DNA of 64,000 nucleotides from Acidimicrobiia bacterium (GTDB taxonomy: Bacteria; Actinomycetota; Acidimicrobiia; Spongiisociales; Spongiisociaceae), in assembly GCA_041576165.1 (NCBI GenBank), contig JBFGLM010000005.1, positions 64,001 through 128,000 on the forward strand, given 5' to 3'. The position numbers and the translations under genes are program-made. The notes under the pieces were generated by a model. It was not told where the DNA came from and ran no database searches. It was given only the letters and a program-made list of their open reading frames with translations. How positions within the stretch are numbered: the first letter of the stretch is position 1; every line of letters starts with the position of its first letter. Of this stretch, positions 1 through 64,000 are shown in pieces.

Positions 1-1
1 G

Positions 2-862
2 GACGCGGTGTTGGGCGAGTCGACCCAGGATCACGAACTCAGGAAGGTTGGCCCCGGCCCCAGCGATCGTCAGCGCCACAATCGCCCCGATCCCGACTCC
101 GACCCCGGCCAGCGCATCGGCAATGGGCACGAACAGCTCGGTACTGAAGTACAGCGGAGTACCAAGGGCCGCGGCGAGCGGGATCGATGCCGGTCCGTTG
201 TTCCCGGTCAGCCGGGCCACCGCTTCGGGTGGGACCAATGCCTCGATCGCAAGGCCGATCGCGACACCCAGCAGCAGCACCGGCCCCAGCGACCGCAGCA
301 GCCCGGCGGCGGCAATCCACGCCGTCCGCGCCTCCTGATGGAGGCCCGCCCATGGTGCGTTGGCGTCCGAGTCCGCCGGATCGGCGCAGTCCACAGGGGA
401 CGGCGGTCGATCGGCCGGAACCGACCCGGTGAAGGCTGCCGCAGGGGTCAGTGGTTTGAGGTAGCGGGCGATGCCCGCGCGCTCTGCGATCAGCGCCAGG
501 CCGAGCGCTGCGGCGAAAGCCACCATCACGTATGCCCCAGCCGCACGCGCCCCGACGATGATCAGGAGTGCCCCGAACAACACTGGATCGAGGACCGGGG
601 CAGCCACGATGAAGGCCACGTACCCGGCCGGCGTTACCCCGGCCCGTCGCAGCCCCACCAGCAGCGGTATCGCCGAATAGGTGCAGAAAGGCGTCACAAA
701 GCCGACCGCGATCCCCTTCAGTGCTGCGCTGATCGGACGCCCGCCCATCCATTTCCGGAGCCGCGCCGGTCCCAGCCGCCGCTGGGCCAGGTGTATGAGA
801 AAAGCAACGCCGAAGAACAACGCGACCAACTCGGCGAAGAGAATCAGTGAACGACCGATCAC
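2..862 (-). CDS. Permease, DUF318/ArsP-like (3' end runs off the window)
   Basis: Manual translation from GTG at 862 (GTGA overlap with the ArsR stop): MIGRSLILFAELVALFFGVAFLIHL...GIAVGFVTPFCTYSAIPLLVGL...AFIVAAPVLDP; hydrophobic with the TPFC motif typical of this family. Confidence 0.75.
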   Translation of the reverse strand, partial: MIGRSLILFAELVALFFGVAFLIHLAQRRLGPARLRKWMGGRPISAALKGIAVGFVTPFCTYSAIPLLVGLRRAGVTPAGYVAFIVAAPVLDPVLFGALLIIVGARAAGAYVMVAFAAALGLALIAERAGIARYLKPLTPAAAFTGSVPADRPPSPVDCADPADSDANAPWAGLHQEARTAWIAAAGLLRSLGPVLLLGVAIGLAIEALVPPEAVARLTGNNGPASIPLAAALGTPLYFSTELFVPIADALAGVGVGIGAIVALTIAGAGANLPEFVILGRLAQHRV

Positions 863-1188
863 GCCTGCGACCTCGGCGCATCAAGCCGGCCCATCAGATC
901 GGCGGCCGCATCCGGCAAAGCGGTCATGCAGGCCTCGTTGACCTCCACCAGCGTACGGTTGCCATCCGGTTGGACGAACACGAAGCCACCATCGGCCAGA
1001 ATCTGCAGGTGTCGCGACACCGTTGACTGGCTCTTGCCCACCGCGTCGACGATCTCGCCCACGGTCAGCGGTCGGGTGGTCGTCGCCACGAGATGCAGTA
1101 TCCGGTTTCGGGTGCCATCCGCCAGGCATCGGAACCAACGGGCGTACTCGTCAAACCGAGCAATGGGTTCGTTCTTGGCAGTATTCAT
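859..1188 (-). CDS. ArsR/SmtB family transcriptional repressor
   Basis: FRCLADGTRNRILHLV...LTVGEIVDAVGKSQSTVSRHLQIL winged HTH; ATG at 1188. Confidence 0.9.
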   Translation of the reverse strand: MNTAKNEPIARFDEYARWFRCLADGTRNRILHLVATTTRPLTVGEIVDAVGKSQSTVSRHLQILADGGFVFVQPDGNRTLVEVNEACMTALPDAAADLMGRLDAPRSQA

Positions 1189-1209
1189 CGTTAATCGACG
1201 ATAGACGAT
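1187..1209. promoter_or_regulatory. Putative ArsR operator (imperfect inverted repeat)
   Basis: ATCGTTAATCG-A-CGATAGACGAT, 9 of 11 arm positions pair; overlaps the ArsR start codon. Confidence 0.55.
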
Positions 1210-1286
1210 AAAGAGGCCGGGTGCAAGTGTCGGCCGGCTTCTGCCGCCGCGCCGGCGCACCCGGAAACCGTCCTACCCTTGGCGAC

Positions 1287-1829
1287 ATGCCCGATCCCAC
1301 TGAGTTCCTGCGGCTGGTGGTTGATCCGTACCGGTTGGCGATCCTCGGCGCGGCAGCGCTCGGTCCGGTCGACGTCGGGGCGGTGGCCCGCGCTCTGGAG
1401 ATTTCGCCCAAACAAGTGCTCACCCAGCTGGCCAAGCTGCAGAGAGCGGGTCTGATCGATCACGGCCGCCGCTTGAACCTGGTGCAGCTGCGCGAGATCG
1501 GACAACAGCTGCCGGCCGTGCAGGTAGCGGATCCGGACATGGTCGAAGGCCCCTGGTCGCATGATGAGGTTGGCGTGCTCCGGACGTTCTTTCGAGGGGA
1601 TCGGCTGGCGCATATCCCGACCAGCCGGAGCAAGCGTCTCGTGGTGTTGGAGCGGCTGGCCCAGGAGTTTCAGCCCGGCGTGCGATATGACGAGCGCCAC
1701 GTCAACCTCAAGCTGCAGTTGTTCCACCCGGATTACGCGGCGCTGCGGCGCTACATGGTCGACGAAGGCCTGCTCACTCGGGCCGAAGGGGTTTACTGGC
1801 GTACCGGCGGCCGTTACGAAGTCGATTGA
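1287..1829 (+). CDS. DUF2087 domain protein with N-terminal HTH
   Basis: C-terminal LRTFF...IPTSRSKRLVVLERLA..F.PG.RY.E..VN..L..FHPDYAALRRYMVDEGLLTR. Confidence 0.8.
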   Translation: MPDPTEFLRLVVDPYRLAILGAAALGPVDVGAVARALEISPKQVLTQLAKLQRAGLIDHGRRLNLVQLREIGQQLPAVQVADPDMVEGPWSHDEVGVLRTFFRGDRLAHIPTSRSKRLVVLERLAQEFQPGVRYDERHVNLKLQLFHPDYAALRRYMVDEGLLTRAEGVYWRTGGRYEVD

Positions 1830-1844
1830 GCTCGGCGCAGGCGC

Positions 1845-2831
1845 TCACTCCCGTCTGGCGAGGACCAGCGCAAACCGACCGGCCGGGTCCGTGAACCAGC
1901 CGCGGGCCACCATCCCTGTGCCCGCCAACATTTCCACCACGCTCTGCTGGGTGAATTTGCAGCTGACTTCGGTGTGAATCATTTCGCCCGAGTCGATCTC
2001 AATCTCCATATTGAGGGCAACCACTCGAACAGTCACGGCCCGGCTGGCCCGCAGCCAGGCCTCCATACCGGCGAGCGTGGGATTCCAGCGGGGAACATGT
2101 TCGAAGACCTCGACTGGGAAATCCGCACCGAGCTCGCGGTTCACCACGTGCAGAATGTTCTTCGTGAATTCGGCCGTCACCCCCGTTGAGTCGTTGTAGG
2201 CGGCGACCATCGTGTCGACGTCCTTGACCAGATCGACTCCCAGCAGGAAGTGGTCGCCGGGTTGCAGAATCTGGCGCACCTGGCCCAGGAAGGCTCTTCG
2301 CTCCCGGGCCTGCAGGTTGCCGATTGTCGAACCGAGAAACATGGCGAGCCGCCGGCCCCGGCGGGGCACGGCAGGCAGGTCGCTGTGAAAGTCTCCGACG
2401 AGGCCCTCGATCTCGAGCCAGGTGTAGTCCACGCAGAGGTCTTTGGCCGCCGACAGCAGAGCGTCTTCGGAGATGTCCACGGGGACATAGCGAGTCCCGG
2501 CGCCGGTCCGACGCATCGCATCGATCAGCAGCCGGGTCTTGTCGGATGAGCCGGACCCGAGTTCCACCAGTTCGTGGGGACGGGCGAGCGCCATGATGTC
2601 GTCGGCGTGGACTTCGAGTATCTCGCGCTCCGCCCCGGTGAGGTAGTACTCGGGGAGTCGGGTAATGGCCTCGAACAGCTGCGACCCACGGGCGTCGTAG
2701 AAATACTTAGAGGGAATGGCTTTCGGAGTGCTCGTCAATCCCGACATGATGTCGGCGGCCATTTCCGTCCGGACGTCCTTTGGTTCGGTCAAATGGCGCA
2801 CCGTGACGGGGGCATCCCCAGTGGTCCTCAT
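1845..2831 (-). CDS. egtD: L-histidine N-alpha-trimethyltransferase
   Basis: PKAIPSKYFYDARGSQLFEAITRLPEYYLT, ELGSGSSDKT, FLGSTIGN, AYNDSTGVTAEF, TEVSCKF; last gene of the egt operon. Confidence 0.93.
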   Translation of the reverse strand: MRTTGDAPVTVRHLTEPKDVRTEMAADIMSGLTSTPKAIPSKYFYDARGSQLFEAITRLPEYYLTGAEREILEVHADDIMALARPHELVELGSGSSDKTRLLIDAMRRTGAGTRYVPVDISEDALLSAAKDLCVDYTWLEIEGLVGDFHSDLPAVPRRGRRLAMFLGSTIGNLQARERRAFLGQVRQILQPGDHFLLGVDLVKDVDTMVAAYNDSTGVTAEFTKNILHVVNRELGADFPVEVFEHVPRWNPTLAGMEAWLRASRAVTVRVVALNMEIEIDSGEMIHTEVSCKFTQQSVVEMLAGTGMVARGWFTDPAGRFALVLARRE

Positions 2832-3607
2832 TGTGCCCCCTCCATCGGGTGAACGGTTGTTGTGCCGGCCGTGAACTCGATGACATGACCTTCCGGCACT
2901 GGTACCCATCCGGACCGGTCGTCGTGCGGCTCCGAAGCCACCACGGTTGCTTGTCCGTCCGTGATGCAATACAGCGAGTTCGCGGGACCACCCACGCTGT
3001 GGCGGGCGGCGACGAACGTCGTCCCGTCGCCCACGACGAGATTGAGTGTTGCGGTCTCGCCGTGCTTTTCGAGCACGCTGCGCACGTCACTCAGTGTCGT
3101 CGCGACGGCGGTTCGGAGTGGCTCGCCGCCGCTGGCGTGCTGAGCAACGAGCAAGAACAAGACATTCGAGTCGGTGAACGCCTGCAGGCGAGCAAATAGT
3201 TCGGGTTCTAGGCGGGCCACGAGGTCCCGGCCGACGCCTCCACGAAATCCGTTGATGCGGCCGTTGTGGGCCCCGGCCAGCGCCCCCGCCACGAATGGCG
3301 CAACGCTGGCTGCACCAAAGGGAAGACCGCGCGTAGCGGACCGTACTGTCGCGAGCTGATGGGCGGACCGGATGCGAGGCGCCAGTGACACCAGGTTGGC
3401 GTCGCCCCACGGCGGCTGGGCGGTTGTGTAGCGGATCGGCTCAGAGTCGTTGCCGTCCCACCAGGCGACTCCGGTGCCGTCCACGTTCAGCGAGCCGTGC
3501 AAGAGCTCGCGTGGTGCGTAGGCCTGGTGTTCCAGGGAGTGGGGTCCGTCGAACAGCAGGGCGGACAGCGGAGCCGGTGGGCCGGCGTAGGCCGCGATTC
3601 GGCACAT
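2828..3607 (-). CDS. egtC: Gamma-glutamyl-hercynylcysteine sulfoxide hydrolase (class II glutamine amidotransferase fold)
   Basis: N-terminal MCR nucleophile, NVDGTGVAWW, VRSAT, HNG, VASEP; sits between egtB and egtD. Confidence 0.88.
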   Translation of the reverse strand: MCRIAAYAGPPAPLSALLFDGPHSLEHQAYAPRELLHGSLNVDGTGVAWWDGNDSEPIRYTTAQPPWGDANLVSLAPRIRSAHQLATVRSATRGLPFGAASVAPFVAGALAGAHNGRINGFRGGVGRDLVARLEPELFARLQAFTDSNVLFLLVAQHASGGEPLRTAVATTLSDVRSVLEKHGETATLNLVVGDGTTFVAARHSVGGPANSLYCITDGQATVVASEPHDDRSGWVPVPEGHVIEFTAGTTTVHPMEGAQ

Positions 3608-4926
3608 CAGGCGTGGTCCCACACGAGCCGGATTCCGGAGAAGATCTGGCGGCGAATCGGCCAGTCCCAGTTGCGGAACGTCCCCCGGGCCACCGAGCGG
3701 GAGGTGGCCCACGACGCCCCGCGTAGCACCCGGTAATCCTCGCCGAAGAAGACCTCCGAGTACTCGGGGTAGGGGAACGTGACATAACCCGGGTACGGCC
3801 GGAAAAAGGAACGCGTCCATTCGTACGTGTCGCCAATCATCTGCTCCACGCCGAAGGCCGACCTGCCTGCTGGGAAGCTGCCGACCGCCGCCGGGCCCCA
3901 GTTGCGCTGGTCGAGGTTGGCCACCTCCGAATGCGGTTGGTGCTCCCCCCACGGATACGTGCGGGCCCGCCCGGCCGTTGGATCCCACAACGCGGCCTTC
4001 TCCCACTCGGCTTCGGTCGGAAGCCGCGCGCCGACCCAGGTGGCCAAGGCTTGTGCTTCGTGAAAGTTGACGTGCTGGACCGGCTCAGCCGGGTCGAGCG
4101 AACGTGTGTGGCCGAAGCGACGGACCAGCCAACCGCCGGCCAGGTCGGGCATCCAGCCTTGCGGCGAGGTTGCATCTTCTCCGGCCAGCCATTCCCAGCC
4201 GTGGTCGGTCCATAGCTCACGGTTTTGATATCCCCCAGCCTCGACGAACAAGGCGAAGCGCCGGGCCGTGACAGGGAACCGCTCCATCCAGTAGGTGTCG
4301 AGATGTACGTCGTGAACCGGCCGCTCATTGTCGTAGGCGGCGGTGAGGTCGTCCGTGCCCATGCGAAACGGCCCGGCCGGTATTTCGATCCGCTCCTCAT
4401 CGTCGACCGTCGCTCGACGTGCCGGAGTGATCGCCTCGGCGACCGGCCGGTAGGGTTCGAGGTCGGTCCGCAGGTCGAGGGCCTGGAGGATGGTCTCCTG
4501 ATGCTGCGCTTCGTGTTGGACGATCATGTCGAACACATACCCGTCCCGGAGCAGCGGGTCATCTGAGCGGAAGTCAGCCCGGTCGATGATTGCGAGCACG
4601 TCGCCCCGCACCTCGTTCAGGTACTCGGTGGCCTCCGTCTGGTCGAGGATGGGTAGATCGCCACGACACCACCGCGGGTTGTCGAAGGGGTTGTACAGCT
4701 CGTCGAGTTGCGGATCGTGGGGATCCCGCCCGTCGAGCTCTCGCAACAACCAGAGTTCTTCAAAGTTGGCGATATGGCCCATGTCCCAGACAACCGGGCT
4801 CATCAGCGCGTTGTGCTGGCTGTGGAGGTCTTCGTAGCTGAGCGGGTGCACCATTCGGAATGTGCGGTCGCGCAACATCGTCAACTCGCCCCGTAGCCGA
4901 TGGCGACGCGTGTCGGTGGTGGTCAC
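3607..4926 (-). CDS. egtB: Ergothioneine sulfoxide synthase (DinB_2 + FGE-sulfatase)
   Basis: MSPVVWDMGHIA, QHEAQHQETIL iron-binding motif, RLPTEAEWEKAA, FRNWDWPIRRQIFSG. Confidence 0.93.
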   Translation of the reverse strand: MTTTDTRRHRLRGELTMLRDRTFRMVHPLSYEDLHSQHNALMSPVVWDMGHIANFEELWLLRELDGRDPHDPQLDELYNPFDNPRWCRGDLPILDQTEATEYLNEVRGDVLAIIDRADFRSDDPLLRDGYVFDMIVQHEAQHQETILQALDLRTDLEPYRPVAEAITPARRATVDDEERIEIPAGPFRMGTDDLTAAYDNERPVHDVHLDTYWMERFPVTARRFALFVEAGGYQNRELWTDHGWEWLAGEDATSPQGWMPDLAGGWLVRRFGHTRSLDPAEPVQHVNFHEAQALATWVGARLPTEAEWEKAALWDPTAGRARTYPWGEHQPHSEVANLDQRNWGPAAVGSFPAGRSAFGVEQMIGDTYEWTRSFFRPYPGYVTFPYPEYSEVFFGEDYRVLRGASWATSRSVARGTFRNWDWPIRRQIFSGIRLVWDHA

Positions 4927-6257
4927 AGTGTTCCTCTCTGCAAAAGGAGTTGGGTCTCGGAGCTGACCGTCCCAGATATCGGTTCGGCCCAGTGATCGAA
5001 CTGCTGGGCAGCAGGGAGCGTCGCCACGTCGGTCCCCGGGGAAGCAGCCCGTAGGGTGAACTGCTCCACAAAGGCTTCGGCTTCGCGCAGGTGATCGGTC
5101 CGCACTTTCGTCCGACACCGCTGCGCCCCATCGAGCGCCAGGCGCCACACCTGGAGGGCGGTGGAGAAGATTTCATGGTCGGCCAGCCCTCGACGGGCGG
5201 CCCGGATCCACAGCTCATGACAGCGCGGGCCGAACGGCTCTAGCACGGCCGAGATGGCCGCGAGGGTCGGTGGGTCGTAGAGCGCACCCACCAGCAACAC
5301 GACTGGGGCGGCCACCAGCCGCGCGGGTAGTGCATCGATTGCCCGGATTTCGAGCACACCCTGCCGCAGGCGCACCTCCGGGAACAGCGTGGTGAGGTGG
5401 TAGCGCAGGTCATCGGTTTCCGGTGGGGGATAGGAGCCCGGCGATGTGATCCAGTCGACCATCCGCACACCGGGAGGGAAGGGCCGGGAAGTGCCGTCAC
5501 GCCGCAGCATCATTACGTCGGCCGCCAAACACCAATCGATCAGGCCCTCGAGGCCGGGTCGGCCCAGATCGGGGAAGCCGGTCCGGGTGCGGTCGAGTGC
5601 CTGCCAGATCCGGGCGCGGCGCGAGGCCGCGGTGGGGGAGGAGGAGTTGCTGAAACTGGCAGTGAGAAAAGGGGAGAGGAGGTTGGCGGTTCGCCAGCGG
5701 GAGAGGAGATGCCGCCCGCCATCGAGGTTTATCTGAAGGGCGGCCGTGTTCCGCATCATGCCGGGGCCAGCATGGCCCTTGGATTGGAAGTAGTCGGCCA
5801 TGGCCTTGTAACGAGGCCCAGGCAGAAACTGAGGGATGTCGTCGGCGAAATGCCACGGGTCGGTGCCACATGCGACCACCTGGCGACCTAGCTGCGCGGC
5901 CGAGCGGGCCAGCGCCGTCCGAACGGTGCGCACGTCGTCGATCGCCTCGGACGCGGAGGGTTGAGGACGCGTAGCGTGCTCCAGCTGCGCTCCTGGTTCG
6001 AAGCTCATCTCCCCCATCGTTCCCAGATCGAGAATCGGATTGGCGTCCCGGTCGCTGGGGGTGGTTTGGCCCATGTGCGCAGCAATATGCACCGCACCGC
6101 CGGGTCCGAACAACCCCACGCGGTCTGCGCCGAACCCCGCCATTGCGAACACCTCAGCCTCGATTCCGACCAAGTCCGGACGAGTCGAGTCGCCTTCCAG
6201 CTCCTCGCGGATCAGCCGGCGAGCTGCCTCGATGGTGAGTTGTGTCTGGTGCTGCAT
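4923..6257 (-). CDS. egtA: Glutamate--cysteine ligase of the egt pathway
   Basis: GIEAE, SFEPGAQLE, PRYKAM, MMRNTAALQINLD, YHLTTLFPEVR, LEIRAID; first gene of the operon. Confidence 0.85.
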   Translation of the reverse strand: MQHQTQLTIEAARRLIREELEGDSTRPDLVGIEAEVFAMAGFGADRVGLFGPGGAVHIAAHMGQTTPSDRDANPILDLGTMGEMSFEPGAQLEHATRPQPSASEAIDDVRTVRTALARSAAQLGRQVVACGTDPWHFADDIPQFLPGPRYKAMADYFQSKGHAGPGMMRNTAALQINLDGGRHLLSRWRTANLLSPFLTASFSNSSSPTAASRRARIWQALDRTRTGFPDLGRPGLEGLIDWCLAADVMMLRRDGTSRPFPPGVRMVDWITSPGSYPPPETDDLRYHLTTLFPEVRLRQGVLEIRAIDALPARLVAAPVVLLVGALYDPPTLAAISAVLEPFGPRCHELWIRAARRGLADHEIFSTALQVWRLALDGAQRCRTKVRTDHLREAEAFVEQFTLRAASPGTDVATLPAAQQFDHWAEPISGTVSSETQLLLQRGTL

Positions 6258-6284
6258 CCCCGGTCAACGCCTCCAAGGGGACCA

Positions 6285-6310
6285 AACGTTCCAGATGTCC
6301 TAGCTATTCC
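6285..6310 (-). promoter_or_regulatory. SigH/SigR-type ECF promoter upstream of egtA
   Basis: Minus strand GGAAT-N18-GTT exact match; a second GGAAC-N19-GTTG at 6265-6292. Confidence 0.55.
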
Positions 6311-6354
6311 GAGCATGATCTATCGTGCGTCGGGTGAAACGAGGGAGTTGACGA

Positions 6355-7203
6355 ATGCCGGGTCTCATGGCCTTTCATGCACATCCCGACGACGAGGTGA
6401 CATCGACGGGCGGCGTGCTCGCCAAATACGCCGACGCAGGCGAGCAGGTCGTGGTCGTGACCGGAACCGATGGAGCCGAGGGGGAGATCCACAACTACGA
6501 CAATCCCGACGAGCTCAGGCCTCACCTCACCGAACTTCGCCAGGAGGAAATCGCCAAGGCGCTCGCAATCCTGGGCGTCCACAATCACGAGTTCCTCGGC
6601 TACCGCGACTCGGGAATGATGGGCACAGATGCCAACGAGCATCCAGAGTGTTTCTGGCGGGCCGACTTCATGGAATCAACCGGCCGGCTGGTCCGGGCCG
6701 TGCGGAAGTATCAGCCGGACGTCATGATCATTTACGACCCGTTTGGTGGTTACGGCCACCCTGACCACATCCAGGTGCACCGGATCGGCTTGGCGGCGTA
6801 TTGGTCGGCACACGATGAATCCCGCTTTCCCCTGGAGACCGGCGAAGAGCCGTGGCAGCCCCAGAAGCTGTACTGGTCGGCCTGGCCGCGATCGCGGGTG
6901 CAGGCCTTCGCACAACGTCGTCTCGCAGAGGGCTCGATCACTCAGGATGAGTACGAGCGGATGCGCCGGGGCGGGATACCGGACGCAGAGCTGACGGCCA
7001 CAATCGACATCACGCCTTTCATCGATCGCAAGTTCGACGCCTGGCGGGCCCATCGGTCTCAAATCCCACTCGATTGGTGGATGTTTCAGGTGCCGGAGTC
7101 CGAGCGCGAAGCCGTGTTCGGCCGCGAGACCTTCCAGCGCGTGTTTTCCCGGGTGGAGGTGCCGTACCACGAGACAGACTTCTTCACCGGCCTGCGCAGC
7201 TGA
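6355..7203 (+). CDS. PIG-L family deacetylase (mycothiol conjugate amidase Mca/MshB-like)
   Basis: FHAHPDDE, TDGAEGE, LGYRDSGM, YDPFGGYGHPDHI, AHRSQI. Confidence 0.85.
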   Translation: MPGLMAFHAHPDDEVTSTGGVLAKYADAGEQVVVVTGTDGAEGEIHNYDNPDELRPHLTELRQEEIAKALAILGVHNHEFLGYRDSGMMGTDANEHPECFWRADFMESTGRLVRAVRKYQPDVMIIYDPFGGYGHPDHIQVHRIGLAAYWSAHDESRFPLETGEEPWQPQKLYWSAWPRSRVQAFAQRRLAEGSITQDEYERMRRGGIPDAELTATIDITPFIDRKFDAWRAHRSQIPLDWWMFQVPESEREAVFGRETFQRVFSRVEVPYHETDFFTGLRS

Positions 7204-8022
7204 ATGCCGCCGGGCCCGGCCGACCGCTGGCGGGAGCAGCTCGAAGCGTGGGCGTTGCCGCCGCGACTCCTCGAGCAAGCCGCCGAATCGCCGTATGGAT
7301 GGCCGGCGACGCTGCTTCGGCGGCGCAACGAGGCTGGGTTGGGGTCTGCTCCCGACCCAACCCGGGGCGTGATCGCCGAGCACCTGCCGCCGGCCGGTCT
7401 ATTGGTGGACGTGGGCGCCGGCACGGGGCGAGTTTCGATTGACTTCGCAGGTGCCGGCTATCGGCTGGCGGCGGTCGAGCCCAATGCCGAGATGGCAAAC
7501 GTTCTGCGGCACGAAGCGGCCGAACGGTCGGTCGAGATCGACATCATTGAGCAACCCTGGCCGCAGGCGGCCCATCGGCTGTCGCCGGCCGACGTGGTGG
7601 TCTGCGCCCACGTCGTGTACGACGTGGCGGAGATCGCGCCGTTCGTGGCTGCGCTCGACGGGGCGGCGCCGGTGGTCGTGATCGAGTTGACCTCCCGGCA
7701 TCCTTGGTCTGATCTCGCTCCGCTGTACAAGGCGCTGCACGGTCTTGACCGGCCGGAGGGGCCTACGCTGGAGTTGTTCGTCGACGTCGTCGGTGAGGCG
7801 GTGGGACGTACGCCCGCAGTGATCGAGTGGAAGCGTCCACCGAGCCTGTATTTCGAGTCGTGGACTGAGATCCTCAGTTACTACCGCAAACGGCTGTTGG
7901 TGGGACAGGAACGCGACGCAGAACTCCGAGATCTGCTGGCTCCGCAGGTTGCCTGGTCCGGAGGGCGTGCCACGGTCGGCAGTCCCCGCTCGCTCGCCAC
8001 GGTCTGGTGGAAATCGGCCTGA
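7204..8022 (+). CDS. Class I SAM-dependent methyltransferase
   Basis: LVDVGAGTG, AVEPNAEM, DVVVCAHVVY. Confidence 0.8.
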   Translation: MPPGPADRWREQLEAWALPPRLLEQAAESPYGWPATLLRRRNEAGLGSAPDPTRGVIAEHLPPAGLLVDVGAGTGRVSIDFAGAGYRLAAVEPNAEMANVLRHEAAERSVEIDIIEQPWPQAAHRLSPADVVVCAHVVYDVAEIAPFVAALDGAAPVVVIELTSRHPWSDLAPLYKALHGLDRPEGPTLELFVDVVGEAVGRTPAVIEWKRPPSLYFESWTEILSYYRKRLLVGQERDAELRDLLAPQVAWSGGRATVGSPRSLATVWWKSA

Positions 8023-8072
8023 GTCAGCGGCCTCTTCGGCAATACTTGGGTGCTCGAAATGACGGGGTCTCT

Positions 8073-9671
8073 GTGTTTGTTGTTCGCGATGTGACGATCG
8101 AGGCCGGCGTGCGGACGCTGGTCCGTGACGCGCGTTTCACGGTGCAGGCGGGCGACAAGATGGGCCTGGTGGGTAGAAACGGGGCTGGCAAGACCACGCT
8201 CATGCGGACGCTTGCCGGCGAGCGATCCCCCGTCGCCGGCGTCATCCACAGCGTCGGGCGGGTCGGGTACCTCTCCCAGGAGAGCGAGCTGCCTGCCCTC
8301 GAGCGGCGGGACTTGAGCGCGTTCGAGCGAATCCTGGCGGCGCGAGACATCGGAGCGCTATTACGGCGCATCGAAGAACGGCGCCAGGCAATCGAACGGG
8401 CGACCGGCTCCGAGCGTGACCGACTGATCCGCCAGCATGCTCGACTGCGGGACGAGTTCGAAACCCGCGGCGGTTACGCCGCCGAGGCTGAGGCCAGGGC
8501 TACTGCGGCTGCGCTGGGCATCCGCAACGAAGAGCTCGGCCAGCCGGTCGCGACCATGTCTGGCGGCCAGCGCCGCCGCGTCGAGCTGGCCCGGATCCTG
8601 TTTGCTGAAACCGACACGCTGTTGCTGGACGAGCCCACCAACCACCTGGACCTCGACGCCAAGGCCTGGCTGATGGATTACTTGTCGGCCTATAGAGGAG
8701 GCCTGCTGGTCGTGAGCCACGACCTGCCGCTGCTGGACGAATCGATCACCTCGGTCCTGGCGCTCGACGGCGGACAGGTCGAGATGTACCGGGGCAATTA
8801 CAGCTTCTACCTCGAAGAACGAGAGCGACGTCGCCGCCAACGTGAGAGGGAACGGCGCCAGCAAGAGGAACGGATCGCCCAGCTGGAAGCGACCGTACGC
8901 CGCTTCAAGGGCACGACCGAGAAGATGGCGAAACGGGCCAAGGCGATGCAGACGCGGGCCGACAAGATGAAAGCCAACGTCACCCAGATCGGGCCCCGTG
9001 ATCGACGGGTCGCCGTTCGGTTTCCGCAGCCCCCTCCGTCCGGCAAGACCCCGCTGGAGGCAACCGGCCTAGCCAAGGCATTTGGCGAGAACCTCGTCTT
9101 CGTCGATGTCGACGTGGTAGTCGATCGGGGAGAGCGGGTCCTGATCATGGGTCTGAACGGAGCGGGCAAGACCACGTTGCTGCGCATTCTGGCTGGAATC
9201 ACCAGCCCCGATCTCGGGGAGGTTTCCCTCGGCCACAATGTGTCACTCGGGTACTACGCCCAGGAGCACGAATCGATCCGGGCCGGGATGTCTGTGCTGG
9301 ACCACCTGCGAGCGGTTTCCGACCAGCCGGATCAGGTGCTGCGTTCCGTGCTCGGGCATTTCCTGCTGGCCGACAAGGTCGCCCAGGACGCCGGCACGCT
9401 GTCGGGCGGGGAGAAGACCAAAACGGCGCTGGCCCAGCTCGTTGTGTCCCGGCCCAATGTCCTGTTGCTGGATGAGCCGACCAACAACCTCGACCCCCAG
9501 GCCAAAGAAGCGTTGTTGGGTGCCCTGCACTCCTACACGGGTACGATCGTCCTCGTCAGTCACGACACTGAGTTCGTCGCGGACCTGGTGCCCGATCGGG
9601 CGATCATGATGCCCGAGGGCGAATCGCACTACTTCGACGAGACGATGCTGGATCTGGTGGCGCTCGCTTGA
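8073..9671 (+). CDS. ABC-F family ATP-binding protein
   Basis: Two ABC domains (GRNGAGKTT/SGGQ/LLDEPTNHLD; GLNGAGKTT/SGGE/LLDEPTNNLD), YRGNYS linker, no TM helices. Confidence 0.92.
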   Translation: MFVVRDVTIEAGVRTLVRDARFTVQAGDKMGLVGRNGAGKTTLMRTLAGERSPVAGVIHSVGRVGYLSQESELPALERRDLSAFERILAARDIGALLRRIEERRQAIERATGSERDRLIRQHARLRDEFETRGGYAAEAEARATAAALGIRNEELGQPVATMSGGQRRRVELARILFAETDTLLLDEPTNHLDLDAKAWLMDYLSAYRGGLLVVSHDLPLLDESITSVLALDGGQVEMYRGNYSFYLEERERRRRQRERERRQQEERIAQLEATVRRFKGTTEKMAKRAKAMQTRADKMKANVTQIGPRDRRVAVRFPQPPPSGKTPLEATGLAKAFGENLVFVDVDVVVDRGERVLIMGLNGAGKTTLLRILAGITSPDLGEVSLGHNVSLGYYAQEHESIRAGMSVLDHLRAVSDQPDQVLRSVLGHFLLADKVAQDAGTLSGGEKTKTALAQLVVSRPNVLLLDEPTNNLDPQAKEALLGALHSYTGTIVLVSHDTEFVADLVPDRAIMMPEGESHYFDETMLDLVALA

Positions 9672-9718
9672 GACGAGCCGCCGGCCGTTGTTCGTGCTAG
9701 ATCTTGCTCCCGGCAGCC

Positions 9719-11851
9719 TCACGGGCGCCGTTTGTCGTCCGGTTTGGGCGTCTTCTCACGGCTCACGTCGAGTTCGATCTGAGTGGAGACCTCATCCCAC
9801 CGGCGAACATTGAGATCTTGATCGGCAGGCTTGCTGGGTTCGCCGAGATAAAAACCCTGACCGGCGTGGATGCCGAGGCGCTTGACTTCCTCGAGCTGTT
9901 CTCGGGTCTCGATGCCTTCCGCGATGATCGTGGCCTCGATGCGCGACGCCGTGGCAACGACACCGTTGATGATGGCGAGGTTGGCGGGCTCGTCGATGGC
10001 TTCGATCAGCGACATGTCGAGCTTGACGATCTGAGGCTTCAGACGCACCACGTGCCACATGTCCATCTCGCCGGTGCCGACATCGTCGAGCGCCAGCCGG
10101 TAACCGCGTTCTACCAGCTGCTCTACTGCGGCGCAGGTCCGTTCGTAGTTGGCGACGGTGGCATCTTCGGACAGTTCAAACACGACTTGCTTGGGATCCA
10201 GCCCGCCGCACGCGTCAAGCAGCTCGCTCGACAACAGCGTGTCGGTTGAGACGTTCAGCGCCAGGTACGTTCCGCTCACGAGGTTGCCGGCCGCACCGAC
10301 CGCCTTGCGAATGGTCGCCAGCTCGAAATCGACGATCATGCCGGATCGCTCCGCCGCTTTCAGCCAGTCCGCCGGCTGACCGTGTCGGAAGCGGCTCAGG
10401 GCCTCGAAACCCTCCACCGTCTTGAACTCGTCACCCGTCAACATGAAGATCGGTTGGAGGACGACCTCGAAATCGTCCTGCTCGAGCACATCGAAGAGAT
10501 CGGCGGTCGACACCTCGCCCGACTGCGCCATTCGGGTCGGGTCGCCCTCACCCACCGCGGCCGGCAGGGTGAGCCGGAACACCGAGAATGTCGAGTCGCG
10601 CCGCTCATACTCGAGCGATCCGTGCATCAACTGGGCGAGGCGTTCCGAGAGGCGCAGACCTACGCCGACCTTCAGGTCGTTGCGATCAGCCTCGGCGGCG
10701 CGCACCCCCTCCGACGCCAGCACCTCGGTCAGCATGTCGGCCGGCAGGCCGGGCCCGTCGTCTGCTACTTCGACCCATGAGCATTCATCGTCGCGGCCGA
10801 TTGTGATCGTCACGAACTCGTCGCGATGTTCCCGGGCGTTGGCGATCAAGTGGCGAAGGATCTGCCGCAGGCGCTTGGGATCGGCCGATGCTTCGGCGTA
10901 ACCCGCTACGGACACGTAGTCGACATGCTGCATTTCGAGCCCGGTCAGTACCGTTTCGGTGATCCGGCGCAGATCACAGTCGGCAACCTCGACGTCCACG
11001 TCCTGGTCATCCGCCCGCGACACCACCCGCAGGTCTTCCATCAGATAGCCGAGGTCGGTGGCCTGCTCTGCGATGGTTTCAATCATGTCGTTTCTCTGGC
11101 GGGCATTGAACCGGTGGCGTTCACTCCGCAGTGTCTCGGCGAATCCGAGCACCGATGTCATCGGGGTACGGAGATGGTGGAGCACCGCGTTCACGAACTG
11201 CGTCTTGGATGCTTGTACTGCGCGTTCGGTCTCCAGCTCGGCTTCCAGCCGGAGCCGCTCGGCCATGCGGCGCTGGTTCCAGCGAATTGCCAGTATCGCG
11301 ATGCCCGGCAGTATGACGGCGACCAGCCAGCGCGCCGCCACAGCCACTCGTCCCGCCTGCGTCGCCGAGGCGCTGATTTGCTCAGCGCGGTTGACCCGCT
11401 CGCCGTCGGCCATCTCGACCACCTTGCGCAGCTGCTGGGAGGCGAATGGTGATGCCGTGACCGAGCCGACGCTCAACTGTTCGATGGCCTGATCGAGCGC
11501 CTCGCCCGCTTTGATGGCCTTGATGGCCGCGCCGCGTCCGGAGACTGCCTGCAAATCCGCCACCGCGTCCGCGTATTGGGCGCGAGCGACTTTCACCTCT
11601 TCGAGTGCGGCGGCCGCGTCGGCCGGGTCGGCTTGACCGGCAGCGACCTGGGTAGCGAGAAAGTCGGCCTGGCTGAGCAGGGCATCGGCCGTCCAGGCGA
11701 ACACCAGCACTTCATTGGCCTTGAGCTGCACATCGGCATCCTCTGCGATGGCGATCCGCGCCATGGAGGTGGCCAGCAGGCTCGCCGCAAGGACAAGAGC
11801 GACGCCGAGGGCGAACCCCCCGAGCACGCGCCAGCGGGCGTCGCGCCTCAC
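9719..11851 (-). CDS. Membrane sensor histidine kinase fused to an EAL phosphodiesterase domain
   Basis: Two TM segments; H-box HHLRTPMTSVLGFAE, N-box HLIANA, DDGPG, GVGL; C-terminal QPI..GFEALSRF, LNVS, DDVGTG, KLD, AEGIET, GQGF. Confidence 0.82.
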   Translation of the reverse strand: MRRDARWRVLGGFALGVALVLAASLLATSMARIAIAEDADVQLKANEVLVFAWTADALLSQADFLATQVAAGQADPADAAAALEEVKVARAQYADAVADLQAVSGRGAAIKAIKAGEALDQAIEQLSVGSVTASPFASQQLRKVVEMADGERVNRAEQISASATQAGRVAVAARWLVAVILPGIAILAIRWNQRRMAERLRLEAELETERAVQASKTQFVNAVLHHLRTPMTSVLGFAETLRSERHRFNARQRNDMIETIAEQATDLGYLMEDLRVVSRADDQDVDVEVADCDLRRITETVLTGLEMQHVDYVSVAGYAEASADPKRLRQILRHLIANAREHRDEFVTITIGRDDECSWVEVADDGPGLPADMLTEVLASEGVRAAEADRNDLKVGVGLRLSERLAQLMHGSLEYERRDSTFSVFRLTLPAAVGEGDPTRMAQSGEVSTADLFDVLEQDDFEVVLQPIFMLTGDEFKTVEGFEALSRFRHGQPADWLKAAERSGMIVDFELATIRKAVGAAGNLVSGTYLALNVSTDTLLSSELLDACGGLDPKQVVFELSEDATVANYERTCAAVEQLVERGYRLALDDVGTGEMDMWHVVRLKPQIVKLDMSLIEAIDEPANLAIINGVVATASRIEATIIAEGIETREQLEEVKRLGIHAGQGFYLGEPSKPADQDLNVRRWDEVSTQIELDVSREKTPKPDDKRRP

Positions 11852-12954
11852 GTCCGCCCCGTCAGAACTGCGGCCCTAAAGCGTTTCCGCACTGCCCTCC
11901 AATCGATGATGAAGGGGATCACGATAACCAGGGCCCAGATAGTGGCCGCGCCCGTGTCCTGTATGGCGCCGGCGATCACTCCGATGATCACGAAGGGGCT
12001 GACGACCAGGTCTTTGAGGGCCCGGGGAATCGCTTCGGCCAGGTCGCGAAGCGAAAAGGCCTGGACCGGGTCAATTGACACCGATCGGAGGACCCGCGGA
12101 GGCTCCAGTGCGGCCACGAGCGGCCGCGGCGCCTCCGGCGCCTCTGGAGCCACGGCAGCCGCGGCCTGAGCCGGCGCCGCCGGCGGCTCTTCCTCCGGCG
12201 CTATGGGTGGCGCAGCCAGCACTGTCTCGCGCAAATCCTCGTCGGCAGCAGCTGTCAACGGCACGGTGGTCGTGGTGATGTCCACCTCCGGTACCGGGCC
12301 CGAATTCACCGACGTGGTCGGCGTTTCGGCGGCGGTGGTCGAAGTCACCGGCTGGGTGGCGGGGGGTGGAGGTGGCGGCGGCTGGGTCGTGACCGGAGGC
12401 GGAGTCGTCACCGGGGGTTGGGTGGTGGGCGGCGGAGGGGCGGTGGTTGTCGTGGTCGGCAGCGTGGTGGTCGTAGGCGGAGGCGGCGGCGGCGGAGCCG
12501 TGGGGTCGGTCGTCGTGGTCGTGCCTTCGGGCGCCGTGGTAGTCGTTGTCGTGGGTGGAGCAGCTTGCACCGTCAGCGAGAACGTCGCGAAGTCCGAGGT
12601 CCCTCCCGCTACCTGCGGTGTCTCCGACAGATCGATGACATACGTACCAGCCGGCGTGTCATAGGCGACCGAAACCGAGACGGTGGCGCTCCAAGAGCCG
12701 GCACCTGAGATGCAACGCGGTGAGACTCCCAGCGTGATCATGCCGGTGGGCGAGATGGCGCCCAGACACGAATCGGACCCGGACAGGTTGACTCGGAAAG
12801 ATGTCGAGTTACCCGCGACAACCGTGCCCGACGACGGGCTGACGGAAGTGATGGTGGCATTGACCGGTGATACGACCGCCATCACGAGCAACAGGACGAA
12901 TGCAATCGTCACGGCTCCAACAAGGCGCGTCCCCAACGCCCGCCGCTGTTCCAT
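11848..12954 (-). CDS. Secreted/surface protein: signal peptide, Ig-like beta domain, Pro/Thr-rich linker, C-terminal TM anchor
   Basis: LVGAVTIAFVLLLVMAVVSPVNA; PTTTTT/PPPPP linker; hydrophobic C-terminus; stop overlaps the GTG of the HK-EAL gene. Confidence 0.65.
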   Translation of the reverse strand: MEQRRALGTRLVGAVTIAFVLLLVMAVVSPVNATITSVSPSSGTVVAGNSTSFRVNLSGSDSCLGAISPTGMITLGVSPRCISGAGSWSATVSVSVAYDTPAGTYVIDLSETPQVAGGTSDFATFSLTVQAAPPTTTTTTAPEGTTTTTDPTAPPPPPPPTTTTLPTTTTTAPPPPTTQPPVTTPPPVTTQPPPPPPPATQPVTSTTAAETPTTSVNSGPVPEVDITTTTVPLTAAADEDLRETVLAAPPIAPEEEPPAAPAQAAAAVAPEAPEAPRPLVAALEPPRVLRSVSIDPVQAFSLRDLAEAIPRALKDLVVSPFVIIGVIAGAIQDTGAATIWALVIVIPFIIDWRAVRKRFRAAVLTGRT

Positions 12955-13081
12955 TCTCGTCGCTCCGTGATCGGGGTCGAGCCTCCCAGCCACGATCCCC
13001 CCAGACCAATGGCCTGGTAGTCCATGGGAGGATACGCGCGCGACGGGCGTTTGGACAATGGAGGCTCCGCCGGGCCTGGTC

Positions 13082-15271
13082 TCAGCTCGACCCGGCTCCG
13101 GCGAGTTTCGCCATCCAGCCGGCGGGATCGAGGCTGTGGGAGATGTTGACCTTTCCCACGCTGGGCCCCGTGCAGCTGTAGACCATCGTCCACGGCTCGA
13201 CCGCCGCGCAATGCTCGGGATCAGCCAGCGCACTGGCCAGATTCATGTAGAAGCCGGGTTGTATGTAGTGCTGGGTGGCGTTGGCGTCGGTGGCGTTCAC
13301 CAGCCGTTCTCCGTACGGATCCGTGTAGAAGGTGCCCGTACGCAGCGCCAGAGCATGGTTGAACGTGAACCCCTCATCGCTCCGGATGTTGTCCATCTCG
13401 CGCTTGGTCGAGGTTTGGTCCCGGTCCGGAGCATGGAACGTCACCGTGTCACAGGTGAGGTTGGTGCAGAAGGTGAACGGGTCCCGAATGTCGAACTGAT
13501 GCTTGAACACCATGCCTAGATTCGACGCCGCCACGGTCTCGTTCGATTTCCACTGCTCGTAGTCGGTGGAGTCCGCCGTCGTGCGGATGCTCTTCTCGAA
13601 GCCGTTGGGGATGCTCTCGGCCAGTTCGTTCATGTCGTAACCACAATTGGTCGGGGTGATCAGCGGATCGCCATCCCGGTCCGCCGCCTCGGACACCCCA
13701 AAATCGGCCTTGAAGCCCGTCCGGAACACCTCATCCCCCGAGGCCGTATACACCATCACATACACGGTGTGCAGCTGCGCGCACACCCGCCGCACCGAGG
13801 CCGTGCTCACGTGGTCGATGAAGCGGACATACGACCCACCGGTTGTCTGAAAGATCGTCTCCTTGAAGCCCATATCCGGCTCGTCCTGGGGCACCTTGTC
13901 GGCGACGTACTGGTACCCGACGAAGGGCGCACCAGGAATGATCCTGGGATCCGAGCCGTGTTCATGGCCGAAGTAGCACCAGTAGGTCGGATCGATCTGA
14001 GGATGCCAAGTGCCGTACGTCTCTCCGTCCCATGCCACAGTCGTGTAGGAGTCGTGGACCCACACGGGACACAGCTGGTTGGGAATCGGAGTTTCCAGGC
14101 CAGCGGGAACCGGCGGCCTGGCGGTGGGCGTCCCGTTCGATTCCGCCAGCAGCACCACGTAGACCTGCGATCCATCGCCGTCGGGGCTCGGGCCCGGCAG
14201 CGAGTGCCACCCGTACCCGAGCGTCTTCTCGTACACGTTGAGCACGTCCCCGTCGATGGCCACAGTCCCCGCCAGCGACCAGCTGGAAAGCCAGGCCGGT
14301 TTGGGATCCCAGCGCTCCCGCCAGACGAGTGCCACCCTGGCCGAGCGGGTCAGGAAGAAGTGGAAGAAGTCGGAATCGGTGCGGTCACTCCACTGGCTGG
14401 CCGGAAGCAGCACGTCCCATCCTGCGTAGTCGTTGGCGTTGGTCACCAGGTCGTCGGCATCCTCCCCGACGGAGAACCCGGCCGCGAACTGACGCGGGTG
14501 GTAGTAGACGTCATCGACCTCATAGCGCTTGATGTCAGATCGAGTCGGATCCCACTGGTAGAAGCGCTCTACCAGGGCCCGAATTGGATACGGCGGCGTG
14601 AGTTCGGCGAGCCCCATCCCGCGTCCCAGAAATGACGCCATCTGGTCGCGGAGGACCGGCTTGGCCGGGCAGTACGCAGCGGCGCCACATCCGAGGGTGA
14701 TCCCGGCGTCTGCCACCTTGTTGATGTTCGTCTCGTGTGGGTTTCCGTCATCGTCGGTGAAATGGTCGGTGGAGCCTCCGCCCAGTTGGAAAGCCCGGGC
14801 GAGGAAGGAGGCCATCTCGGCCCGCGTGACCGAGTCAAACGGGCAATAGCTCTTGCCGCCGCAGCCGAGGGTGATCCCGGCGTCTGCCAGCTTGTTGATG
14901 TTGGCCTCGTGGGCCGTCCCGTCGTCATCGGTGAAATGGTCGGTGGTCGAAGTGGGCAGCTCGAGCGCCCGCGCGATGAACGACGCCATCTGCTCCCGTG
15001 ACACTTCTGCACTCGGGCAGTAGGTTTCATAGTCGCAGCCGAGCGTCACTCCCTGTGCAGCTATGGCCTCGATGTACCCCTCGTGAACGCTGAGATCCTC
15101 GTCGACGAAGGTACCCCCGGGCGGCAGGCTTTGCGCATTGGATGCCTGGCCGGCGAACAGGACGAGCAGCATCACGCCCGCGGTGATGGCGGCCACCGTC
15201 ATCACTCGCAGAGTAGATCCGGTCCCGGCTCCTGGCGCGGCGGCCCTGACGCGAAAAAGCGGCTCCCTCAA
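13082..15271 (-). CDS. S-layer-homology(SLH)-like domain protein with uncharacterised C-terminal domain
   Basis: Three repeats of F.D...HE..I..(I/L/V)A..G.TLGC...YCP...V.R.(Q/E)MASF; C-terminal WHP...YWCYFGHEHGSDP. Confidence 0.75.
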   Translation of the reverse strand: MREPLFRVRAAAPGAGTGSTLRVMTVAAITAGVMLLVLFAGQASNAQSLPPGGTFVDEDLSVHEGYIEAIAAQGVTLGCDYETYCPSAEVSREQMASFIARALELPTSTTDHFTDDDGTAHEANINKLADAGITLGCGGKSYCPFDSVTRAEMASFLARAFQLGGGSTDHFTDDDGNPHETNINKVADAGITLGCGAAAYCPAKPVLRDQMASFLGRGMGLAELTPPYPIRALVERFYQWDPTRSDIKRYEVDDVYYHPRQFAAGFSVGEDADDLVTNANDYAGWDVLLPASQWSDRTDSDFFHFFLTRSARVALVWRERWDPKPAWLSSWSLAGTVAIDGDVLNVYEKTLGYGWHSLPGPSPDGDGSQVYVVLLAESNGTPTARPPVPAGLETPIPNQLCPVWVHDSYTTVAWDGETYGTWHPQIDPTYWCYFGHEHGSDPRIIPGAPFVGYQYVADKVPQDEPDMGFKETIFQTTGGSYVRFIDHVSTASVRRVCAQLHTVYVMVYTASGDEVFRTGFKADFGVSEAADRDGDPLITPTNCGYDMNELAESIPNGFEKSIRTTADSTDYEQWKSNETVAASNLGMVFKHQFDIRDPFTFCTNLTCDTVTFHAPDRDQTSTKREMDNIRSDEGFTFNHALALRTGTFYTDPYGERLVNATDANATQHYIQPGFYMNLASALADPEHCAAVEPWTMVYSCTGPSVGKVNISHSLDPAGWMAKLAGAGSS

Positions 15272-15491
15272 GATTCCCTCCTCGTGAGGTACTTCCTGTC
15301 GGTTCCGCCGCCCGGAAATGTATCAGATTTGTGGTCAAACAACAACACCGGGTGCGATTCTGTCTCAACCGAGACGATTCGCCGACCAGAAATGCCTCAA
15401 CGAAGCGCGAACAATGGTCGATTCACTCCAAAGAAGGGTCTTGCGGGCGTTGTGGGGGGCATGAGTGCGCAGCGACGATTCGAGCTCGGCG

Positions 15492-16919
15492 ATGGAAACT
15501 GAAAACGTGGACCATCCGGTGACCGGCCGACCGGCGGACTCCGGTTTGACGGCTACTACCTCTACCGAGGTTGATTTGCGCGCGGGACGCCCCGTTGTCC
15601 GGTTCACCTCCGACGGATCCGACGCCGACGAACTGGCCTACTGGGCGACGCACGACCGGCTCACTCGCCTCGCCAACCGCGACCTGTTCCGGACCGAGCT
15701 CGTGCGCGCCATGGCCCTCAGCCAGCGCGCGAGAGACGCGCTGGCAGTTCTGTTCATAGACCTCGACCGATTCAAGCAGGTGAACGACGTGTTCGGGCAT
15801 GAGGTGGGTGACCGGGTGCTGGTCCAGGTGGCCGAGCGGATCGTGCGGGTGTCGCGTCCGGCCGACACGGTGGGTCGGTTCGGCGGCGACGAGTTCGTGG
15901 TGCTGTGTAACGACATCCGCGAAGTCGGCCGGGCGTGGTCGATCGCCCAGCGAATCGCATCCGAAATAGACCGCCCGTTCCAGGTTGGAGAGCTGGAGCT
16001 GTCGATCGGGTGCAGCATCGGGATCGCCCTTGCCGAGGACACCCTCGCCCCCGACGAACTGATGCGACGAGCCGATCAAGCCATGTATCGAGCCAAGAGC
16101 GAGCGCACTGAGGTGGCGGCCTATTCCGGCGATCGGGCGCCTCGTCGGATCGGCTCGGAGACGTCCGAATGTCTGCTGACGGCGGCTCTGGCCGGCGACG
16201 TTGAACTGCGCTACCAGCCCATCGTGGGTCTGCGCGACCGTCAGATGCTTGCCTTGCGAGCATCAATCGCTTGGAGCAATGCGGCGGATTCTTCAGCTCC
16301 CGCCGGCGATCTCATGGCCACGGTTGCGGACAGTTCGACAGTTCGGGAGCTCGGCCGCTGGGCGCTCGAACGTTCCCTGTGCGACCTCGCAACTTTCACG
16401 CGGCTGGGCCTCAACCCCGATGTGGGTGTGATGGTCTCGCTCACCGCCCAGCAGGCGCTGGACGGCGGTCTGAGCGACGCGGCTCGCCAGGCCATCGAAC
16501 GAGCGTCGATCGAGCCGGGCCGGCTCATTCTCGGGGTCGCCGAGTCCATCCTGTCCGACGTTCTGGATCCGTCGAACCGGCAGCGATTCGCCCCGGTCGG
16601 AAACCGATTCGCGATCGAATCGTTCGGTGTGTCCGGCTCATCGCTGCTGCAGCTCGGAGATCTCGGCGCCGCCTATTTGACCATTGACCAACGATTTGTC
16701 TCCGGCCTGAGCCGAACGCCGCATCTGGCCAAGGTGATCGGTGCGATGACACAACTTGCTGGAGCTTTCGGAATGAAGGCCATAGCGGCGGGAGCCGAGT
16801 CGGAAGCAGACCTTGCGTCCTTGCGTCGGCTCGGCTGCGCGGCCGCGTACGGCCATTGTGTGAGCCCGGCCCTTCCGGCCGACCAAATCAACGGCCTGGT
16901 GGCCAGCGGAGCGGCTTGA
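15492..16919 (+). CDS. Diguanylate cyclase (GGDEF) with degenerate EAL domain
   Basis: HDRLTRLANR, FIDLDRFKQVNDVFGH..GD, RPAD I-site, GGDEF; EAL replaced by LALRAS and DDFG by ESFG. Confidence 0.85.
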   Translation: METENVDHPVTGRPADSGLTATTSTEVDLRAGRPVVRFTSDGSDADELAYWATHDRLTRLANRDLFRTELVRAMALSQRARDALAVLFIDLDRFKQVNDVFGHEVGDRVLVQVAERIVRVSRPADTVGRFGGDEFVVLCNDIREVGRAWSIAQRIASEIDRPFQVGELELSIGCSIGIALAEDTLAPDELMRRADQAMYRAKSERTEVAAYSGDRAPRRIGSETSECLLTAALAGDVELRYQPIVGLRDRQMLALRASIAWSNAADSSAPAGDLMATVADSSTVRELGRWALERSLCDLATFTRLGLNPDVGVMVSLTAQQALDGGLSDAARQAIERASIEPGRLILGVAESILSDVLDPSNRQRFAPVGNRFAIESFGVSGSSLLQLGDLGAAYLTIDQRFVSGLSRTPHLAKVIGAMTQLAGAFGMKAIAAGAESEADLASLRRLGCAAAYGHCVSPALPADQINGLVASGAA

Positions 16920-16961
16920 ACCGCCGGTCGTCTCGGCCCGTCTCCGCCCGAAAACCCTAGA

Positions 16962-17966
16962 TCAGGGGACCGTCCACGTACCCTGCGAGCTGAGGAGTTT
17001 CGCCAGGTCGCCCCGCCCCTTGGCCTCCCGTGCATCAACCAGCTGGCGGACGACCGCGTCGTCGTAGGCCGGGCGCTCGACGTTGCGGAAGATGCCGAGG
17101 GGAGTCGGTCCGTACGGCCCGTGTGCCAGTCGGCTGAGCGCGAACGCTTGACTCGGGTCCGGGTGGGTTTCGTCATGCACCACGATCGCGGACGGATCAA
17201 CTGTGGCGGTCAGCACGACCTTGGCGCTGGCGCCTTCCATCACGACCGCCTTCTCCTTGTCGGGGCCAAACACCACCGGCTGGCCGTGCACCAGATCGAT
17301 CCGGTTGTGAGTGCGCTCCTGCTTGCCCGTCAGCTCGATGAACGCTTTGTCGTTGAAGACATTGCAGTTCTGATAGATCTCAATGAACGCTGAGCCTTGG
17401 TGGGCGTGGGCTTTGCGCAGAATGTCGATCGTGTGGTTGCGGTCCATGTCCAACGTGCGGGCCACAAAACTGGCCTCGGCCCCCAGCGCCAGACTGATCG
17501 GGTTGAACGGATGATCCACCGAGCCCATCGGAGACGACTTCGTCAGCTTGCCCACCTCCGAGGTGGGGGAGTACTGGCCCTTCGTAAGGCCGTAGATCTG
17601 GTTGTTGAACAACAGGATCTTGATGTTCACGTTCCGCCGCAGGGCGTGGATCAAGTGATTGCCGCCGATCGAGAGCATGTCCCCGTCTCCACCCACGACC
17701 CACACACTGAGGTCGGGGTTGGCGACGGCGACGCCACTCGCAATAGCCGGGGCCCGCCCGTGGATCGAGTGCATCCCGTACGTGTTCATGTAGTACGGGA
17801 ACCGGGCGGCACACCCAATGCCCGACACGAAAACGATGTTCTCGCGGGGGACCCCCATCTCGGCCATGAATGTCTGGACCGACGCCAGGATGGTGTAATC
17901 ACCGCACCCGGGGCACCAGCGCACCTCTTGATCGGTCTGAAAGTCTGTCCGGGTATAGGTCGTCAT
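16962..17966 (-). CDS. korB: 2-oxoacid:ferredoxin oxidoreductase beta subunit
   Basis: VRWCPGCGDY, VSGIGC, HGRAP, GGDGD, NNQIYGLTKGQYSPTS. Confidence 0.93.
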   Translation of the reverse strand: MTTYTRTDFQTDQEVRWCPGCGDYTILASVQTFMAEMGVPRENIVFVSGIGCAARFPYYMNTYGMHSIHGRAPAIASGVAVANPDLSVWVVGGDGDMLSIGGNHLIHALRRNVNIKILLFNNQIYGLTKGQYSPTSEVGKLTKSSPMGSVDHPFNPISLALGAEASFVARTLDMDRNHTIDILRKAHAHQGSAFIEIYQNCNVFNDKAFIELTGKQERTHNRIDLVHGQPVVFGPDKEKAVVMEGASAKVVLTATVDPSAIVVHDETHPDPSQAFALSRLAHGPYGPTPLGIFRNVERPAYDDAVVRQLVDAREAKGRGDLAKLLSSQGTWTVP

Positions 17967-19846
17967 GACTCAAGCATCTCCGCGATCTTGCGCTCGATTT
18001 CGGCCGCCCGAAACACAATCCCCTCAACCTTGTTGAAGGAAATGGCCGGAACGAGGAACTCCGCCCGTAGGAGCCGGGAGAGGTGTCCGCTGTTCAGCTC
18101 GGGGATCAGCACCTTGTCGTAGCTGCTCAGGATGGTGGCCAGATTGTTCGGGAAGGGATTCAGATGCCGGAGGTGGGCTTGGGCCACCGTCAGCCCGTGG
18201 CGGCGAGCGTTCCGCACACCCGCAGTGACTGCCCCATAGGTCGAGCCCCATGAGAGGACCAGCAGGTCGGCGCCCTGGGGATCCTCTACTTCGAGGTCGG
18301 GGATGTCGTTGGCGATGTTGGCGATCTTCCAGGCGCGGATGTCGGTCATCAGCTGATGGTTGGCAGGGTCGTAGGACACGTCACCGCTGACTTCTTCCTT
18401 CTCGATGCCGCCGAGCCGGTGCTCGAGACCCGGAGTCCCCGGAACCGCCCACTGCCGGGCCATGGTGTGGGCATCCCGGTAGTAGGGCAGGAAGCGGTCG
18501 TCCACATTGGGACGGGTTGCGAATCGGATCGAGATGTCGGGCAGCGAATCGACATCGGGGAGGCGCCATGGCTCGGACCCGGTGGCGATGTAACCATCGG
18601 AGAGGATGAGCACCGGCGTCATGTACTTCAGTGCGATCCGCGCCGCTTCGATGGTTGTATCGAATGCATCGGCCGCGCTGGCGATTGCCAGCACCGGCAG
18701 CGGGGCTTCGCCGTGGCGTCCGTACATCGCCATCATCAGGTCTGATTGCTCGGGCTTGGTCGGCATACCTGTGGATGGACCCGCCCGCTGCACGTCGACG
18801 ACGATCATCGGCAGCTCTGCGACAACCGCCAGCGAGATGGTCTCACTCTTCAAGGCCACGCCGGGACCGCTGGTCCCGGTGACGGCCAGATGGCCGGTGA
18901 AGGCGGCGCCGAGCGCCGCGCCGACTGCGGCGATCTCGTCCTCGGCTTGGAAGGTCTTGACACCGAAGTTCTTGTGGCGAGACAACTCGTGCAGGATGTC
19001 CGAGGCCGGGGTGATCGGGTAGCTCCCGTAGAAGAGCGGCAGGCTGGACAGCTCGGCCGCCGCGATCAGGCCCCACGAGAGTGCCACGTTGCCGTTGACG
19101 TTCGTATAGGTGCCGGAGGGCAACTTGGCCGGCTTGACCTCGAACGTCCGCTGAAATGCTTCAGTGGTGAGCCCGAAGTTGTAGCCGGCCTTGAGCGCAT
19201 TGATATTGGCCGTGGCTACCTCCGGCTGCCGGGCCCGGAATTTTTCGTTGACCCAGTTCTCGGTGACGGTGGTGGGGCGCCCGAACAACCACAGGACCAA
19301 GCCCAGGGCCAGGAAGTTCTTGGACCGGAGGACGGCGCGGCCGGTGACACCGGAATCCTTGACCGCCTCCTTGGTCAGGGTCTCCATCGGGACCTGATAG
19401 ACCTCCCAATCCGAGAGGCTGGTGTCTTCCAAGGGGTTCTTGTCGTAGCCCGCCTTCGCGAGATTGCGCTCGTCGAATGCCTCGTGGTTGACGATGAGGA
19501 TGCCGCCCGAGCGCAGGTCTCCTAGGTTGGACTTCAGAGCCGCTGGGTTCATCGCAACCAGGACGTCGGGTTGATCGCCAGGGGTGAGGATGTCCCAATC
19601 CGCGATCTGGACCTGAAATGACGAAACTCCCGGTAGCGTGCCCTGTGGAGCGCGAATCTCGGCCGGGAAATTGGGCAGCGTGGCGAGATCGTTACCAAAC
19701 GCAGCGGAGGCGTCGGTGAATCGATTTCCAGCCAGCTGCATGCCGTCGCCGGAGTCGCCGGCGAAGCGGATGACGACCCGGTCGATCGGTTGGACGGCGA
19801 TAGCCGTCTCAGCGTCGGATTCGACGGTTGCAGTGTCGTCAGACAC
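17963..19846 (-). CDS. korA: 2-oxoacid:ferredoxin oxidoreductase alpha subunit
   Basis: IRFAGDSGDGMQL, FPAEIRAP, YPITPASD, QAEDEIA, TSGPG, QRAGPSTGMPTK. Confidence 0.93.
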   Translation of the reverse strand: MSDDTATVESDAETAIAVQPIDRVVIRFAGDSGDGMQLAGNRFTDASAAFGNDLATLPNFPAEIRAPQGTLPGVSSFQVQIADWDILTPGDQPDVLVAMNPAALKSNLGDLRSGGILIVNHEAFDERNLAKAGYDKNPLEDTSLSDWEVYQVPMETLTKEAVKDSGVTGRAVLRSKNFLALGLVLWLFGRPTTVTENWVNEKFRARQPEVATANINALKAGYNFGLTTEAFQRTFEVKPAKLPSGTYTNVNGNVALSWGLIAAAELSSLPLFYGSYPITPASDILHELSRHKNFGVKTFQAEDEIAAVGAALGAAFTGHLAVTGTSGPGVALKSETISLAVVAELPMIVVDVQRAGPSTGMPTKPEQSDLMMAMYGRHGEAPLPVLAIASAADAFDTTIEAARIALKYMTPVLILSDGYIATGSEPWRLPDVDSLPDISIRFATRPNVDDRFLPYYRDAHTMARQWAVPGTPGLEHRLGGIEKEEVSGDVSYDPANHQLMTDIRAWKIANIANDIPDLEVEDPQGADLLVLSWGSTYGAVTAGVRNARRHGLTVAQAHLRHLNPFPNNLATILSSYDKVLIPELNSGHLSRLLRAEFLVPAISFNKVEGIVFRAAEIERKIAEMLES

Positions 19847-20173
19847 AGAGAATCACTTCCTTCTGAGCCGGTTGTCGTGCTTCAACCGCCCGGCTCGGTG
19901 TTTCATCCTCGGGGACATCGTCCGTCCAGCTTCCCACCAGTGCGAACCTTCCCGCAGAAGAGTCCATTCCGCCGCGGCCTGATCTGCCACTCCCGGCTAC
20001 GCCCGTCACGAACCGGCGATGATGCGACCAAATCCGGCGCTGGTCTTTGTGCAGGATTGCTCTAGTCCGATTGTCCGATATTTGCTTTTCTTTGTCGAGT
20101 ATTCCGCGGCGTACACACATCCAGATCATGAGACGGGTGCCGGCCTCGGAATCCGCTTCTCAGGGTGCCTCAA

Positions 20174-20209
20174 AATGTTGCACGCCGTCCGTAGACGGCG
20201 TGCAACATT
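20174..20209 (-). terminator. Perfect 16-bp hairpin with C(UACG)G loop; probable intrinsic terminator
   Basis: Plus strand AATGTTGCACGCCGTC-CGTA-GACGGCGTGCAACATT; on the minus strand the loop reads TACG and the 3' arm runs into TTTT. Confidence 0.6.
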
Positions 20210-20346
20210 GTAACTCTGCCATCACCTACACAGCGATCATGAGCGAGCGGGAACCCTCCGGTTGGGAACGCTTGGTTCCTGGGGTTGCGAACCAACTCGA
20301 TACGACGTCAACGTGGCGCGACCGCTTGCGGATGCGCCGCTCCGTC

Positions 20347-20817
20347 TCAGACCTCAGCCCCCTCCATGGAACCGGTGAGCTTTGCCAGGTTCAGGTCGTA
20401 CAACAGGCAGGCGATTTCTCGGTCACCGGCGTCCCAGCTGTCGATCGTTGGCGACAGGTACGAGATGTCGAGGCTGGACGACTCGTACGTAGTACCGACG
20501 TACGACTCGAAGGCCGGCAGGCAGTTCTCGAACGCGGCGTCATCGATTGCCGTGTCACCCGGGAAATCCCCGTCGGGCAGATCGAACGTGTGGTAGATCT
20601 CGTTGTCGTGCGGCTGCGCGCACGGCACCGCATCGACATTTGCGATTTCGCCGAACTCCGTCGGGTCATCGAAGCAATCACCGACCTGAAGGGCGAAGAC
20701 GTCCTCGCTGCCGGCCTCGATGATGGCACCGGCGTCATCGCGCTGGGCGCCGCCGCAGGCAGCGAGCGCGAGAAGACAGACAATGAAGATCGAGCGTAGG
20801 CGGACAGAAGTAGGCAT
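20347..20817 (-). CDS. Septum_form family lipoprotein
   Basis: Lipobox LAAC; LQVGDCFD, VPCAQPHDNE, C..AFESYVG, PT.DSWDAGDREIAC. Confidence 0.82.
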   Translation of the reverse strand: MPTSVRLRSIFIVCLLALAACGGAQRDDAGAIIEAGSEDVFALQVGDCFDDPTEFGEIANVDAVPCAQPHDNEIYHTFDLPDGDFPGDTAIDDAAFENCLPAFESYVGTTYESSSLDISYLSPTIDSWDAGDREIACLLYDLNLAKLTGSMEGAEV

Positions 20818-20873
20818 GCGTACAAATATCGGAAGTCCCCAGCTGGGCCTGAACGATTTCGGGCGGCCGGCCA

Positions 20874-22241
20874 TCATGGCGATGGGCGCTCGTATCCGAT
20901 GAGATCGGTGGCCTCCAAATGGCGACCCAGAGCCAGCAACCTTCGCTCCGACCACCATGGCCCAATGAACTGGATCGAGTGAGGTGGGGCACCGCTATCT
21001 CGCAGCGGAACTGTCAGCGCCGGGCACCACATCTGATTGACAGTTGCAGTGAAATAGGCGAGGACGTGGCGATGATTCTGTGCAACACCGTTCACGTCGA
21101 TGGTGTCCCGGCCGATGACCTTGCGGGGGTGTCCGACTGTGGGGGTGGCGAGCACGTCGACCGACCGAAAGACCCGCCGGGCGGCCCCGACCAAGCCCGC
21201 CTGCCAGCGTCTCGCGTCGATGAGTTCGTCCAGCGTGACCTCCATGGCGGCGGCCAGCCTGGCCCCGATTTCTGGGCCGTACCGCTTGTCGGGGTCGGTG
21301 AACCAACTGCGGTGGTAGGCGGCTGCCTCCGCCGCAGACAGCGTCCAGCCCAGGCGGTCGGGCGCCAGCGTGGGTGCAGCAAGCTCCCCTATGTCGGCGT
21401 CCAGGTCGGACAGGCGGTCGAGTGCCTGTTGGAAGGCGTCGCGGGCCTCCCGTGTGGCCGGCGCCTCGTCCAGCCATTGGGTGGGCAGCCCGACCCGGAG
21501 CCCGGCCAACGCGATATCTTCTGGGCTGTCCTCGACCGCCGCCGACCACGGATCTTGCGGATCATCCCCGGCCATCACCTCGAAGGCCAGCTGGGCGCCG
21601 TCGACCGATGAGGCTATGGGCCCCACGGTGTCCAGCGATTCGGCCAGTGGCACGACGCCGGAAATCGGGATCCGCCCGTGTGTCACCTTCAAGCCCACGG
21701 CGCCGCACAGTGCGGCCGGCACTCGCACCGACCCTCCGGTGTCGGTGCCGATGGCGAGAGGGACGATGCCGGATCCCACTGCGGCCCCCGAACCGCCGGA
21801 CGAACCACCAGGCGACAGGCTCGGGTCGTAAGGGTTTCTCACGGGCCCGAACCAGTCGTTTTCAGAGTTGAACCCGTACGCAAACTCGTGCAGTCCGGTC
21901 CGGCCGATGACGATCGCTCCGGCCGACTCCATCCGCTCCAACACGGGCGCGGATCGCTCTGCGGTATGGCGATAGAAGCTGGAGCCGGCCGTCGTAACGT
22001 GGCCGGCGTGGTGGATCAGATCCTTGACTGCGATTGGCACTCCTGCCAACGGTCCGAGTGCTGTGCCATCGCCCACCTGCTGGTCGATTCTTCGAGCTCG
22101 CTCCAGAGCCTCGGTGTGGTGGACGTCGGTGAAGGCGTTGAGCTGGTCGGCCTCGGCCGCCGCAAGCGCGGCCTGAGTGACTTCGATGGCTGATTGTGAT
22201 CGGGATCGGACTGCGGCGGAGAGCTGACCGACGGTTACCAC
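20874..22241 (-). CDS. Amidase signature family enzyme (GatA-like)
   Basis: PIAVKDL, GGSSGGS, GTDTGGSVRVPAALCG (Lys-Ser-Ser triad); start could be as far up as 22277. Confidence 0.88.
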   Translation of the reverse strand: MVTVGQLSAAVRSRSQSAIEVTQAALAAAEADQLNAFTDVHHTEALERARRIDQQVGDGTALGPLAGVPIAVKDLIHHAGHVTTAGSSFYRHTAERSAPVLERMESAGAIVIGRTGLHEFAYGFNSENDWFGPVRNPYDPSLSPGGSSGGSGAAVGSGIVPLAIGTDTGGSVRVPAALCGAVGLKVTHGRIPISGVVPLAESLDTVGPIASSVDGAQLAFEVMAGDDPQDPWSAAVEDSPEDIALAGLRVGLPTQWLDEAPATREARDAFQQALDRLSDLDADIGELAAPTLAPDRLGWTLSAAEAAAYHRSWFTDPDKRYGPEIGARLAAAMEVTLDELIDARRWQAGLVGAARRVFRSVDVLATPTVGHPRKVIGRDTIDVNGVAQNHRHVLAYFTATVNQMWCPALTVPLRDSGAPPHSIQFIGPWWSERRLLALGRHLEATDLIGYERPSP

Positions 22242-23326
22242 GACACGTTGCGACTGCTCGGGAATACGTTGATCCACGGCTTGCCCGGCGGCACGGCGAT
22301 GTCGTTGCCGCGCTCATCGGTCAGAGCGAAAACCTCCGTGATCTCATCCCTTTCCCAGCTGCCCTCCATCACGCGACCCTCGGCGAAAACCAGAGCCCGG
22401 CCGCTGCCGGTCGTGTCGAACGCCGGAACCGCCGAGCCGGACCGCCCTGAGGCCGTGTAGCGGTCGGCAAACAGAACGATGAGCGTGTCCGCAGTTATCT
22501 GCTCGACCGTCTCGCCGTCCTCGGTGCGCCAGTTGTGGGGCTCGGACCCGGCGAAGCGGAGGTACTTCTCCCCATCCCATTTCCAGGTCACGCTCATCGT
22601 GCCCGACCAGTTGAAGAAGATGTCTTCGGCGGCGTTCGTTGCGGGGGCGGCAAACTCGCCGAACGTCCACATTGGGGGCGGAGGCGCTTGGTCCAGCTCA
22701 CGCCGCTCCATCACTCCTCGGAGCTCCAGCGTGTTCGTATACAGGTTGTGGGGGGCCCGGCGGAACCCCCGACGGAACGTGATCGGGGACCCGAGATCAC
22801 CGATCAGCGGGACGTCGCTGCCCACGATGACGCTCTGGACCCACGGCTGGGCCCCGGAGATAGTCAGCACCCCATTCAGGGGCCGCACCAGAGTGGGATC
22901 GGTCGGCCGTCCTGAGCGCATCGGGCCGAGGAATTCGGCATCGGAGTGATGGAAGATCGAGATGAACCTCGTCAATCCCGCCTCGACCAGCAGCTCGTAC
23001 ACGGCGTCGGCCTGTTCGATCCCCGACTGGGGACGGGCGTTCCAGTGGTTGTCGATCTTGACGGCCACCACTCGCCGCTCCAGATTGGCCGCCAGCTCCT
23101 CATCCTCAATGGGCAGGCCGTTGATGGGCGAGGTGGGCGCCGCTGGTTCGGTGGTGGTAGTCGTGGGTTGGGTGGTGGTCGTCGGGGCCCCGGTAGTGGT
23201 TGTGGTGGCCACTGTTGTGGTCGTCGACGAGGTTGTGGTGGTCTCTTGAGCGACGTCGCCGGAGCCGCTGCACGCCGTCACGACGAGCGCCAGCAACGTG
23301 AAAGCAGTGAAGAATATGCGTGGCAC
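22235..23326 (-). CDS. DUF3048 domain lipoprotein
   Basis: Lipobox VTAC, Thr-rich linker, VKIDN..NARPQSG, VYELLVEAGLTRF, GPMRSGR, RAPHNLY. Confidence 0.85.
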   Translation of the reverse strand: MPRIFFTAFTLLALVVTACSGSGDVAQETTTTSSTTTTVATTTTTGAPTTTTQPTTTTTEPAAPTSPINGLPIEDEELAANLERRVVAVKIDNHWNARPQSGIEQADAVYELLVEAGLTRFISIFHHSDAEFLGPMRSGRPTDPTLVRPLNGVLTISGAQPWVQSVIVGSDVPLIGDLGSPITFRRGFRRAPHNLYTNTLELRGVMERRELDQAPPPPMWTFGEFAAPATNAAEDIFFNWSGTMSVTWKWDGEKYLRFAGSEPHNWRTEDGETVEQITADTLIVLFADRYTASGRSGSAVPAFDTTGSGRALVFAEGRVMEGSWERDEITEVFALTDERGNDIAVPPGKPWINVFPSSRNVSW

Positions 23327-23390
23327 GGCCGGCGAGTGTACCGAGCATGCTGCGTTAGCCGGAAAACGGAAATGCCCCGGGCGGGCGAAC

Positions 23391-23783
23391 TCAGGCGAGC
23401 GTCTTGTCCGACAGCACCCGCTGCGCCTCGTCCATCCGGTCAACCGCCAGGGCGAAGACTTGGTCCTCGTTCGTCGTGTGAAGCAAGTACATGGCGTCTA
23501 TATTCACCCGGCACTTGGCCAGCTCGTTGGTGAGGTCGGCCAGGCCGCCAGGTTTGTTCGGCACTGTCGTTATCAGCACGTCCCGTTCTTCGAACCCGAC
23601 CCCGGCGTCCCGCAACGTGGCCCGGGTGGCGGCCGCATCATCGGCGACGATGCGGACAAACCCCTCCTCATCCACACCAAACGCGGCCATGGCGTCGATG
23701 TTTACACCCGCCCGAGCGATCAGGGTGGCCAGCGCAGCCAGCATGCCCGGTCGGTTCGACAGCCAAACCGTGAATTCCGTCAT
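23391..23783 (-). CDS. Tandem ACT domain protein
   Basis: Two ACT motifs NRPGMLA...GVNID and NKPGGLA...VNID. Confidence 0.85.
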   Translation of the reverse strand: MTEFTVWLSNRPGMLAALATLIARAGVNIDAMAAFGVDEEGFVRIVADDAAATRATLRDAGVGFEERDVLITTVPNKPGGLADLTNELAKCRVNIDAMYLLHTTNEDQVFALAVDRMDEAQRVLSDKTLA

Positions 23784-24076
23784 GACCCGAGCCTAGGCGT
23801 TCCGACCGGCGTTTTGCAGGGGGAGATTGACCACACCGGCCGGGCCCGTCGGCCTCTAGACATGGCGACCGCTCAGATCGCAGGGCAGTCCCGAGCGATC
23901 TGGCCGTCACAACATTCCGCTTGATTGAGGCCGAACATGGGACAGTCCGAACGTAAGCAGGCCCCATGGCCGTGGAGATACTCCAGTGGCCGGCGACACC
24001 AGGCGCAGAGCATGTCCGGGAGTCAACCAGAAGCCGGCCCCGGGAGCGACCATTTCCGCCCGTGGGGGAAGCACGG

Positions 24077-24547
24077 TCACTTGATCGGTCCCATGGTGCC
24101 GAGCGGCCAGTACCGAAACGCCACCCGCCCCTCGACCAGGCCGACGGGAATCGGCCCGAGCAGGCGGCTGTCCCCAGCAGAGACGTACCGGTTGTCTCCC
24201 ACGACGAAAATGGTTCCGGGAGGCACGGTCCAGCTACCGGCGCCGGGTGTCGGCGCGCCGTCGACCGCCGCCCCGTTTCGGGTCAGTCGGCCGTCCTGGA
24301 CGCTGATTTCGTCGCCGGGCAATCCAACGACTCGTTTGACGAGCCAGAAGCCCTGCTCCACCGGGTGTTCGAAGATCACCACATCGCCGACGCCGAGTGC
24401 CGCACTGCGCCGAGATGCCAGGACGTAGTCGCCCGGTGCCAGGCTCGGCTGCATCGACCGTTCGCTGACTTCGAAGCGGTGGTAGGTAGAGGCCCAGCGA
24501 GCCGCCGCCCAGCCAGCCAGGATCGCAAGGAGAAGTCGAAGGCGCAT
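24077..24547 (-). CDS. sodX: S26 peptidase; nickel-SOD maturation protease
   Basis: VSERSMQPSL, LVKRVVGLPGD, VVGDN...DSR..G; divergent from sodN. Confidence 0.78.
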   Translation of the reverse strand: MRLRLLLAILAGWAAARWASTYHRFEVSERSMQPSLAPGDYVLASRRSAALGVGDVVIFEHPVEQGFWLVKRVVGLPGDEISVQDGRLTRNGAAVDGAPTPGAGSWTVPPGTIFVVGDNRYVSAGDSRLLGPIPVGLVEGRVAFRYWPLGTMGPIK

Positions 24548-24646
24548 CGGGGGGCTGGGTTGTCCTATGTCGGGCCGGGACCGATCGGCGTCGGCTCTGA
24601 TGACGGCAGTGTATCGTCTGGGAGCCCACGTCTTTCGGAGGTGACC

Positions 24647-25063
24647 ATGGGACTCTTCAAACCGGCCCGCACGGCCCACGCACACTGTGACCTCTTTTGC
24701 GGTGTGTACGACCCCGCCCAGGCCCGCATCGAGGCCGAGTCGGTCCTCAAGGCGGCCGAGAAGTACCATGCCAGCGATGACGATGTCTTCCGGGCACGGG
24801 CGATCGCCATCAAGGAATCCCAGGCTGAGCTCGTGAAGCACCATCTCTCGGTGCTCTGGACCGACTTCTTCAAGCCTCACCACCTCGAACAATTTCCCCA
24901 ACTGCATGACATGTTCTGGCAGGCGATCAAGGCGGCGGGTGACGCCAAGAAGTCGATGGATCCGGCGGATTCGCAGGACCTGATCGACAAGATCGAGGCG
25001 ATCGCCGACGTCTTCTGGCAGACCGACGAGTCGAAGACTGTGGGGCTGTATCCGCCCAGCTGA
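24647..25063 (+). CDS. sodN: Nickel superoxide dismutase precursor
   Basis: Short leader MGLFKPARTAHA, then Ni-hook HCDLFCGVYDPAQARIEA; VKHHLSVLWTDFFKP; IADVFWQT. Confidence 0.92.
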   Translation: MGLFKPARTAHAHCDLFCGVYDPAQARIEAESVLKAAEKYHASDDDVFRARAIAIKESQAELVKHHLSVLWTDFFKPHHLEQFPQLHDMFWQAIKAAGDAKKSMDPADSQDLIDKIEAIADVFWQTDESKTVGLYPPS

Positions 25064-25126
25064 TCTGCGCTGGCCGCGCGGTGACGGCCGCCCTCGGGGG
25101 TGGCCGTCACGCGTCGGGCAGGCGGG

Positions 25127-25882
25127 TCATTCGCGGGCCAGGTCCAAGGTCCGCAGTACCCAAGTGGTCAACGCCACGGACAGGGTGAACAGGACCGCCA
25201 CTTTGGCCACAGCTCCGCCAACGCCGGGTACGACGTTGCCTAACAGCTCGTCGAGCACTTCGCGCCCGTCCGCGGTGAGACGGCCGACATCGCCGAAAGC
25301 CGAGAGGGCGGTCCGGAACACCGAAAAGGTGGAGACGCCCTGCACGAAAGAGCCGAGGATCGATTCCCAGACGAACACGAAAGCCAGGCCGACCAACGTC
25401 GGCCGACCTATCAGCAGCCCGAGGGGGACGAACACCGCGGCGTAGCCGATCGCCGAGATGACCAACGCAACGGTGGGGGTCAATCCGACCGTGGCATCAC
25501 CGAGCGCCACGGCCGCCACGATCCAGCCGGCGCCGATTCCGATTCCTCCGACTACCAGTGTCGCCACTATCGCAGTCACGGTCACCGACGAGGCGATGAC
25601 CCAGCGCGATACCGGCTTGACGATCAGAAACGGCAGGGTCTGGTTCCTTCGTTCTTCGCCGAACCCGGCACTGGCCAGCACCAGCGCGGTCACCGGCAGT
25701 GCGATAACCATCAGCACCGTCACGTTGAGTGCGGTGTAGATGGACCTGATGTCTTCTCGTGAATTGCCGAACGTCACGAAGAACAGGACACCGGCCGGCA
25801 TCGATGTGAGCAGCGACAGGCCGATGAGGCGTCGCACCCGCAGGAGCCGGGCCAGCACGTTTTGGACGATTGCCAGGTTCAT
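25127..25882 (-). CDS. ABC-2 type transporter permease
   Basis: About 6 TM helices, EERRNQTL.FL..KPVSR motif; in ABC operon. Confidence 0.82.
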   Translation of the reverse strand: MNLAIVQNVLARLLRVRRLIGLSLLTSMPAGVLFFVTFGNSREDIRSIYTALNVTVLMVIALPVTALVLASAGFGEERRNQTLPFLIVKPVSRWVIASSVTVTAIVATLVVGGIGIGAGWIVAAVALGDATVGLTPTVALVISAIGYAAVFVPLGLLIGRPTLVGLAFVFVWESILGSFVQGVSTFSVFRTALSAFGDVGRLTADGREVLDELLGNVVPGVGGAVAKVAVLFTLSVALTTWVLRTLDLARE

Positions 25883-26823
25883 CGCCCATCCACCAGGTAT
25901 CGGAACACCGATTCCAGCGACTCGTCCTCCGGCTCGACCTTGATGATCCGCACCGCGGCGTCCCGGGCGGCGCCGGGCAGCATTTGTGCGAACGCCACAG
26001 GTTCGGCCGACTGCACGTGGAGCATCCCGTCTTCGATTTGGATGCCGGTCACGTATGCAGCTGGAAGCAGGACCTGCGCCAGACGGCGCGGGTCGGACGC
26101 ATCGATCCGGATCCGGCGCGGGATATGCGACAAGGAATCACGCAATGCCGAGACCGTGCCGGCGGCCGCGAGGCGGCCATCAACCATGGCGATCACCCGA
26201 TCGGCCATTCGCTCGACTTCGGCCAGGACGTGTGAGGAGACGACGACCGTGCGACCCTGCTGCCCCAGGGTCCGGAACACGTTGATCAGCTGCGCCCGCT
26301 GGGCCGGGTCGGTGCCGTTCAGCGGCTCATCCAAGAAGAGCACGTCGGGATCGTGGACGAGGGCAGAGGCAACCTTGGCGCGTTGACGCATCCCTTTCGA
26401 ATACGTCGCCAGCTTTCGGTCGGCGTCGTCGGACAAACCGACGGTGCGCAGGGCGCGAGCGGCCGCAACCGCAGGCTCCGGAGTTCTCGTCAGCTCTGCG
26501 CTCCAGCGGATGAAGCCGCGGGCCGACAGGTGTTCGTATACCGCCTCGTCCTCCGGAACCAGCCCCACGCGGCGGTAGATCTCCGGATGGGCTCTGGGAT
26601 TACCACCATGTATCGCCACGGACCCGGCGGAGGGAACCAGTATCCCGGTCATGAGGCGCAGTAACGTCGTTTTGCCGGCCCCGTTCGGGCCGAGCCATCC
26701 GGTTACCCCCGGGCCGAAGGAGCAGGCAATGTCGGATACGGCCACCTTCTGGCCGAACCACTTGCTGACGTTGTCCAGCTCGACGGTCGGCTCCGCCACG
26801 AACAAGGCTGCCGGGCCCGTCAC
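25879..26823 (-). CDS. ABC transporter ATP-binding protein
   Basis: GPNGAGKTT, YSKGMRQR, FLDEPLNG, SSH. Confidence 0.9.
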   Translation of the reverse strand: MTGPAALFVAEPTVELDNVSKWFGQKVAVSDIACSFGPGVTGWLGPNGAGKTTLLRLMTGILVPSAGSVAIHGGNPRAHPEIYRRVGLVPEDEAVYEHLSARGFIRWSAELTRTPEPAVAAARALRTVGLSDDADRKLATYSKGMRQRAKVASALVHDPDVLFLDEPLNGTDPAQRAQLINVFRTLGQQGRTVVVSSHVLAEVERMADRVIAMVDGRLAAAGTVSALRDSLSHIPRRIRIDASDPRRLAQVLLPAAYVTGIQIEDGMLHVQSAEPVAFAQMLPGAARDAAVRIIKVEPEDESLESVFRYLVDGR

Positions 26824-27725
26824 GCGATCCTCCGATATTGCCATCGCGTCACGAGTGCTGCCACGATCACCAACAGCGCTGCTACGACCAGCGACGCCCA
26901 GGGCGCAAACCCAGCTCGTTCGGGCAGATGCTCGATCGTGTCGATGTCGAAGATCCAGTCCCGCACGTACCGGGGATGCTGCTCCACAGCCACCAGCCCG
27001 AACCAGCGGCCGATCGCGAGGTTGGTTCCTTCGATGAAGAACGCGGCCGTGGCGTTGAGGATGAACATCGTTCCAAGGAACAGCCCGGCGGCCGCCCCAA
27101 CTCGCGGGACGAACGCAGCGATCATCACGGCGACGGAGGCGTGAACCGCGAAATAGACGAGAGCCGCCGCCGGGATCTTCCACAGTACGTCCAGATGGGC
27201 GCCGAGATAGGAGAGAAAGCCCGCCCGGTCCACTGCAGCCAGACCGATGTGGAAAGCGAGTTGCGGCACCAGATAGAAACTGAGGATCAGTGAGCCGAGC
27301 GCCGCCAGCTTGCCCAGCAGGTAGAGATCGCTGTCGAGCGGCCGCGAGAAATAGACGTTGAGCACACCTTGGACCCGGTCCGGCACAAATAGCTCGGCCG
27401 CCGCCAGCGACATGAACAGCAGGGCCACGACCGAGATGAAATCGAAGTATTCGCCGTAACCGGGGAGCAGCTCCTGTCCTTCGCCGGGAGCGATGGGGGC
27501 GTTTGCGGCCACCCAGTGGATGCCGATGAGGATGGCCACCGAGGCGAGCGCCAAGCTGATGAGAAACCATGGCAGAACTTTGCGCCGCGCCTTGCGGCGT
27601 AGGCCCAGCACCCGACGGTAGCCCTCCCGGACGATCGCGCCGACCGCACCTCGCGATCCGGTGCGGTGGCCGTCGTAGCCGCGGTAGCCGCGATCGACGA
27701 TGACGGCGTCGCTGCGCTCACTCAC
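26820..27725 (-). CDS. ABC-2 type transporter permease
   Basis: DRGYRGYDG N-terminus, DR..GVLNVYFSRPL..DLYLLGK; multiple TM helices. Confidence 0.82.
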   Translation of the reverse strand: MSERSDAVIVDRGYRGYDGHRTGSRGAVGAIVREGYRRVLGLRRKARRKVLPWFLISLALASVAILIGIHWVAANAPIAPGEGQELLPGYGEYFDFISVVALLFMSLAAAELFVPDRVQGVLNVYFSRPLDSDLYLLGKLAALGSLILSFYLVPQLAFHIGLAAVDRAGFLSYLGAHLDVLWKIPAAALVYFAVHASVAVMIAAFVPRVGAAAGLFLGTMFILNATAAFFIEGTNLAIGRWFGLVAVEQHPRYVRDWIFDIDTIEHLPERAGFAPWASLVVAALLVIVAALVTRWQYRRIA

Positions 27726-28624
27726 CGGGCGCCTCCCAGGAAGAGATCCTCGAGACTGGTCAGCGACGTCCCCATGCGCCGCAAGCCGAGCTGGTGCTCG
27801 GCGAGCGTGTCGCGGACCAGATCGAACACGTCCGCGCCGCCCCGATAGACGACGCGCACGATCTGGCCGTCGACACGGGCTTCGGCCCCCCTGGCGGAGA
27901 GGGCAGCTGCCAGCTTGCGGGGATCACCGATTATCTCCACGCTGACCTCGTCGCCCCCGGCCGGCGGCTCGAGCGGGGCGTTGCGGATCAGCCGACCGGC
28001 GTCGAACATCACGACCCAATCGCACGTCTGCTCGATGTCCTCGAGTATGTGCGATGAGAAGATCACGTTGATCCCGAACTCGCGCAGGCGCCGGATCAGC
28101 GACAGCATCTGCTCGCGCCCCGCCGGATCCAACCCCGAGGCGGGCTCGTCGAGCAGCACGAGTTCCGGATCGCCCACGATGCTCTGCGCCAGCTTGACCC
28201 GCTGTTGCATTCCGGTCGAGAAGTCGCCCAGGTAGCGGAACCGCTCCTCGTGCAATCCGACCAGGAATAGTGTCTCGGACGACCGCCGGCGAGCTTCGCT
28301 GGCTGGCATTCCCGCCAGCTCCGCGGCAAATGCGACGAAGTCGGCCGCGGTTTGATCGAGCGGCAGACATTTGCCTTCGGGCATGTAGCCAACTCGGGCT
28401 CGCACCGCCAGCGGGTCGGCGGCCACGGGCGTGCCGAGCACTGTGACGGAGCCGGCCGCAGGATGGAGCAATCCCAGGATGATTCGTAGGAGGGTGGTCT
28501 TGCCGGCACCATTGGCGCCGACCAATCCGACGACCCCCTGGGGAATCTCGACGTCGACGTTGTCGAGGGCGAGGACTGTTCCCCCGTAGTCGTGGCTGAG
28601 GGCCGACGTCTCGACGAGGGTCAT
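27722..28624 (-). CDS. ABC transporter ATP-binding protein
   Basis: GANGAGKTT, FSTGMQQR, LLDEPASGLDP, SSH. Confidence 0.9.
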   Translation of the reverse strand: MTLVETSALSHDYGGTVLALDNVDVEIPQGVVGLVGANGAGKTTLLRIILGLLHPAAGSVTVLGTPVAADPLAVRARVGYMPEGKCLPLDQTAADFVAFAAELAGMPASEARRRSSETLFLVGLHEERFRYLGDFSTGMQQRVKLAQSIVGDPELVLLDEPASGLDPAGREQMLSLIRRLREFGINVIFSSHILEDIEQTCDWVVMFDAGRLIRNAPLEPPAGGDEVSVEIIGDPRKLAAALSARGAEARVDGQIVRVVYRGGADVFDLVRDTLAEHQLGLRRMGTSLTSLEDLFLGGAR

Positions 28625-28628
28625 CCGG

Positions 28629-28859
28629 TCAGGAGGCGTCGGGGCTGCTGCGCCGCCGGATGATGCCGCGCCGTTCGAGCGGTTCCCGGATCTTGTTGAC
28701 CGTCCGCCGCGCCCACAGGAACTCCCGGCTCAGCACGAGCAGCCCGCCGATCACCAGGGCCCATCCCGGCAGTATCGGCAAGACGATGCCGGCCAGGCCC
28801 AGGACGATCAGCGCGATGCCGATCAGTCCGGTTCCGATGCGCACGATTGCTCGCCCCAT
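28629..28859 (-). CDS. Small membrane protein, PGPGW-like family
   Basis: GIALIVLGLAGIVLPILPGWALVIGGLLVLSREFLWARR. Confidence 0.7.
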   Translation of the reverse strand: MGRAIVRIGTGLIGIALIVLGLAGIVLPILPGWALVIGGLLVLSREFLWARRTVNKIREPLERRGIIRRRSSPDAS

Positions 28860-28946
28860 AGCCGTGAGGCTATCCGAATCTCCGGTCAACGGTGACGGCC
28901 TGGGCAACCGAACGGCGGCGCCCAAGGTTTGCCGAAGCGGCCGGAG

Positions 28947-30584
28947 TCACTCGGCCACGTCGATCTTCTTGAACAGCGGGACGACCTCGCCCAGTGGCGT
29001 GCCCGGTTCGAGATCCTCCCGGTTCCATAGATGGTCCTCCACCGCCCCCTTGTGGCCGAGCATCTCATGCACCCTTTGACTGCTGACCGGCAGATAAGGG
29101 GCCATTGCCACTTTCACTCCGTTGATGGCGCTCAATGCCACAAACAAGGTGGTCGCAGTTCGTTCTGGATCGGTCTTGGCCGTTTTCCATGGCTCGGTGC
29201 TGTTCAGGTAAACGTTGATCTCCTGAGCGGCGTCCATGGCCGTTCGTAACGCTGCCCGGAGCTCGACCTTCTCCAGCTGATCGGACGCCGTCTCGAGGGC
29301 GGCATCGACCGTCCCCAGCAACCTGAGGTCTTGATCATCGAGTGAACCCGGCGCCGGGATCGACCCTGCAAAGTTCTTGTGGGTCAACGACAGGACTCGG
29401 TTGACCAGGTTGCCCCACGTGGCGACCAGCTCATCGTTGATGCGACGAGCGATCTCATCTTCCGACATGTCCGTGTCGTTTTGCTCCGGCAGGTTGGCGG
29501 CCAATGCGTAGCGGAGGGCGTCCGGCTCGTACCGATCGAGCGCCTCGCCGATCGTGAGTCCCACCCCCCGGCTGGCCGAGGCCTTCCCGCCTTTGAACGT
29601 GACGTATTGGTTGGCCGGGACGTTGGTGGGGAGCTGCAGCCCGCCGTAGCCCATCAGCATTGCCGGCCAGATGATCGTGTGGAACGGGATGTTGTCTTTC
29701 CCGATGAAGTACACGTGTTCGGCGTGCTCGTTATGCCACCAGTCTTTCCAGGCACCCGGGTTGCCGTGGATCTTTGCCCACTCCTTCGCGGCTGAGAGAT
29801 AGCCGATCACGGCGTCGAACCAGACATAGATCTTCTTGCCGGGCCCCAGGTCGTCGACCGGGATATCAACTCCCCAATCGATATCGCGGGTGATGGCCCG
29901 ATCCTGCAGGCCCTCCTCGATCCAGCCGAGTGAGAAGTTGAGCACATGCTTGCGCCAGCCTCGCCGGGAGCGGAGCCAGTCGCCCAGCCGCTGCTGGAAA
30001 TCGGACAACCGCAGATAGAAATGCTCGGTGGGCCGGGTCTCGGGAGTAGCTCCGCTGAGTTTGGACCGCGGGTTGATCAGATCGGTCGGGTCGAGGGTTC
30101 GGCCGCAGTTGTCGCACTGGTCGCCCCGGGCGTCCGGGTAGTCGCAGTGGGGGCATTGGCCCTCGATGTAGCGATCCGGTAGGAAACGCTCGACCTGGGG
30201 ATCGAACATCTGCTCGGACGTTCGTTTGTCGATGTAACCCTTTTCGAGCAGCCGCAAGAAGAGGTCCTGGGTAACAGCATGATGGTTGGGAGTGCCGGTG
30301 GTGGTGAACAGATCCCACGACATTGACAGGCGGTCCCACTCGTCCAGGAATTCGGCGTGGTAGCGATCGACGATCTCCTGAGGTGGTACACCTTCCTCGT
30401 CCGCCCGGACCGTGATCGGGGTGCCATGGACGTCGCTGCCCGACACCATGAGCACCCGGTTGCCGGCGTGGCGGTGGTAGCGGGCAAAGATGTCGGCGGG
30501 CAGATAGGCGCCGGCGAGGTGTCCGATGTGGCGGGAGCCGCTGGCATATGGCCACGCGACGGCCACCAGTACGTGCTTGCTCAT
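28947..30584 (-). CDS. metG: Methionine--tRNA ligase
   Basis: AWPYA..RHIGH, GSDVHG, CPHC/CDNC knuckle, YVWFDA, FIGKDNIPFH; KMSKS-equivalent is KASAS. Confidence 0.95.
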   Translation of the reverse strand: MSKHVLVAVAWPYASGSRHIGHLAGAYLPADIFARYHRHAGNRVLMVSGSDVHGTPITVRADEEGVPPQEIVDRYHAEFLDEWDRLSMSWDLFTTTGTPNHHAVTQDLFLRLLEKGYIDKRTSEQMFDPQVERFLPDRYIEGQCPHCDYPDARGDQCDNCGRTLDPTDLINPRSKLSGATPETRPTEHFYLRLSDFQQRLGDWLRSRRGWRKHVLNFSLGWIEEGLQDRAITRDIDWGVDIPVDDLGPGKKIYVWFDAVIGYLSAAKEWAKIHGNPGAWKDWWHNEHAEHVYFIGKDNIPFHTIIWPAMLMGYGGLQLPTNVPANQYVTFKGGKASASRGVGLTIGEALDRYEPDALRYALAANLPEQNDTDMSEDEIARRINDELVATWGNLVNRVLSLTHKNFAGSIPAPGSLDDQDLRLLGTVDAALETASDQLEKVELRAALRTAMDAAQEINVYLNSTEPWKTAKTDPERTATTLFVALSAINGVKVAMAPYLPVSSQRVHEMLGHKGAVEDHLWNREDLEPGTPLGEVVPLFKKIDVAE

Positions 30585-30647
30585 GGGGGAGGAGCGTAGC
30601 GACGTCCCCATGCGCACGAATCGGGATTACTGGGCGGGCTAGCGCAC

Positions 30648-30674
30648 GTCCGGATGATGCGCCATCATCCGGAC
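30648..30674. promoter_or_regulatory. Perfect 12-bp inverted repeat just before the RBS of the alpha-hydroxy-acid oxidase gene
   Basis: GTCCGGATGATG-CGC-CATCATCCGGAC followed by AGAGGAGG. Confidence 0.5.
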
Positions 30675-30687
30675 AGAGGAGGCACAC

Positions 30688-31914
30688 ATGGCCCAGATCA
30701 GCCGCACCCTCGCGACGTTACGGTCGGTCATCCGATTTCGCGAGTTCGAGCGTGACCCGGTGCTCCGGAGGCTGGCGACCGCCGCCGACATCGGTGATCT
30801 CCGCCGCATCGCCCGGAAGCGTCTGCCGGGCGGCGTGTTCGATTACATCGATGGCGCGGCTGAAGACGAGCGCACCAAGGCGAAAAACGAGGATTCGTTC
30901 CGCCGTCTGGAGTTCCGTCCCCGCGTCCTGCGCGACGTCAGCGGTATCGACCCGTCTTCCACGCTGCTGGGCCGGCCGCTTGCCTATCCGCTGGTCTTGG
31001 CCCCCACGGGATTTTCCCGCATCGCCCATCCCGACGGGGAGCTGGCGGTGGCCCGCGCCGCCCAGCGGGCCGGCATCCCCTACAGCCTCTCGACGCTGAG
31101 CACCCGTTCGATCGAGGAGGTGGCGGCGGTCAGCTCAGGGCGCAATTGGTTCCAGGTGTACGTCTGGAAGGACCGGGGGTTGGTCAAGGAGATGCTGGAG
31201 CGGGCGGCGGAGAGCGGTTATGAGGCCATAGTCATCACCGTCGACACTGCCGTGCTGGGCCGCAGGGAGCGTGATGTGCGTCGAGGGTTCAGCCTGCCCC
31301 CCAAGATCGGCCTCGACACCATCATCGACGGCTTCCTGCATCCGGGCTGGACGCTCGAGTTCATGCGCTCGGAGCCGATCGCGTTCGCCAATGTGGTGGG
31401 TCGGTCGGTGGGCGATGGATCAGATCCGGTGTCACTCTCCGAGTACATCAACTCACAGTTTGACCAGAGCTTGTCCTGGGCGGACATCGAATGGTTTCGG
31501 TCGGCGTGGAACGGGCCGGTGATCATCAAGGGCGTCCAGACCGTCGCGGATGCTGTTTTGGCGGCAGATGCCGGTGTGGAGGCGATCGCACTGTCCAATC
31601 ACGGCGGGCGGCAGCTCGACGATGCGCCGGCCCCCATCGATCTCGTTGCTCCCGTGGCCGAAGCTGTGGGCGACCGCCTCGAGATCATTTGTGACGGAGG
31701 CGTTCGTCGGGGCAGTGACATCGTCAAGGCATTGGCCCTGGGAGCAACGGCCTGCATGGCGGGCCGTGCCTACCTGTACGGCCTGGGGGCGGGAGGCGAG
31801 CGCGGGGTCGATCACGTGCTCACATTCCTACGCAGCGGCGTCGAGCGGACGATGGCATTGTGCGGCGTCCGGCGGATCGCAGACCTCTCCCACGATCTCG
31901 TGGTCCGTCGCTGA
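30688..31914 (+). CDS. FMN-dependent alpha-hydroxy acid oxidase/dehydrogenase (LldD family)
   Basis: FDYIDGAAEDE, LAPTG, WFQVY, TVD, SNHGGRQLD, DGGVRRGSD. Confidence 0.9.
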   Translation: MAQISRTLATLRSVIRFREFERDPVLRRLATAADIGDLRRIARKRLPGGVFDYIDGAAEDERTKAKNEDSFRRLEFRPRVLRDVSGIDPSSTLLGRPLAYPLVLAPTGFSRIAHPDGELAVARAAQRAGIPYSLSTLSTRSIEEVAAVSSGRNWFQVYVWKDRGLVKEMLERAAESGYEAIVITVDTAVLGRRERDVRRGFSLPPKIGLDTIIDGFLHPGWTLEFMRSEPIAFANVVGRSVGDGSDPVSLSEYINSQFDQSLSWADIEWFRSAWNGPVIIKGVQTVADAVLAADAGVEAIALSNHGGRQLDDAPAPIDLVAPVAEAVGDRLEIICDGGVRRGSDIVKALALGATACMAGRAYLYGLGAGGERGVDHVLTFLRSGVERTMALCGVRRIADLSHDLVVRR

Positions 31915-31972
31915 GCCGGCGCCTGGGATCGCAGTTCGCGCGGCCAATGGGCGATGCTTCAATAGTGGGACC

Positions 31973-32662
31973 ATGGATACGACGCTCTCGGCCCTGGCGG
32001 CAGTGGCGGCGACCGCCTTCTTCGTCGATCTGGCTCGCAACTACCTGTCGAAGGAGCGCCCGCACGTGGCCGCGTACGCGGCCGGGATAGGAACGTTCGC
32101 GGTCGCAACCTGGGCTCTGTTCTTCGGGGTTCTCGCCGGCTGGACCTCCGCTTCCTATCGCACGTTCTATCTGTTCGGTGCGATCGTGTCCGTACCGCTG
32201 CTGGCATTGGGGTCGATGTTTCTCGTCGTGGGCCGCCGGTCGGGTCATCTGATGACTTTTGCGCTGTTTCCGCTATTCGCCATCTCCATCCCCATGACGT
32301 TGGCGGAACCCTTCGTCGGTCCCCTTCCGTCGGGCGGGGTGCCGGCCGGGTCCGAACTGTTCGAAGCCGGGTTCGGCCCGCGGATGTGGGCGGCCATCGG
32401 GAGCGGGGTGGGGGCGACAATCTTGATCAGCCTGGCGTTGGTCTCCGTGTTTCGATTCTGGCGGGCGAACCGGCGGGTGGTGTGGGGCAACCTGCTGATC
32501 CTCGCCGGAACTTTCGCCGCCAGCTCCGGCGGGACGGTCCTGGCCCTGGGGGAGCAAAGCGGGTTTGCGCTTTCGCTCTTGCTGGCCGCCGGCTTGATAT
32601 GGGCGGGCTACCGGGTGGCGTCCGGCGCCCGCCGGCGGGCGCCCGAGCCCGTCACCCGCTGA
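31973..32662 (+). CDS. Conserved hypothetical multi-pass membrane protein
   Basis: About 7 hydrophobic segments; GW...YRTFYLFGAIVSVPLLALGS. Confidence 0.7.
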   Translation: MDTTLSALAAVAATAFFVDLARNYLSKERPHVAAYAAGIGTFAVATWALFFGVLAGWTSASYRTFYLFGAIVSVPLLALGSMFLVVGRRSGHLMTFALFPLFAISIPMTLAEPFVGPLPSGGVPAGSELFEAGFGPRMWAAIGSGVGATILISLALVSVFRFWRANRRVVWGNLLILAGTFAASSGGTVLALGEQSGFALSLLLAAGLIWAGYRVASGARRRAPEPVTR

Positions 32663-32721
32663 TCGACCTGCCGGAGTCCCGGTCGGGTGGAGACCGGGAC
32701 CCCTCAGGCGTTGCTCCAGGA

Positions 32722-33477
32722 TCACGAGTTGTGGTCGTCGATTGCGTCGCGCAATGCTTCGACCGACGCTCGCAGGCCCCGCACGGCGCTGTGCGCCAAA
32801 TCTCCGGCGTCGTGGAGTGTTCCCCGGGCGCCCTGCAGCTGCGATTGGGCCGGTTCGGGCCAGTCCGAAGCCGCCAGGCCGATGATGTCTTCGGCCACCG
32901 GGTCAGCGGTCGCCGCCGCCCCAGCTGCGTCGGCCAATGCAGCGTCAAGCAGCTCCTGAGCCGCCGATACGTCGATTCCTGAATCCGATGCCCGATCGAC
33001 GGCGGCCTGGATCTCCGCGCCGGCTTCGGCGATGCGGTCGCCGGCGGCCACGATGGTGTCGGAAACCACGACGCCGTGGGACTTGGGCACGATGACGAGG
33101 AAGACCCGATACTCGGTGGCGATCTTCGGCGTCAGGGTCAGCGCCTCTTCCAGATCTGTGGCCGCCTGAATCTCGGCGTTGAGATCGGTTAGCCCGGATT
33201 CTGCCGCGGCGTAGTCGGACAGCAGGTCAGTTTGGTGGTTGAATGCGATGTGTTCGTTGTCGTTGATCGCCTCGGTCAGGCGAGCCAGCGCGTCGAGCCG
33301 GCGGTCGACGGCTTTTTGTGCATGCACTTTGACACGCTCCAGCGCTTTGTCCGGGTCGTGGCGCTCGACCTGGTCCAGTCGGTTCTCATCGGGCCCCGTA
33401 TTCGTCTGGGCCGCGGCCGGCAAGGCGGCGACCATGATGATCAGGCCGGCGGTCAACAGGGTGGCGATTCGTTTCAT
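32722..33477 (-). CDS. Secreted alpha-helical (coiled-coil) hypothetical protein
   Basis: Signal peptide MKRIATLLTAGLIIMVAALPAAA; Ala/Glu/Leu-rich; EYRVFLVIVPK. Confidence 0.7.
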   Translation of the reverse strand: MKRIATLLTAGLIIMVAALPAAAQTNTGPDENRLDQVERHDPDKALERVKVHAQKAVDRRLDALARLTEAINDNEHIAFNHQTDLLSDYAAAESGLTDLNAEIQAATDLEEALTLTPKIATEYRVFLVIVPKSHGVVVSDTIVAAGDRIAEAGAEIQAAVDRASDSGIDVSAAQELLDAALADAAGAAATADPVAEDIIGLAASDWPEPAQSQLQGARGTLHDAGDLAHSAVRGLRASVEALRDAIDDHNS

Positions 33478-33851
33478 TGGCTGACGTCTCCTTCGTCGGC
33501 GGTGAGGCTGTTGCTGAGTTCGGTGAGTAGCCCATCGATGTCGGCCATCAGAACGTCCAGTTCGCCGGTGTCCGGGACCGAGATAGCGGGGGTCTGCGGC
33601 ACGACCTGTTCTGCGGCCGGCTGCGTCATGGGGTCTGCCGGGGCCGCAGCCGGGGTTGTCGTTGGCTGCCCGGTGGTGGTGGTCGGCATCTCCGCCCGTT
33701 CGGCCGGAACCGATACGCCCGCGGCCGCGACGGCCGGCTCGGAAGTGCGCGGCGCAACTCGGGGCTGGTCGGGGACCTCGGACGGAGCTGCCAGCCCGTC
33801 GCCACACGCCCCCAAGAGGAGCATGCCGATGACAAACACCCTTTTCTTCAT
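33474..33851 (-). CDS. Small Pro/Thr/Ala-rich lipoprotein
   Basis: MKKRVFVIGMLLLGAC lipobox; ATGA overlap with the next gene. Confidence 0.6.
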   Translation of the reverse strand: MKKRVFVIGMLLLGACGDGLAAPSEVPDQPRVAPRTSEPAVAAAGVSVPAERAEMPTTTTGQPTTTPAAAPADPMTQPAAEQVVPQTPAISVPDTGELDVLMADIDGLLTELSNSLTADEGDVSQ

Positions 33852-33908
33852 GACGAGCACTCTCCTGATCGGCATCATCTCCAGCTTCGGGAAGACGGAT
33901 TGGGAGGC

Positions 33909-33936
33909 TGTGAGTCAATCGTTAGAAGTCTGTTAG
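33909..33936. promoter_or_regulatory. Three 11-bp-phased direct repeats (OmpR/PhoB-type box)
   Basis: TGTGAG-N5-CGTTAG-N5-TGTTAG at 33909, 33920 and 33931. Confidence 0.5.
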
Positions 33937-34016
33937 TTGGCGTCACGGGCCGGCACGAGGCTTGGGGCGTTCCCGGCTGGTTCCGAACGGCGGGTGAGCC
34001 GTTAGCCTCCCCGCCC

Positions 34017-34382
34017 ATGGCTATCGCAAGTTTCAGTCTGGTTGCGATCGACTGCCCTGATCCGCACCGGCTAGCCGAGTTCTACAGCATCGTTACTGGC
34101 TGGCAAATCGGCTACGAGGAAGAGGATTGGGTGCAGCTCGAAAGCGACGTTGGCGCCACTATCGCCTTTCAACGTGTCTTGGATCACGTGCCACCCGTCT
34201 GGCCGGGAACCGAGCACCCGCAGCAGCTGCACATCGACTTCGACGTGCCCGACCTCGACGAAGGAGAGGCCCGGGTGCTGGAGGCCGGTGCTCGCAAGGC
34301 GGGCGTGCAACCGGGGACCAGCTGGCGGGTCTACCTAGACCCCGCGGGCCATCCGTTCTGTCTGGTCAAAGCAGATTCCTGA
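34017..34382 (+). CDS. VOC/glyoxalase-like protein
   Basis: VAIDCPDPHRLAEFY, QQLHIDF, VYLDPAGHPFCL. Confidence 0.9.
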   Translation: MAIASFSLVAIDCPDPHRLAEFYSIVTGWQIGYEEEDWVQLESDVGATIAFQRVLDHVPPVWPGTEHPQQLHIDFDVPDLDEGEARVLEAGARKAGVQPGTSWRVYLDPAGHPFCLVKADS

Positions 34383-34424
34383 GCCGGACCGCAAGCGGGG
34401 GGATATTCATCACAGCGTCGGCGG

Positions 34425-35561
34425 TCAGTGGTCGTGCGCGGCGGCTCCGTCTGGCACCACCACGGTCGCCAGCCACGTAGTGAATGGCACGGAGGCGATC
34501 AGCCCCATCGAACCGATCAGGGTGCGGATGATCTCGGTAGCCACCACCTCGCTGTTGGCCACAGTGCCGAGCGATTGCTGGGATACGAGGAACAGCAGCA
34601 GCAGCGGTAGCGAAGCGCCCGCATATGCGAGCGCAAGGGTGTTGACCGTGCTCCCGATGTGCGCTCGGCCGATGCGAAGCGTGGCGGCGAATATGTCGGC
34701 CCGGGACATCTCGGCCGAAGCGGCTCGCAGTTCCCACACCGCTTCTGTCTGGGTGATGGTCACGTCGTCGATGGCGCCGATCGCCCCAAGCACGATCCCG
34801 GCCAGGACCAGCCCCCGCAGGTCGAAATCGCTGGAGAGGAGCGGCAGAAAGAGTGACTCCTCGCTGGTCAGGCCGGACAGCTCCGCCACGGCGATGACCA
34901 GCCAAGACAAGATGGCGACAGCACCGAGGCTGCCGAGCGCACCGGCCAGCGCGACGGTTGTGCGAAGCGTGATTCCATGTCCGATGTAGAACGCCACATA
35001 CGCGATCGCGGACGCTCCCACGACCGCTATGACCACGGGGTTCGCCCCGTTGACGATACTGGGTAAAACAAACCACAGCAGCAGCAGGAATGACGACCCC
35101 AGCGCCGCGAGCGCGGCTATCCCGCGCCAGCCTCCCAACGCCACCACCGCCAGGGCGAAGAGTGCAGCAACGGCCCACAGCACGTCGCGACGCTGGCGAT
35201 CGGCGAAGGAATACTGGAAGTCCGGCTCGGCCTCCGCCACATAGTTCAGGACGACTCGGTCTCCCGGCTCGAGATCCGGATCGGTCGCATCGCCGAAGAA
35301 GTCCTGCCGGCTGCGCTGGCCGCCGTCCGAGCCGTCGGTGATCTCGTATTCGACTGCGATGCACTCCAGGTCGGGCACGTTGGTGCAGGGGGCCGGGCCG
35401 ACCGCCACCACCTCGGCCGGCACCACGTCGGTGGCGAAGATGCGGGCCGTGTCTGTCTCCTGGATCGGCCCCGGCCACAGCGCAACGATCAGCGCCAGTA
35501 TCGTAATCCCGGTAACGGCGATGACGGCCACGAGCGTCCGGGCGGTGCTCGAGCTGCTCAT
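34425..35561 (-). CDS. YibE/F family membrane protein
   Basis: GAIDDVTITQ, IGRAHIGSTVNTLALAYAGASLPLL, EIIRTLIGSMGL. Confidence 0.88.
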   Translation of the reverse strand: MSSSSTARTLVAVIAVTGITILALIVALWPGPIQETDTARIFATDVVPAEVVAVGPAPCTNVPDLECIAVEYEITDGSDGGQRSRQDFFGDATDPDLEPGDRVVLNYVAEAEPDFQYSFADRQRRDVLWAVAALFALAVVALGGWRGIAALAALGSSFLLLLWFVLPSIVNGANPVVIAVVGASAIAYVAFYIGHGITLRTTVALAGALGSLGAVAILSWLVIAVAELSGLTSEESLFLPLLSSDFDLRGLVLAGIVLGAIGAIDDVTITQTEAVWELRAASAEMSRADIFAATLRIGRAHIGSTVNTLALAYAGASLPLLLLFLVSQQSLGTVANSEVVATEIIRTLIGSMGLIASVPFTTWLATVVVPDGAAAHDH

Positions 35562-35683
35562 CGGACCAGGTAAGCACAGGAAGCGTCCCGCTCGTCGTCT
35601 TGCGGTGGATCTAGCATTACCGCACCGGGTGCGACCGCGGCAACGGTCGCCACCTACGATCCCGGCGGCGAAGGGGTGCACGA

Positions 35684-36469
35684 GTGCCGTATGCCACCCA
35701 CGGCGACATACAGATCTATTACGAGCTGCACGGTTCCGGAGATCCCGTCATGTTGCTGACCGGTCTGGGCGGCGTCGGCGCGGCGTGGGGCCCCCAGATC
35801 GAACTGTTCGCGTCCGACTACCTCACCATCGTTCCCGACCACCGCGGGACTGGGAGATCCTCAAAGCCGGCCGACGGTTACACCATCGAGGCGCTGGCGG
35901 CCGACATGGCCGAAACGCTGCGCCAGGTGGACGTCGGTCCGGCCCATATCGTGGGGTCATCCACCGGTGGAGCTTTCGGCCAGGTGATGGCTCTTGATCA
36001 TCCTGAGGTCGTTCGCAGCCTCATCCTGGCGTCCTCCTGGGCTCGACCCGACAACCACTTCCTCCACCAGTTCGCGACCCGGCGCCGGGTGCTACACGAA
36101 GCGGGGCCGGCGGCGTACGTCGAAACGACCGCGCTGTTTCTGTTCTCGCCGCGATACATGCGGGATCACTATCCGGAGGTGCAGGCGTGGTGCGCCCGAA
36201 CTGCGGCCGCCACCGATCGTGAGCTCATGTCGGCCCGAATCGACATGATCACGGCCCACGACACCTTCGACCGGCTGGGGTCGATCAACGTCCCCACGCT
36301 GGTTGTTGTTGGCGCCGAGGACGCGTGCACACCGCCGGCGTTGTCGCGCGAGCTCGCGGAGCGCGTCGTCCAGGCCGAGTACGTGGAGCTGCCCGGCGGC
36401 CACCTTCTCTACCGAGAGGACCCCAACGCATTCTTCAACGCAGTCCGTGAGTTCATCGATCACCACTGA
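35684..36469 (+). CDS. Alpha/beta hydrolase (RutD-like)
   Basis: TGLGG..AAWGPQ, DHRGTGRS, GSSTGG nucleophile elbow, D..TP, GGH. Confidence 0.82.
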   Translation: MPYATHGDIQIYYELHGSGDPVMLLTGLGGVGAAWGPQIELFASDYLTIVPDHRGTGRSSKPADGYTIEALAADMAETLRQVDVGPAHIVGSSTGGAFGQVMALDHPEVVRSLILASSWARPDNHFLHQFATRRRVLHEAGPAAYVETTALFLFSPRYMRDHYPEVQAWCARTAAATDRELMSARIDMITAHDTFDRLGSINVPTLVVVGAEDACTPPALSRELAERVVQAEYVELPGGHLLYREDPNAFFNAVREFIDHH

Positions 36470-37085
36470 CGCCACCTCGGTCGGAAGGGAAGCCCAGGTC
36501 GAGGCGGGGTAGAAGAATTTGGACCAGCGGACCGATGGTGACGGCGAAGACGATGGTGCCCAGCCCCACATTGCCCCCCAAGAGCCAGCCGATCAGCAGC
36601 GCCGACCCCTCGACCACGGTGCGGGCCAGCCGCAGTGATATGCCCCGGGCGGCAATGCCGGTCATCAACCCGTCCCGCGGTCCCGGGCCCAATCTGACGC
36701 CAATGTAGAAACCAGATCCGATGGCCACTATCACGATCCCGGCCAGAAACAGGGGCCAGCGGATCCACAGAGGTCCGACATCGGGCAGCAGAAAAAGCAC
36801 GACGTCGATGATCAGGCCGATCCAGATCGAGTTGACAACCGTCCCGATGCCGATCCGCTGCCTCAGCGGAATCCAGAAGAACAAGACCAGAAACGACACC
36901 AGGATCCCGGCCACACCGATGGTGATGGGCGTGTTGAGGGAGATGCCTTGATGGAGCACTTCCCAGGGAGAGAGCCCAACCGCGGCCCGTATCTGCATCG
37001 CCCCGCCGATACCGAACAACGTCAGTCCGAACATGAGTCTGGGCAGGCGGCGAACCACGTCCTGCAACGGCATCGCGACGGCCAT
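36453..37085 (-). CDS. YczE/YyaS/YitT family membrane protein
   Basis: GLSPWEVLHQG, GIGT, LGPGPRDGLMTG, LGGNVGLGT. Confidence 0.88.
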   Translation of the reverse strand: MAVAMPLQDVVRRLPRLMFGLTLFGIGGAMQIRAAVGLSPWEVLHQGISLNTPITIGVAGILVSFLVLFFWIPLRQRIGIGTVVNSIWIGLIIDVVLFLLPDVGPLWIRWPLFLAGIVIVAIGSGFYIGVRLGPGPRDGLMTGIAARGISLRLARTVVEGSALLIGWLLGGNVGLGTIVFAVTIGPLVQILLPRLDLGFPSDRGGVSGDR

Positions 37086-37118
37086 AGCCGGCGCAGATTA
37101 GGGGTGCGGCTGCACGTT

Positions 37119-38726
37119 TCAGGCCCGCTCGCGCAGCTCTACCCGCCGGATCTTGCCGGAGATCGTTTTCGGCAACTCGTCGACGAACTCGATCTCCCGT
37201 GGGTATTTGTAAGGTGCCGTGATCGACTTCACGTGGTCCTGAATGTCGGCGCGCAGCGCGTCAGAACCAGTGTGGCCCGGCGCCAGGATCACATAGGCCT
37301 TGACGATATGGCCGCGCTCAGGGTCGGGTTTGCCGACCACCGCCGCCTCGGCCACCGCCGGGTGTTCGATGAGCGCCGACTCGACCTCGAAGGGACCGAT
37401 CCGGTACGCAGCGGACAGGATCACGTCATCGGCGCGGCCCACGAACCAGAAGTAGCCGTCCTCGTCCCGATACGCGCGGTCCCCGGTGTAGTACCAGCCG
37501 TGGCGGAACACCTCGGCGTTGCGTTCCTCGTCCTGCCAGTATCCGCGGAACAGCCCGACCGGCCACGGCTCGGTGCGAACGGCGATGTGACCCTCCACTC
37601 CATCGGGGCAGATCGCGCCGTCGTCGTCCACGATATCGACGTCCATGCCTGGGGCCGGTCGCCCCATAGAGCCGGGCTTGACCTCGAGTGCCGGATAGTT
37701 GGCAACCAAACACACCGATTCCGTCTGCCCGTAGCCGTCGTACGGGACAGTGCCGGTGGCGGCATGCCACGTTTCGATCACTTCCGGGTTGAGCGGCTCA
37801 CCGGCGCTGGTGCAGTGGCGCAGGGTCGACCAGTTGAAGGAGCTCAGATCCATCTGGGCGAATGCGCGATACAAAGTGGGAGGGGCACAGAACGAGGTGA
37901 CCCCCAATTCGCCGATCAAGTGAAGCATCCGTTCGAAATCGGGTTTGCCCACGATGTCCCACATGACAACCGTCGCTCCCATGATCCACTGGCCGAACAG
38001 CTTGCCCCACGCGGCCTTGGCCCAACCGGTGTCCGAGACCGTCCAATGGATGTCGTTGGGCCCCAGGTCGTGCCAGAAGCGGGCGGTGATCTCATGGCCC
38101 AGCGCGTAGGAGCCGGCATGCTGAACCATCTTCGGCCCGGCTGTTGTGCCCGATGTGAAGTACAGGAGCAGCGGGTCGCCGGCTCGGGTCGGCTCCACCG
38201 GCGCCGGGCCGGCGCCGACGCCGTCGAGTTCCGATCCGAGTGAGCGCCAGCCGGGCTGGTTGGCTCCCACCACGAACCGTGCCGTGAGTGATGGACAGTC
38301 GTCAGCTACCTGCGCCAGTCGGGCCGCGCCCGTCGCGTCGCACACGGCGGCGGTCGCGCCGGCCCGGTTGATGCGGTATTGCTGATCTTTGGGCATCAGC
38401 TGGGTGGTGCCGGGCATCGGCACGGCCCCTATCTGAAAGCAGCCCAGCAGAACGGCATACCACTCGACAATCCTGGGAAGCTGCACGAACACCCGATCCC
38501 CCGCACCAATGCCGCAGCCACGGAGCAGGTGGGCGGTGCGATGAGCCAGGTCGGATAGGTCGGCATATGTATACCGGTTGATCGTCTCGCCGTCGGCTTC
38601 GACGCCGATCAACGCTACCTCATCGGGCCCTTCGGAGGCCCGGCGGTGCATGACGTCGCCGGTGAAGTTGTAGTACTCCGGCACCTCGACCCCAAACTCG
38701 GCCCGAGTTTCCTCATAGCTGGTCAT
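37119..38726 (-). CDS. Medium-chain acyl-CoA synthetase (AMP-binding)
   Basis: YFTSGTTAGPKMV, SDTGWAK, SAGEPLNPE, YGQTES, TGD, GRADD, YKYPR, KTISGKIRR. Confidence 0.92.
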   Translation of the reverse strand: MTSYEETRAEFGVEVPEYYNFTGDVMHRRASEGPDEVALIGVEADGETINRYTYADLSDLAHRTAHLLRGCGIGAGDRVFVQLPRIVEWYAVLLGCFQIGAVPMPGTTQLMPKDQQYRINRAGATAAVCDATGAARLAQVADDCPSLTARFVVGANQPGWRSLGSELDGVGAGPAPVEPTRAGDPLLLYFTSGTTAGPKMVQHAGSYALGHEITARFWHDLGPNDIHWTVSDTGWAKAAWGKLFGQWIMGATVVMWDIVGKPDFERMLHLIGELGVTSFCAPPTLYRAFAQMDLSSFNWSTLRHCTSAGEPLNPEVIETWHAATGTVPYDGYGQTESVCLVANYPALEVKPGSMGRPAPGMDVDIVDDDGAICPDGVEGHIAVRTEPWPVGLFRGYWQDEERNAEVFRHGWYYTGDRAYRDEDGYFWFVGRADDVILSAAYRIGPFEVESALIEHPAVAEAAVVGKPDPERGHIVKAYVILAPGHTGSDALRADIQDHVKSITAPYKYPREIEFVDELPKTISGKIRRVELRERA

Positions 38727-38907
38727 GTTCGGCAAAGTGGTCACCTCCCGGCACGCAGGGTACCGATCGTGCCCAGGGGCAGGCCGGCTGCGGCGCCCGG
38801 TTTGCGGCCGCGTTCCGATAATCGCCGCCGGGGACAAGGTCCGTCTTTGCTACTTTGACGGGACAGTCCCGGTCCAACGGGAGACCCGGCGCACAGGAGA
38901 CTTGCGG

Positions 38908-41502
38908 GTGAAAGGCGGTGTGGAGACTCGTCTGGTCTACACCCTCAGCGTTGATCTGATCGAGTCAACGCTCGAGGGCATCGCCATGACTCAGCGCGAA
39001 CTGGACCGCTTCAATCGAGCGCTGGTGGCGCAGATCGAACCGCACCTCGACGCGCTGGGGTTCGAAGATCTACTCGCGAAGTTCACCGGAGACGGCTGGC
39101 TGCTCATGAGCCCGGAGCTGCACGACGCCGAACGCCTGTGCGCACTGGCTGCCATCATGAAGATCAGCTTTCATCGTGACATCGAGGAACGAACCGGACT
39201 GTCGCGGTCCCGGATCCCCGATTTGCGCATGGCGCTGTGCAGCGGCCGTGACATCCGCATTCACCTGTGGCAGGGCTCCTTTGACTGGGTGGGCGATAGT
39301 GCCCGGCGGGCCGCCCGCAGCGCTCAGTTTGCCTATCCGAACGAGGTGCTGATCGATGCTTCGGTCAATTCCCTCGTCATGCGCGACTTCGTGACCACCC
39401 AGATCGATCCGGGCGTGCGGCCTACTGCGCCCAAACGACTCGAGGAAGACATTCCGCTGTGGGCGCTGGGCGAGCTGCGGATCGAGGCGGCCGAGGACTG
39501 GGAAACCGCCGCGGCCTACGTGTACGCGCTCGGACAGGTGGGACGAACCGAAGACGCGGCCGCCGCCTCTTTACGCGCTGCGGACCGGCTGGAGTCCGAA
39601 GGCCTGCTCACCAACCCGGAGCCGGGTTCCACGATCGGGCGCTGGAACCGGCTGATCAGCACCGCTCCGACCTACGAGGCGGTACTCGACCTGTGGAGAC
39701 GGCTGGAAGAGTGCGGCGCCCGTCCCAACCTCGTCACCCTCAACACGCTGATCGAACGTTCCCCGTCCCATGACGAAATCGAGCGATGGACGGACACGCT
39801 GACTGAACGCGGGATCCGCCTCGACGCAACGACCTATCGATTGATGATCGGACGGGCGCCGGACTTCGACGCCGCGCTGAAGGTCTTGTCCGAGATGGAT
39901 TCGGCCGGGGTTGAGCCCGATGCGGAGATCCTCGAAGCGCTGGTTGTCCGGGCTCCGACCTACCGTGCCGCGGTCCGGCTCGTACGCATGATGCTCACCC
40001 GCGACGTGCGACCAACCGTCGAGATCTTCCGCCGGCTCGTCGCCAAGGCCCCCGGCTACGACGTGGCGATCGGGGTGCTGGACCTGATGGACCAGTGGCG
40101 GGTGGCGCCGGATGTTTCGATATTCAACCGACTCGTGCAGCGGGCTCCCTCCTACGACGATGCCGTGTCGTGGCTGGACACGATGGCCGGCCGCAGTGTC
40201 ATGCCCGACATCACCACCTTCAACACGCTCATTGCGCGGGCCGGGCGCTACGGCGCTGCGGTCGGCTGGCTGGACGACATGGAGGCGCGGGGGGTGCGCC
40301 CGGATGTCTCGACCTTCAACGTCTTGGTCTCCCGCGCCCCCGACTACGAAGTGGCGGTGGCGCTGCTGCGGCGCATGCCCGAGCGCGGAGTCCGCCCCAA
40401 CTCGGAAACGTACAAGACGCTGATCGGTCACGCTCCCCACTACGGGGCCGCAGTGGGCTGGCTCGACGAGATGCGCACGGAAGGCATCCGCCCCAACAAT
40501 GAGGTCTTCAAAGCCCTCATCGAAAAGGCACCCGATTACGACAGCGCCGTCCGGTGGCTCAACGACATGGGGCAGGCGGGAGTGGCTCCCAACACCGAGA
40601 CGTACCGCACGCTCATGTCCAAGGCTCCGGATCTCCTCGAAGCGCTGAACCTGCTGGACAACATGGCTGAGAACGGGGTGCAGGCCACGTCTGAGACGTT
40701 CAAGACCTTGGTTGGTTGCACGGGGTCAAGCGACGAGGCATTGGATGTGATCGCCAGGATGCCGGCGGCGGGTGTGAGAGCCACAGCCGAGATCTACCAG
40801 CCCCTCATAGCCGGGGCCGGATCGCTGCAAGAGGCGCGAGCCTGGCTGGATCACATGTATGCCAGCGGGGTGGAGCCCACGACGGAAACGCTGACCGCCG
40901 TTTTGCGGAAATCCTCGACGTACGACGAGGCGGAGGTCCTGCTCGACACGATGCGAACGAGTATCGAGCCCAACGAGGGCGCATACCGGGTGCTGGTCGA
41001 GTTGTCGCCGGACATGCTGACTGCGCAGGGGTGGGTGGAGGAGATGAGGGAAGAGGGCATGCGGCCCAGCGCCGCGATTCTCGAAGCGCTTCTGGGCAAG
41101 GATCCAGGAGACATCTCGGCCCAGGCGCTGCTGGATTGGTATCTCAGTCTCGACTATCACCCTGCCGGTCCTATGGCTGCTGCGATCGACTCCTATGTCG
41201 AGCGTGGCTCGGTCCAGGATGCGCTGCGGCTCACGCTCGACTATCCGCACCTGGAGGCCGCCCGGCAGGTGTTCGCCGATCACGGGGATGACGCGCTGGT
41301 GTACTTCAATGATGTGGTCAGCCGTGAACCGGGACACCCGAACGGTCGCTATGCCATGGGGCTGGCGCTGATCGAGGCGGGCAAGCCCCACGAAGCGCTG
41401 TCCCATCTCGAGGTCGCCATGGAACTCGCCCGGCCCGGGCCTCGGGTGGCGGCGCTCGACGAGATCATCCGCTCCATCCGCAGTCAGCTCGAAACACCGT
41501 GA
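38908..41502 (+). CDS. Class III nucleotidyl-cyclase-like domain + 15 PPR-like repeats (32 aa) + C-terminal TPR
   Basis: AGGAG then GTG at 38908; cyclase motifs SVDLIEST, KFTGDG, LRMALCSG, DWVGDSARRAAR, EVLID; repeats such as PD-ITTFNTLIARAGRYGAAVGWLDDMEARGVR; TPR-like YAMGLALIEAGKPHEALSHLEVAMEL. Confidence 0.8.
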   Translation: MKGGVETRLVYTLSVDLIESTLEGIAMTQRELDRFNRALVAQIEPHLDALGFEDLLAKFTGDGWLLMSPELHDAERLCALAAIMKISFHRDIEERTGLSRSRIPDLRMALCSGRDIRIHLWQGSFDWVGDSARRAARSAQFAYPNEVLIDASVNSLVMRDFVTTQIDPGVRPTAPKRLEEDIPLWALGELRIEAAEDWETAAAYVYALGQVGRTEDAAAASLRAADRLESEGLLTNPEPGSTIGRWNRLISTAPTYEAVLDLWRRLEECGARPNLVTLNTLIERSPSHDEIERWTDTLTERGIRLDATTYRLMIGRAPDFDAALKVLSEMDSAGVEPDAEILEALVVRAPTYRAAVRLVRMMLTRDVRPTVEIFRRLVAKAPGYDVAIGVLDLMDQWRVAPDVSIFNRLVQRAPSYDDAVSWLDTMAGRSVMPDITTFNTLIARAGRYGAAVGWLDDMEARGVRPDVSTFNVLVSRAPDYEVAVALLRRMPERGVRPNSETYKTLIGHAPHYGAAVGWLDEMRTEGIRPNNEVFKALIEKAPDYDSAVRWLNDMGQAGVAPNTETYRTLMSKAPDLLEALNLLDNMAENGVQATSETFKTLVGCTGSSDEALDVIARMPAAGVRATAEIYQPLIAGAGSLQEARAWLDHMYASGVEPTTETLTAVLRKSSTYDEAEVLLDTMRTSIEPNEGAYRVLVELSPDMLTAQGWVEEMREEGMRPSAAILEALLGKDPGDISAQALLDWYLSLDYHPAGPMAAAIDSYVERGSVQDALRLTLDYPHLEAARQVFADHGDDALVYFNDVVSREPGHPNGRYAMGLALIEAGKPHEALSHLEVAMELARPGPRVAALDEIIRSIRSQLETP
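39634..41070 (+). repeat. Array of 15 PPR-like repeats (96-nt/32-aa period; unit 14 is 31 aa)
   Basis: Manual alignment from IGRWNRLI to GMRPS; consensus xxT(F/Y)NxL(I/V)xxAPxYxxAxxWLxxMxxxG(V/I)xP(D/N/T). Confidence 0.85.
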
Positions 41503-41573
41503 TGGCGGCACCCGGCCGGGACCGATCCCCCGACCTGGCAGAACCCTCGGCGGGCGCGGAGGGTGAGCACGGC

Positions 41574-42452
41574 ATGAGGGTGGGGGTCCAGGTGCCTGAG
41601 GTCGAACGCTTCGTCCCGTGGTCCGAGTACGCGCACATCGCACACGCAGCCGAGCGGGGCGGCCTGGATTCGCTGTGGGTGGGAGACCATTTGCTCTACG
41701 ACTTGCCGGACGGCACGACTCGGGGGCCGTGGGAGTGCTGGACGCTGCTCGCCGGCCTGGCGGCGGTGACGCAACGGGTCACGCTGGCCCCGCTGGTGGC
41801 CTCCACAAGCTTCCACGCACCCGCCATGCTGGCCAAGCTCGCTAGCACCGTCGACGCGATCTCCGGCGGGCGGCTCGTCTTGGGCCTCGGAGCGGGATGG
41901 AACGAGCGGGAGTACCAGGCGTACGGTTTCCCGTTTGACCGCCGGGTCAGTCGCTTCGAGGAGGCGTTCATGATCATCCACACCCTCGTGCGGGAGGGTC
42001 GAATCGATTTCGAGGGGGAGTTCTACAGGTTGCAGAACATGGTCCTGGACCCTCCCGCTCGGGCGGACATGCCAATCCTCGTGGGGTCGACGGGTCCCCG
42101 CATGCTCGCCATCACCGCCCCGTTCATGGATATGTGGAACACGTGGTACGCCGACTTCAACAACGATCCTGCGCGGTTGGGGGAACGCCTCGCCCTGGTG
42201 GACGAAGCCGCCATCGCGGCCGGTCGAGACCCGGCCGAGATCGAACGCACCGCGGCATTGTTGTTGCAGCTGGGTGACGCCCCGACTCGCCGGAACAGTC
42301 AGAACCCCATCACGGATCTGGACCGGCTGCCGGCAGCGCTCGACGCCCTGGCGGAGGCGGGGATTTCACACGCCCAGCTGGTGCTCGACCCGATCACGGC
42401 CGAGACTGTTGCCACTGCCGCCCAACTCGTCGAGGCGTGGCGTTCCGGTTGA
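41574..42452 (+). CDS. LLM class (luciferase-like) flavin/F420-dependent oxidoreductase
   Basis: DSLWVGDH, ECWTLLAGLAAVT, LAKLASTVDAISGGRLVLGLGAGW, GPRML. Confidence 0.88.
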   Translation: MRVGVQVPEVERFVPWSEYAHIAHAAERGGLDSLWVGDHLLYDLPDGTTRGPWECWTLLAGLAAVTQRVTLAPLVASTSFHAPAMLAKLASTVDAISGGRLVLGLGAGWNEREYQAYGFPFDRRVSRFEEAFMIIHTLVREGRIDFEGEFYRLQNMVLDPPARADMPILVGSTGPRMLAITAPFMDMWNTWYADFNNDPARLGERLALVDEAAIAAGRDPAEIERTAALLLQLGDAPTRRNSQNPITDLDRLPAALDALAEAGISHAQLVLDPITAETVATAAQLVEAWRSG

Positions 42453-42508
42453 ACTCCCGGTCCGGCCCGCTGACGCCCGTGTCGTGCCCACCCGCTAGCG
42501 TCCTCGCC

Positions 42509-43405
42509 GTGGAGAAGAGCCGCACATTGCTGCCGCATCGCCCGCTGGACCTACGTCGCACGTTTCACGTGACTGGTCTGAAGGGCCCGAACCAGCGCGT
42601 GGCCGATGGGGGGCTGTGGCGGGCCAGCCGCACCCCGGAAGGTCCGGGCACGATCCGGCTTTCGATAACGGCGGCCGGCGAGCTGGAAGCCACTGCGTGG
42701 GGACGGGGCAGTGAATGGCTACTCGAGCGGCTGCCCGCCATCGTCGGCGAAACCGACGATCTGGCCGGGTTCCGGGCACGTGACGACGTTGTGCGCGGCC
42801 TTCTTCGGCAAGCCCGGGGGCTGCGGCTCCCGGCTGTCGGCGCCATGGTCGAGGTGCTGATCCCGATCATCCTCGCGCAGAAGGTCACCGGGGTTGCGGC
42901 CGGTCGCAGTTACCGCAGGCTGATGGCCCGCTTCGGTGAGTCGGCACCTGGGCCGGCCGGGCTGCGTCTCTCCCCGGACCCAGCGGTGCTCGGCGCCCTG
43001 CCCTACTACGACCTGCACCCCATGGGGATCGAAAAACGGAAGGCAGACGTGATCGGCCGGGTGTGCCGGGAGGCTGTCAGGCTGCAGGCTGCGGTGAACA
43101 TGGATCGGACCACGGCGTACGCGGCGCTGCAGGCCATCCGTGGAATCGGCCCCTGGTCGTCCGCGCGCGCGATGATGGTCGTGGCGGGTGACCCGGACGC
43201 AGTGCCGGTCGGTGATTACCACATTCCCAACTCCGTCACATGGGCGCTGGCCAACGAACCGCGGGGGACCGACGAGCGGATGCTCGAGTTGCTCGAACCA
43301 TATGCCGGGCAACGAGGCAGGGTGGTCAGGATGATCGAGGCCTACGCCGGACAGGCGCCGGCATACGGTCCGAAGCTGGCGCCCCGGGCGTTCGGGACGC
43401 AGTAG
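42509..43405 (+). CDS. HhH-GPD DNA-3-methyladenine glycosylase II-like protein
   Basis: WRASRTPEGP, ILAQKVTG, LQAIRGIGPWS, GDPDAVPVGDYHIP. Confidence 0.82.
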   Translation: MEKSRTLLPHRPLDLRRTFHVTGLKGPNQRVADGGLWRASRTPEGPGTIRLSITAAGELEATAWGRGSEWLLERLPAIVGETDDLAGFRARDDVVRGLLRQARGLRLPAVGAMVEVLIPIILAQKVTGVAAGRSYRRLMARFGESAPGPAGLRLSPDPAVLGALPYYDLHPMGIEKRKADVIGRVCREAVRLQAAVNMDRTTAYAALQAIRGIGPWSSARAMMVVAGDPDAVPVGDYHIPNSVTWALANEPRGTDERMLELLEPYAGQRGRVVRMIEAYAGQAPAYGPKLAPRAFGTQ

Positions 43406-43428
43406 CAGGAGCCGGCGGCCGGCGGCTC

Positions 43429-44424
43429 TCAGCCGGCGTCTGCAGCAGCCTTGCGCAGTTCCGGTAAAACCTCGACTTCCATCATGTTCATCAGCTCGTC
43501 GACCCGGGTGGTGGCTACCTGGATCGAGATGTAGTCGGCGCCGATCTCGTTCACCAACGGCAGGTAGGCGTCGATGAGGCCCGCCACGTCCCCGACGATG
43601 GTGTAGCGGTCCAGTATGTCGGAGCGTTCCATCTCATCGGCCCGCTGGCGCAGCACCATCGGGTCGACCGCTTCCAGCCGGCCCGGCGCCCGTAGTCCCC
43701 GCATCGAGCCGAGGGCCCGCCAGGCATCATCGGCGTCGGCCGCGAACACCGTCCAGCGGGTGGCCAGAATCCGGCCCGCGTTGCCGTGCTTCTCGGATGA
43801 CTCCCGAAAAGGTCCAATCACCCGCTCGATGGTCTCCGACGGGTTTTTCACCGACGTGATCAGACCGTCCGCCCGCCGGCCGGCGAAAGTTGCCGACTGG
43901 GGACCCCCGGCTGCCATCAGGATCGGCAGCTTCTCGGTCAGCGGAGGACTGTACAGCTGGGCCTTGTCGGTGGTGTACCAGTCACCTGCGAAATCGAGCT
44001 TCTCTCCGGCGAGGAGGCGATGCATGATCTCGAGGGCCTCGCGCATCCTGCCGATGCGTTCCTTGTAGTCGCCGAACTCGAATCCGAGCGGGCCCTCGTT
44101 GATGTTCTCGCCGGTACCCACTCCCAGGATGAAACGCCCGCCGCTGAGCCGGTCGACCGTGGCGGCCGCCTGGGCGATGAGCGCAGGGTGATAGTGATAC
44201 AGCGGGCACGTGACCGACGTCGCAAGTTCCAGGTCGGTCCGCGCGGCGACGGAACCCAGCCAGCTCCACACGAAGCCTGATGCCGACTCATCATCGACCC
44301 AGGGGTGGAAATGATCCGAACCCAGCACCAGGTCGAACCCTGCCTCCTCAGCCCGAACCGCCTGGTCGACCAGGACCTCCGGTTGGAAGGATTCATGCGA
44401 ACAGAGCCAGCCGAACTTCACCAT
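43429..44424 (-). CDS. F420-dependent LLM oxidoreductase, G6PDH-like family
   Basis: SHE.F.P, SDHFHPW, WSWLG, SVTCP..YHPALIAQAAAT, GVGTGENINE, AAGGP. Confidence 0.85.
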   Translation of the reverse strand: MVKFGWLCSHESFQPEVLVDQAVRAEEAGFDLVLGSDHFHPWVDDESASGFVWSWLGSVAARTDLELATSVTCPLYHYHPALIAQAAATVDRLSGGRFILGVGTGENINEGPLGFEFGDYKERIGRMREALEIMHRLLAGEKLDFAGDWYTTDKAQLYSPPLTEKLPILMAAGGPQSATFAGRRADGLITSVKNPSETIERVIGPFRESSEKHGNAGRILATRWTVFAADADDAWRALGSMRGLRAPGRLEAVDPMVLRQRADEMERSDILDRYTIVGDVAGLIDAYLPLVNEIGADYISIQVATTRVDELMNMMEVEVLPELRKAAADAG

Positions 44425-44505
44425 GGAACCAATCCCTTCAAAACGTGAGCCGATCCTATCGGTGCGCCCGGTGGCGCGGAAACGCCCGCCTCGGCGACTG
44501 GGGAC

Positions 44506-45507
44506 TCAGCCCCCTGCCAGTTCCCAAACGTGATGGGCGATGGCGTCAGCGGTGGGCCGGCCATTCTCGGCCATGTCGACAATCGAGAAATGTCCGACCC
44601 CATCGAGCTCACGGTATTTCACGGAGTAGCCGCCGGAGTCGAGTGCGGCCGCGAACTGGACTGAGAACTCCGGGTCCACAACCGGGTCGCGCCCCCCGTG
44701 CAGCATCAGCACGGACACGTCGGGATTCCGTCCCAGGTACGTGTACGGATTGCCCGTTGCCCACGCCTCCGGGATCTCGGTACGCAACCCTCCGAATTGG
44801 AGCGCAAGGAACGGGAATTGGTCTGAATCGTACGGTCCCGAGATGCCCACGAAGCCGGCGACTGGAGAGGGCTCCTCGATGCATTCAGCACTGAATTCCT
44901 CAGGGGCGAGCGCTACCACCGCCCCGATGTGGGCGCCGGCCGAGAATCCAACAAGGGTCGTGGGCGGACCGCCCCCGTAGTCGGCGGAACGGGTCTCGGC
45001 GAAAGCGAGGGCACAGGCCACCTCTTGGAACATCTGCGGAAAGGCGCCATCCCGCTCCAGGGGCCGGTACTCGACGTTGAATACCACCACCCCGTGACGG
45101 GCCAGCGTACGGGCCAGACCGGCCAGATCCTCCTTACGGCCCGAAACCCAGCCGCCCCCGTGGATCGTGATCGCCACCGGCCAGGGCCCCGGATCCGCCG
45201 GGAAGAACACGTCCGCCGGCAGACCCCCGGGGACCGCCACATCGTGGTCCTCCCGGATCGCGAGGTCGTCGGGAGTGTGACGCGGAATGGGTGCGGTCGT
45301 GGGCGGGGCGGGAGCCCGGGTGATCGAGGTGGTCGCGTTGCCGGCGGGCGCGAAGGTGGCGACCGTCGAACTCGCCGTGCTCGCAGGCGGAAACCTGTCG
45401 ACCGCCGGGCTCTCGCCTGCTGCTGCGTCCCCATCTGCGGCCGGCGCAGTTTCGCAGGCTGCCAGCAGCGTCACCAGAATCACGAGACCCGTCAGCGCGC
45501 GTTTCAT
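44506..45507 (-). CDS. Lipoprotein alpha/beta hydrolase (HSL-type esterase)
   Basis: Lipobox LAAC; IHGGGW, GFSAGAH, HGGRD, GVGH. Confidence 0.85.
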   Translation of the reverse strand: MKRALTGLVILVTLLAACETAPAADGDAAAGESPAVDRFPPASTASSTVATFAPAGNATTSITRAPAPPTTAPIPRHTPDDLAIREDHDVAVPGGLPADVFFPADPGPWPVAITIHGGGWVSGRKEDLAGLARTLARHGVVVFNVEYRPLERDGAFPQMFQEVACALAFAETRSADYGGGPPTTLVGFSAGAHIGAVVALAPEEFSAECIEEPSPVAGFVGISGPYDSDQFPFLALQFGGLRTEIPEAWATGNPYTYLGRNPDVSVLMLHGGRDPVVDPEFSVQFAAALDSGGYSVKYRELDGVGHFSIVDMAENGRPTADAIAHHVWELAGG

Positions 45508-46361
45508 GCGCCCGACAACCGCTCCAGCAGGAGGTGCGTGGCCCAGTTGGCGCCCTCCCCCCATTCGGCCACGACGACCCGCACCTGATCTTCGTCGAGG
45601 AGGTCATCTTGCTCCGCGACATACCGGCTGATGGCCTTGCGGACGCCGAGATCGCCGGCCGCAATCACATGACCGCGACCCAGACACCGGGCCAGGAGCC
45701 AGTCGGCGCTCCAGCGACCGATACCTCGAATCGCGGTGACGTGGTCCATCACGGCTGCATCGCTCATGTTTTCCAACCCGGCGAGGTGGCCGTCCGCCGC
45801 CGCCTGGGCGAGGCCGACGATGTACTCGGCCTTGCGCATGGTGAACTGCATGTCTCGCAGCGCGGCCGGGTCGACCGGTGCCAGCATCTCGGGGGACGGG
45901 AACCGCCAGACCGTCTGCCCGTCGATGTGATGCGCCGAACCGAATCGTCCGACGAGGCGCCGTCGAGTGGTAGTCGCCCACGTCAGATTCACCTGTTGAG
46001 CCGTGATCGCGGTGACCAGCGCTTCGAAGGGGTCGGCGACCAGCGGAGGTCGGTAACCGGCGAGGCGCCGTGACTGCTCGGCCACCGGCGGCACGGCCAG
46101 TGCAGCCGGAGTGGGCCGGGGAAGCGCTTCGGCTAGGCGGTGCGACAGATCGGCATTGGCCCGGCCCGGGTCTCCCAATACGTGCAGCTCGACCGCGTAC
46201 GCGTCGAGCTGGCGTGCCCGGTAGACGGTGCCATCGGGTGTGACCCGGTGGTAGCACCCGTCTGTCACCGTGTTGACCGGATCGTCCCCCCACCGGGTGT
46301 ATCGGGCGATACACGCTCGGAGATCGAGCGGCCGGTCGGTTATCCAGGTGGTGCGCTCCAT
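45504..46361 (-). CDS. DNA-3-methyladenine glycosylase (AlkA-like)
   Basis: PFEALVTAITAQQV, RFPSPE, RKAEYI, IRGIGRWSA, AGDLGVRKA. Confidence 0.85.
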   Translation of the reverse strand: MERTTWITDRPLDLRACIARYTRWGDDPVNTVTDGCYHRVTPDGTVYRARQLDAYAVELHVLGDPGRANADLSHRLAEALPRPTPAALAVPPVAEQSRRLAGYRPPLVADPFEALVTAITAQQVNLTWATTTRRRLVGRFGSAHHIDGQTVWRFPSPEMLAPVDPAALRDMQFTMRKAEYIVGLAQAAADGHLAGLENMSDAAVMDHVTAIRGIGRWSADWLLARCLGRGHVIAAGDLGVRKAISRYVAEQDDLLDEDQVRVVVAEWGEGANWATHLLLERLSGA

Positions 46362-46466
46362 GGCCGCGGAGAGTGTATGCGGCCCGTGGACGTAGCCGGA
46401 TCGCCCCCGGTGCCGGGCCGTGGGCCGTTTCAAGATTTCGGCCTAACCCGTCGATAACCACTGGGA

Positions 46467-48143
46467 GTGACGGGCGAACGCAAGGAGTGTCGTTTGAGTC
46501 TGGTTTCCCGTGGCCGCTGGATCCTGATCCTGGCGGCCGTCGCCGTGTCCGCCGCCCTTTTGCCGCGCTCGCAGTCAGCGGCGGGTGACGTCGACCCGGT
46601 GTCGGTGATCGTGCAAGTCGAGCCCGGGGACCTCGATCGGGTCCGCGCGGCAGTGATGGGAATCGGAGGTCGGGTGACCATCGATCTGCCGATCATCAAC
46701 GGGTTTGCCGCCTCCTTGCCGGCGACCGCCCGCGCCTGGCTGTCAGACCTGCCCGGGGTCAGCCGGGTCACCGAGGATTCCACTGTCTTTCTGCACGGCC
46801 GTCGGACAGACCACGACGTGGAGGGGCCACCGATCTCCACCCTCACCACGACCGTACTGGATGTCGACCGGCTATGGCGGCGAGGTGTGACCGGCGACGG
46901 TGTCGGCGTTGCCCTGATCGATTCAGGCGTCGCCCCGGTAGGTGGTCTCGACGCCGACGGCAAGATCGTCAACGGGCCCGACCTCTCCTTCGACTCGCAG
47001 TTCGAGAACCTGCGCTATCTGGACATCTACGGGCACGGCACCCATCTGGCCGGGATTATCGCCGGCGCCGATCCGGCGGTCGGGCCGCAACCGGATTCCG
47101 CCGTGGTCCGGGAGCATTTCGCTGGGATCGCCCCAGGCGCTCACATCGTCAACGTCAAGGTGGCAGACGGACTTGGCACCGCCGACGTGTCCCAGGTGAT
47201 AGCCGGCATCCAGTGGGTTGTGGCGCACAAAGACGACCCCGAAGCGAATATCGAGATCCTGACCCTGGCTTTTGGGACCGACGGCGTTCAGGACTACCGG
47301 ATCGATCCGCTGGCATATGCGATTGAGCGAGCCTGGCATTCCGGTCTCGTTGTTGTCGCTGCCGCCGGCAATGACGGCAACGGACACGCCTTGCGCAACC
47401 CCGCCTCCGATCCATATGTCATCGCCGTCGGGGCGGCTGATTACGGAGATCCAAAGCGTCGTCACGACGACGTAGTCCTCGACTTCTCCAACTGTGGGCT
47501 GGGTGACCGCAGGGTCGACGTGATTGCCCCCGGGCGCTCGGTTTCCTCGCTGCGCGTTCCCAACTCTTACATCGATTCGACATACCCGGACGCAGCGGAC
47601 GGGGAGCGATTCTTCCGGGGGACGGGCACTTCTCAGGCCGCCGCGGTCACGGCTGGGGTTGTTGCTCTCATGCTCGATGCCCGGCCCGAGCTGACGCCGG
47701 ATCAAGTCAAGGCTTTGCTGGTGGGTACCGCCGATCGGATTCGGAGCGCCGAGGGTGCCTGCGCCGGTCGGGGCATGATCGATGCCCGGCAGGCGGCGAC
47801 CAGGATAGCTCCGCGCGACGCCGGCCAGAGTTGGGCCGTCGCGGATGGCAGCGGTTCGCTCGAGGCGGCACGTGGGTCGTACCACGTGTACCAGAACGGT
47901 GTGCCGTTGATCGGCGAGGTCGACGTCACGGGCACTCTCTGGTCGGGTGGCACGTGGTCGGGTGGTACGTGGTCGGGTGGTACGTGGTCGGGTGGTACGT
48001 GGTCGGGTGGTACGTGGTCGGGTGGCACGTGGTCGGGTGGTACGTGGTCGGGTGGCACGTGGTCGGGTGGCACGTGGTCGGGCGGTACCTGGTCGGGCGG
48101 TACCTGGTCGGGCGGTACCTGGTCGGTGAGCGACTGGGATTGA
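46467..48143 (+). CDS. Secreted S8 (subtilisin-like) serine peptidase with C-terminal WSGGT repeats
   Basis: Signal peptide and prodomain; triad IDSG / YGHGTH / GTSQAA; AAGN; tail (WSGGT)12-WSVSDWD; start may be slightly downstream. Confidence 0.9.
   Translation: MTGERKECRLSLVSRGRWILILAAVAVSAALLPRSQSAAGDVDPVSVIVQVEPGDLDRVRAAVMGIGGRVTIDLPIINGFAASLPATARAWLSDLPGVSRVTEDSTVFLHGRRTDHDVEGPPISTLTTTVLDVDRLWRRGVTGDGVGVALIDSGVAPVGGLDADGKIVNGPDLSFDSQFENLRYLDIYGHGTHLAGIIAGADPAVGPQPDSAVVREHFAGIAPGAHIVNVKVADGLGTADVSQVIAGIQWVVAHKDDPEANIEILTLAFGTDGVQDYRIDPLAYAIERAWHSGLVVVAAAGNDGNGHALRNPASDPYVIAVGAADYGDPKRRHDDVVLDFSNCGLGDRRVDVIAPGRSVSSLRVPNSYIDSTYPDAADGERFFRGTGTSQAAAVTAGVVALMLDARPELTPDQVKALLVGTADRIRSAEGACAGRGMIDARQAATRIAPRDAGQSWAVADGSGSLEAARGSYHVYQNGVPLIGEVDVTGTLWSGGTWSGGTWSGGTWSGGTWSGGTWSGGTWSGGTWSGGTWSGGTWSGGTWSGGTWSGGTWSVSDWD
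47940..48119 (+). repeat. 12 x 15-nt tandem repeat encoding WSGGT
   Basis: Units TGGTCGGG(T/C)GG(C/T)AC(G/C); differences between units are synonymous only. Confidence 0.95.
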
Positions 48144-48152
48144 TGAGGCGTC

Positions 48153-50684
48153 ATGACCGCAGAGGCGATTGCGTCTGAGCCGAAACGGCGGAGGTTGTCC
48201 GGGGTCGGACGCGTTTGGGTTCTCACTGCGGTAGCCGCCCTAGCGGCGGTCGGCCTGTCTGCACTGATCTGGCGGATGCATTCGTTCGCACCTCCGATCC
48301 GGATCCCCATGGTCGTCTTCGGGGTGCTGTTCTACGTCGCCGAGATCACCGTGGTGCACGTCCGGTTCCGACGAGACGCGCACTCGTTTTCAATGAGCGA
48401 GGTTCCGCTGGTTCTGTCACTCTTCTTCCTCGCTCCGGGCCAGATCATCACGGCCCAGTTTCTCGGAACCACTCTGGCATTGGCCGTCAACCGCCGTCAG
48501 AGATCGGTCAAGCTGGCGTTCAATGCGTCCCAACTGACGCTGCAGGCTGCCGTCTTCATCGGCATCTTCATGGCTATCACCACCGGTGCGGACCCGCTCG
48601 GCCCGATGGGTTGGCTGGGGGTGGCGGCAGGGATCGGGGCCACTGTTGTCGTGTCGAACACCATGATCGGTGCGGCGATCCGTATGTCGGGTGGGACGCT
48701 GTCGACGGACGATCGCAACACGATGTACCTCCTCAGCCTCGGCGCGGCGGTCCTCAACGCGGCATTGGCACTGATCGCCGCCACGATCCTGTGGGCCCGT
48801 CCGAGCAGCGCCTGGATTGCGCTCATCCCATTCGCCGTATTGTTCTTCGCGTACCGGGCCTATCTGGCGCAACGGCTCGATCGCGACCGGCTGCACGCGC
48901 TGTACGAAATCAGCGGTGAGCTTCACCGCCTCCCCCGCATTGACGACGCCCTGGCCGCGGCCGCCGATCGGGCGCGGTCCATGTTCGATGCCGAGAGCGC
49001 CGCAGTCTTGCTCTACCCGGAGGGTGAGCAGGGTCCGGGTTTGCGCACCGAAGCCCTGGTCGACGCCCCCACCACGGCGATGCAGCCGGTCGAGGACATG
49101 GATGCGGATGTTGCCGAGTTCGTCCAGCGAGGTGGTGGTCCATGGCTGGCAACCGACGAAAACGATCGAGGGATCGCAATGATCGTCCCGGTACCGGGAT
49201 CCGATTCAGGGTTCGGGGCGATGGCGGTGCGCAGCCCGTTGAGCGACATCGGCAGTTTCGGCCCTCGTGATCTTGCGCTGCTGGAAACTCTGGCCGACCA
49301 CGTTGGGGTCTCGCTCAAAAACGGTCGCCTGCAGGACTCGCTGGCCCGCCTCACCGAGCTCAAAGATGAGCTACACCAACGGGCATTGCACGACAGCTTG
49401 ACCGGCCTCGCCAACCGTACGTTGTTGTTTCAGGAATTGGAGCGAGTGCTGGGAGCGAGCAGCAATCGGGGCGCCGTGATGTTCATCGATCTCGATGATT
49501 TCAAGGCCATCAACGATACCCACGGACACGAAACCGGGGATCTCGTCCTGATCGAGGTGGCCGCCCGCCTCCGATCCTCCTGCCGCCCCCACGACCTCGT
49601 CGCCCGGCTCGGCGGGGACGAATTCGCGCTGCTGCTGGAAAACCTCACTTCCCATGACGACGCCATCCGGGTGGCCGAGCGCATCATCCGGTTGGTGGGC
49701 GAGCCGATCGTCACCCAGGGGGGCGCAGTCGAGACGCAGGTCAGCGTCGGGGTGGCGATGACCGATGGCACCGGCGAACCGGACGAGGTGCTGCGCCGTG
49801 CCGACGAAGCCATGTATGCCGCCAAGTTCGACGGTAAAGGCTGCTACCGGCTCCACAGTCCCGGCATGAGCAGCAAACACGCGGCGGAACTGGCCACCGT
49901 GACCAGCCTGCGCCACGCGATCGACTCGGACGAGCTCGAGCTGTACTACCAGCCGCTGGTCGACTTGAAGACGCGGCAGGTCCACGGCGTGGAGGCCCTC
50001 GTGCGCTGGAACCATCCGACCGAAGGACTGTTGCTACCGGCCGCCTTCGTGCCGGTGGCCGAACGTCGCGGGCTGACCGCCGCCATGGGTGAGTGGGTGC
50101 TGAAGGCGGCCATTGGCCAGATCGCAAGCTGGCAGGCCGAGCACGATACCGTGCCGCTCGTTTCGATCAATCTCTCGGCCGCCGAGATCTCCGAAGGATT
50201 GATACCGATGGTCGATGCTCTGACCCGGGCGAAGGGGGTTGAGCCGTCCAACCTCCAGATCGAGATCACCGAAGGTGTCATGATGTCGAGTGACAGTGCG
50301 TTCCTGGAGCGGCTCCGCGCCCTCGGCGTCCAGGTCGCTCTCGACGATTTCGGAACCGGGTATTCCTCGCTGGCGTACCTCGACAGGTTGCCGGTCGACA
50401 CCATCAAGTTCGATCAATCGTTCATCGCCCGCCTCGACGACGAACGAACGGCCCGGATCCTTCAGCTGATGACCGACTTCGGTGTGGCCATGGGCTACCG
50501 CACCGTGGCCGAGGGGATCGAAACGACCGAACAGCTGGCGGCGCTCACCAAGTTCGGCTGTCAAATGGGCCAGGGCTACCTGTTGGGCCGGCCGATGCCG
50601 GTGGCGGAAGTGGAGCGGCTGATCTTCGGACCGGAGGAACGGCTGGCCGACGTCGTCGTGCTGCGCCCGGCCTCCAACGGCTGA
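48153..50684 (+). CDS. Multi-TM sensor + GAF + GGDEF + EAL c-di-GMP enzyme
   Basis: About 7 TM segments; HDSLTGLANR, RPHD I-site, GGDEF, EAL, DDFGTGYSSL, AEGIET; 9 nt after the S8 gene. Confidence 0.9.
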   Translation: MTAEAIASEPKRRRLSGVGRVWVLTAVAALAAVGLSALIWRMHSFAPPIRIPMVVFGVLFYVAEITVVHVRFRRDAHSFSMSEVPLVLSLFFLAPGQIITAQFLGTTLALAVNRRQRSVKLAFNASQLTLQAAVFIGIFMAITTGADPLGPMGWLGVAAGIGATVVVSNTMIGAAIRMSGGTLSTDDRNTMYLLSLGAAVLNAALALIAATILWARPSSAWIALIPFAVLFFAYRAYLAQRLDRDRLHALYEISGELHRLPRIDDALAAAADRARSMFDAESAAVLLYPEGEQGPGLRTEALVDAPTTAMQPVEDMDADVAEFVQRGGGPWLATDENDRGIAMIVPVPGSDSGFGAMAVRSPLSDIGSFGPRDLALLETLADHVGVSLKNGRLQDSLARLTELKDELHQRALHDSLTGLANRTLLFQELERVLGASSNRGAVMFIDLDDFKAINDTHGHETGDLVLIEVAARLRSSCRPHDLVARLGGDEFALLLENLTSHDDAIRVAERIIRLVGEPIVTQGGAVETQVSVGVAMTDGTGEPDEVLRRADEAMYAAKFDGKGCYRLHSPGMSSKHAAELATVTSLRHAIDSDELELYYQPLVDLKTRQVHGVEALVRWNHPTEGLLLPAAFVPVAERRGLTAAMGEWVLKAAIGQIASWQAEHDTVPLVSINLSAAEISEGLIPMVDALTRAKGVEPSNLQIEITEGVMMSSDSAFLERLRALGVQVALDDFGTGYSSLAYLDRLPVDTIKFDQSFIARLDDERTARILQLMTDFGVAMGYRTVAEGIETTEQLAALTKFGCQMGQGYLLGRPMPVAEVERLIFGPEERLADVVVLRPASNG

Positions 50685-50700
50685 TGGTCGGGCGAACGTC

Positions 50701-51435
50701 CTAAGGCGATTCCGGGCGCACCGCGGCAGACGTGAGTGATGCGGCCGCGGCTTCGTCCACATACCAGCTCACCTCACCTGACCCGTCCATGATCCGGGCC
50801 GCCGGCAAGGGTTCACGACGAGGGCCCGGCTCCAGCACCCGGGCCAGCGCTTCTGACTTGGCGGCGCCCGCAACCAGGAAGATGATGTGGCGCGCTCGGT
50901 GCGCGAGAGGATACGTAGCGGTCAAGCGCCACGACTCTTTTGACTCGACCCAGGTCTCGACGAACCACCGGTTGGTCACGTCCAGCGCGCTAGAACCCGG
51001 AAACAGGGACAGTGTGTGTCCGTCGTCGCCCATCCCGAGCAGCATGATGTCGGGACGGGGGCCGTCGGCGTCGTGGTCGAGAAGGTCTACCAACGTCGCC
51101 TCATAGGCAGCGGCCGTCTCGGTGGGCGACCAGTCGTCACGCCAGGGAACCGGGGCAAATGTCGCCTCCACCCTGTCCATGAGGCTGGCCCGAATCATGG
51201 TGCCGTTGTTGTCCGGGTGATCGGGCGGAACAAAACGCTCATCGCCCACCCACCCGTGCACCCGCGACCACGGCACGTCTTCATGCCGGAGAGCGGCGTA
51301 GGTCCCGGCCGGGGTGCCACCTCCGGCTAGGGCAAGCGTGACCGGTCCATCGTCCGAGTCGCGAATCAACTGTGCGATGGCGCCGGCCGCGGCGTGCGCC
51401 ATCGCCTCAGGGTCGGGGAAGACGTGAACATGCAT
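50701..51435 (-). CDS. pgl: 6-phosphogluconolactonase
   Basis: LAGGGTP, GDERFVPPDHPDNN, LLGMGDDGHTLSLFPG, RLTAT, LPAA. Confidence 0.92.
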   Translation of the reverse strand: MHVHVFPDPEAMAHAAAGAIAQLIRDSDDGPVTLALAGGGTPAGTYAALRHEDVPWSRVHGWVGDERFVPPDHPDNNGTMIRASLMDRVEATFAPVPWRDDWSPTETAAAYEATLVDLLDHDADGPRPDIMLLGMGDDGHTLSLFPGSSALDVTNRWFVETWVESKESWRLTATYPLAHRARHIIFLVAGAAKSEALARVLEPGPRREPLPAARIMDGSGEVSWYVDEAAAASLTSAAVRPESP

Positions 51436-51522
51436 GCGGTGAGCCTACCCAGCCGCACGAGGTCCCAGCAGGACGCCCGGCGTGCTCAATAAGATGCGGC
51501 GAGTGGCGACGCTCGGATTCTC

Positions 51523-52191
51523 ATGAGCCGGACCGTTCGGATCAGATGGCACGATGGCGCCGTCACCGGGCGGTGGCGGAGGCCGCGTTCGGCGCGCGGT
51601 CCGGCCGTCTTGCTGGCTCACGGCGCTGGGACCGACCAGGACCACGCCTCGATCGTTGCGCTCCGTGAGGGGATCGCCGCCGCCGGCCATCCGGTGCTGA
51701 CCTTCAACTACCCCTACACCGAAGCCGGCCGGGGCCGCCCCGACCGCCAGCCGCTGCTGCTCGACTGCCATCGGGCAGCCGCTCGGTGGCTGCGGTCGCA
51801 CTACCCGGGCCCAGTGGTCTTGGCCGGAAGGTCGATGGGCGGGCGAATGGCAAGTTATCTGGCCGCCGAGGGAGCCCCCATGGCGGGCCTGGTGCTCTAC
51901 GCCTATCCCCTGCACCCGCCGGGCAAGCCGGAGCGGCTCCGCCGCGACCACCTCGCCGCGATCCGGGTTCCAATGCTGTTCTTTGCCGGCACTCGGGACG
52001 CGCTTTCCCGAGGAGACCTCTTCGACCGATGGGTGCGGCCGCTTCCGACCGCCACGGTGATCCTGATCGAAGAGGGTGATCACTCGTTCCGGGTTCCGAA
52101 GCGAACGGGCCGCACCCCGCAGGACGTCACCGACTCGATCATCTCCGATACCGTGGCCTGGATCCGTCAGCTCGACCCGGACGAAGGCTGA
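51523..52191 (+). CDS. Alpha/beta hydrolase (KANL3/Tex30-like)
   Basis: LAHGAG, FNYPY, GRSMGGR, YPLHPPGKP, GTRD, GDHSF. Confidence 0.88.
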   Translation: MSRTVRIRWHDGAVTGRWRRPRSARGPAVLLAHGAGTDQDHASIVALREGIAAAGHPVLTFNYPYTEAGRGRPDRQPLLLDCHRAAARWLRSHYPGPVVLAGRSMGGRMASYLAAEGAPMAGLVLYAYPLHPPGKPERLRRDHLAAIRVPMLFFAGTRDALSRGDLFDRWVRPLPTATVILIEEGDHSFRVPKRTGRTPQDVTDSIISDTVAWIRQLDPDEG

Positions 52192-52209
52192 GCGGGGCAT
52201 TCAGGCTGT

Positions 52210-52226
52210 GTTCCACGATGTGGTAC
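52210..52226. promoter_or_regulatory. Putative IclR operator
   Basis: GTTCCAC-GAT-GTGGTAC palindrome (6/7) about 55 nt upstream of the IclR gene. Confidence 0.5.
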
Positions 52227-52279
52227 GGTTTCGCCATGCGGTGTTGGGCCCGCCTGCTGCGTGACTGGCGAGGATCACG

Positions 52280-53035
52280 ATGAAGACCGTCCAATCCATC
52301 GAGCGAGCATTCGCCATTCTCGATGCAGTCGCGGCTCGGGAACTGGGTCTGAGCGAGATCGCCGACGAGGTCGACCTCCCCAAGAGCACCGTGTCACGGA
52401 TTCTGCGCACCCTCGAACAGGTCGGGGTAGTAACCCGGGATGCGTCCCAGGGTGCCTACCAGATCGGACCCAAAGTCAGGACTTTGGGCCGGGGCTCCGG
52501 CAGCCCCGCAGATATTGCAATCACGGCTCGGCCCTACCTGGCGATGCTGGCGCGGGAACTGGGCGAGGATGCCGGTCTCAGTATCGCCGACCGGCGCGAC
52601 GTGAGGATCATCGCGCAAGAGAACGCTGAGAACGCTGTGCTGGTCGCCGACTGGACCGGTGCGATCATTCCGATGCATGTGGTGCCGGCCGGGTTGGTGA
52701 TCCTGGCGAACTGGCCGGCGGCGCGAGTCGACCAGGTCCTGGCCGGCCCGCTCGAGGCGGCCACCGCCAAGAGCGTGACCGATCCGGGCAAGATCAGGCA
52801 GCGGCTGGAGAAGATCCGCCGCGACGGCTATTGCTGGGTGTTCGGGGAATTCTCGGAGGACCTCAACTCGGTGGCAGCCCCCGTGTTCGCGACGGAGGGC
52901 GTCATAGCGGCCGTCACCGTGCACGGTCCCGCCTACCGGTTCCCGCAGCGGGGAACCGATGATACCGTCGCGCAGCGGGTGGTGGAGGTGGCCGGCCTGC
53001 TGTCCGAGCGGTTCCGGGACCTCGTCGCGTCCTAG
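52280..53035 (+). CDS. IclR family transcriptional regulator
   Basis: VQSIERAFAIL, LPKSTVSRIL, IRRDGY, SVAAPVF. Confidence 0.92.
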   Translation: MKTVQSIERAFAILDAVAARELGLSEIADEVDLPKSTVSRILRTLEQVGVVTRDASQGAYQIGPKVRTLGRGSGSPADIAITARPYLAMLARELGEDAGLSIADRRDVRIIAQENAENAVLVADWTGAIIPMHVVPAGLVILANWPAARVDQVLAGPLEAATAKSVTDPGKIRQRLEKIRRDGYCWVFGEFSEDLNSVAAPVFATEGVIAAVTVHGPAYRFPQRGTDDTVAQRVVEVAGLLSERFRDLVAS

Positions 53036-53586
53036 CTGAACGGCCGGGGTGGACGGCCCAGGATCTCGCGGACCAGCGGTTCGAACGTGCTCAGCGGCTC
53101 AGTTGGGTACTCGGGGTCGAAGGACACTTGGTCGTATTCCTCGCAAAAACGCACGGTGTCCTCGTACCACTCGTGGTCCCGGTACCGTTCGCGCTGGTTC
53201 CGGTCTCCGCCGCCGTGGTGAAGGTAGTAGTAGCCCTGGAATACGCCATGGTGCTTGATGATCCAGTGGATCCGATCGGACACGTAGGGACGCAGCATGG
53301 CCGCCGCTACTTCGGAGTGGTTGGCGGGAGACAGCACATCACCAACGTCGTGCAGCAAGGCGGCCACGATCATCTCGGTGTCCTCCCCGGCCCGCATGGC
53401 ACGGGTGGCGGCCTGGAGCGAATGCCCCAGCCGGCTGATCTGATACCCGGTGTGATCGTCCATATCCCGGAGCCAGCCGAGGACGCGATCGGGGAACCGT
53501 GCGAGTTCGGCTGCCTCGAACTCACCAAGCAGTTCGTAGTCCTCCTTGGTTCCCTCATCCATTCGGGTGAAGCTCACGGATTTCAT
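53032..53586 (-). CDS. HD domain protein (PhnZ/TmpB-like di-iron HD fold)
   Basis: RLGHSLQAAT, AALLHDVGD, NHSEVAA, KHHGVFQ, EYDQVSFDP. Confidence 0.78.
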   Translation of the reverse strand: MKSVSFTRMDEGTKEDYELLGEFEAAELARFPDRVLGWLRDMDDHTGYQISRLGHSLQAATRAMRAGEDTEMIVAALLHDVGDVLSPANHSEVAAAMLRPYVSDRIHWIIKHHGVFQGYYYLHHGGGDRNQRERYRDHEWYEDTVRFCEEYDQVSFDPEYPTEPLSTFEPLVREILGRPPRPFS

Positions 53587-54905
53587 TGTTCGCTCCCGGG
53601 GCTGGCCTCTTCGCTGCCCATTCTGCCCGCCGGCTGCCGATCGCGGCGCTCCGATCGCCCGTTTCGCGCCAGCTGAAAGATCACGCCACCGGCCCGAGCG
53701 GGCACTGATGTGAAGCGGCGCTGGCGGTCGATGGGCAGTCCCTCACGGATGATTATCCGGACGAGAGCCGCCACGCCAATCGCCGCATGAACGGCGGCAA
53801 GGGTCAAGAAGAACCCCTCCGGTCCGAACGCGTCCAGGGTGGTCGCCGCCAGCGGCGGTCCGATGATCGCTCCGATCCCGGTGACGAAGACGTACAGCGA
53901 GCTCACTGCGACGGTGCTCCCGGCCGGAACCTGGTCGTTGATGTGGCTCAGGCCCAGGGAGTAGAGGGGGAAACTGAGCCCTCCCAGCAAGAACACGGCT
54001 GCGATCATGACGATCGACAGAGGGTCGACTGTCACGGCCCACATTGCCACCAGCGCTGCGCCCATTGTGACGAGGAACACCGCCCAGCGCCGGCGAATCC
54101 GATCGGACATGGACCCGATCGGGATCTGGGTCACCAGCGGCCCTGCCACCGCGGCCGCCAGGAACAGACCCACCCGGCTCGAGCTCATGCCCACCCGGGT
54201 GGCGTAGACCGCGCCGAGGCCCCACAGCGCGCCGTTGGCAATCCCCACGCCGAGGCCGGTCATGATCCCGAGAGGTGCCAGCCGCCAAATCTCGCGCACC
54301 GCCAGCTTGGTCGCGTATTTGAACTCGGGAGCGGGCCCGACCGACAGCGTCACGGGTATGACCGAGGCGGACACCAGCACGGAAGACGCCACGAAGAGCG
54401 TGACCTTGGTGGGATCGCCCAACGCCAGCAGACCCTGCCCGGCGGCGATGCCCCCCATGATCACGACCATGTACACGGACAGCAGCAATCCTCGGTTGCG
54501 GTTGGTGGCCGAGTCGTTGATCCAGCTCTCCGCCGTGATGTACAGGCCGGCGTAGGCGAAGCCCGTGATCAGGCGCATCGCCCCCCAGGTGAACGGCGAG
54601 AGATCGATGGCGTGGATCAGCGGCGCAACGGACGCCAGCGATGCCAGCGCGGCGAAGACCCGGATGTGGCCCACGCTGCCGACGAAATGGGGAACGAGCC
54701 GGGCCCCGCCCAGAAAGCCGACGTAGTAGGAGGCCATGACTACGCCGGTGGTCTGTGTGGTGAAACCCTCGAGCTCTGCCCGCAAGCCGATCAGGGTCAC
54801 CAACAACCCATTGCTCAGCATCATCAGCAGCAGCCCGGCGAACAACCCCCACGAACGCAATGCGATTCGTGCGGTGTAGCGAGACCGGGTAGAGGTTACT
54901 GACAT
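53583..54905 (-). CDS. MFS transporter (YcaD-like)
   Basis: SVGHIRVFA, AESWIN...NRG, QIPIGSMSDRIRRR, FPLYSL; about 12 TM helices. Confidence 0.88.
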   Translation of the reverse strand: MSVTSTRSRYTARIALRSWGLFAGLLLMMLSNGLLVTLIGLRAELEGFTTQTTGVVMASYYVGFLGGARLVPHFVGSVGHIRVFAALASLASVAPLIHAIDLSPFTWGAMRLITGFAYAGLYITAESWINDSATNRNRGLLLSVYMVVIMGGIAAGQGLLALGDPTKVTLFVASSVLVSASVIPVTLSVGPAPEFKYATKLAVREIWRLAPLGIMTGLGVGIANGALWGLGAVYATRVGMSSSRVGLFLAAAVAGPLVTQIPIGSMSDRIRRRWAVFLVTMGAALVAMWAVTVDPLSIVMIAAVFLLGGLSFPLYSLGLSHINDQVPAGSTVAVSSLYVFVTGIGAIIGPPLAATTLDAFGPEGFFLTLAAVHAAIGVAALVRIIIREGLPIDRQRRFTSVPARAGGVIFQLARNGRSERRDRQPAGRMGSEEASPGSEQ

Positions 54906-55087
54906 GGTTGATCCGAGGTATCCCGTGGCGTGGGGTGCGGTTTGGGCTGTGAATGAGAAGCCGGCCCGGGCGGTGGACGGTTTCGGCGACGGGACACTAC
55001 TCCTGTTCACGCGATAACAACAGAACATATTTGCGCGAATTCCCCGGCCGGACGCGGTCCCCGTCCGGTGGCTACGCTCCCGGGCAG

Positions 55088-57295
55088 ATGCAGTCGGGTC
55101 TGGTGCGAGGTTCCTTCGTATTTGGAGGGGAAGCCGTTCCGTTCGCGGAGCGCGATTCGGTGCTGACGGCCCTCGCCCGGAGTGGTATCCATCCCACCGG
55201 CGGCGGCTGTTTGTGCTTTGGAGGCGATTGCCCGCACTGTCTGGTGCAGATCGACGGAGTTGCCTACGTCCGGGCGTGCCAGACCCAGGCCCTCCCGGGG
55301 CTCGTCGTCGACCCGCATCCGCCCGACGGTGATCCACCGCTACCGGCCGGCGGCCCCGCGAAGGCCGATGTTGCAGTTCGGCATGTGCACGTGGATGTGG
55401 CCGTGGTGGGTGGAGGCGAGTCGGGTAGCGCCGCTGCCGACGCCGTCCGGGCTGACGGCCGCCATGCGGTCGTGCTTGACGCTCAGGACGGTATCGAGGT
55501 GGTCGGGATCTATGCCGGCCCGCTCGTGATTGCCCGATCCGACGATGAGATGGTTCAGGTCCATTGTGATGAGGTAGTGGTTGCCACCGGCGCGGCTGAG
55601 ATACAGCCGGTGTGTCCGGGCAGCGACCTAACAGGCATCCTCACTGCGCGGGCGGCCCAACACCTGCGTATTGCCGGCGTTGACCTCGGGGAGGTCGTTG
55701 CGGTCGGTCCAGGCGCCACGAGCGATCCGGCCTGGATCGAGGGCGACCTGGTGCGCTTCGAAGGCGAACGCGCGGTTGACGCTGTCGTTCTTCGTGGCGG
55801 GGACGGGGCGGAACACCGCTACCCGTGTGAGACGGTCGTGGTCGGGCTCGGCCGAGCGCCCCGGGACACCCTGGCCCGGATGGGACGCGGACTGGCTGTT
55901 CGGGTCGTCGGCGAGGCGGCCGCGGCCGCCGAGCTGCCCGTCTGTCCCGACACCGGTACAGCCTGTCCTTGTGCCGGGGTGACGTTCGAGCAACTCGACG
56001 ACGTGTGGCAGCGCGGATTTCGAGAGATGGAGCTTCTCAAGCGGGCGACCCTGGCCGGCACCGGCACCTGCCAGGGCGGCGTATGCCTCCCATACCTCCG
56101 CGCCTTCCTGCTGGACCGGGGCGGCGAGCTGCAGCCCGCCTTCACCGCAAGGCCGGTGAGCCGTCAGATGACCATCGGTGAGGCGGCCGCCGGACACCAC
56201 CTCCACGCCTTTCCGCGCACCGGGCTCGATGCCGAACACCGGCGGCTGGGAGCCCGCATGGATCGGATCGGCGGCTGGTGGCGGCCGTGGACCTACGGCG
56301 ATGCCGAGGGGGAGTACCGGGCGGTACGCACCGCAGTGTCCATCGGAGATGTGAGCACGTTGGGCAAGATGATCCTTGCCGGGCCCGACGCCGAGACGGC
56401 GCTGCAGAAGCTCTATCCGACGGACGTTTCAACGATCAAGCCGGGACGGATGCGCTACGTCCTGCTCCTGAACGAGCGCGGCTATGTGCTCGACGATGGG
56501 ATGGTATGCCGGGAAGCCGACGGCGAGCGTTTCTACCTCACCTTTACCTCGGGTGGAGCCAGCTTCGCAGAGATGTGGGTGCGCGACTGGACCTCGACCT
56601 GCGACGTCCGGTGGATGAACGTCACCACCTCGCTAGGAGCCATAAACGTGACCGGGCCCCGGGCCCGGGAGCTACTGGCCCGGGCCGGTTTTGCCGACGA
56701 TCTCCCGTATCTGGGTCACACCCAGGCCGACGTGGCGGAAGTGCCGTGCAAGATCTTGCGGCTCAGTTTCACGGGCGAACTCTCGTACGAGCTCCACCAT
56801 CCCTACGGCGCCTCGGTGGAGTTGTGGCGCCGGCTGCTGGACCTCGGTGCCGGCCTCGGGATGCGGCCCCACGCCATCGAGGCCCTGCTGCAGGTGCGGT
56901 TGGAGAAGGGTCACATCCTGGTGGGACAGGACACCGACTATGACTCGACCCCGCGCCGAATCCAGCACGAGTGGGCGGTGCGCCTCGACAAGGGCGATTT
57001 CATCGGCCGACACGCCATCATCCGGACCGATCGGATCCCGCTCGACCGGATGCTGGTCGGGCTCGAGGTCGACGGGCCGGCTCCGTTCGAAGGTGCAGTG
57101 ATCTGGCACGGCGAGGAGTACGCCGGCTATGTCACGTCCGCCACCTGGTCGCCGGTGCTCGGGAAGTCGGTGATGCTGGCCTGGCTCTACGCCTTCGACG
57201 GTGAGTTTCCCGAGACCGTTACCGTGGAGGGTCGCTCGGCCCGGCGGTCTTCGGTGCCGTTCTACGATCCGGAGGGGGCCCGTGCACGAGCGTGA
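55088..57295 (+). CDS. Sarcosine-oxidase alpha-like subunit (2Fe-2S-like N-terminus, Rossmann fold, GcvT/THF-binding C-terminus)
   Basis: CLCFGGDCPHCLVQIDG..VRAC, VVGGGESG, ELLKR...GTGTCQG, DVSTLGK, DDG, SFTGELSYE, RLEKGH. Confidence 0.8.
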   Translation: MQSGLVRGSFVFGGEAVPFAERDSVLTALARSGIHPTGGGCLCFGGDCPHCLVQIDGVAYVRACQTQALPGLVVDPHPPDGDPPLPAGGPAKADVAVRHVHVDVAVVGGGESGSAAADAVRADGRHAVVLDAQDGIEVVGIYAGPLVIARSDDEMVQVHCDEVVVATGAAEIQPVCPGSDLTGILTARAAQHLRIAGVDLGEVVAVGPGATSDPAWIEGDLVRFEGERAVDAVVLRGGDGAEHRYPCETVVVGLGRAPRDTLARMGRGLAVRVVGEAAAAAELPVCPDTGTACPCAGVTFEQLDDVWQRGFREMELLKRATLAGTGTCQGGVCLPYLRAFLLDRGGELQPAFTARPVSRQMTIGEAAAGHHLHAFPRTGLDAEHRRLGARMDRIGGWWRPWTYGDAEGEYRAVRTAVSIGDVSTLGKMILAGPDAETALQKLYPTDVSTIKPGRMRYVLLLNERGYVLDDGMVCREADGERFYLTFTSGGASFAEMWVRDWTSTCDVRWMNVTTSLGAINVTGPRARELLARAGFADDLPYLGHTQADVAEVPCKILRLSFTGELSYELHHPYGASVELWRRLLDLGAGLGMRPHAIEALLQVRLEKGHILVGQDTDYDSTPRRIQHEWAVRLDKGDFIGRHAIIRTDRIPLDRMLVGLEVDGPAPFEGAVIWHGEEYAGYVTSATWSPVLGKSVMLAWLYAFDGEFPETVTVEGRSARRSSVPFYDPEGARARA

Positions 57296-57677
57296 GGTTC
57301 TGGCCGTGACCCGCATAGTCGCAGAGCGCACCGCCATCGACGTGGGAACGTGGCCCCCGCAGTCACTGGTGTTGCGCACGGCCCCCGACGAGGTGCTGAT
57401 GATCGGCTCCGGGTCGCCACGGGTTCCCGATCCGGCGGCGATTGTCCACGTCGACACGAGCTGGGTCGGATATCGGGTGGCGGCGCCCAACGCCGCAATC
57501 TGCATCGAGCAGTTGGCGGATTGGCCGCTACCGTCCGAGGGCTTTGCGCAGGGCATGGTGGGCGGGATCGCCGCCAAAGTCTGGGTGGGTCGCACCGAGG
57601 TGTTGTTCGTCGTGCCGGCCGCAGTCGCCGCAGATTTCGAGGACCGCCTCGACGCCGTGTGGGGGCGGTCGCTGTGA
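57282..57677 (+). CDS. Short sarcosine-oxidase gamma-like subunit
   Basis: LRTAPDEVLMI, VDTSWVGY, FAQGMVGG, DFEDRL; overlaps both neighbours. Confidence 0.55.
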   Translation: MHEREVLAVTRIVAERTAIDVGTWPPQSLVLRTAPDEVLMIGSGSPRVPDPAAIVHVDTSWVGYRVAAPNAAICIEQLADWPLPSEGFAQGMVGGIAAKVWVGRTEVLFVVPAAVAADFEDRLDAVWGRSL

Positions 57678-58885
57678 ACGAACACTGGGAAGCGCAGGTA
57701 GCTCTGCGGTGGCCAGAGCTGAAACCGTCCTATGACGTGGTCATTGTTGGCGGCGGCGGGCACGGACTGTCGACGGCCTACCACCTTGCCACCCGGCACG
57801 GAATCACCGATGTGGCCGTGCTCGAGCGCTCGTACATCGGAGGGGGAAACAGCGGCCGCAACACCACTGTGATCCGTGCCAACTACGGGATCCCTGAGGC
57901 CGTGCGTTTCTACCAGCGCAGCGTCGAGTTGTACGAACGGTTGGAGGAAGAGACCGGCCGCTGGCTCATGCACTCCACCAAGGGGATCCTTTGGCTGATC
58001 CACACCGAGGCCGGAATCCGCACCGAACATGCCCGGGCGGCGGTCAACCGCGCGTTTGGCGCAGCCACCGACTTCGTCACGCCCGAAGAGATCAAGTCGA
58101 TCGTCCCCGAAGTCGACCTCAATGCGGGCGGGGGGCGGTACCCGGTGTTGGGCGGTTCGTACTATCACCAGGGAGCCACCGCCCGTCACGACCGGGTCAA
58201 TTGGGCACTCGCCGAAGGTGCGATGAAGAAGGGCGTACACGTTCATCAGCGGACCGCCGTCACCGGGATCAAGATGGCGGGCAATCGGGTGATCGGGGTC
58301 GAGACCGACCGTGGCCCGATTGCGGCCGGCACGGTGGTGGGCGCCGTCGGCGGCCACGTGACCTCGCTGGCGACGATGGCCGGCGTCCGCCTGCCGATTC
58401 GCAGCCATCCCCTGCAAGCATTCGTGACGAATCATTACGCGCAAACATTTCACCCGATCGTGGCTTCGACCGATTTGCTGTTCTACGCATCCCAGACTGC
58501 GCGGGGAGAGATGCTGATCGGCGCCGAGATCGACCGCCAGCCCAGCTATTCCTATCGCTCGGGGTACTACTTCCTGTCATCGTGTTCGCATAGGGCGATG
58601 ACGCTGCTGCCGTTCTTGCGCGACCTGCGGATCCTCCGGCAGTGGACCGGCATCTGCGACATGTCTCCTGACTATTCGCCGATCATGGGCTACACCGGCG
58701 TCGACGGGTTCCTGATCACCACCGGCTGGGGCACCTGGGGCTTCAAGGCCATACCGGCCGGGGGAGAACAGATGGCCGAGTTGATCGCCACCGGACGGGT
58801 CCCGTCACTGATCGCTCCGTTCGCGCTCGATCGGTTTGCGCAGGACCGCACCATGGCCGACCGAGGTTCGGCGGGGACGCACTGA
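57674..58885 (+). CDS. soxB: Sarcosine oxidase beta-type FAD subunit
   Basis: YDVVIVGGGGHGLSTAYHLA, GGGNSGRNTTVIRANY, ARHDRVNW, SHPLQAFV, GWGTWGFKA. Confidence 0.85.
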   Translation: MNEHWEAQVALRWPELKPSYDVVIVGGGGHGLSTAYHLATRHGITDVAVLERSYIGGGNSGRNTTVIRANYGIPEAVRFYQRSVELYERLEEETGRWLMHSTKGILWLIHTEAGIRTEHARAAVNRAFGAATDFVTPEEIKSIVPEVDLNAGGGRYPVLGGSYYHQGATARHDRVNWALAEGAMKKGVHVHQRTAVTGIKMAGNRVIGVETDRGPIAAGTVVGAVGGHVTSLATMAGVRLPIRSHPLQAFVTNHYAQTFHPIVASTDLLFYASQTARGEMLIGAEIDRQPSYSYRSGYYFLSSCSHRAMTLLPFLRDLRILRQWTGICDMSPDYSPIMGYTGVDGFLITTGWGTWGFKAIPAGGEQMAELIATGRVPSLIAPFALDRFAQDRTMADRGSAGTH

Positions 58886-59118
58886 TGAGCATTCGTCTGC
58901 CGTGCCCTCACTGCGGAGATCGCGCTTTGGAGGAGTGGGTGTACGGCGAAGTGTTTGCGGTGCCCGACTCGATCACCGACCCGGATGCCCGCGACGTAGA
59001 TCGCGCCTATATGCACAACAACCCCGAAGGGTCGGTGGAGGAGGCCTGGTTCCACCTCTACGGCTGCCGCCGATGGGTCTATCTCACCAGAGACACCCGC
59101 ACCGACGAGCTGTTGTGA
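58885..59118 (+). CDS. soxD: Sarcosine oxidase delta subunit (Zn-binding)
   Basis: CPHCG.R...E..YG, NPEG...E.WFH.YGCRRW...RDTRT. Confidence 0.88.
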   Translation: MSIRLPCPHCGDRALEEWVYGEVFAVPDSITDPDARDVDRAYMHNNPEGSVEEAWFHLYGCRRWVYLTRDTRTDELL

Positions 59119-59138
59119 GTTCACGGCGGAAGGGCTGG

Positions 59139-59768
59139 TCACCCGGTGAGCGGGCGGACGGCGTGCCACACAGGGTCGCACCGATAGTCCCAGTATTTGA
59201 CGCTGGACAGCGTGAGCGCATCGGGCTGGGAGAGCGCCGGCGTCGGTATCGAGCCGTAGTAGATCCGCACGTATTCGTAGTAGCAGGGAGCCACCTCGGA
59301 AGTGGCGGCCCGATGGGCGGTCGACGCCGTCCATTCGGTGATGGTCTCGCTGTGGCGCATGAGCACGAGGTTGGCGTAGTTGCGCTCGTCGGCCAGTAGA
59401 TGGGTGGTGTAGCCGAGCATGCCCGGGGCGTCGATCACGGCGTCAATCATCTGGTCGTTCAGCTGCGCCATCCGTTGGGAGATGTCCTCGGGAATGAGGT
59501 CTCGCATTCGGCCGAAAAAGCCGACGACAGTGAGCGTCGCCCGCCGGGGAAGCGGGCGCGGGATCACAACCCGCCGGTACCAGTCCTCGGGCGCCGGGAG
59601 GTACCTGACGGTGGGGCGGCGCGGGTCGGCGCGAGCGGCCTGAGCGGCAAAGTCGCGCAACAACATGCACACCACAGCGCGGTCGGCCGGGATATGGTCC
59701 GGGTGGGCGAAAGCCCGCCGCTCGACGGGGTCGGTGTGGCCGAGCGCCACCGGAGATCCGATCACCAC
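59139..59768 (-). CDS. Hypothetical protein, possible ABM-like dimeric alpha/beta barrel
   Basis: VVGFFG.....PGMLGYTT...NYANLV...EW..S.AH..A; overlaps the IclR stop. Confidence 0.55.
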   Translation of the reverse strand: MVIGSPVALGHTDPVERRAFAHPDHIPADRAVVCMLLRDFAAQAARADPRRPTVRYLPAPEDWYRRVVIPRPLPRRATLTVVGFFGRMRDLIPEDISQRMAQLNDQMIDAVIDAPGMLGYTTHLLADERNYANLVLMRHSETITEWTASTAHRAATSEVAPCYYEYVRIYYGSIPTPALSQPDALTLSSVKYWDYRCDPVWHAVRPLTG

Positions 59769-60550
59769 GCGCGTGCCGTCCCCACGACGTGGCCGCGCCG
59801 CATCCCGAGGTCGGATGCAATGGCGTCGGCCGCATCGATCAACCGGGCTGCCACCGCCGTACGCGTGTCGTGACCGAAACGGGTCGTCGGTGCGCTGATC
59901 GAGACGGCCGCTGCCGCCGCCCCCGACTGATCGAGCACCGGAGCTGCAACGGCTGACGTGCCGATTTCGAACTCATCGGATTCTGTCGCGTAGCCGCGCC
60001 GGGTGATGGTCGCCAGCTCTGTCGACAGCCTTGCCTCCAGCTCGGCCGGCCCCTCCGTCCTGGCGATGCCGACCAGATCCCGCCAGTCCTCCCCGCGATC
60101 GTGCATGGCGGCCAGGAGAACTCTGCCGCTGGCGGTGGTCCGAAGCGGGATGCGCCGTCCGATCCAGACGACGTGGCGTACGGAATGAGTGCTGGGCAGG
60201 TGAGCGACCGTCACAGCCTCCCGGCCCCGGCGGACCGAAACACTTATCGTCTCGTTGATCTCGGCGTGGAGCTGTTCCATGTGCGGCATGGCGGCGGCCC
60301 GGACGTCGATCTGGCCGAGCGCAACCCCCGCCATTTCCACTACCGCCATGCCGAGGGAGTAGCGCCCGGTCTCGGCGTTGTGCCAGACCATGCCCTCGTC
60401 GGCCAGTGCGGCCAGGATGCGGGATACGGTGCTCTTGTGCAGCCCGAGCCGGCGGCTGATTTCGCCCACTGTCAGTGTGGGTTCGAGCTCGGAGAACTCG
60501 CGCAGTATGGCGATCGCTCGTTGCAGGGACTGATGGGTTGATCCGGCCAT
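59762..60550 (-). CDS. IclR family transcriptional regulator
   Basis: QSLQRAIAIL, LHKSTVSRIL, TASGRVLLA, RGYA, AVAAPV. Confidence 0.92.
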   Translation of the reverse strand: MAGSTHQSLQRAIAILREFSELEPTLTVGEISRRLGLHKSTVSRILAALADEGMVWHNAETGRYSLGMAVVEMAGVALGQIDVRAAAMPHMEQLHAEINETISVSVRRGREAVTVAHLPSTHSVRHVVWIGRRIPLRTTASGRVLLAAMHDRGEDWRDLVGIARTEGPAELEARLSTELATITRRGYATESDEFEIGTSAVAAPVLDQSGAAAAAVSISAPTTRFGHDTRTAVAARLIDAADAIASDLGMRRGHVVGTARAW

Positions 60551-60617
60551 CTCCCGCCTCCCGCGGACTAACCCGTCGGGTGGGTCGCAGTTCCTCGACC
60601 GGCGCCGACGGACATGC

Positions 60618-60644
60618 CAGGTGTTGCATGCCATGCAACACCTG
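60618..60644. promoter_or_regulatory. Perfect 13-1-13 palindrome; putative IclR operator
   Basis: CAGGTGTTGCATG-C-CATGCAACACCTG between the glcB stop and the IclR start. Confidence 0.6.
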
Positions 60645-60696
60645 CTCATACTATGCGACGACTATACCGCATGGCGCCACTCAAAGTGGTGGGCTT

Positions 60697-62853
60697 CTAG
60701 ACCAGTTGTTTCTGCTGCGCCCGCCACCGGTGGAGGATCGGTTCGGTGTAGCCGGAGGGCTGCCGGGTGCCCTCGAAGACGAGTTCACAGGCGGCCCGGA
60801 ATGCCGGCCCATCGAACTGGGGGGCCATGGGTGAATACAGGGGGTCGCCGGCGTTCTGGGCGTCGACCACGCTGGCCATTCGCTGCATCGTCTCGCGTAC
60901 CTGGTCGGGGCTGACCACGCCGTGGCGGAGCCAGTTGGCAATGTGCTGGGAGGAGATGCGACACGTCGCCCGATCTTCCATCAGCCCGATGTTGTGGATG
61001 TCGGGCACCTTGGAGCATCCGATGCCATGGTCGATCCAGCGGACCACATACCCGAGTATCCCCTGGGCGTTGTTGTCGAGTTCGGCCTGGATCAGATCCG
61101 CACTCCAGTCAGCCGGGCTGCCGAGAGGGATCGTGAGAATGTCATCGAGGGTGGCCCGCGGTCCGGCCGCCGCAAGCTCGGCCTGCCGGGCGAGCACATC
61201 GACTCGGTGGTAATGGGTGGCATGAAGAGTGGCGGCGGTGGGTGATGGCACCCAGGCGCAATTGGCCCCTGCCAGCGGGTGAGCAATCTTCTCTTCGAGC
61301 ATGGCCGCCATCCGGTCGGGAGCGGCCCACATCCCCTTGCCGATCTGAGCAGTCCCGCGCAGTCCGCACGCCAGCCCCACGTCGACGTTCCAGTCCTCGT
61401 ACGCCTTGATCCACTGCTGGGACTTCATTTCGGTCTTCGGGACCATGGGCCCGGCCTCCATCGAGGTGTGGATCTCGTCCCCGGTCCGGTCCAGAAAACC
61501 GGTGTTGATGAAGGCCACCCGGGAGCGTGCAGCCCGGATGCACTCGGCCAGGTTCACTGTGGTGCGGCGCTCTTCATCCATAATGCCGATCTTGACCGTG
61601 CCGGCGTCGAGGCCCAGTGTTTCTTCGACGAAGGCGAAAACCTCATCGGCGAAGGCAACCTCCGTGGGGCCATGCATCTTCGGCTTCACGACGTAGATCG
61701 AGCCTTGGCGCGAGTTGCGGCGGCCGGCCAGGTCGTGCTGGGCGATCAGCACGGTGCACATCGCATCCAACAGCCCCTCGAAGACCTCGTCCCCGTCCCT
61801 ATCGAGCACAGCAGGTGTTGTCATCAGATGGCCAACGTTGCGGACCAGCATCAAGGAACGGCCGGGCAGCGTGAAGCTTTGCCCGTCAGGGGCCGTGAAG
61901 TTGCGGTCGTCGTTGAGGGCCCGGGTGAAAGTGTTCCCGGCCTTGGTGACCTGCTCAGTGAGATCGCCTTTGACCAGGCCGAGCCAGTTGCGGTACGCGT
62001 GTGCTTTGTCGAAGGCGTCCACGGCCGCGATCGAATCTTCGCAATCCATGATCGTCGTCACCGCAGCTTCGAGGACAACGTCCGCGAGGCCGGCCCGATC
62101 GGTCTTCCCCACTGGATGCTTGGGGTCTATGACAAGTTCGATGTGCAGGCCATGGTTGCGCAGCAGCACGCCGGTAGGTTTCTCGGGCGGCCCGTTGTAG
62201 CCGGCGAAGTGGCTGGGGTCGGCCAGACCGACACGGCCGTCGCCAAGCGTGGCGTGGAGTCCGCCGTCGATCACGAGGTAGGCGGCGACGTCGGCGTGTG
62301 AGCCGTCGGCGAGGGGCACCACGTCATCGAGGAAACGGCGGGTCCAGGCGATCACCCGGTGACCGCGCGCCGGGTCGTACGGCCCGTCGGGAGGTACGTC
62401 ACCGAGCGCATCGGTGCCGTAGAGCGCGTCGTACAAGGAGCCCCAGCGGGCATTGGCTGCATTCAGGGCGTAGCGGGCATTCGTGACCGGGACCACCAGC
62501 TGCGGTCCCGGAATCGCCGCAATCTCGGCGTCCACGCCCCGGGGATCGATCGTGAAGGGTGCGCCCGTCGGTCTCAGATAGCCGATCTCTTCCAGAAACT
62601 CTCGATACGCGGCGGCATCGTGGAGCCGGCCGGCCCGGGCCCGATGCCAGTCATCGATCCGGGCCTGTAGGGAGGCGCGCACCTCGAGCAGCTCCCGGTT
62701 GCGCGGCCCGAATGTGTGGATCAGGTCGGAGAGCCGCCCCCAGAACCTGTCCGGGGTCACGTCGGATCCCGGCAGCGCTTCCTCGGTGAGGAAGTCGTAC
62801 AGGGGCTGGCCGACCGAAAGCTCACCGACCGTGACGCGGCCGGAATCCTGCAT
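60697..62853 (-). CDS. glcB: Malate synthase G
   Basis: [72 protein letters not shown]. Confidence 0.96.
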
Positions 62854-63092
62854 ATTCAGCACCTTTTTTCGGGTTCGGGGCCAGGCTAACGGGCGGCGTG
62901 GGCACCCGAGCCGATGCATTGCTTGAGAACCGCTGATCTTGTGCGCGGCATGGCGCCGTCCCGGCGATTCGCCAAAGCTGGGGATCTTTGATGGAGAGTA
63001 GAAGCGCGCTCTCGTCCGGCGCCGCCCGAGCCCGCCGGTCAAGGCTTTTTGGGATGTGCCGATATACTCACCGGTCATCGCCCGGGGAGTCC

Positions 63093-64000
63093 ATGCGCCA
63101 ATCTGTCTTCATCGCGCTCGTCGTCGCCATCCTGGCCGGCGTGGTGCCGGCCGCCGCCCAGAGCGACCGTTGGCTCGACGAGGACTTTTCGAGCGGGGTC
63201 GACGTGTTCAATGCGGGGGCATGGGGGATGAATCCGACCTCCGATGGGCATGTCGGCGGAGGGCTGCTGTCGGTCATCCCGCAGGGTGAGCATTGGGGAT
63301 CGAGTGGGCACTGGAACTTCGCCGACCATGGCATCAACGACCCGGACGAGTTGTGGTGGCGCTATTGGGTGCGGTTCGACGCCGACAATTACATTGCTCC
63401 GCCCGACCGGGGCAAGTTGCCCGGTCCGGCCGGCCTGTACAACTATCGCTGCCTGGGTGGGCGCCCGTCGACCGAAGCGGAGCCCTGTTTCTCGGCCCGG
63501 ATGATGTTCGGGCGGGATTACCCCCGCTGGAACGAGCCCGGGATCTACCCCAACGGCGAGGAGGGCGTCACCCGCATCGGGTTCTACGTCTACCACCTCG
63601 ACCAGGAAACGGAGTACGGCGACACTTGGGACTGGGACCGGGACGTGTCGGTATTGCCCAACGGCCGGTGGTACTGCTTGGAGGGCCACATCACTATGAA
63701 CACTCCGGGCGAGAACGACGGGCTGCTGGAAGGCTGGGTGGACGACCAGCTTGCCTTCCAGAAGACGGACATGCGGTGGCGGCGAGCGACCGAGAGCTGG
63801 ATGGGGGTCAAGAGCTTCTGGTTCGACATCTACTACGGCGGCGGGAACGCGTCACCACAGCGCAACGACATCACCTTCGACTCGCTGGCGTTGGGACCCG
63901 AACGCATCGGTTGCGACGACATCGGACGCTTCGACGGCCGGTTCTACGACGACGACGACTCCACCTTCGAAGCCGATATCGAGTGGCTAGCTGCGGCCGG
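63093..64000 (+). CDS. Secreted polysaccharide-lyase(PL14)-like protein with start of an SLH-like domain (runs off the window)
   Basis: Manual translation from ATG 63093 (GGGGAG RBS): signal peptide; [32 protein letters not shown]....WVD, FDIYYGG; ends [18 protein letters not shown]. Confidence 0.65.

What the first reader, a model, noticed from the sequence alone, without database searches (positions are those of the whole stretch)
39634..41070. 32-aa short PPR-like unit with a readable, partly non-canonical code
Seen: the period is 32 aa rather than the canonical 35, with about 3 residues missing between the helices (LIxxAPxY). Position-5/last residue pairs, units 1-15: N/N, N/D, R/D, E/T, R/D, N/D, N/D, N/N, K/N, K/N, R/T, K/T, Q/T, T/N, R/S. 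Established plant code: N/D prefers U, N/N prefers C/U, T/N prefers A. Inference: units 1-2 and 6-8 would read pyrimidines. Units 9-12 form a distinct block (Glu at position 2, Lys/Arg at position 5) that fits no known code and may reflect a separate expansion with a new specificity or phosphate-backbone binding.
Basis: partly seen in the sequence, partly recalled or inferred. Interest (0 to 1): 0.75.

Follow-up and report, generated by a model that had tools for sequence, protein, structure and literature searches.

The report
Short bacterial PPR repeats gating cyclase
A bacterial signalling enzyme carries a shortened form of the plant RNA-reading PPR repeat; relatives keep and vary the plant base-reading positions and are fused to immune-type effectors, which suggests that bacteria have their own sequence-reading sensors, although this particular copy has drifted away from the code.

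Summary
Observation confirmed: 15 units, period 32 aa (unit 14 is 31), and all 15 5/last pairs as listed. They lie in an 864-aa protein (38908-41502): class III nucleotide cyclase, linker, repeats, TPR-like cap. The unit is a P-type PPR lacking residues 10-12. It belongs to a prokaryotic family: 177 of 206 retrieved proteins have 32-aa spacing, fused to the cyclase or to P-loop NTPases with SIR2, TIR, DUF4062, CHAT or protease domains. Outside the window's clade, 670 of 842 units carry the seven commonest plant codes. Among near-identical units of one array, positions 5 and last differ most (0.49 against 0.13 for surface positions; 44 of 50 proteins), like TALE RVDs. The window's Acidimicrobiia clade has left that regime: 15 fixed units, 109 of 294 units with common codes, 21 of 294 with a hydrophobic position 2. 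The units 9-12 block is real and conserved (Glu2 92 of 92, Lys/Arg5 89 of 92). It is not a separate expansion, and most likely an ion pair that does not read bases. Binding and cyclase activity are untested. I found no description of the 32-aa family in nine searches.

The parts
38908..41502 (+). Gene for the 864-aa cyclase-PPR32-cap protein (GTG start)
   Evidence: ORF. Start taken from the 98%-identical 864-aa homolog P0002. GC3 0.808 against 0.809 +/- 0.023 for 33 window ORFs, the gene included.
38923..39483 (+). Class III nucleotide cyclase domain (aa 6-192): metal Asp16 and Asp62, adenine-specifying Lys58 and Asp126, Arg107 and Arg137; Arg133 replaces the catalytic Asn
   Evidence: Model pLDDT 95. 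Z 20.4, rmsd 2.7 A over 187 residues to CyaB. Residue conservation in 85 homologs; roles assigned by motif position from recalled canonical cyclases. Homodimer score 0.74, best control 0.00.
39484..39633 (+). Helical linker between cyclase and repeats (aa 193-242)
   Evidence: DSSP of the model; conserved in cyclase homologs.
39634..41070 (+). 15 PPR-derived units of 32 aa (unit 14, 40882-40974, is 31 aa)
40402..40785 (+). Units 9-12, conserved Glu2 / Lys-Arg5 block
   Evidence: Glu2 92 of 92 and Lys/Arg5 89 of 92 in 23 sequences. Position pair 2-5 ranks first of 496 by mutual information in orthologs.
41071..41499 (+). Conserved C-terminal TPR-like cap (aa 722-864) that travels with the repeat
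   Evidence: Pfam TPR_19. A cap HMM hits 99 of 121 cyclase and 25 of 56 non-cyclase 32-aa proteins.

Best explanation
The protein is a one-component, sensor-gated adenylate cyclase of Acidimicrobiia, and its sensor is a prokaryotic 32-aa derivative of the P-type PPR. Shown: domain order, fold, homology of the unit to PPR, and cyclase residues. Strongly inferred: in the wider family the arrays are young and are rebuilt by duplication. They read a single-stranded nucleic acid, one unit per base, through positions 5 and last, with position 2 stacking and Lys10 standing in for Lys13. Binding switches on the fused output, either a cyclase dimer or a STAND-type NTPase with SIR2, TIR or protease. Inferred for this copy: the array froze at 15 units and lost the stacking residue, and it now recognises one fixed ligand through unit-specific groove residues. 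Units 1 and 6-8 keep Asn5. Units 9-12 carry a Glu2-Lys/Arg5 ion pair that fills the base pocket and reads no base; it serves as a protein, self or shape-recognition surface. Ligand binding to the solenoid would license cyclase dimer closure and cAMP synthesis. My odds by step: PPR origin 0.97; code-type nucleic-acid reading in the family 0.6; active cyclase 0.7; units 9-12 not base-reading 0.75.
For: Deletion mapped to P-type 10-12; VIA Z 26.4 to dPPR-U10. Non-ortholog units: position 5 N54/S18/T13/G5 %, last D43/N43/S6/T4 %. Their top seven pairs (ND, NN, SN, SD, TN, TD, NS) are the same seven as in land plants (PMC6468296) and cover 670 of 842 units; position 2 is hydrophobic in 560 and position 10 is K/R in 597 of 842. 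Mismatch among near-identical units of one protein: last 0.56, position 5 0.41, surface mean 0.125; higher in 44 of 50 proteins, Wilcoxon p 1e-8. Position 13, a helix cap with the same D/N/S/T alphabet, gives 0.09. At DNA level codons 32, 2 and 5 have the most amino-acid changes (59, 46, 44 of 110 pairs from 15 loci); synonymous changes at codons 5 and 32 (11, 5) are not raised. Effector fusions; Walker A-like motif before the repeats in 29 of 56 non-cyclase proteins. Window clade: fixed length, within-unit entropy at position 5 of 0.86 bits against 1.7-2.2 at outer-surface positions, Glu2 with K/R5 odds ratio 79, clade support 100/100.
Against: No binding or enzyme data. The superhelix differs from designer PPRs (rmsd 5.5-11 A). 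In the looser design (pairs chosen on core positions) position 5 did not differ from position 9 (0.46 vs 0.39, p 0.12). Position 32 or 5 was the top variable site in only about 17 of 48 proteins. Proteins are related, so p-values are optimistic. A 35-aa positive control had one protein and did not rank positions 5 and 35 first. Pooled entropy at 5 and last (2.2 and 1.8 bits) is below surface positions (3.1-3.6). Many cyclase members have only 2-5 units, short for sequence specificity. The catalytic Asn is Arg in 85 of 85. The one PPR-annotated immune receptor tested, PaAvs5-3, is activated by a phage protein (PMC12931631).
Confidence: 0.55

Rival explanations
1. One reading: the window array still reads about 15 nt of RNA. 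Units 1-2 and 6-8 read pyrimidines, and units 9-12 use a new Glu2/Lys-Arg5 code or bind the backbone.
For: Asn5 is kept in units 1, 6, 7 and 8 (23, 23, 21, 23 of 23) and last Asp in units 2, 6 and 7 (22, 21, 23 of 23). K/R10 is in 192 of 294 units. KN gives a smear with C in designer PPRs.
Against: Hydrophobic position 2 in 21 of 294 units; RD and RS do not bind; acidic array (52 K+R against 71 D+E); Lys and Arg exchange freely at position 5 in units 10 and 12; Glu2 neutralises the charge.
Confidence: 0.17
2. The whole 32-aa family senses proteins, as TPR sensors of Avs receptors do. Positions 5 and last form an Asn/Asp ladder for peptide backbone, and their variation tunes protein recognition.
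For: The repeat sits in the sensor slot of effector-NTPase-repeat proteins. Most STAND sensors are TPR-like (PMC13581612). PaAvs5-3, annotated with PPRs, is activated by the phage protein JADA. Asn ladders in TPR and ARM repeats bind peptides (recalled).
Against: Variation stays within the plant base-reading alphabet (N/S/T at 5; D/N/S last), with hydrophobic position 2 and basic position 10 retained. Protein-sensing surfaces would be expected to sample more chemistry. PaAvs5-3 also blocks the ssRNA phage PP7, and its repeat period was not checked.
Confidence: 0.22
3. The repeats are a structural spacer or autoinhibitory scaffold. Variation at 5 and last is neutral exchange among equivalent small polar residues during concerted evolution.
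For: The last residue is also the N-cap of the next helix. N/D, N/S and N/T changes are single-base steps. Unit number varies from 2 to 17.
Against: The other N-cap (position 13) and ten free surface positions vary 2.5-4 times less among the same pairs in the stricter designs. Synonymous change at these codons is not raised. Groove residues are unit-specifically conserved in orthologs.
Confidence: 0.06

Closest known systems
P-class PPR motif (plant PPR10, designer dPPR/cPPR; PF01535, PF13041)
   Same: Helix-turn-helix solenoid and nearly the same consensus. In the wider family, the same seven commonest 5/last pairs, a hydrophobic position 2 and a lysine aligned to Lys13.
   Different: 32 aa, lacking positions 10-12, in pure arrays. 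Prokaryotic. Fused to signalling or immune outputs. The window clade has lost the stacking residue and has a Glu2/Lys-Arg5 block.
Plant S1/S2 short PPR motifs (31 and 32 aa; PMC13041630)
   Same: Length; fifth-and-last numbering applies.
   Different: S motifs lack the position-13 lysine and occur in PLS triplets. Here the lysine is kept and the gap is at the end of helix A. That S motifs are shortened after helix B is recalled, not tested.
Avs5 / STAND receptors, PaAvs5-3 (PMC12931631)
   Same: Relatives have the effector-NTPase-PPR layout (SIR2, TIR, DUF4062, CHAT, trypsin, SMEK; weak nSTAND3 or NB-ARC hits).
   Different: The window protein has no NTPase and no PADLOC hit. The paper gives no repeat period or code analysis in the parts read. 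Whether PaAvs5-3 has 32-aa units was not checked.
Class III adenylate cyclases (CyaB, Rv1264, Rv1900c)
   Same: Fold, metal aspartates, Lys/Asp specificity pair, catalytic Arg, predicted homodimer.
   Different: Invariant Arg for the transition-state Asn (Rv1900c has His and is active; PMC4886424). Below Pfam detection. PPR-type regulator.
Pycsar PycC cyclases
   Same: Class III fold (Z 15.7-16.0).
   Different: Adenine-type specificity residues, no conserved effector gene next door, not in defence islands.
TAL effectors (analogy, recalled)
   Same: Homogenised repeats that differ mainly at two specificity positions, with variable repeat number.
   Different: Unrelated sequence; the code residues are PPR 5/last, not adjacent RVDs.

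Membership tests
P-class PPR | 35-aa period | tested here: not met
   Period 32. 1191 of 1297 spacings are 32 in the 177 proteins with at least one such spacing (tiled with a 32-aa profile, so biased toward 32).
P-class PPR | Homologous helix-turn-helix solenoid | tested here: met
   Pfam PPR_2 E 2.9e-48; HMM alignment; Z 26.4, rmsd 8.8 A over 358 residues to 5i9f.
P-class PPR | 5/last residues drawn from the base-reading code (wider family) | tested here: met
   670 of 842 non-ortholog units.
P-class PPR | 5/last residues drawn from the common code (window clade) | tested here: not met
   109 of 294 ortholog units; 6 of 15 in the window protein.
P-class PPR | Hydrophobic position 2 clamping the base | tested here: not met
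   Window clade 21 of 294; wider family 560 of 842, where it is met.
P-class PPR | Lys13 binding phosphate | tested here: inconclusive
   K/R at position 10 aligns to Lys13 (597 of 842 and 192 of 294 units); its 3-D position could not be measured.
P-class PPR | Sequence-specific ssRNA binding | not testable with these tools
   Needs experiment.
Plant S-type PPR | No Lys13; PLS arrangement | tested here: not met
   Lysine retained; uniform 32-aa arrays (PMC13041630).
Class III nucleotide cyclase | Fold | tested here: met
   The top 25 rows are all class III cyclase or cyclase-like folds (Z 12.9-20.4), one of them an unannotated protein; GGDEF domains follow at Z 11 or less.
Class III nucleotide cyclase | Two metal aspartates, Lys/Asp specificity pair, catalytic Arg | tested here: met
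   D16 82, D62 85, K58 83, D126 80, R137 82 of 85; assignment by motif position.
Class III nucleotide cyclase | Transition-state Asn | tested here: not met
   Arg in 85 of 85 (the position was partly used to flag family members). Known active cyclases lack the Asn (PMC4886424).
Class III nucleotide cyclase | Homodimer | tested here: met
   Predicted only: score 0.74, best of 3 controls 0.00; mark reached by 20 of 30 solved pairs and 1 of 23 single chains; runs agree in at least 97% of contacts, pLDDT 90. May reflect likeness to solved cyclase dimers.
Class III nucleotide cyclase | Catalytic activity | not testable with these tools
   Needs assay.
Avs / STAND receptor (window protein) | STAND NTPase module | tested here: not met
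   None by Pfam, NCBIfam, PADLOC or the model.
Pycsar | Adjacent cyclic-nucleotide-sensing effector gene | tested here: not met
   No cNMP-binding domain listed among 102 neighbours from 50 of 61 loci or among the window genes scanned; no conserved neighbour.

The most novel reading that the evidence does not exclude
Bacteria and archaea have their own guide-free, programmable nucleic-acid receptors. These are 32-aa PPR arrays that rewrite their 5/last code by repeat duplication and selection, as TALEs do, to recognise RNA or ssDNA sequences, probably of phages. Binding triggers NADase, protease, nuclease or cyclase outputs. The unit is also a natural compact scaffold for designer RNA binders.
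Probability: 0.4. Interest if true: 0.92.

Novelty: new variant of a known kind. Interest (0 to 1): 0.76.

Why it matters
[quoted passage not shown] Here a uniform 32-aa form occurs in MAGs of 13 phylum-level groups, including archaea. It keeps the plant code alphabet, diversifies exactly the code positions, and occupies the sensor slot of immune-type and signalling proteins. That makes three things directly testable: sequence-specific RNA sensing by bacterial innate receptors, the direction of PPR transfer between domains, and whether the PPR code survives a one-turn deletion in helix A, which would give a scaffold 9% shorter. The window clade shows how such a reader can be repurposed.

Tried and rejected
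1. Separate expansion of units 9-12: rejected (the block ranks 31 of 715 four-unit subsets, but overlapping neighbour blocks are as alike or more so).
2. Defence-island setting: the window is metabolic. Only 6 of 50 loci had a defence-flavoured neighbour (TIR-WD40, TIR, Schlafen plus HEPN, methylase, Sacsin plus AAA_13, ADP-ribosylglycohydrolase).
3. Conserved partner gene or RNA: none. Neighbour clusters mostly link 2 loci, apart from generic ABC-transporter and dioxygenase families and repeat fragments. 98 flanks show only close-relative matches or repeat remnants. Rfam found nothing in the window and one tRNA in 14 of 61 loci.
4. Recent acquisition: GC3 matches the host.
5. Mutational hotspot at codons 5 and 32: synonymous change is not raised.
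6. Mobile carriage: no phage hit for the array; the only repeat hit on plasmids was a plant-type 35-aa PPR.
7. A single-sequence PDB search missed the cyclase. ESM Atlas hits were all under 0.9, leads only.
8. No Avs5 chain appeared among PDB hits for the SIR2 fusion P0126.
9. The 35-aa positive control was underpowered.
10. PF10592, PF18012 and similar hits inside the repeats are treated as repeat artefacts.
11. A term search of PMC2447327 returned nothing.
Left unchecked: organisms and names of the NTPase fusions, viral and metagenome contig collections, and all paper supplements.
Full report
OBSERVATION. The stretch is in frame in a long ORF. Autocorrelation peaks only at 32, at 1.48 against a best shuffle of -0.54. 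There are 15 units, unit 14 being 31 aa, and all 5/last pairs are as listed. A profile of homologs aligned to designer PPRs leaves out P-type residues 10-12 in each unit shown and aligns position 10 with Lys13. The AlphaFold2 model (pLDDT 95.1, pTM 0.80, 121 sequences) shows a 10-residue helix A and a 13-residue helix B. Its best structural matches are designer PPRs (Z 24.6-26.4, rmsd 5.5-11 A), so the hairpins agree but the superhelix may not.

THE PROTEIN. The 864-aa product (start from P0002) has an N-terminal domain that Pfam misses. Folded alone, it matches class III cyclases, best CyaB at Z 20.4 and rmsd 2.7 A. By motif position, both metal aspartates, the Lys/Asp adenine pair and the catalytic Arg are present and conserved in 80-85 of 85 homologs. 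The transition-state Asn is Arg in 85 of 85. Active cyclases without this Asn exist (PMC4886424, passages). A homodimer was predicted at 0.74 against a best control of 0.00. That mark was reached by 20 of 30 solved pairs and 1 of 23 single chains; runs agree in at least 97% of contacts at pLDDT 90; the pass may be from likeness to solved dimers. A TPR-like cap closes the array.

THE FAMILY. Searches returned 205 proteins, the best-scoring hits only (one search listed 150 of 6248). With the window protein, 177 of 206 have 32-aa spacing: 121 with the cyclase and 56 without. The remainder are fragments, 33-aa variants or 35-aa eukaryote-like PPRs. Of the 56, 29 have a Walker A-like motif before the repeats. 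Among 22 that I chose as likely fusions, Pfam finds TIR in 7, SIR2 in 5, SMEK in 2, and DUF4062, CHAT, trypsin and an alpha/beta hydrolase in one each, with NB-ARC, AAA_16 or weak nSTAND3 in three. The genome scan found 61 cyclase loci in MAGs of Acidimicrobiia, Armatimonadota, Chloroflexota, Planctomycetota, methanogen-related archaea and others. In a tree of 53 of 62 rows (short or motif-less ORFs dropped), the window groups with L001-L007 at 100/100, four of which are labelled Acidimicrobiia; 17 Armatimonadota form a second clade. The gene stands alone among changing housekeeping neighbours.

IS THERE A CODE? But they use a restricted alphabet. The seven commonest pairs are the seven commonest in land plants (PMC6468296, text parts 2-3 of 6) and cover 670 of 842 non-ortholog units. 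The sharper test compares near-identical units inside one protein. Pooled pairs at 80% identity differ at the last position in 327 of 631 and at position 5 in 289 of 630, next position 2 in 145 of 619. Weighting each protein once and excluding 5 and last from pair selection, the code positions differ at 0.45 against 0.18 for ten surface positions (50 of 65 proteins, 75% threshold), and at 0.49 against 0.13 (44 of 50, 85% threshold). Position 13, the other helix cap with the same alphabet, differs at 0.09-0.15. In DNA (110 pairs, 15 loci) codons 32, 2 and 5 lead in amino-acid changes; synonymous changes at codons 5 and 32 are not raised. Against: with pairs chosen on core positions, position 5 did not beat position 9 (p 0.12); 32 or 5 was the single most variable site in about 17 of 48 proteins; the proteins are not independent; the 35-aa control had one protein and was uninformative.

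TWO REGIMES. Scattered members have 1-17 detected units per gene (some genes truncated), 67% mean identity within arrays, common codes in 122 of 145 units and hydrophobic position 2 in 79. The Acidimicrobiia clade has 15 fixed units, 33% identity, 34 of 91 and 5 of 91. The Armatimonadota clade has 5 fixed units, 34% identity, 58 of 68 and 13 of 68, so it has lost the stacking residue but not the code alphabet (L004 was left out as split).

THE WINDOW ARRAY. In 23 sequences (window plus P0003-P0024; P0002 dropped as near-identical), position 5 is conserved per unit like core positions. Asn5 holds in units 1, 6, 7 and 8. Glu2 is invariant in units 9-12 (92 of 92), with Lys/Arg5 in 89 of 92, whereas position 2 is free in units 1-8. 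The 2-5 pair is the top covarying pair (Fisher odds ratio 79). The scaffolds of units 9-12 are no more alike than those of neighbouring blocks, so this is selection on groove residues, not a duplication burst. Val2 normally clamps the base and Lys13 binds phosphate (PMC4837458, one passage). RD and RS do not bind and KN is weak; KT, RT, ET and QT are not named in the parts read and may be in the unseen supplement. An i,i+3 Glu-Lys/Arg pair on the groove face, neutral overall, most simply occupies the pocket. This is inference: coordinates could not be inspected.

MECHANISM. Most likely a ligand binds the solenoid and lets the cyclase domains close into an active dimer that makes cAMP. In young arrays the ligand is probably single-stranded nucleic acid read by the code (0.6). 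In this copy it is a fixed ligand recognised largely outside the code.

LITERATURE. Nine searches found no description of a 32-aa prokaryotic PPR family, a cyclase-PPR fusion or code analysis in bacteria. The library lacks most subscription papers and no supplements were read, so this is not proof of absence. Prior mentions: PPRs annotated in PaAvs5-3, which blocks jumbo phages and ssRNA phage PP7 and is activated by the protein JADA (PMC12931631, section 9 and passages); HNH-PPR fusions in one sentence (PMC12738770, passage); a Legionella genome paper (PMC2824747, search listing only). The STAND survey PMC13581612 does not use the term PPR in its main text; its supplementary sensor clusters could include this repeat. 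Plant S2 motifs are also 32 aa but lack the lysine (PMC13041630, passages). PMC4029402 (passages) states that prokaryotes do not typically possess PPRs.

VERDICT. The feature is real: a new variant of a known kind. The specific reading of units 9-12 as a new expansion is not supported. Interest 0.76.

Noticed in passing
P0144, P0152, P0168; L058:7008-8078: A 33-aa variant of the repeat also exists, at least once fused to the same cyclase (P0152).
   Followed up: no
L001:5393-5827, L002:873-1382, L007:9883-10437: An ECF sigma factor lies next to the gene in 3 of the 7 closest loci (homologous in L001 and L002); none was seen beside the window gene.
   Followed up: partly
L011:8019-10025, L055:7977-10055, P0025, P0030: Dehalococcoidia-type arrays show a three-unit period of 5/last pairs (ND, NS, DN), i.e. 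amplification of three-unit blocks; DN is common here.
   Followed up: no
L004, L022, L040, L046, L052, L054, L059 (also L032, L044): Up to 9 of 61 homologous genes appear split within or after the repeats; pseudogenes or assembly errors.
   Followed up: no
P0027, P0028, P0031, P0032, P0062, P0078: A subgroup (including Ca. Aquicultor) has 122-aa spacings, i.e. inserts of about 90 aa in the array; P0027 and P0078 also have a degenerate cyclase motif.
   Followed up: no
L062:661-2821 (CP036489.1, Rahnella aquatilis plasmid): Plant-like 35-aa PPR sequence in two ORFs on a bacterial plasmid record; probably plant DNA or contamination.
   Followed up: partly
P0095, P0105, P0138, P0156, P0164: 32-aa arrays behind N-terminal regions that by eye resemble helix-turn-helix domains, without a P-loop motif; possibly regulators.
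   Followed up: no
window 41499-41504: The stop codon overlaps a possible start of the downstream luciferase-like monooxygenase; the linkage is not conserved in orthologs.
   Followed up: partly
window 1848-6257: Ergothioneine biosynthesis-like cluster (histidine methyltransferase, FGE-sulfatase/DinB, glutamate-cysteine ligase).
   Followed up: no
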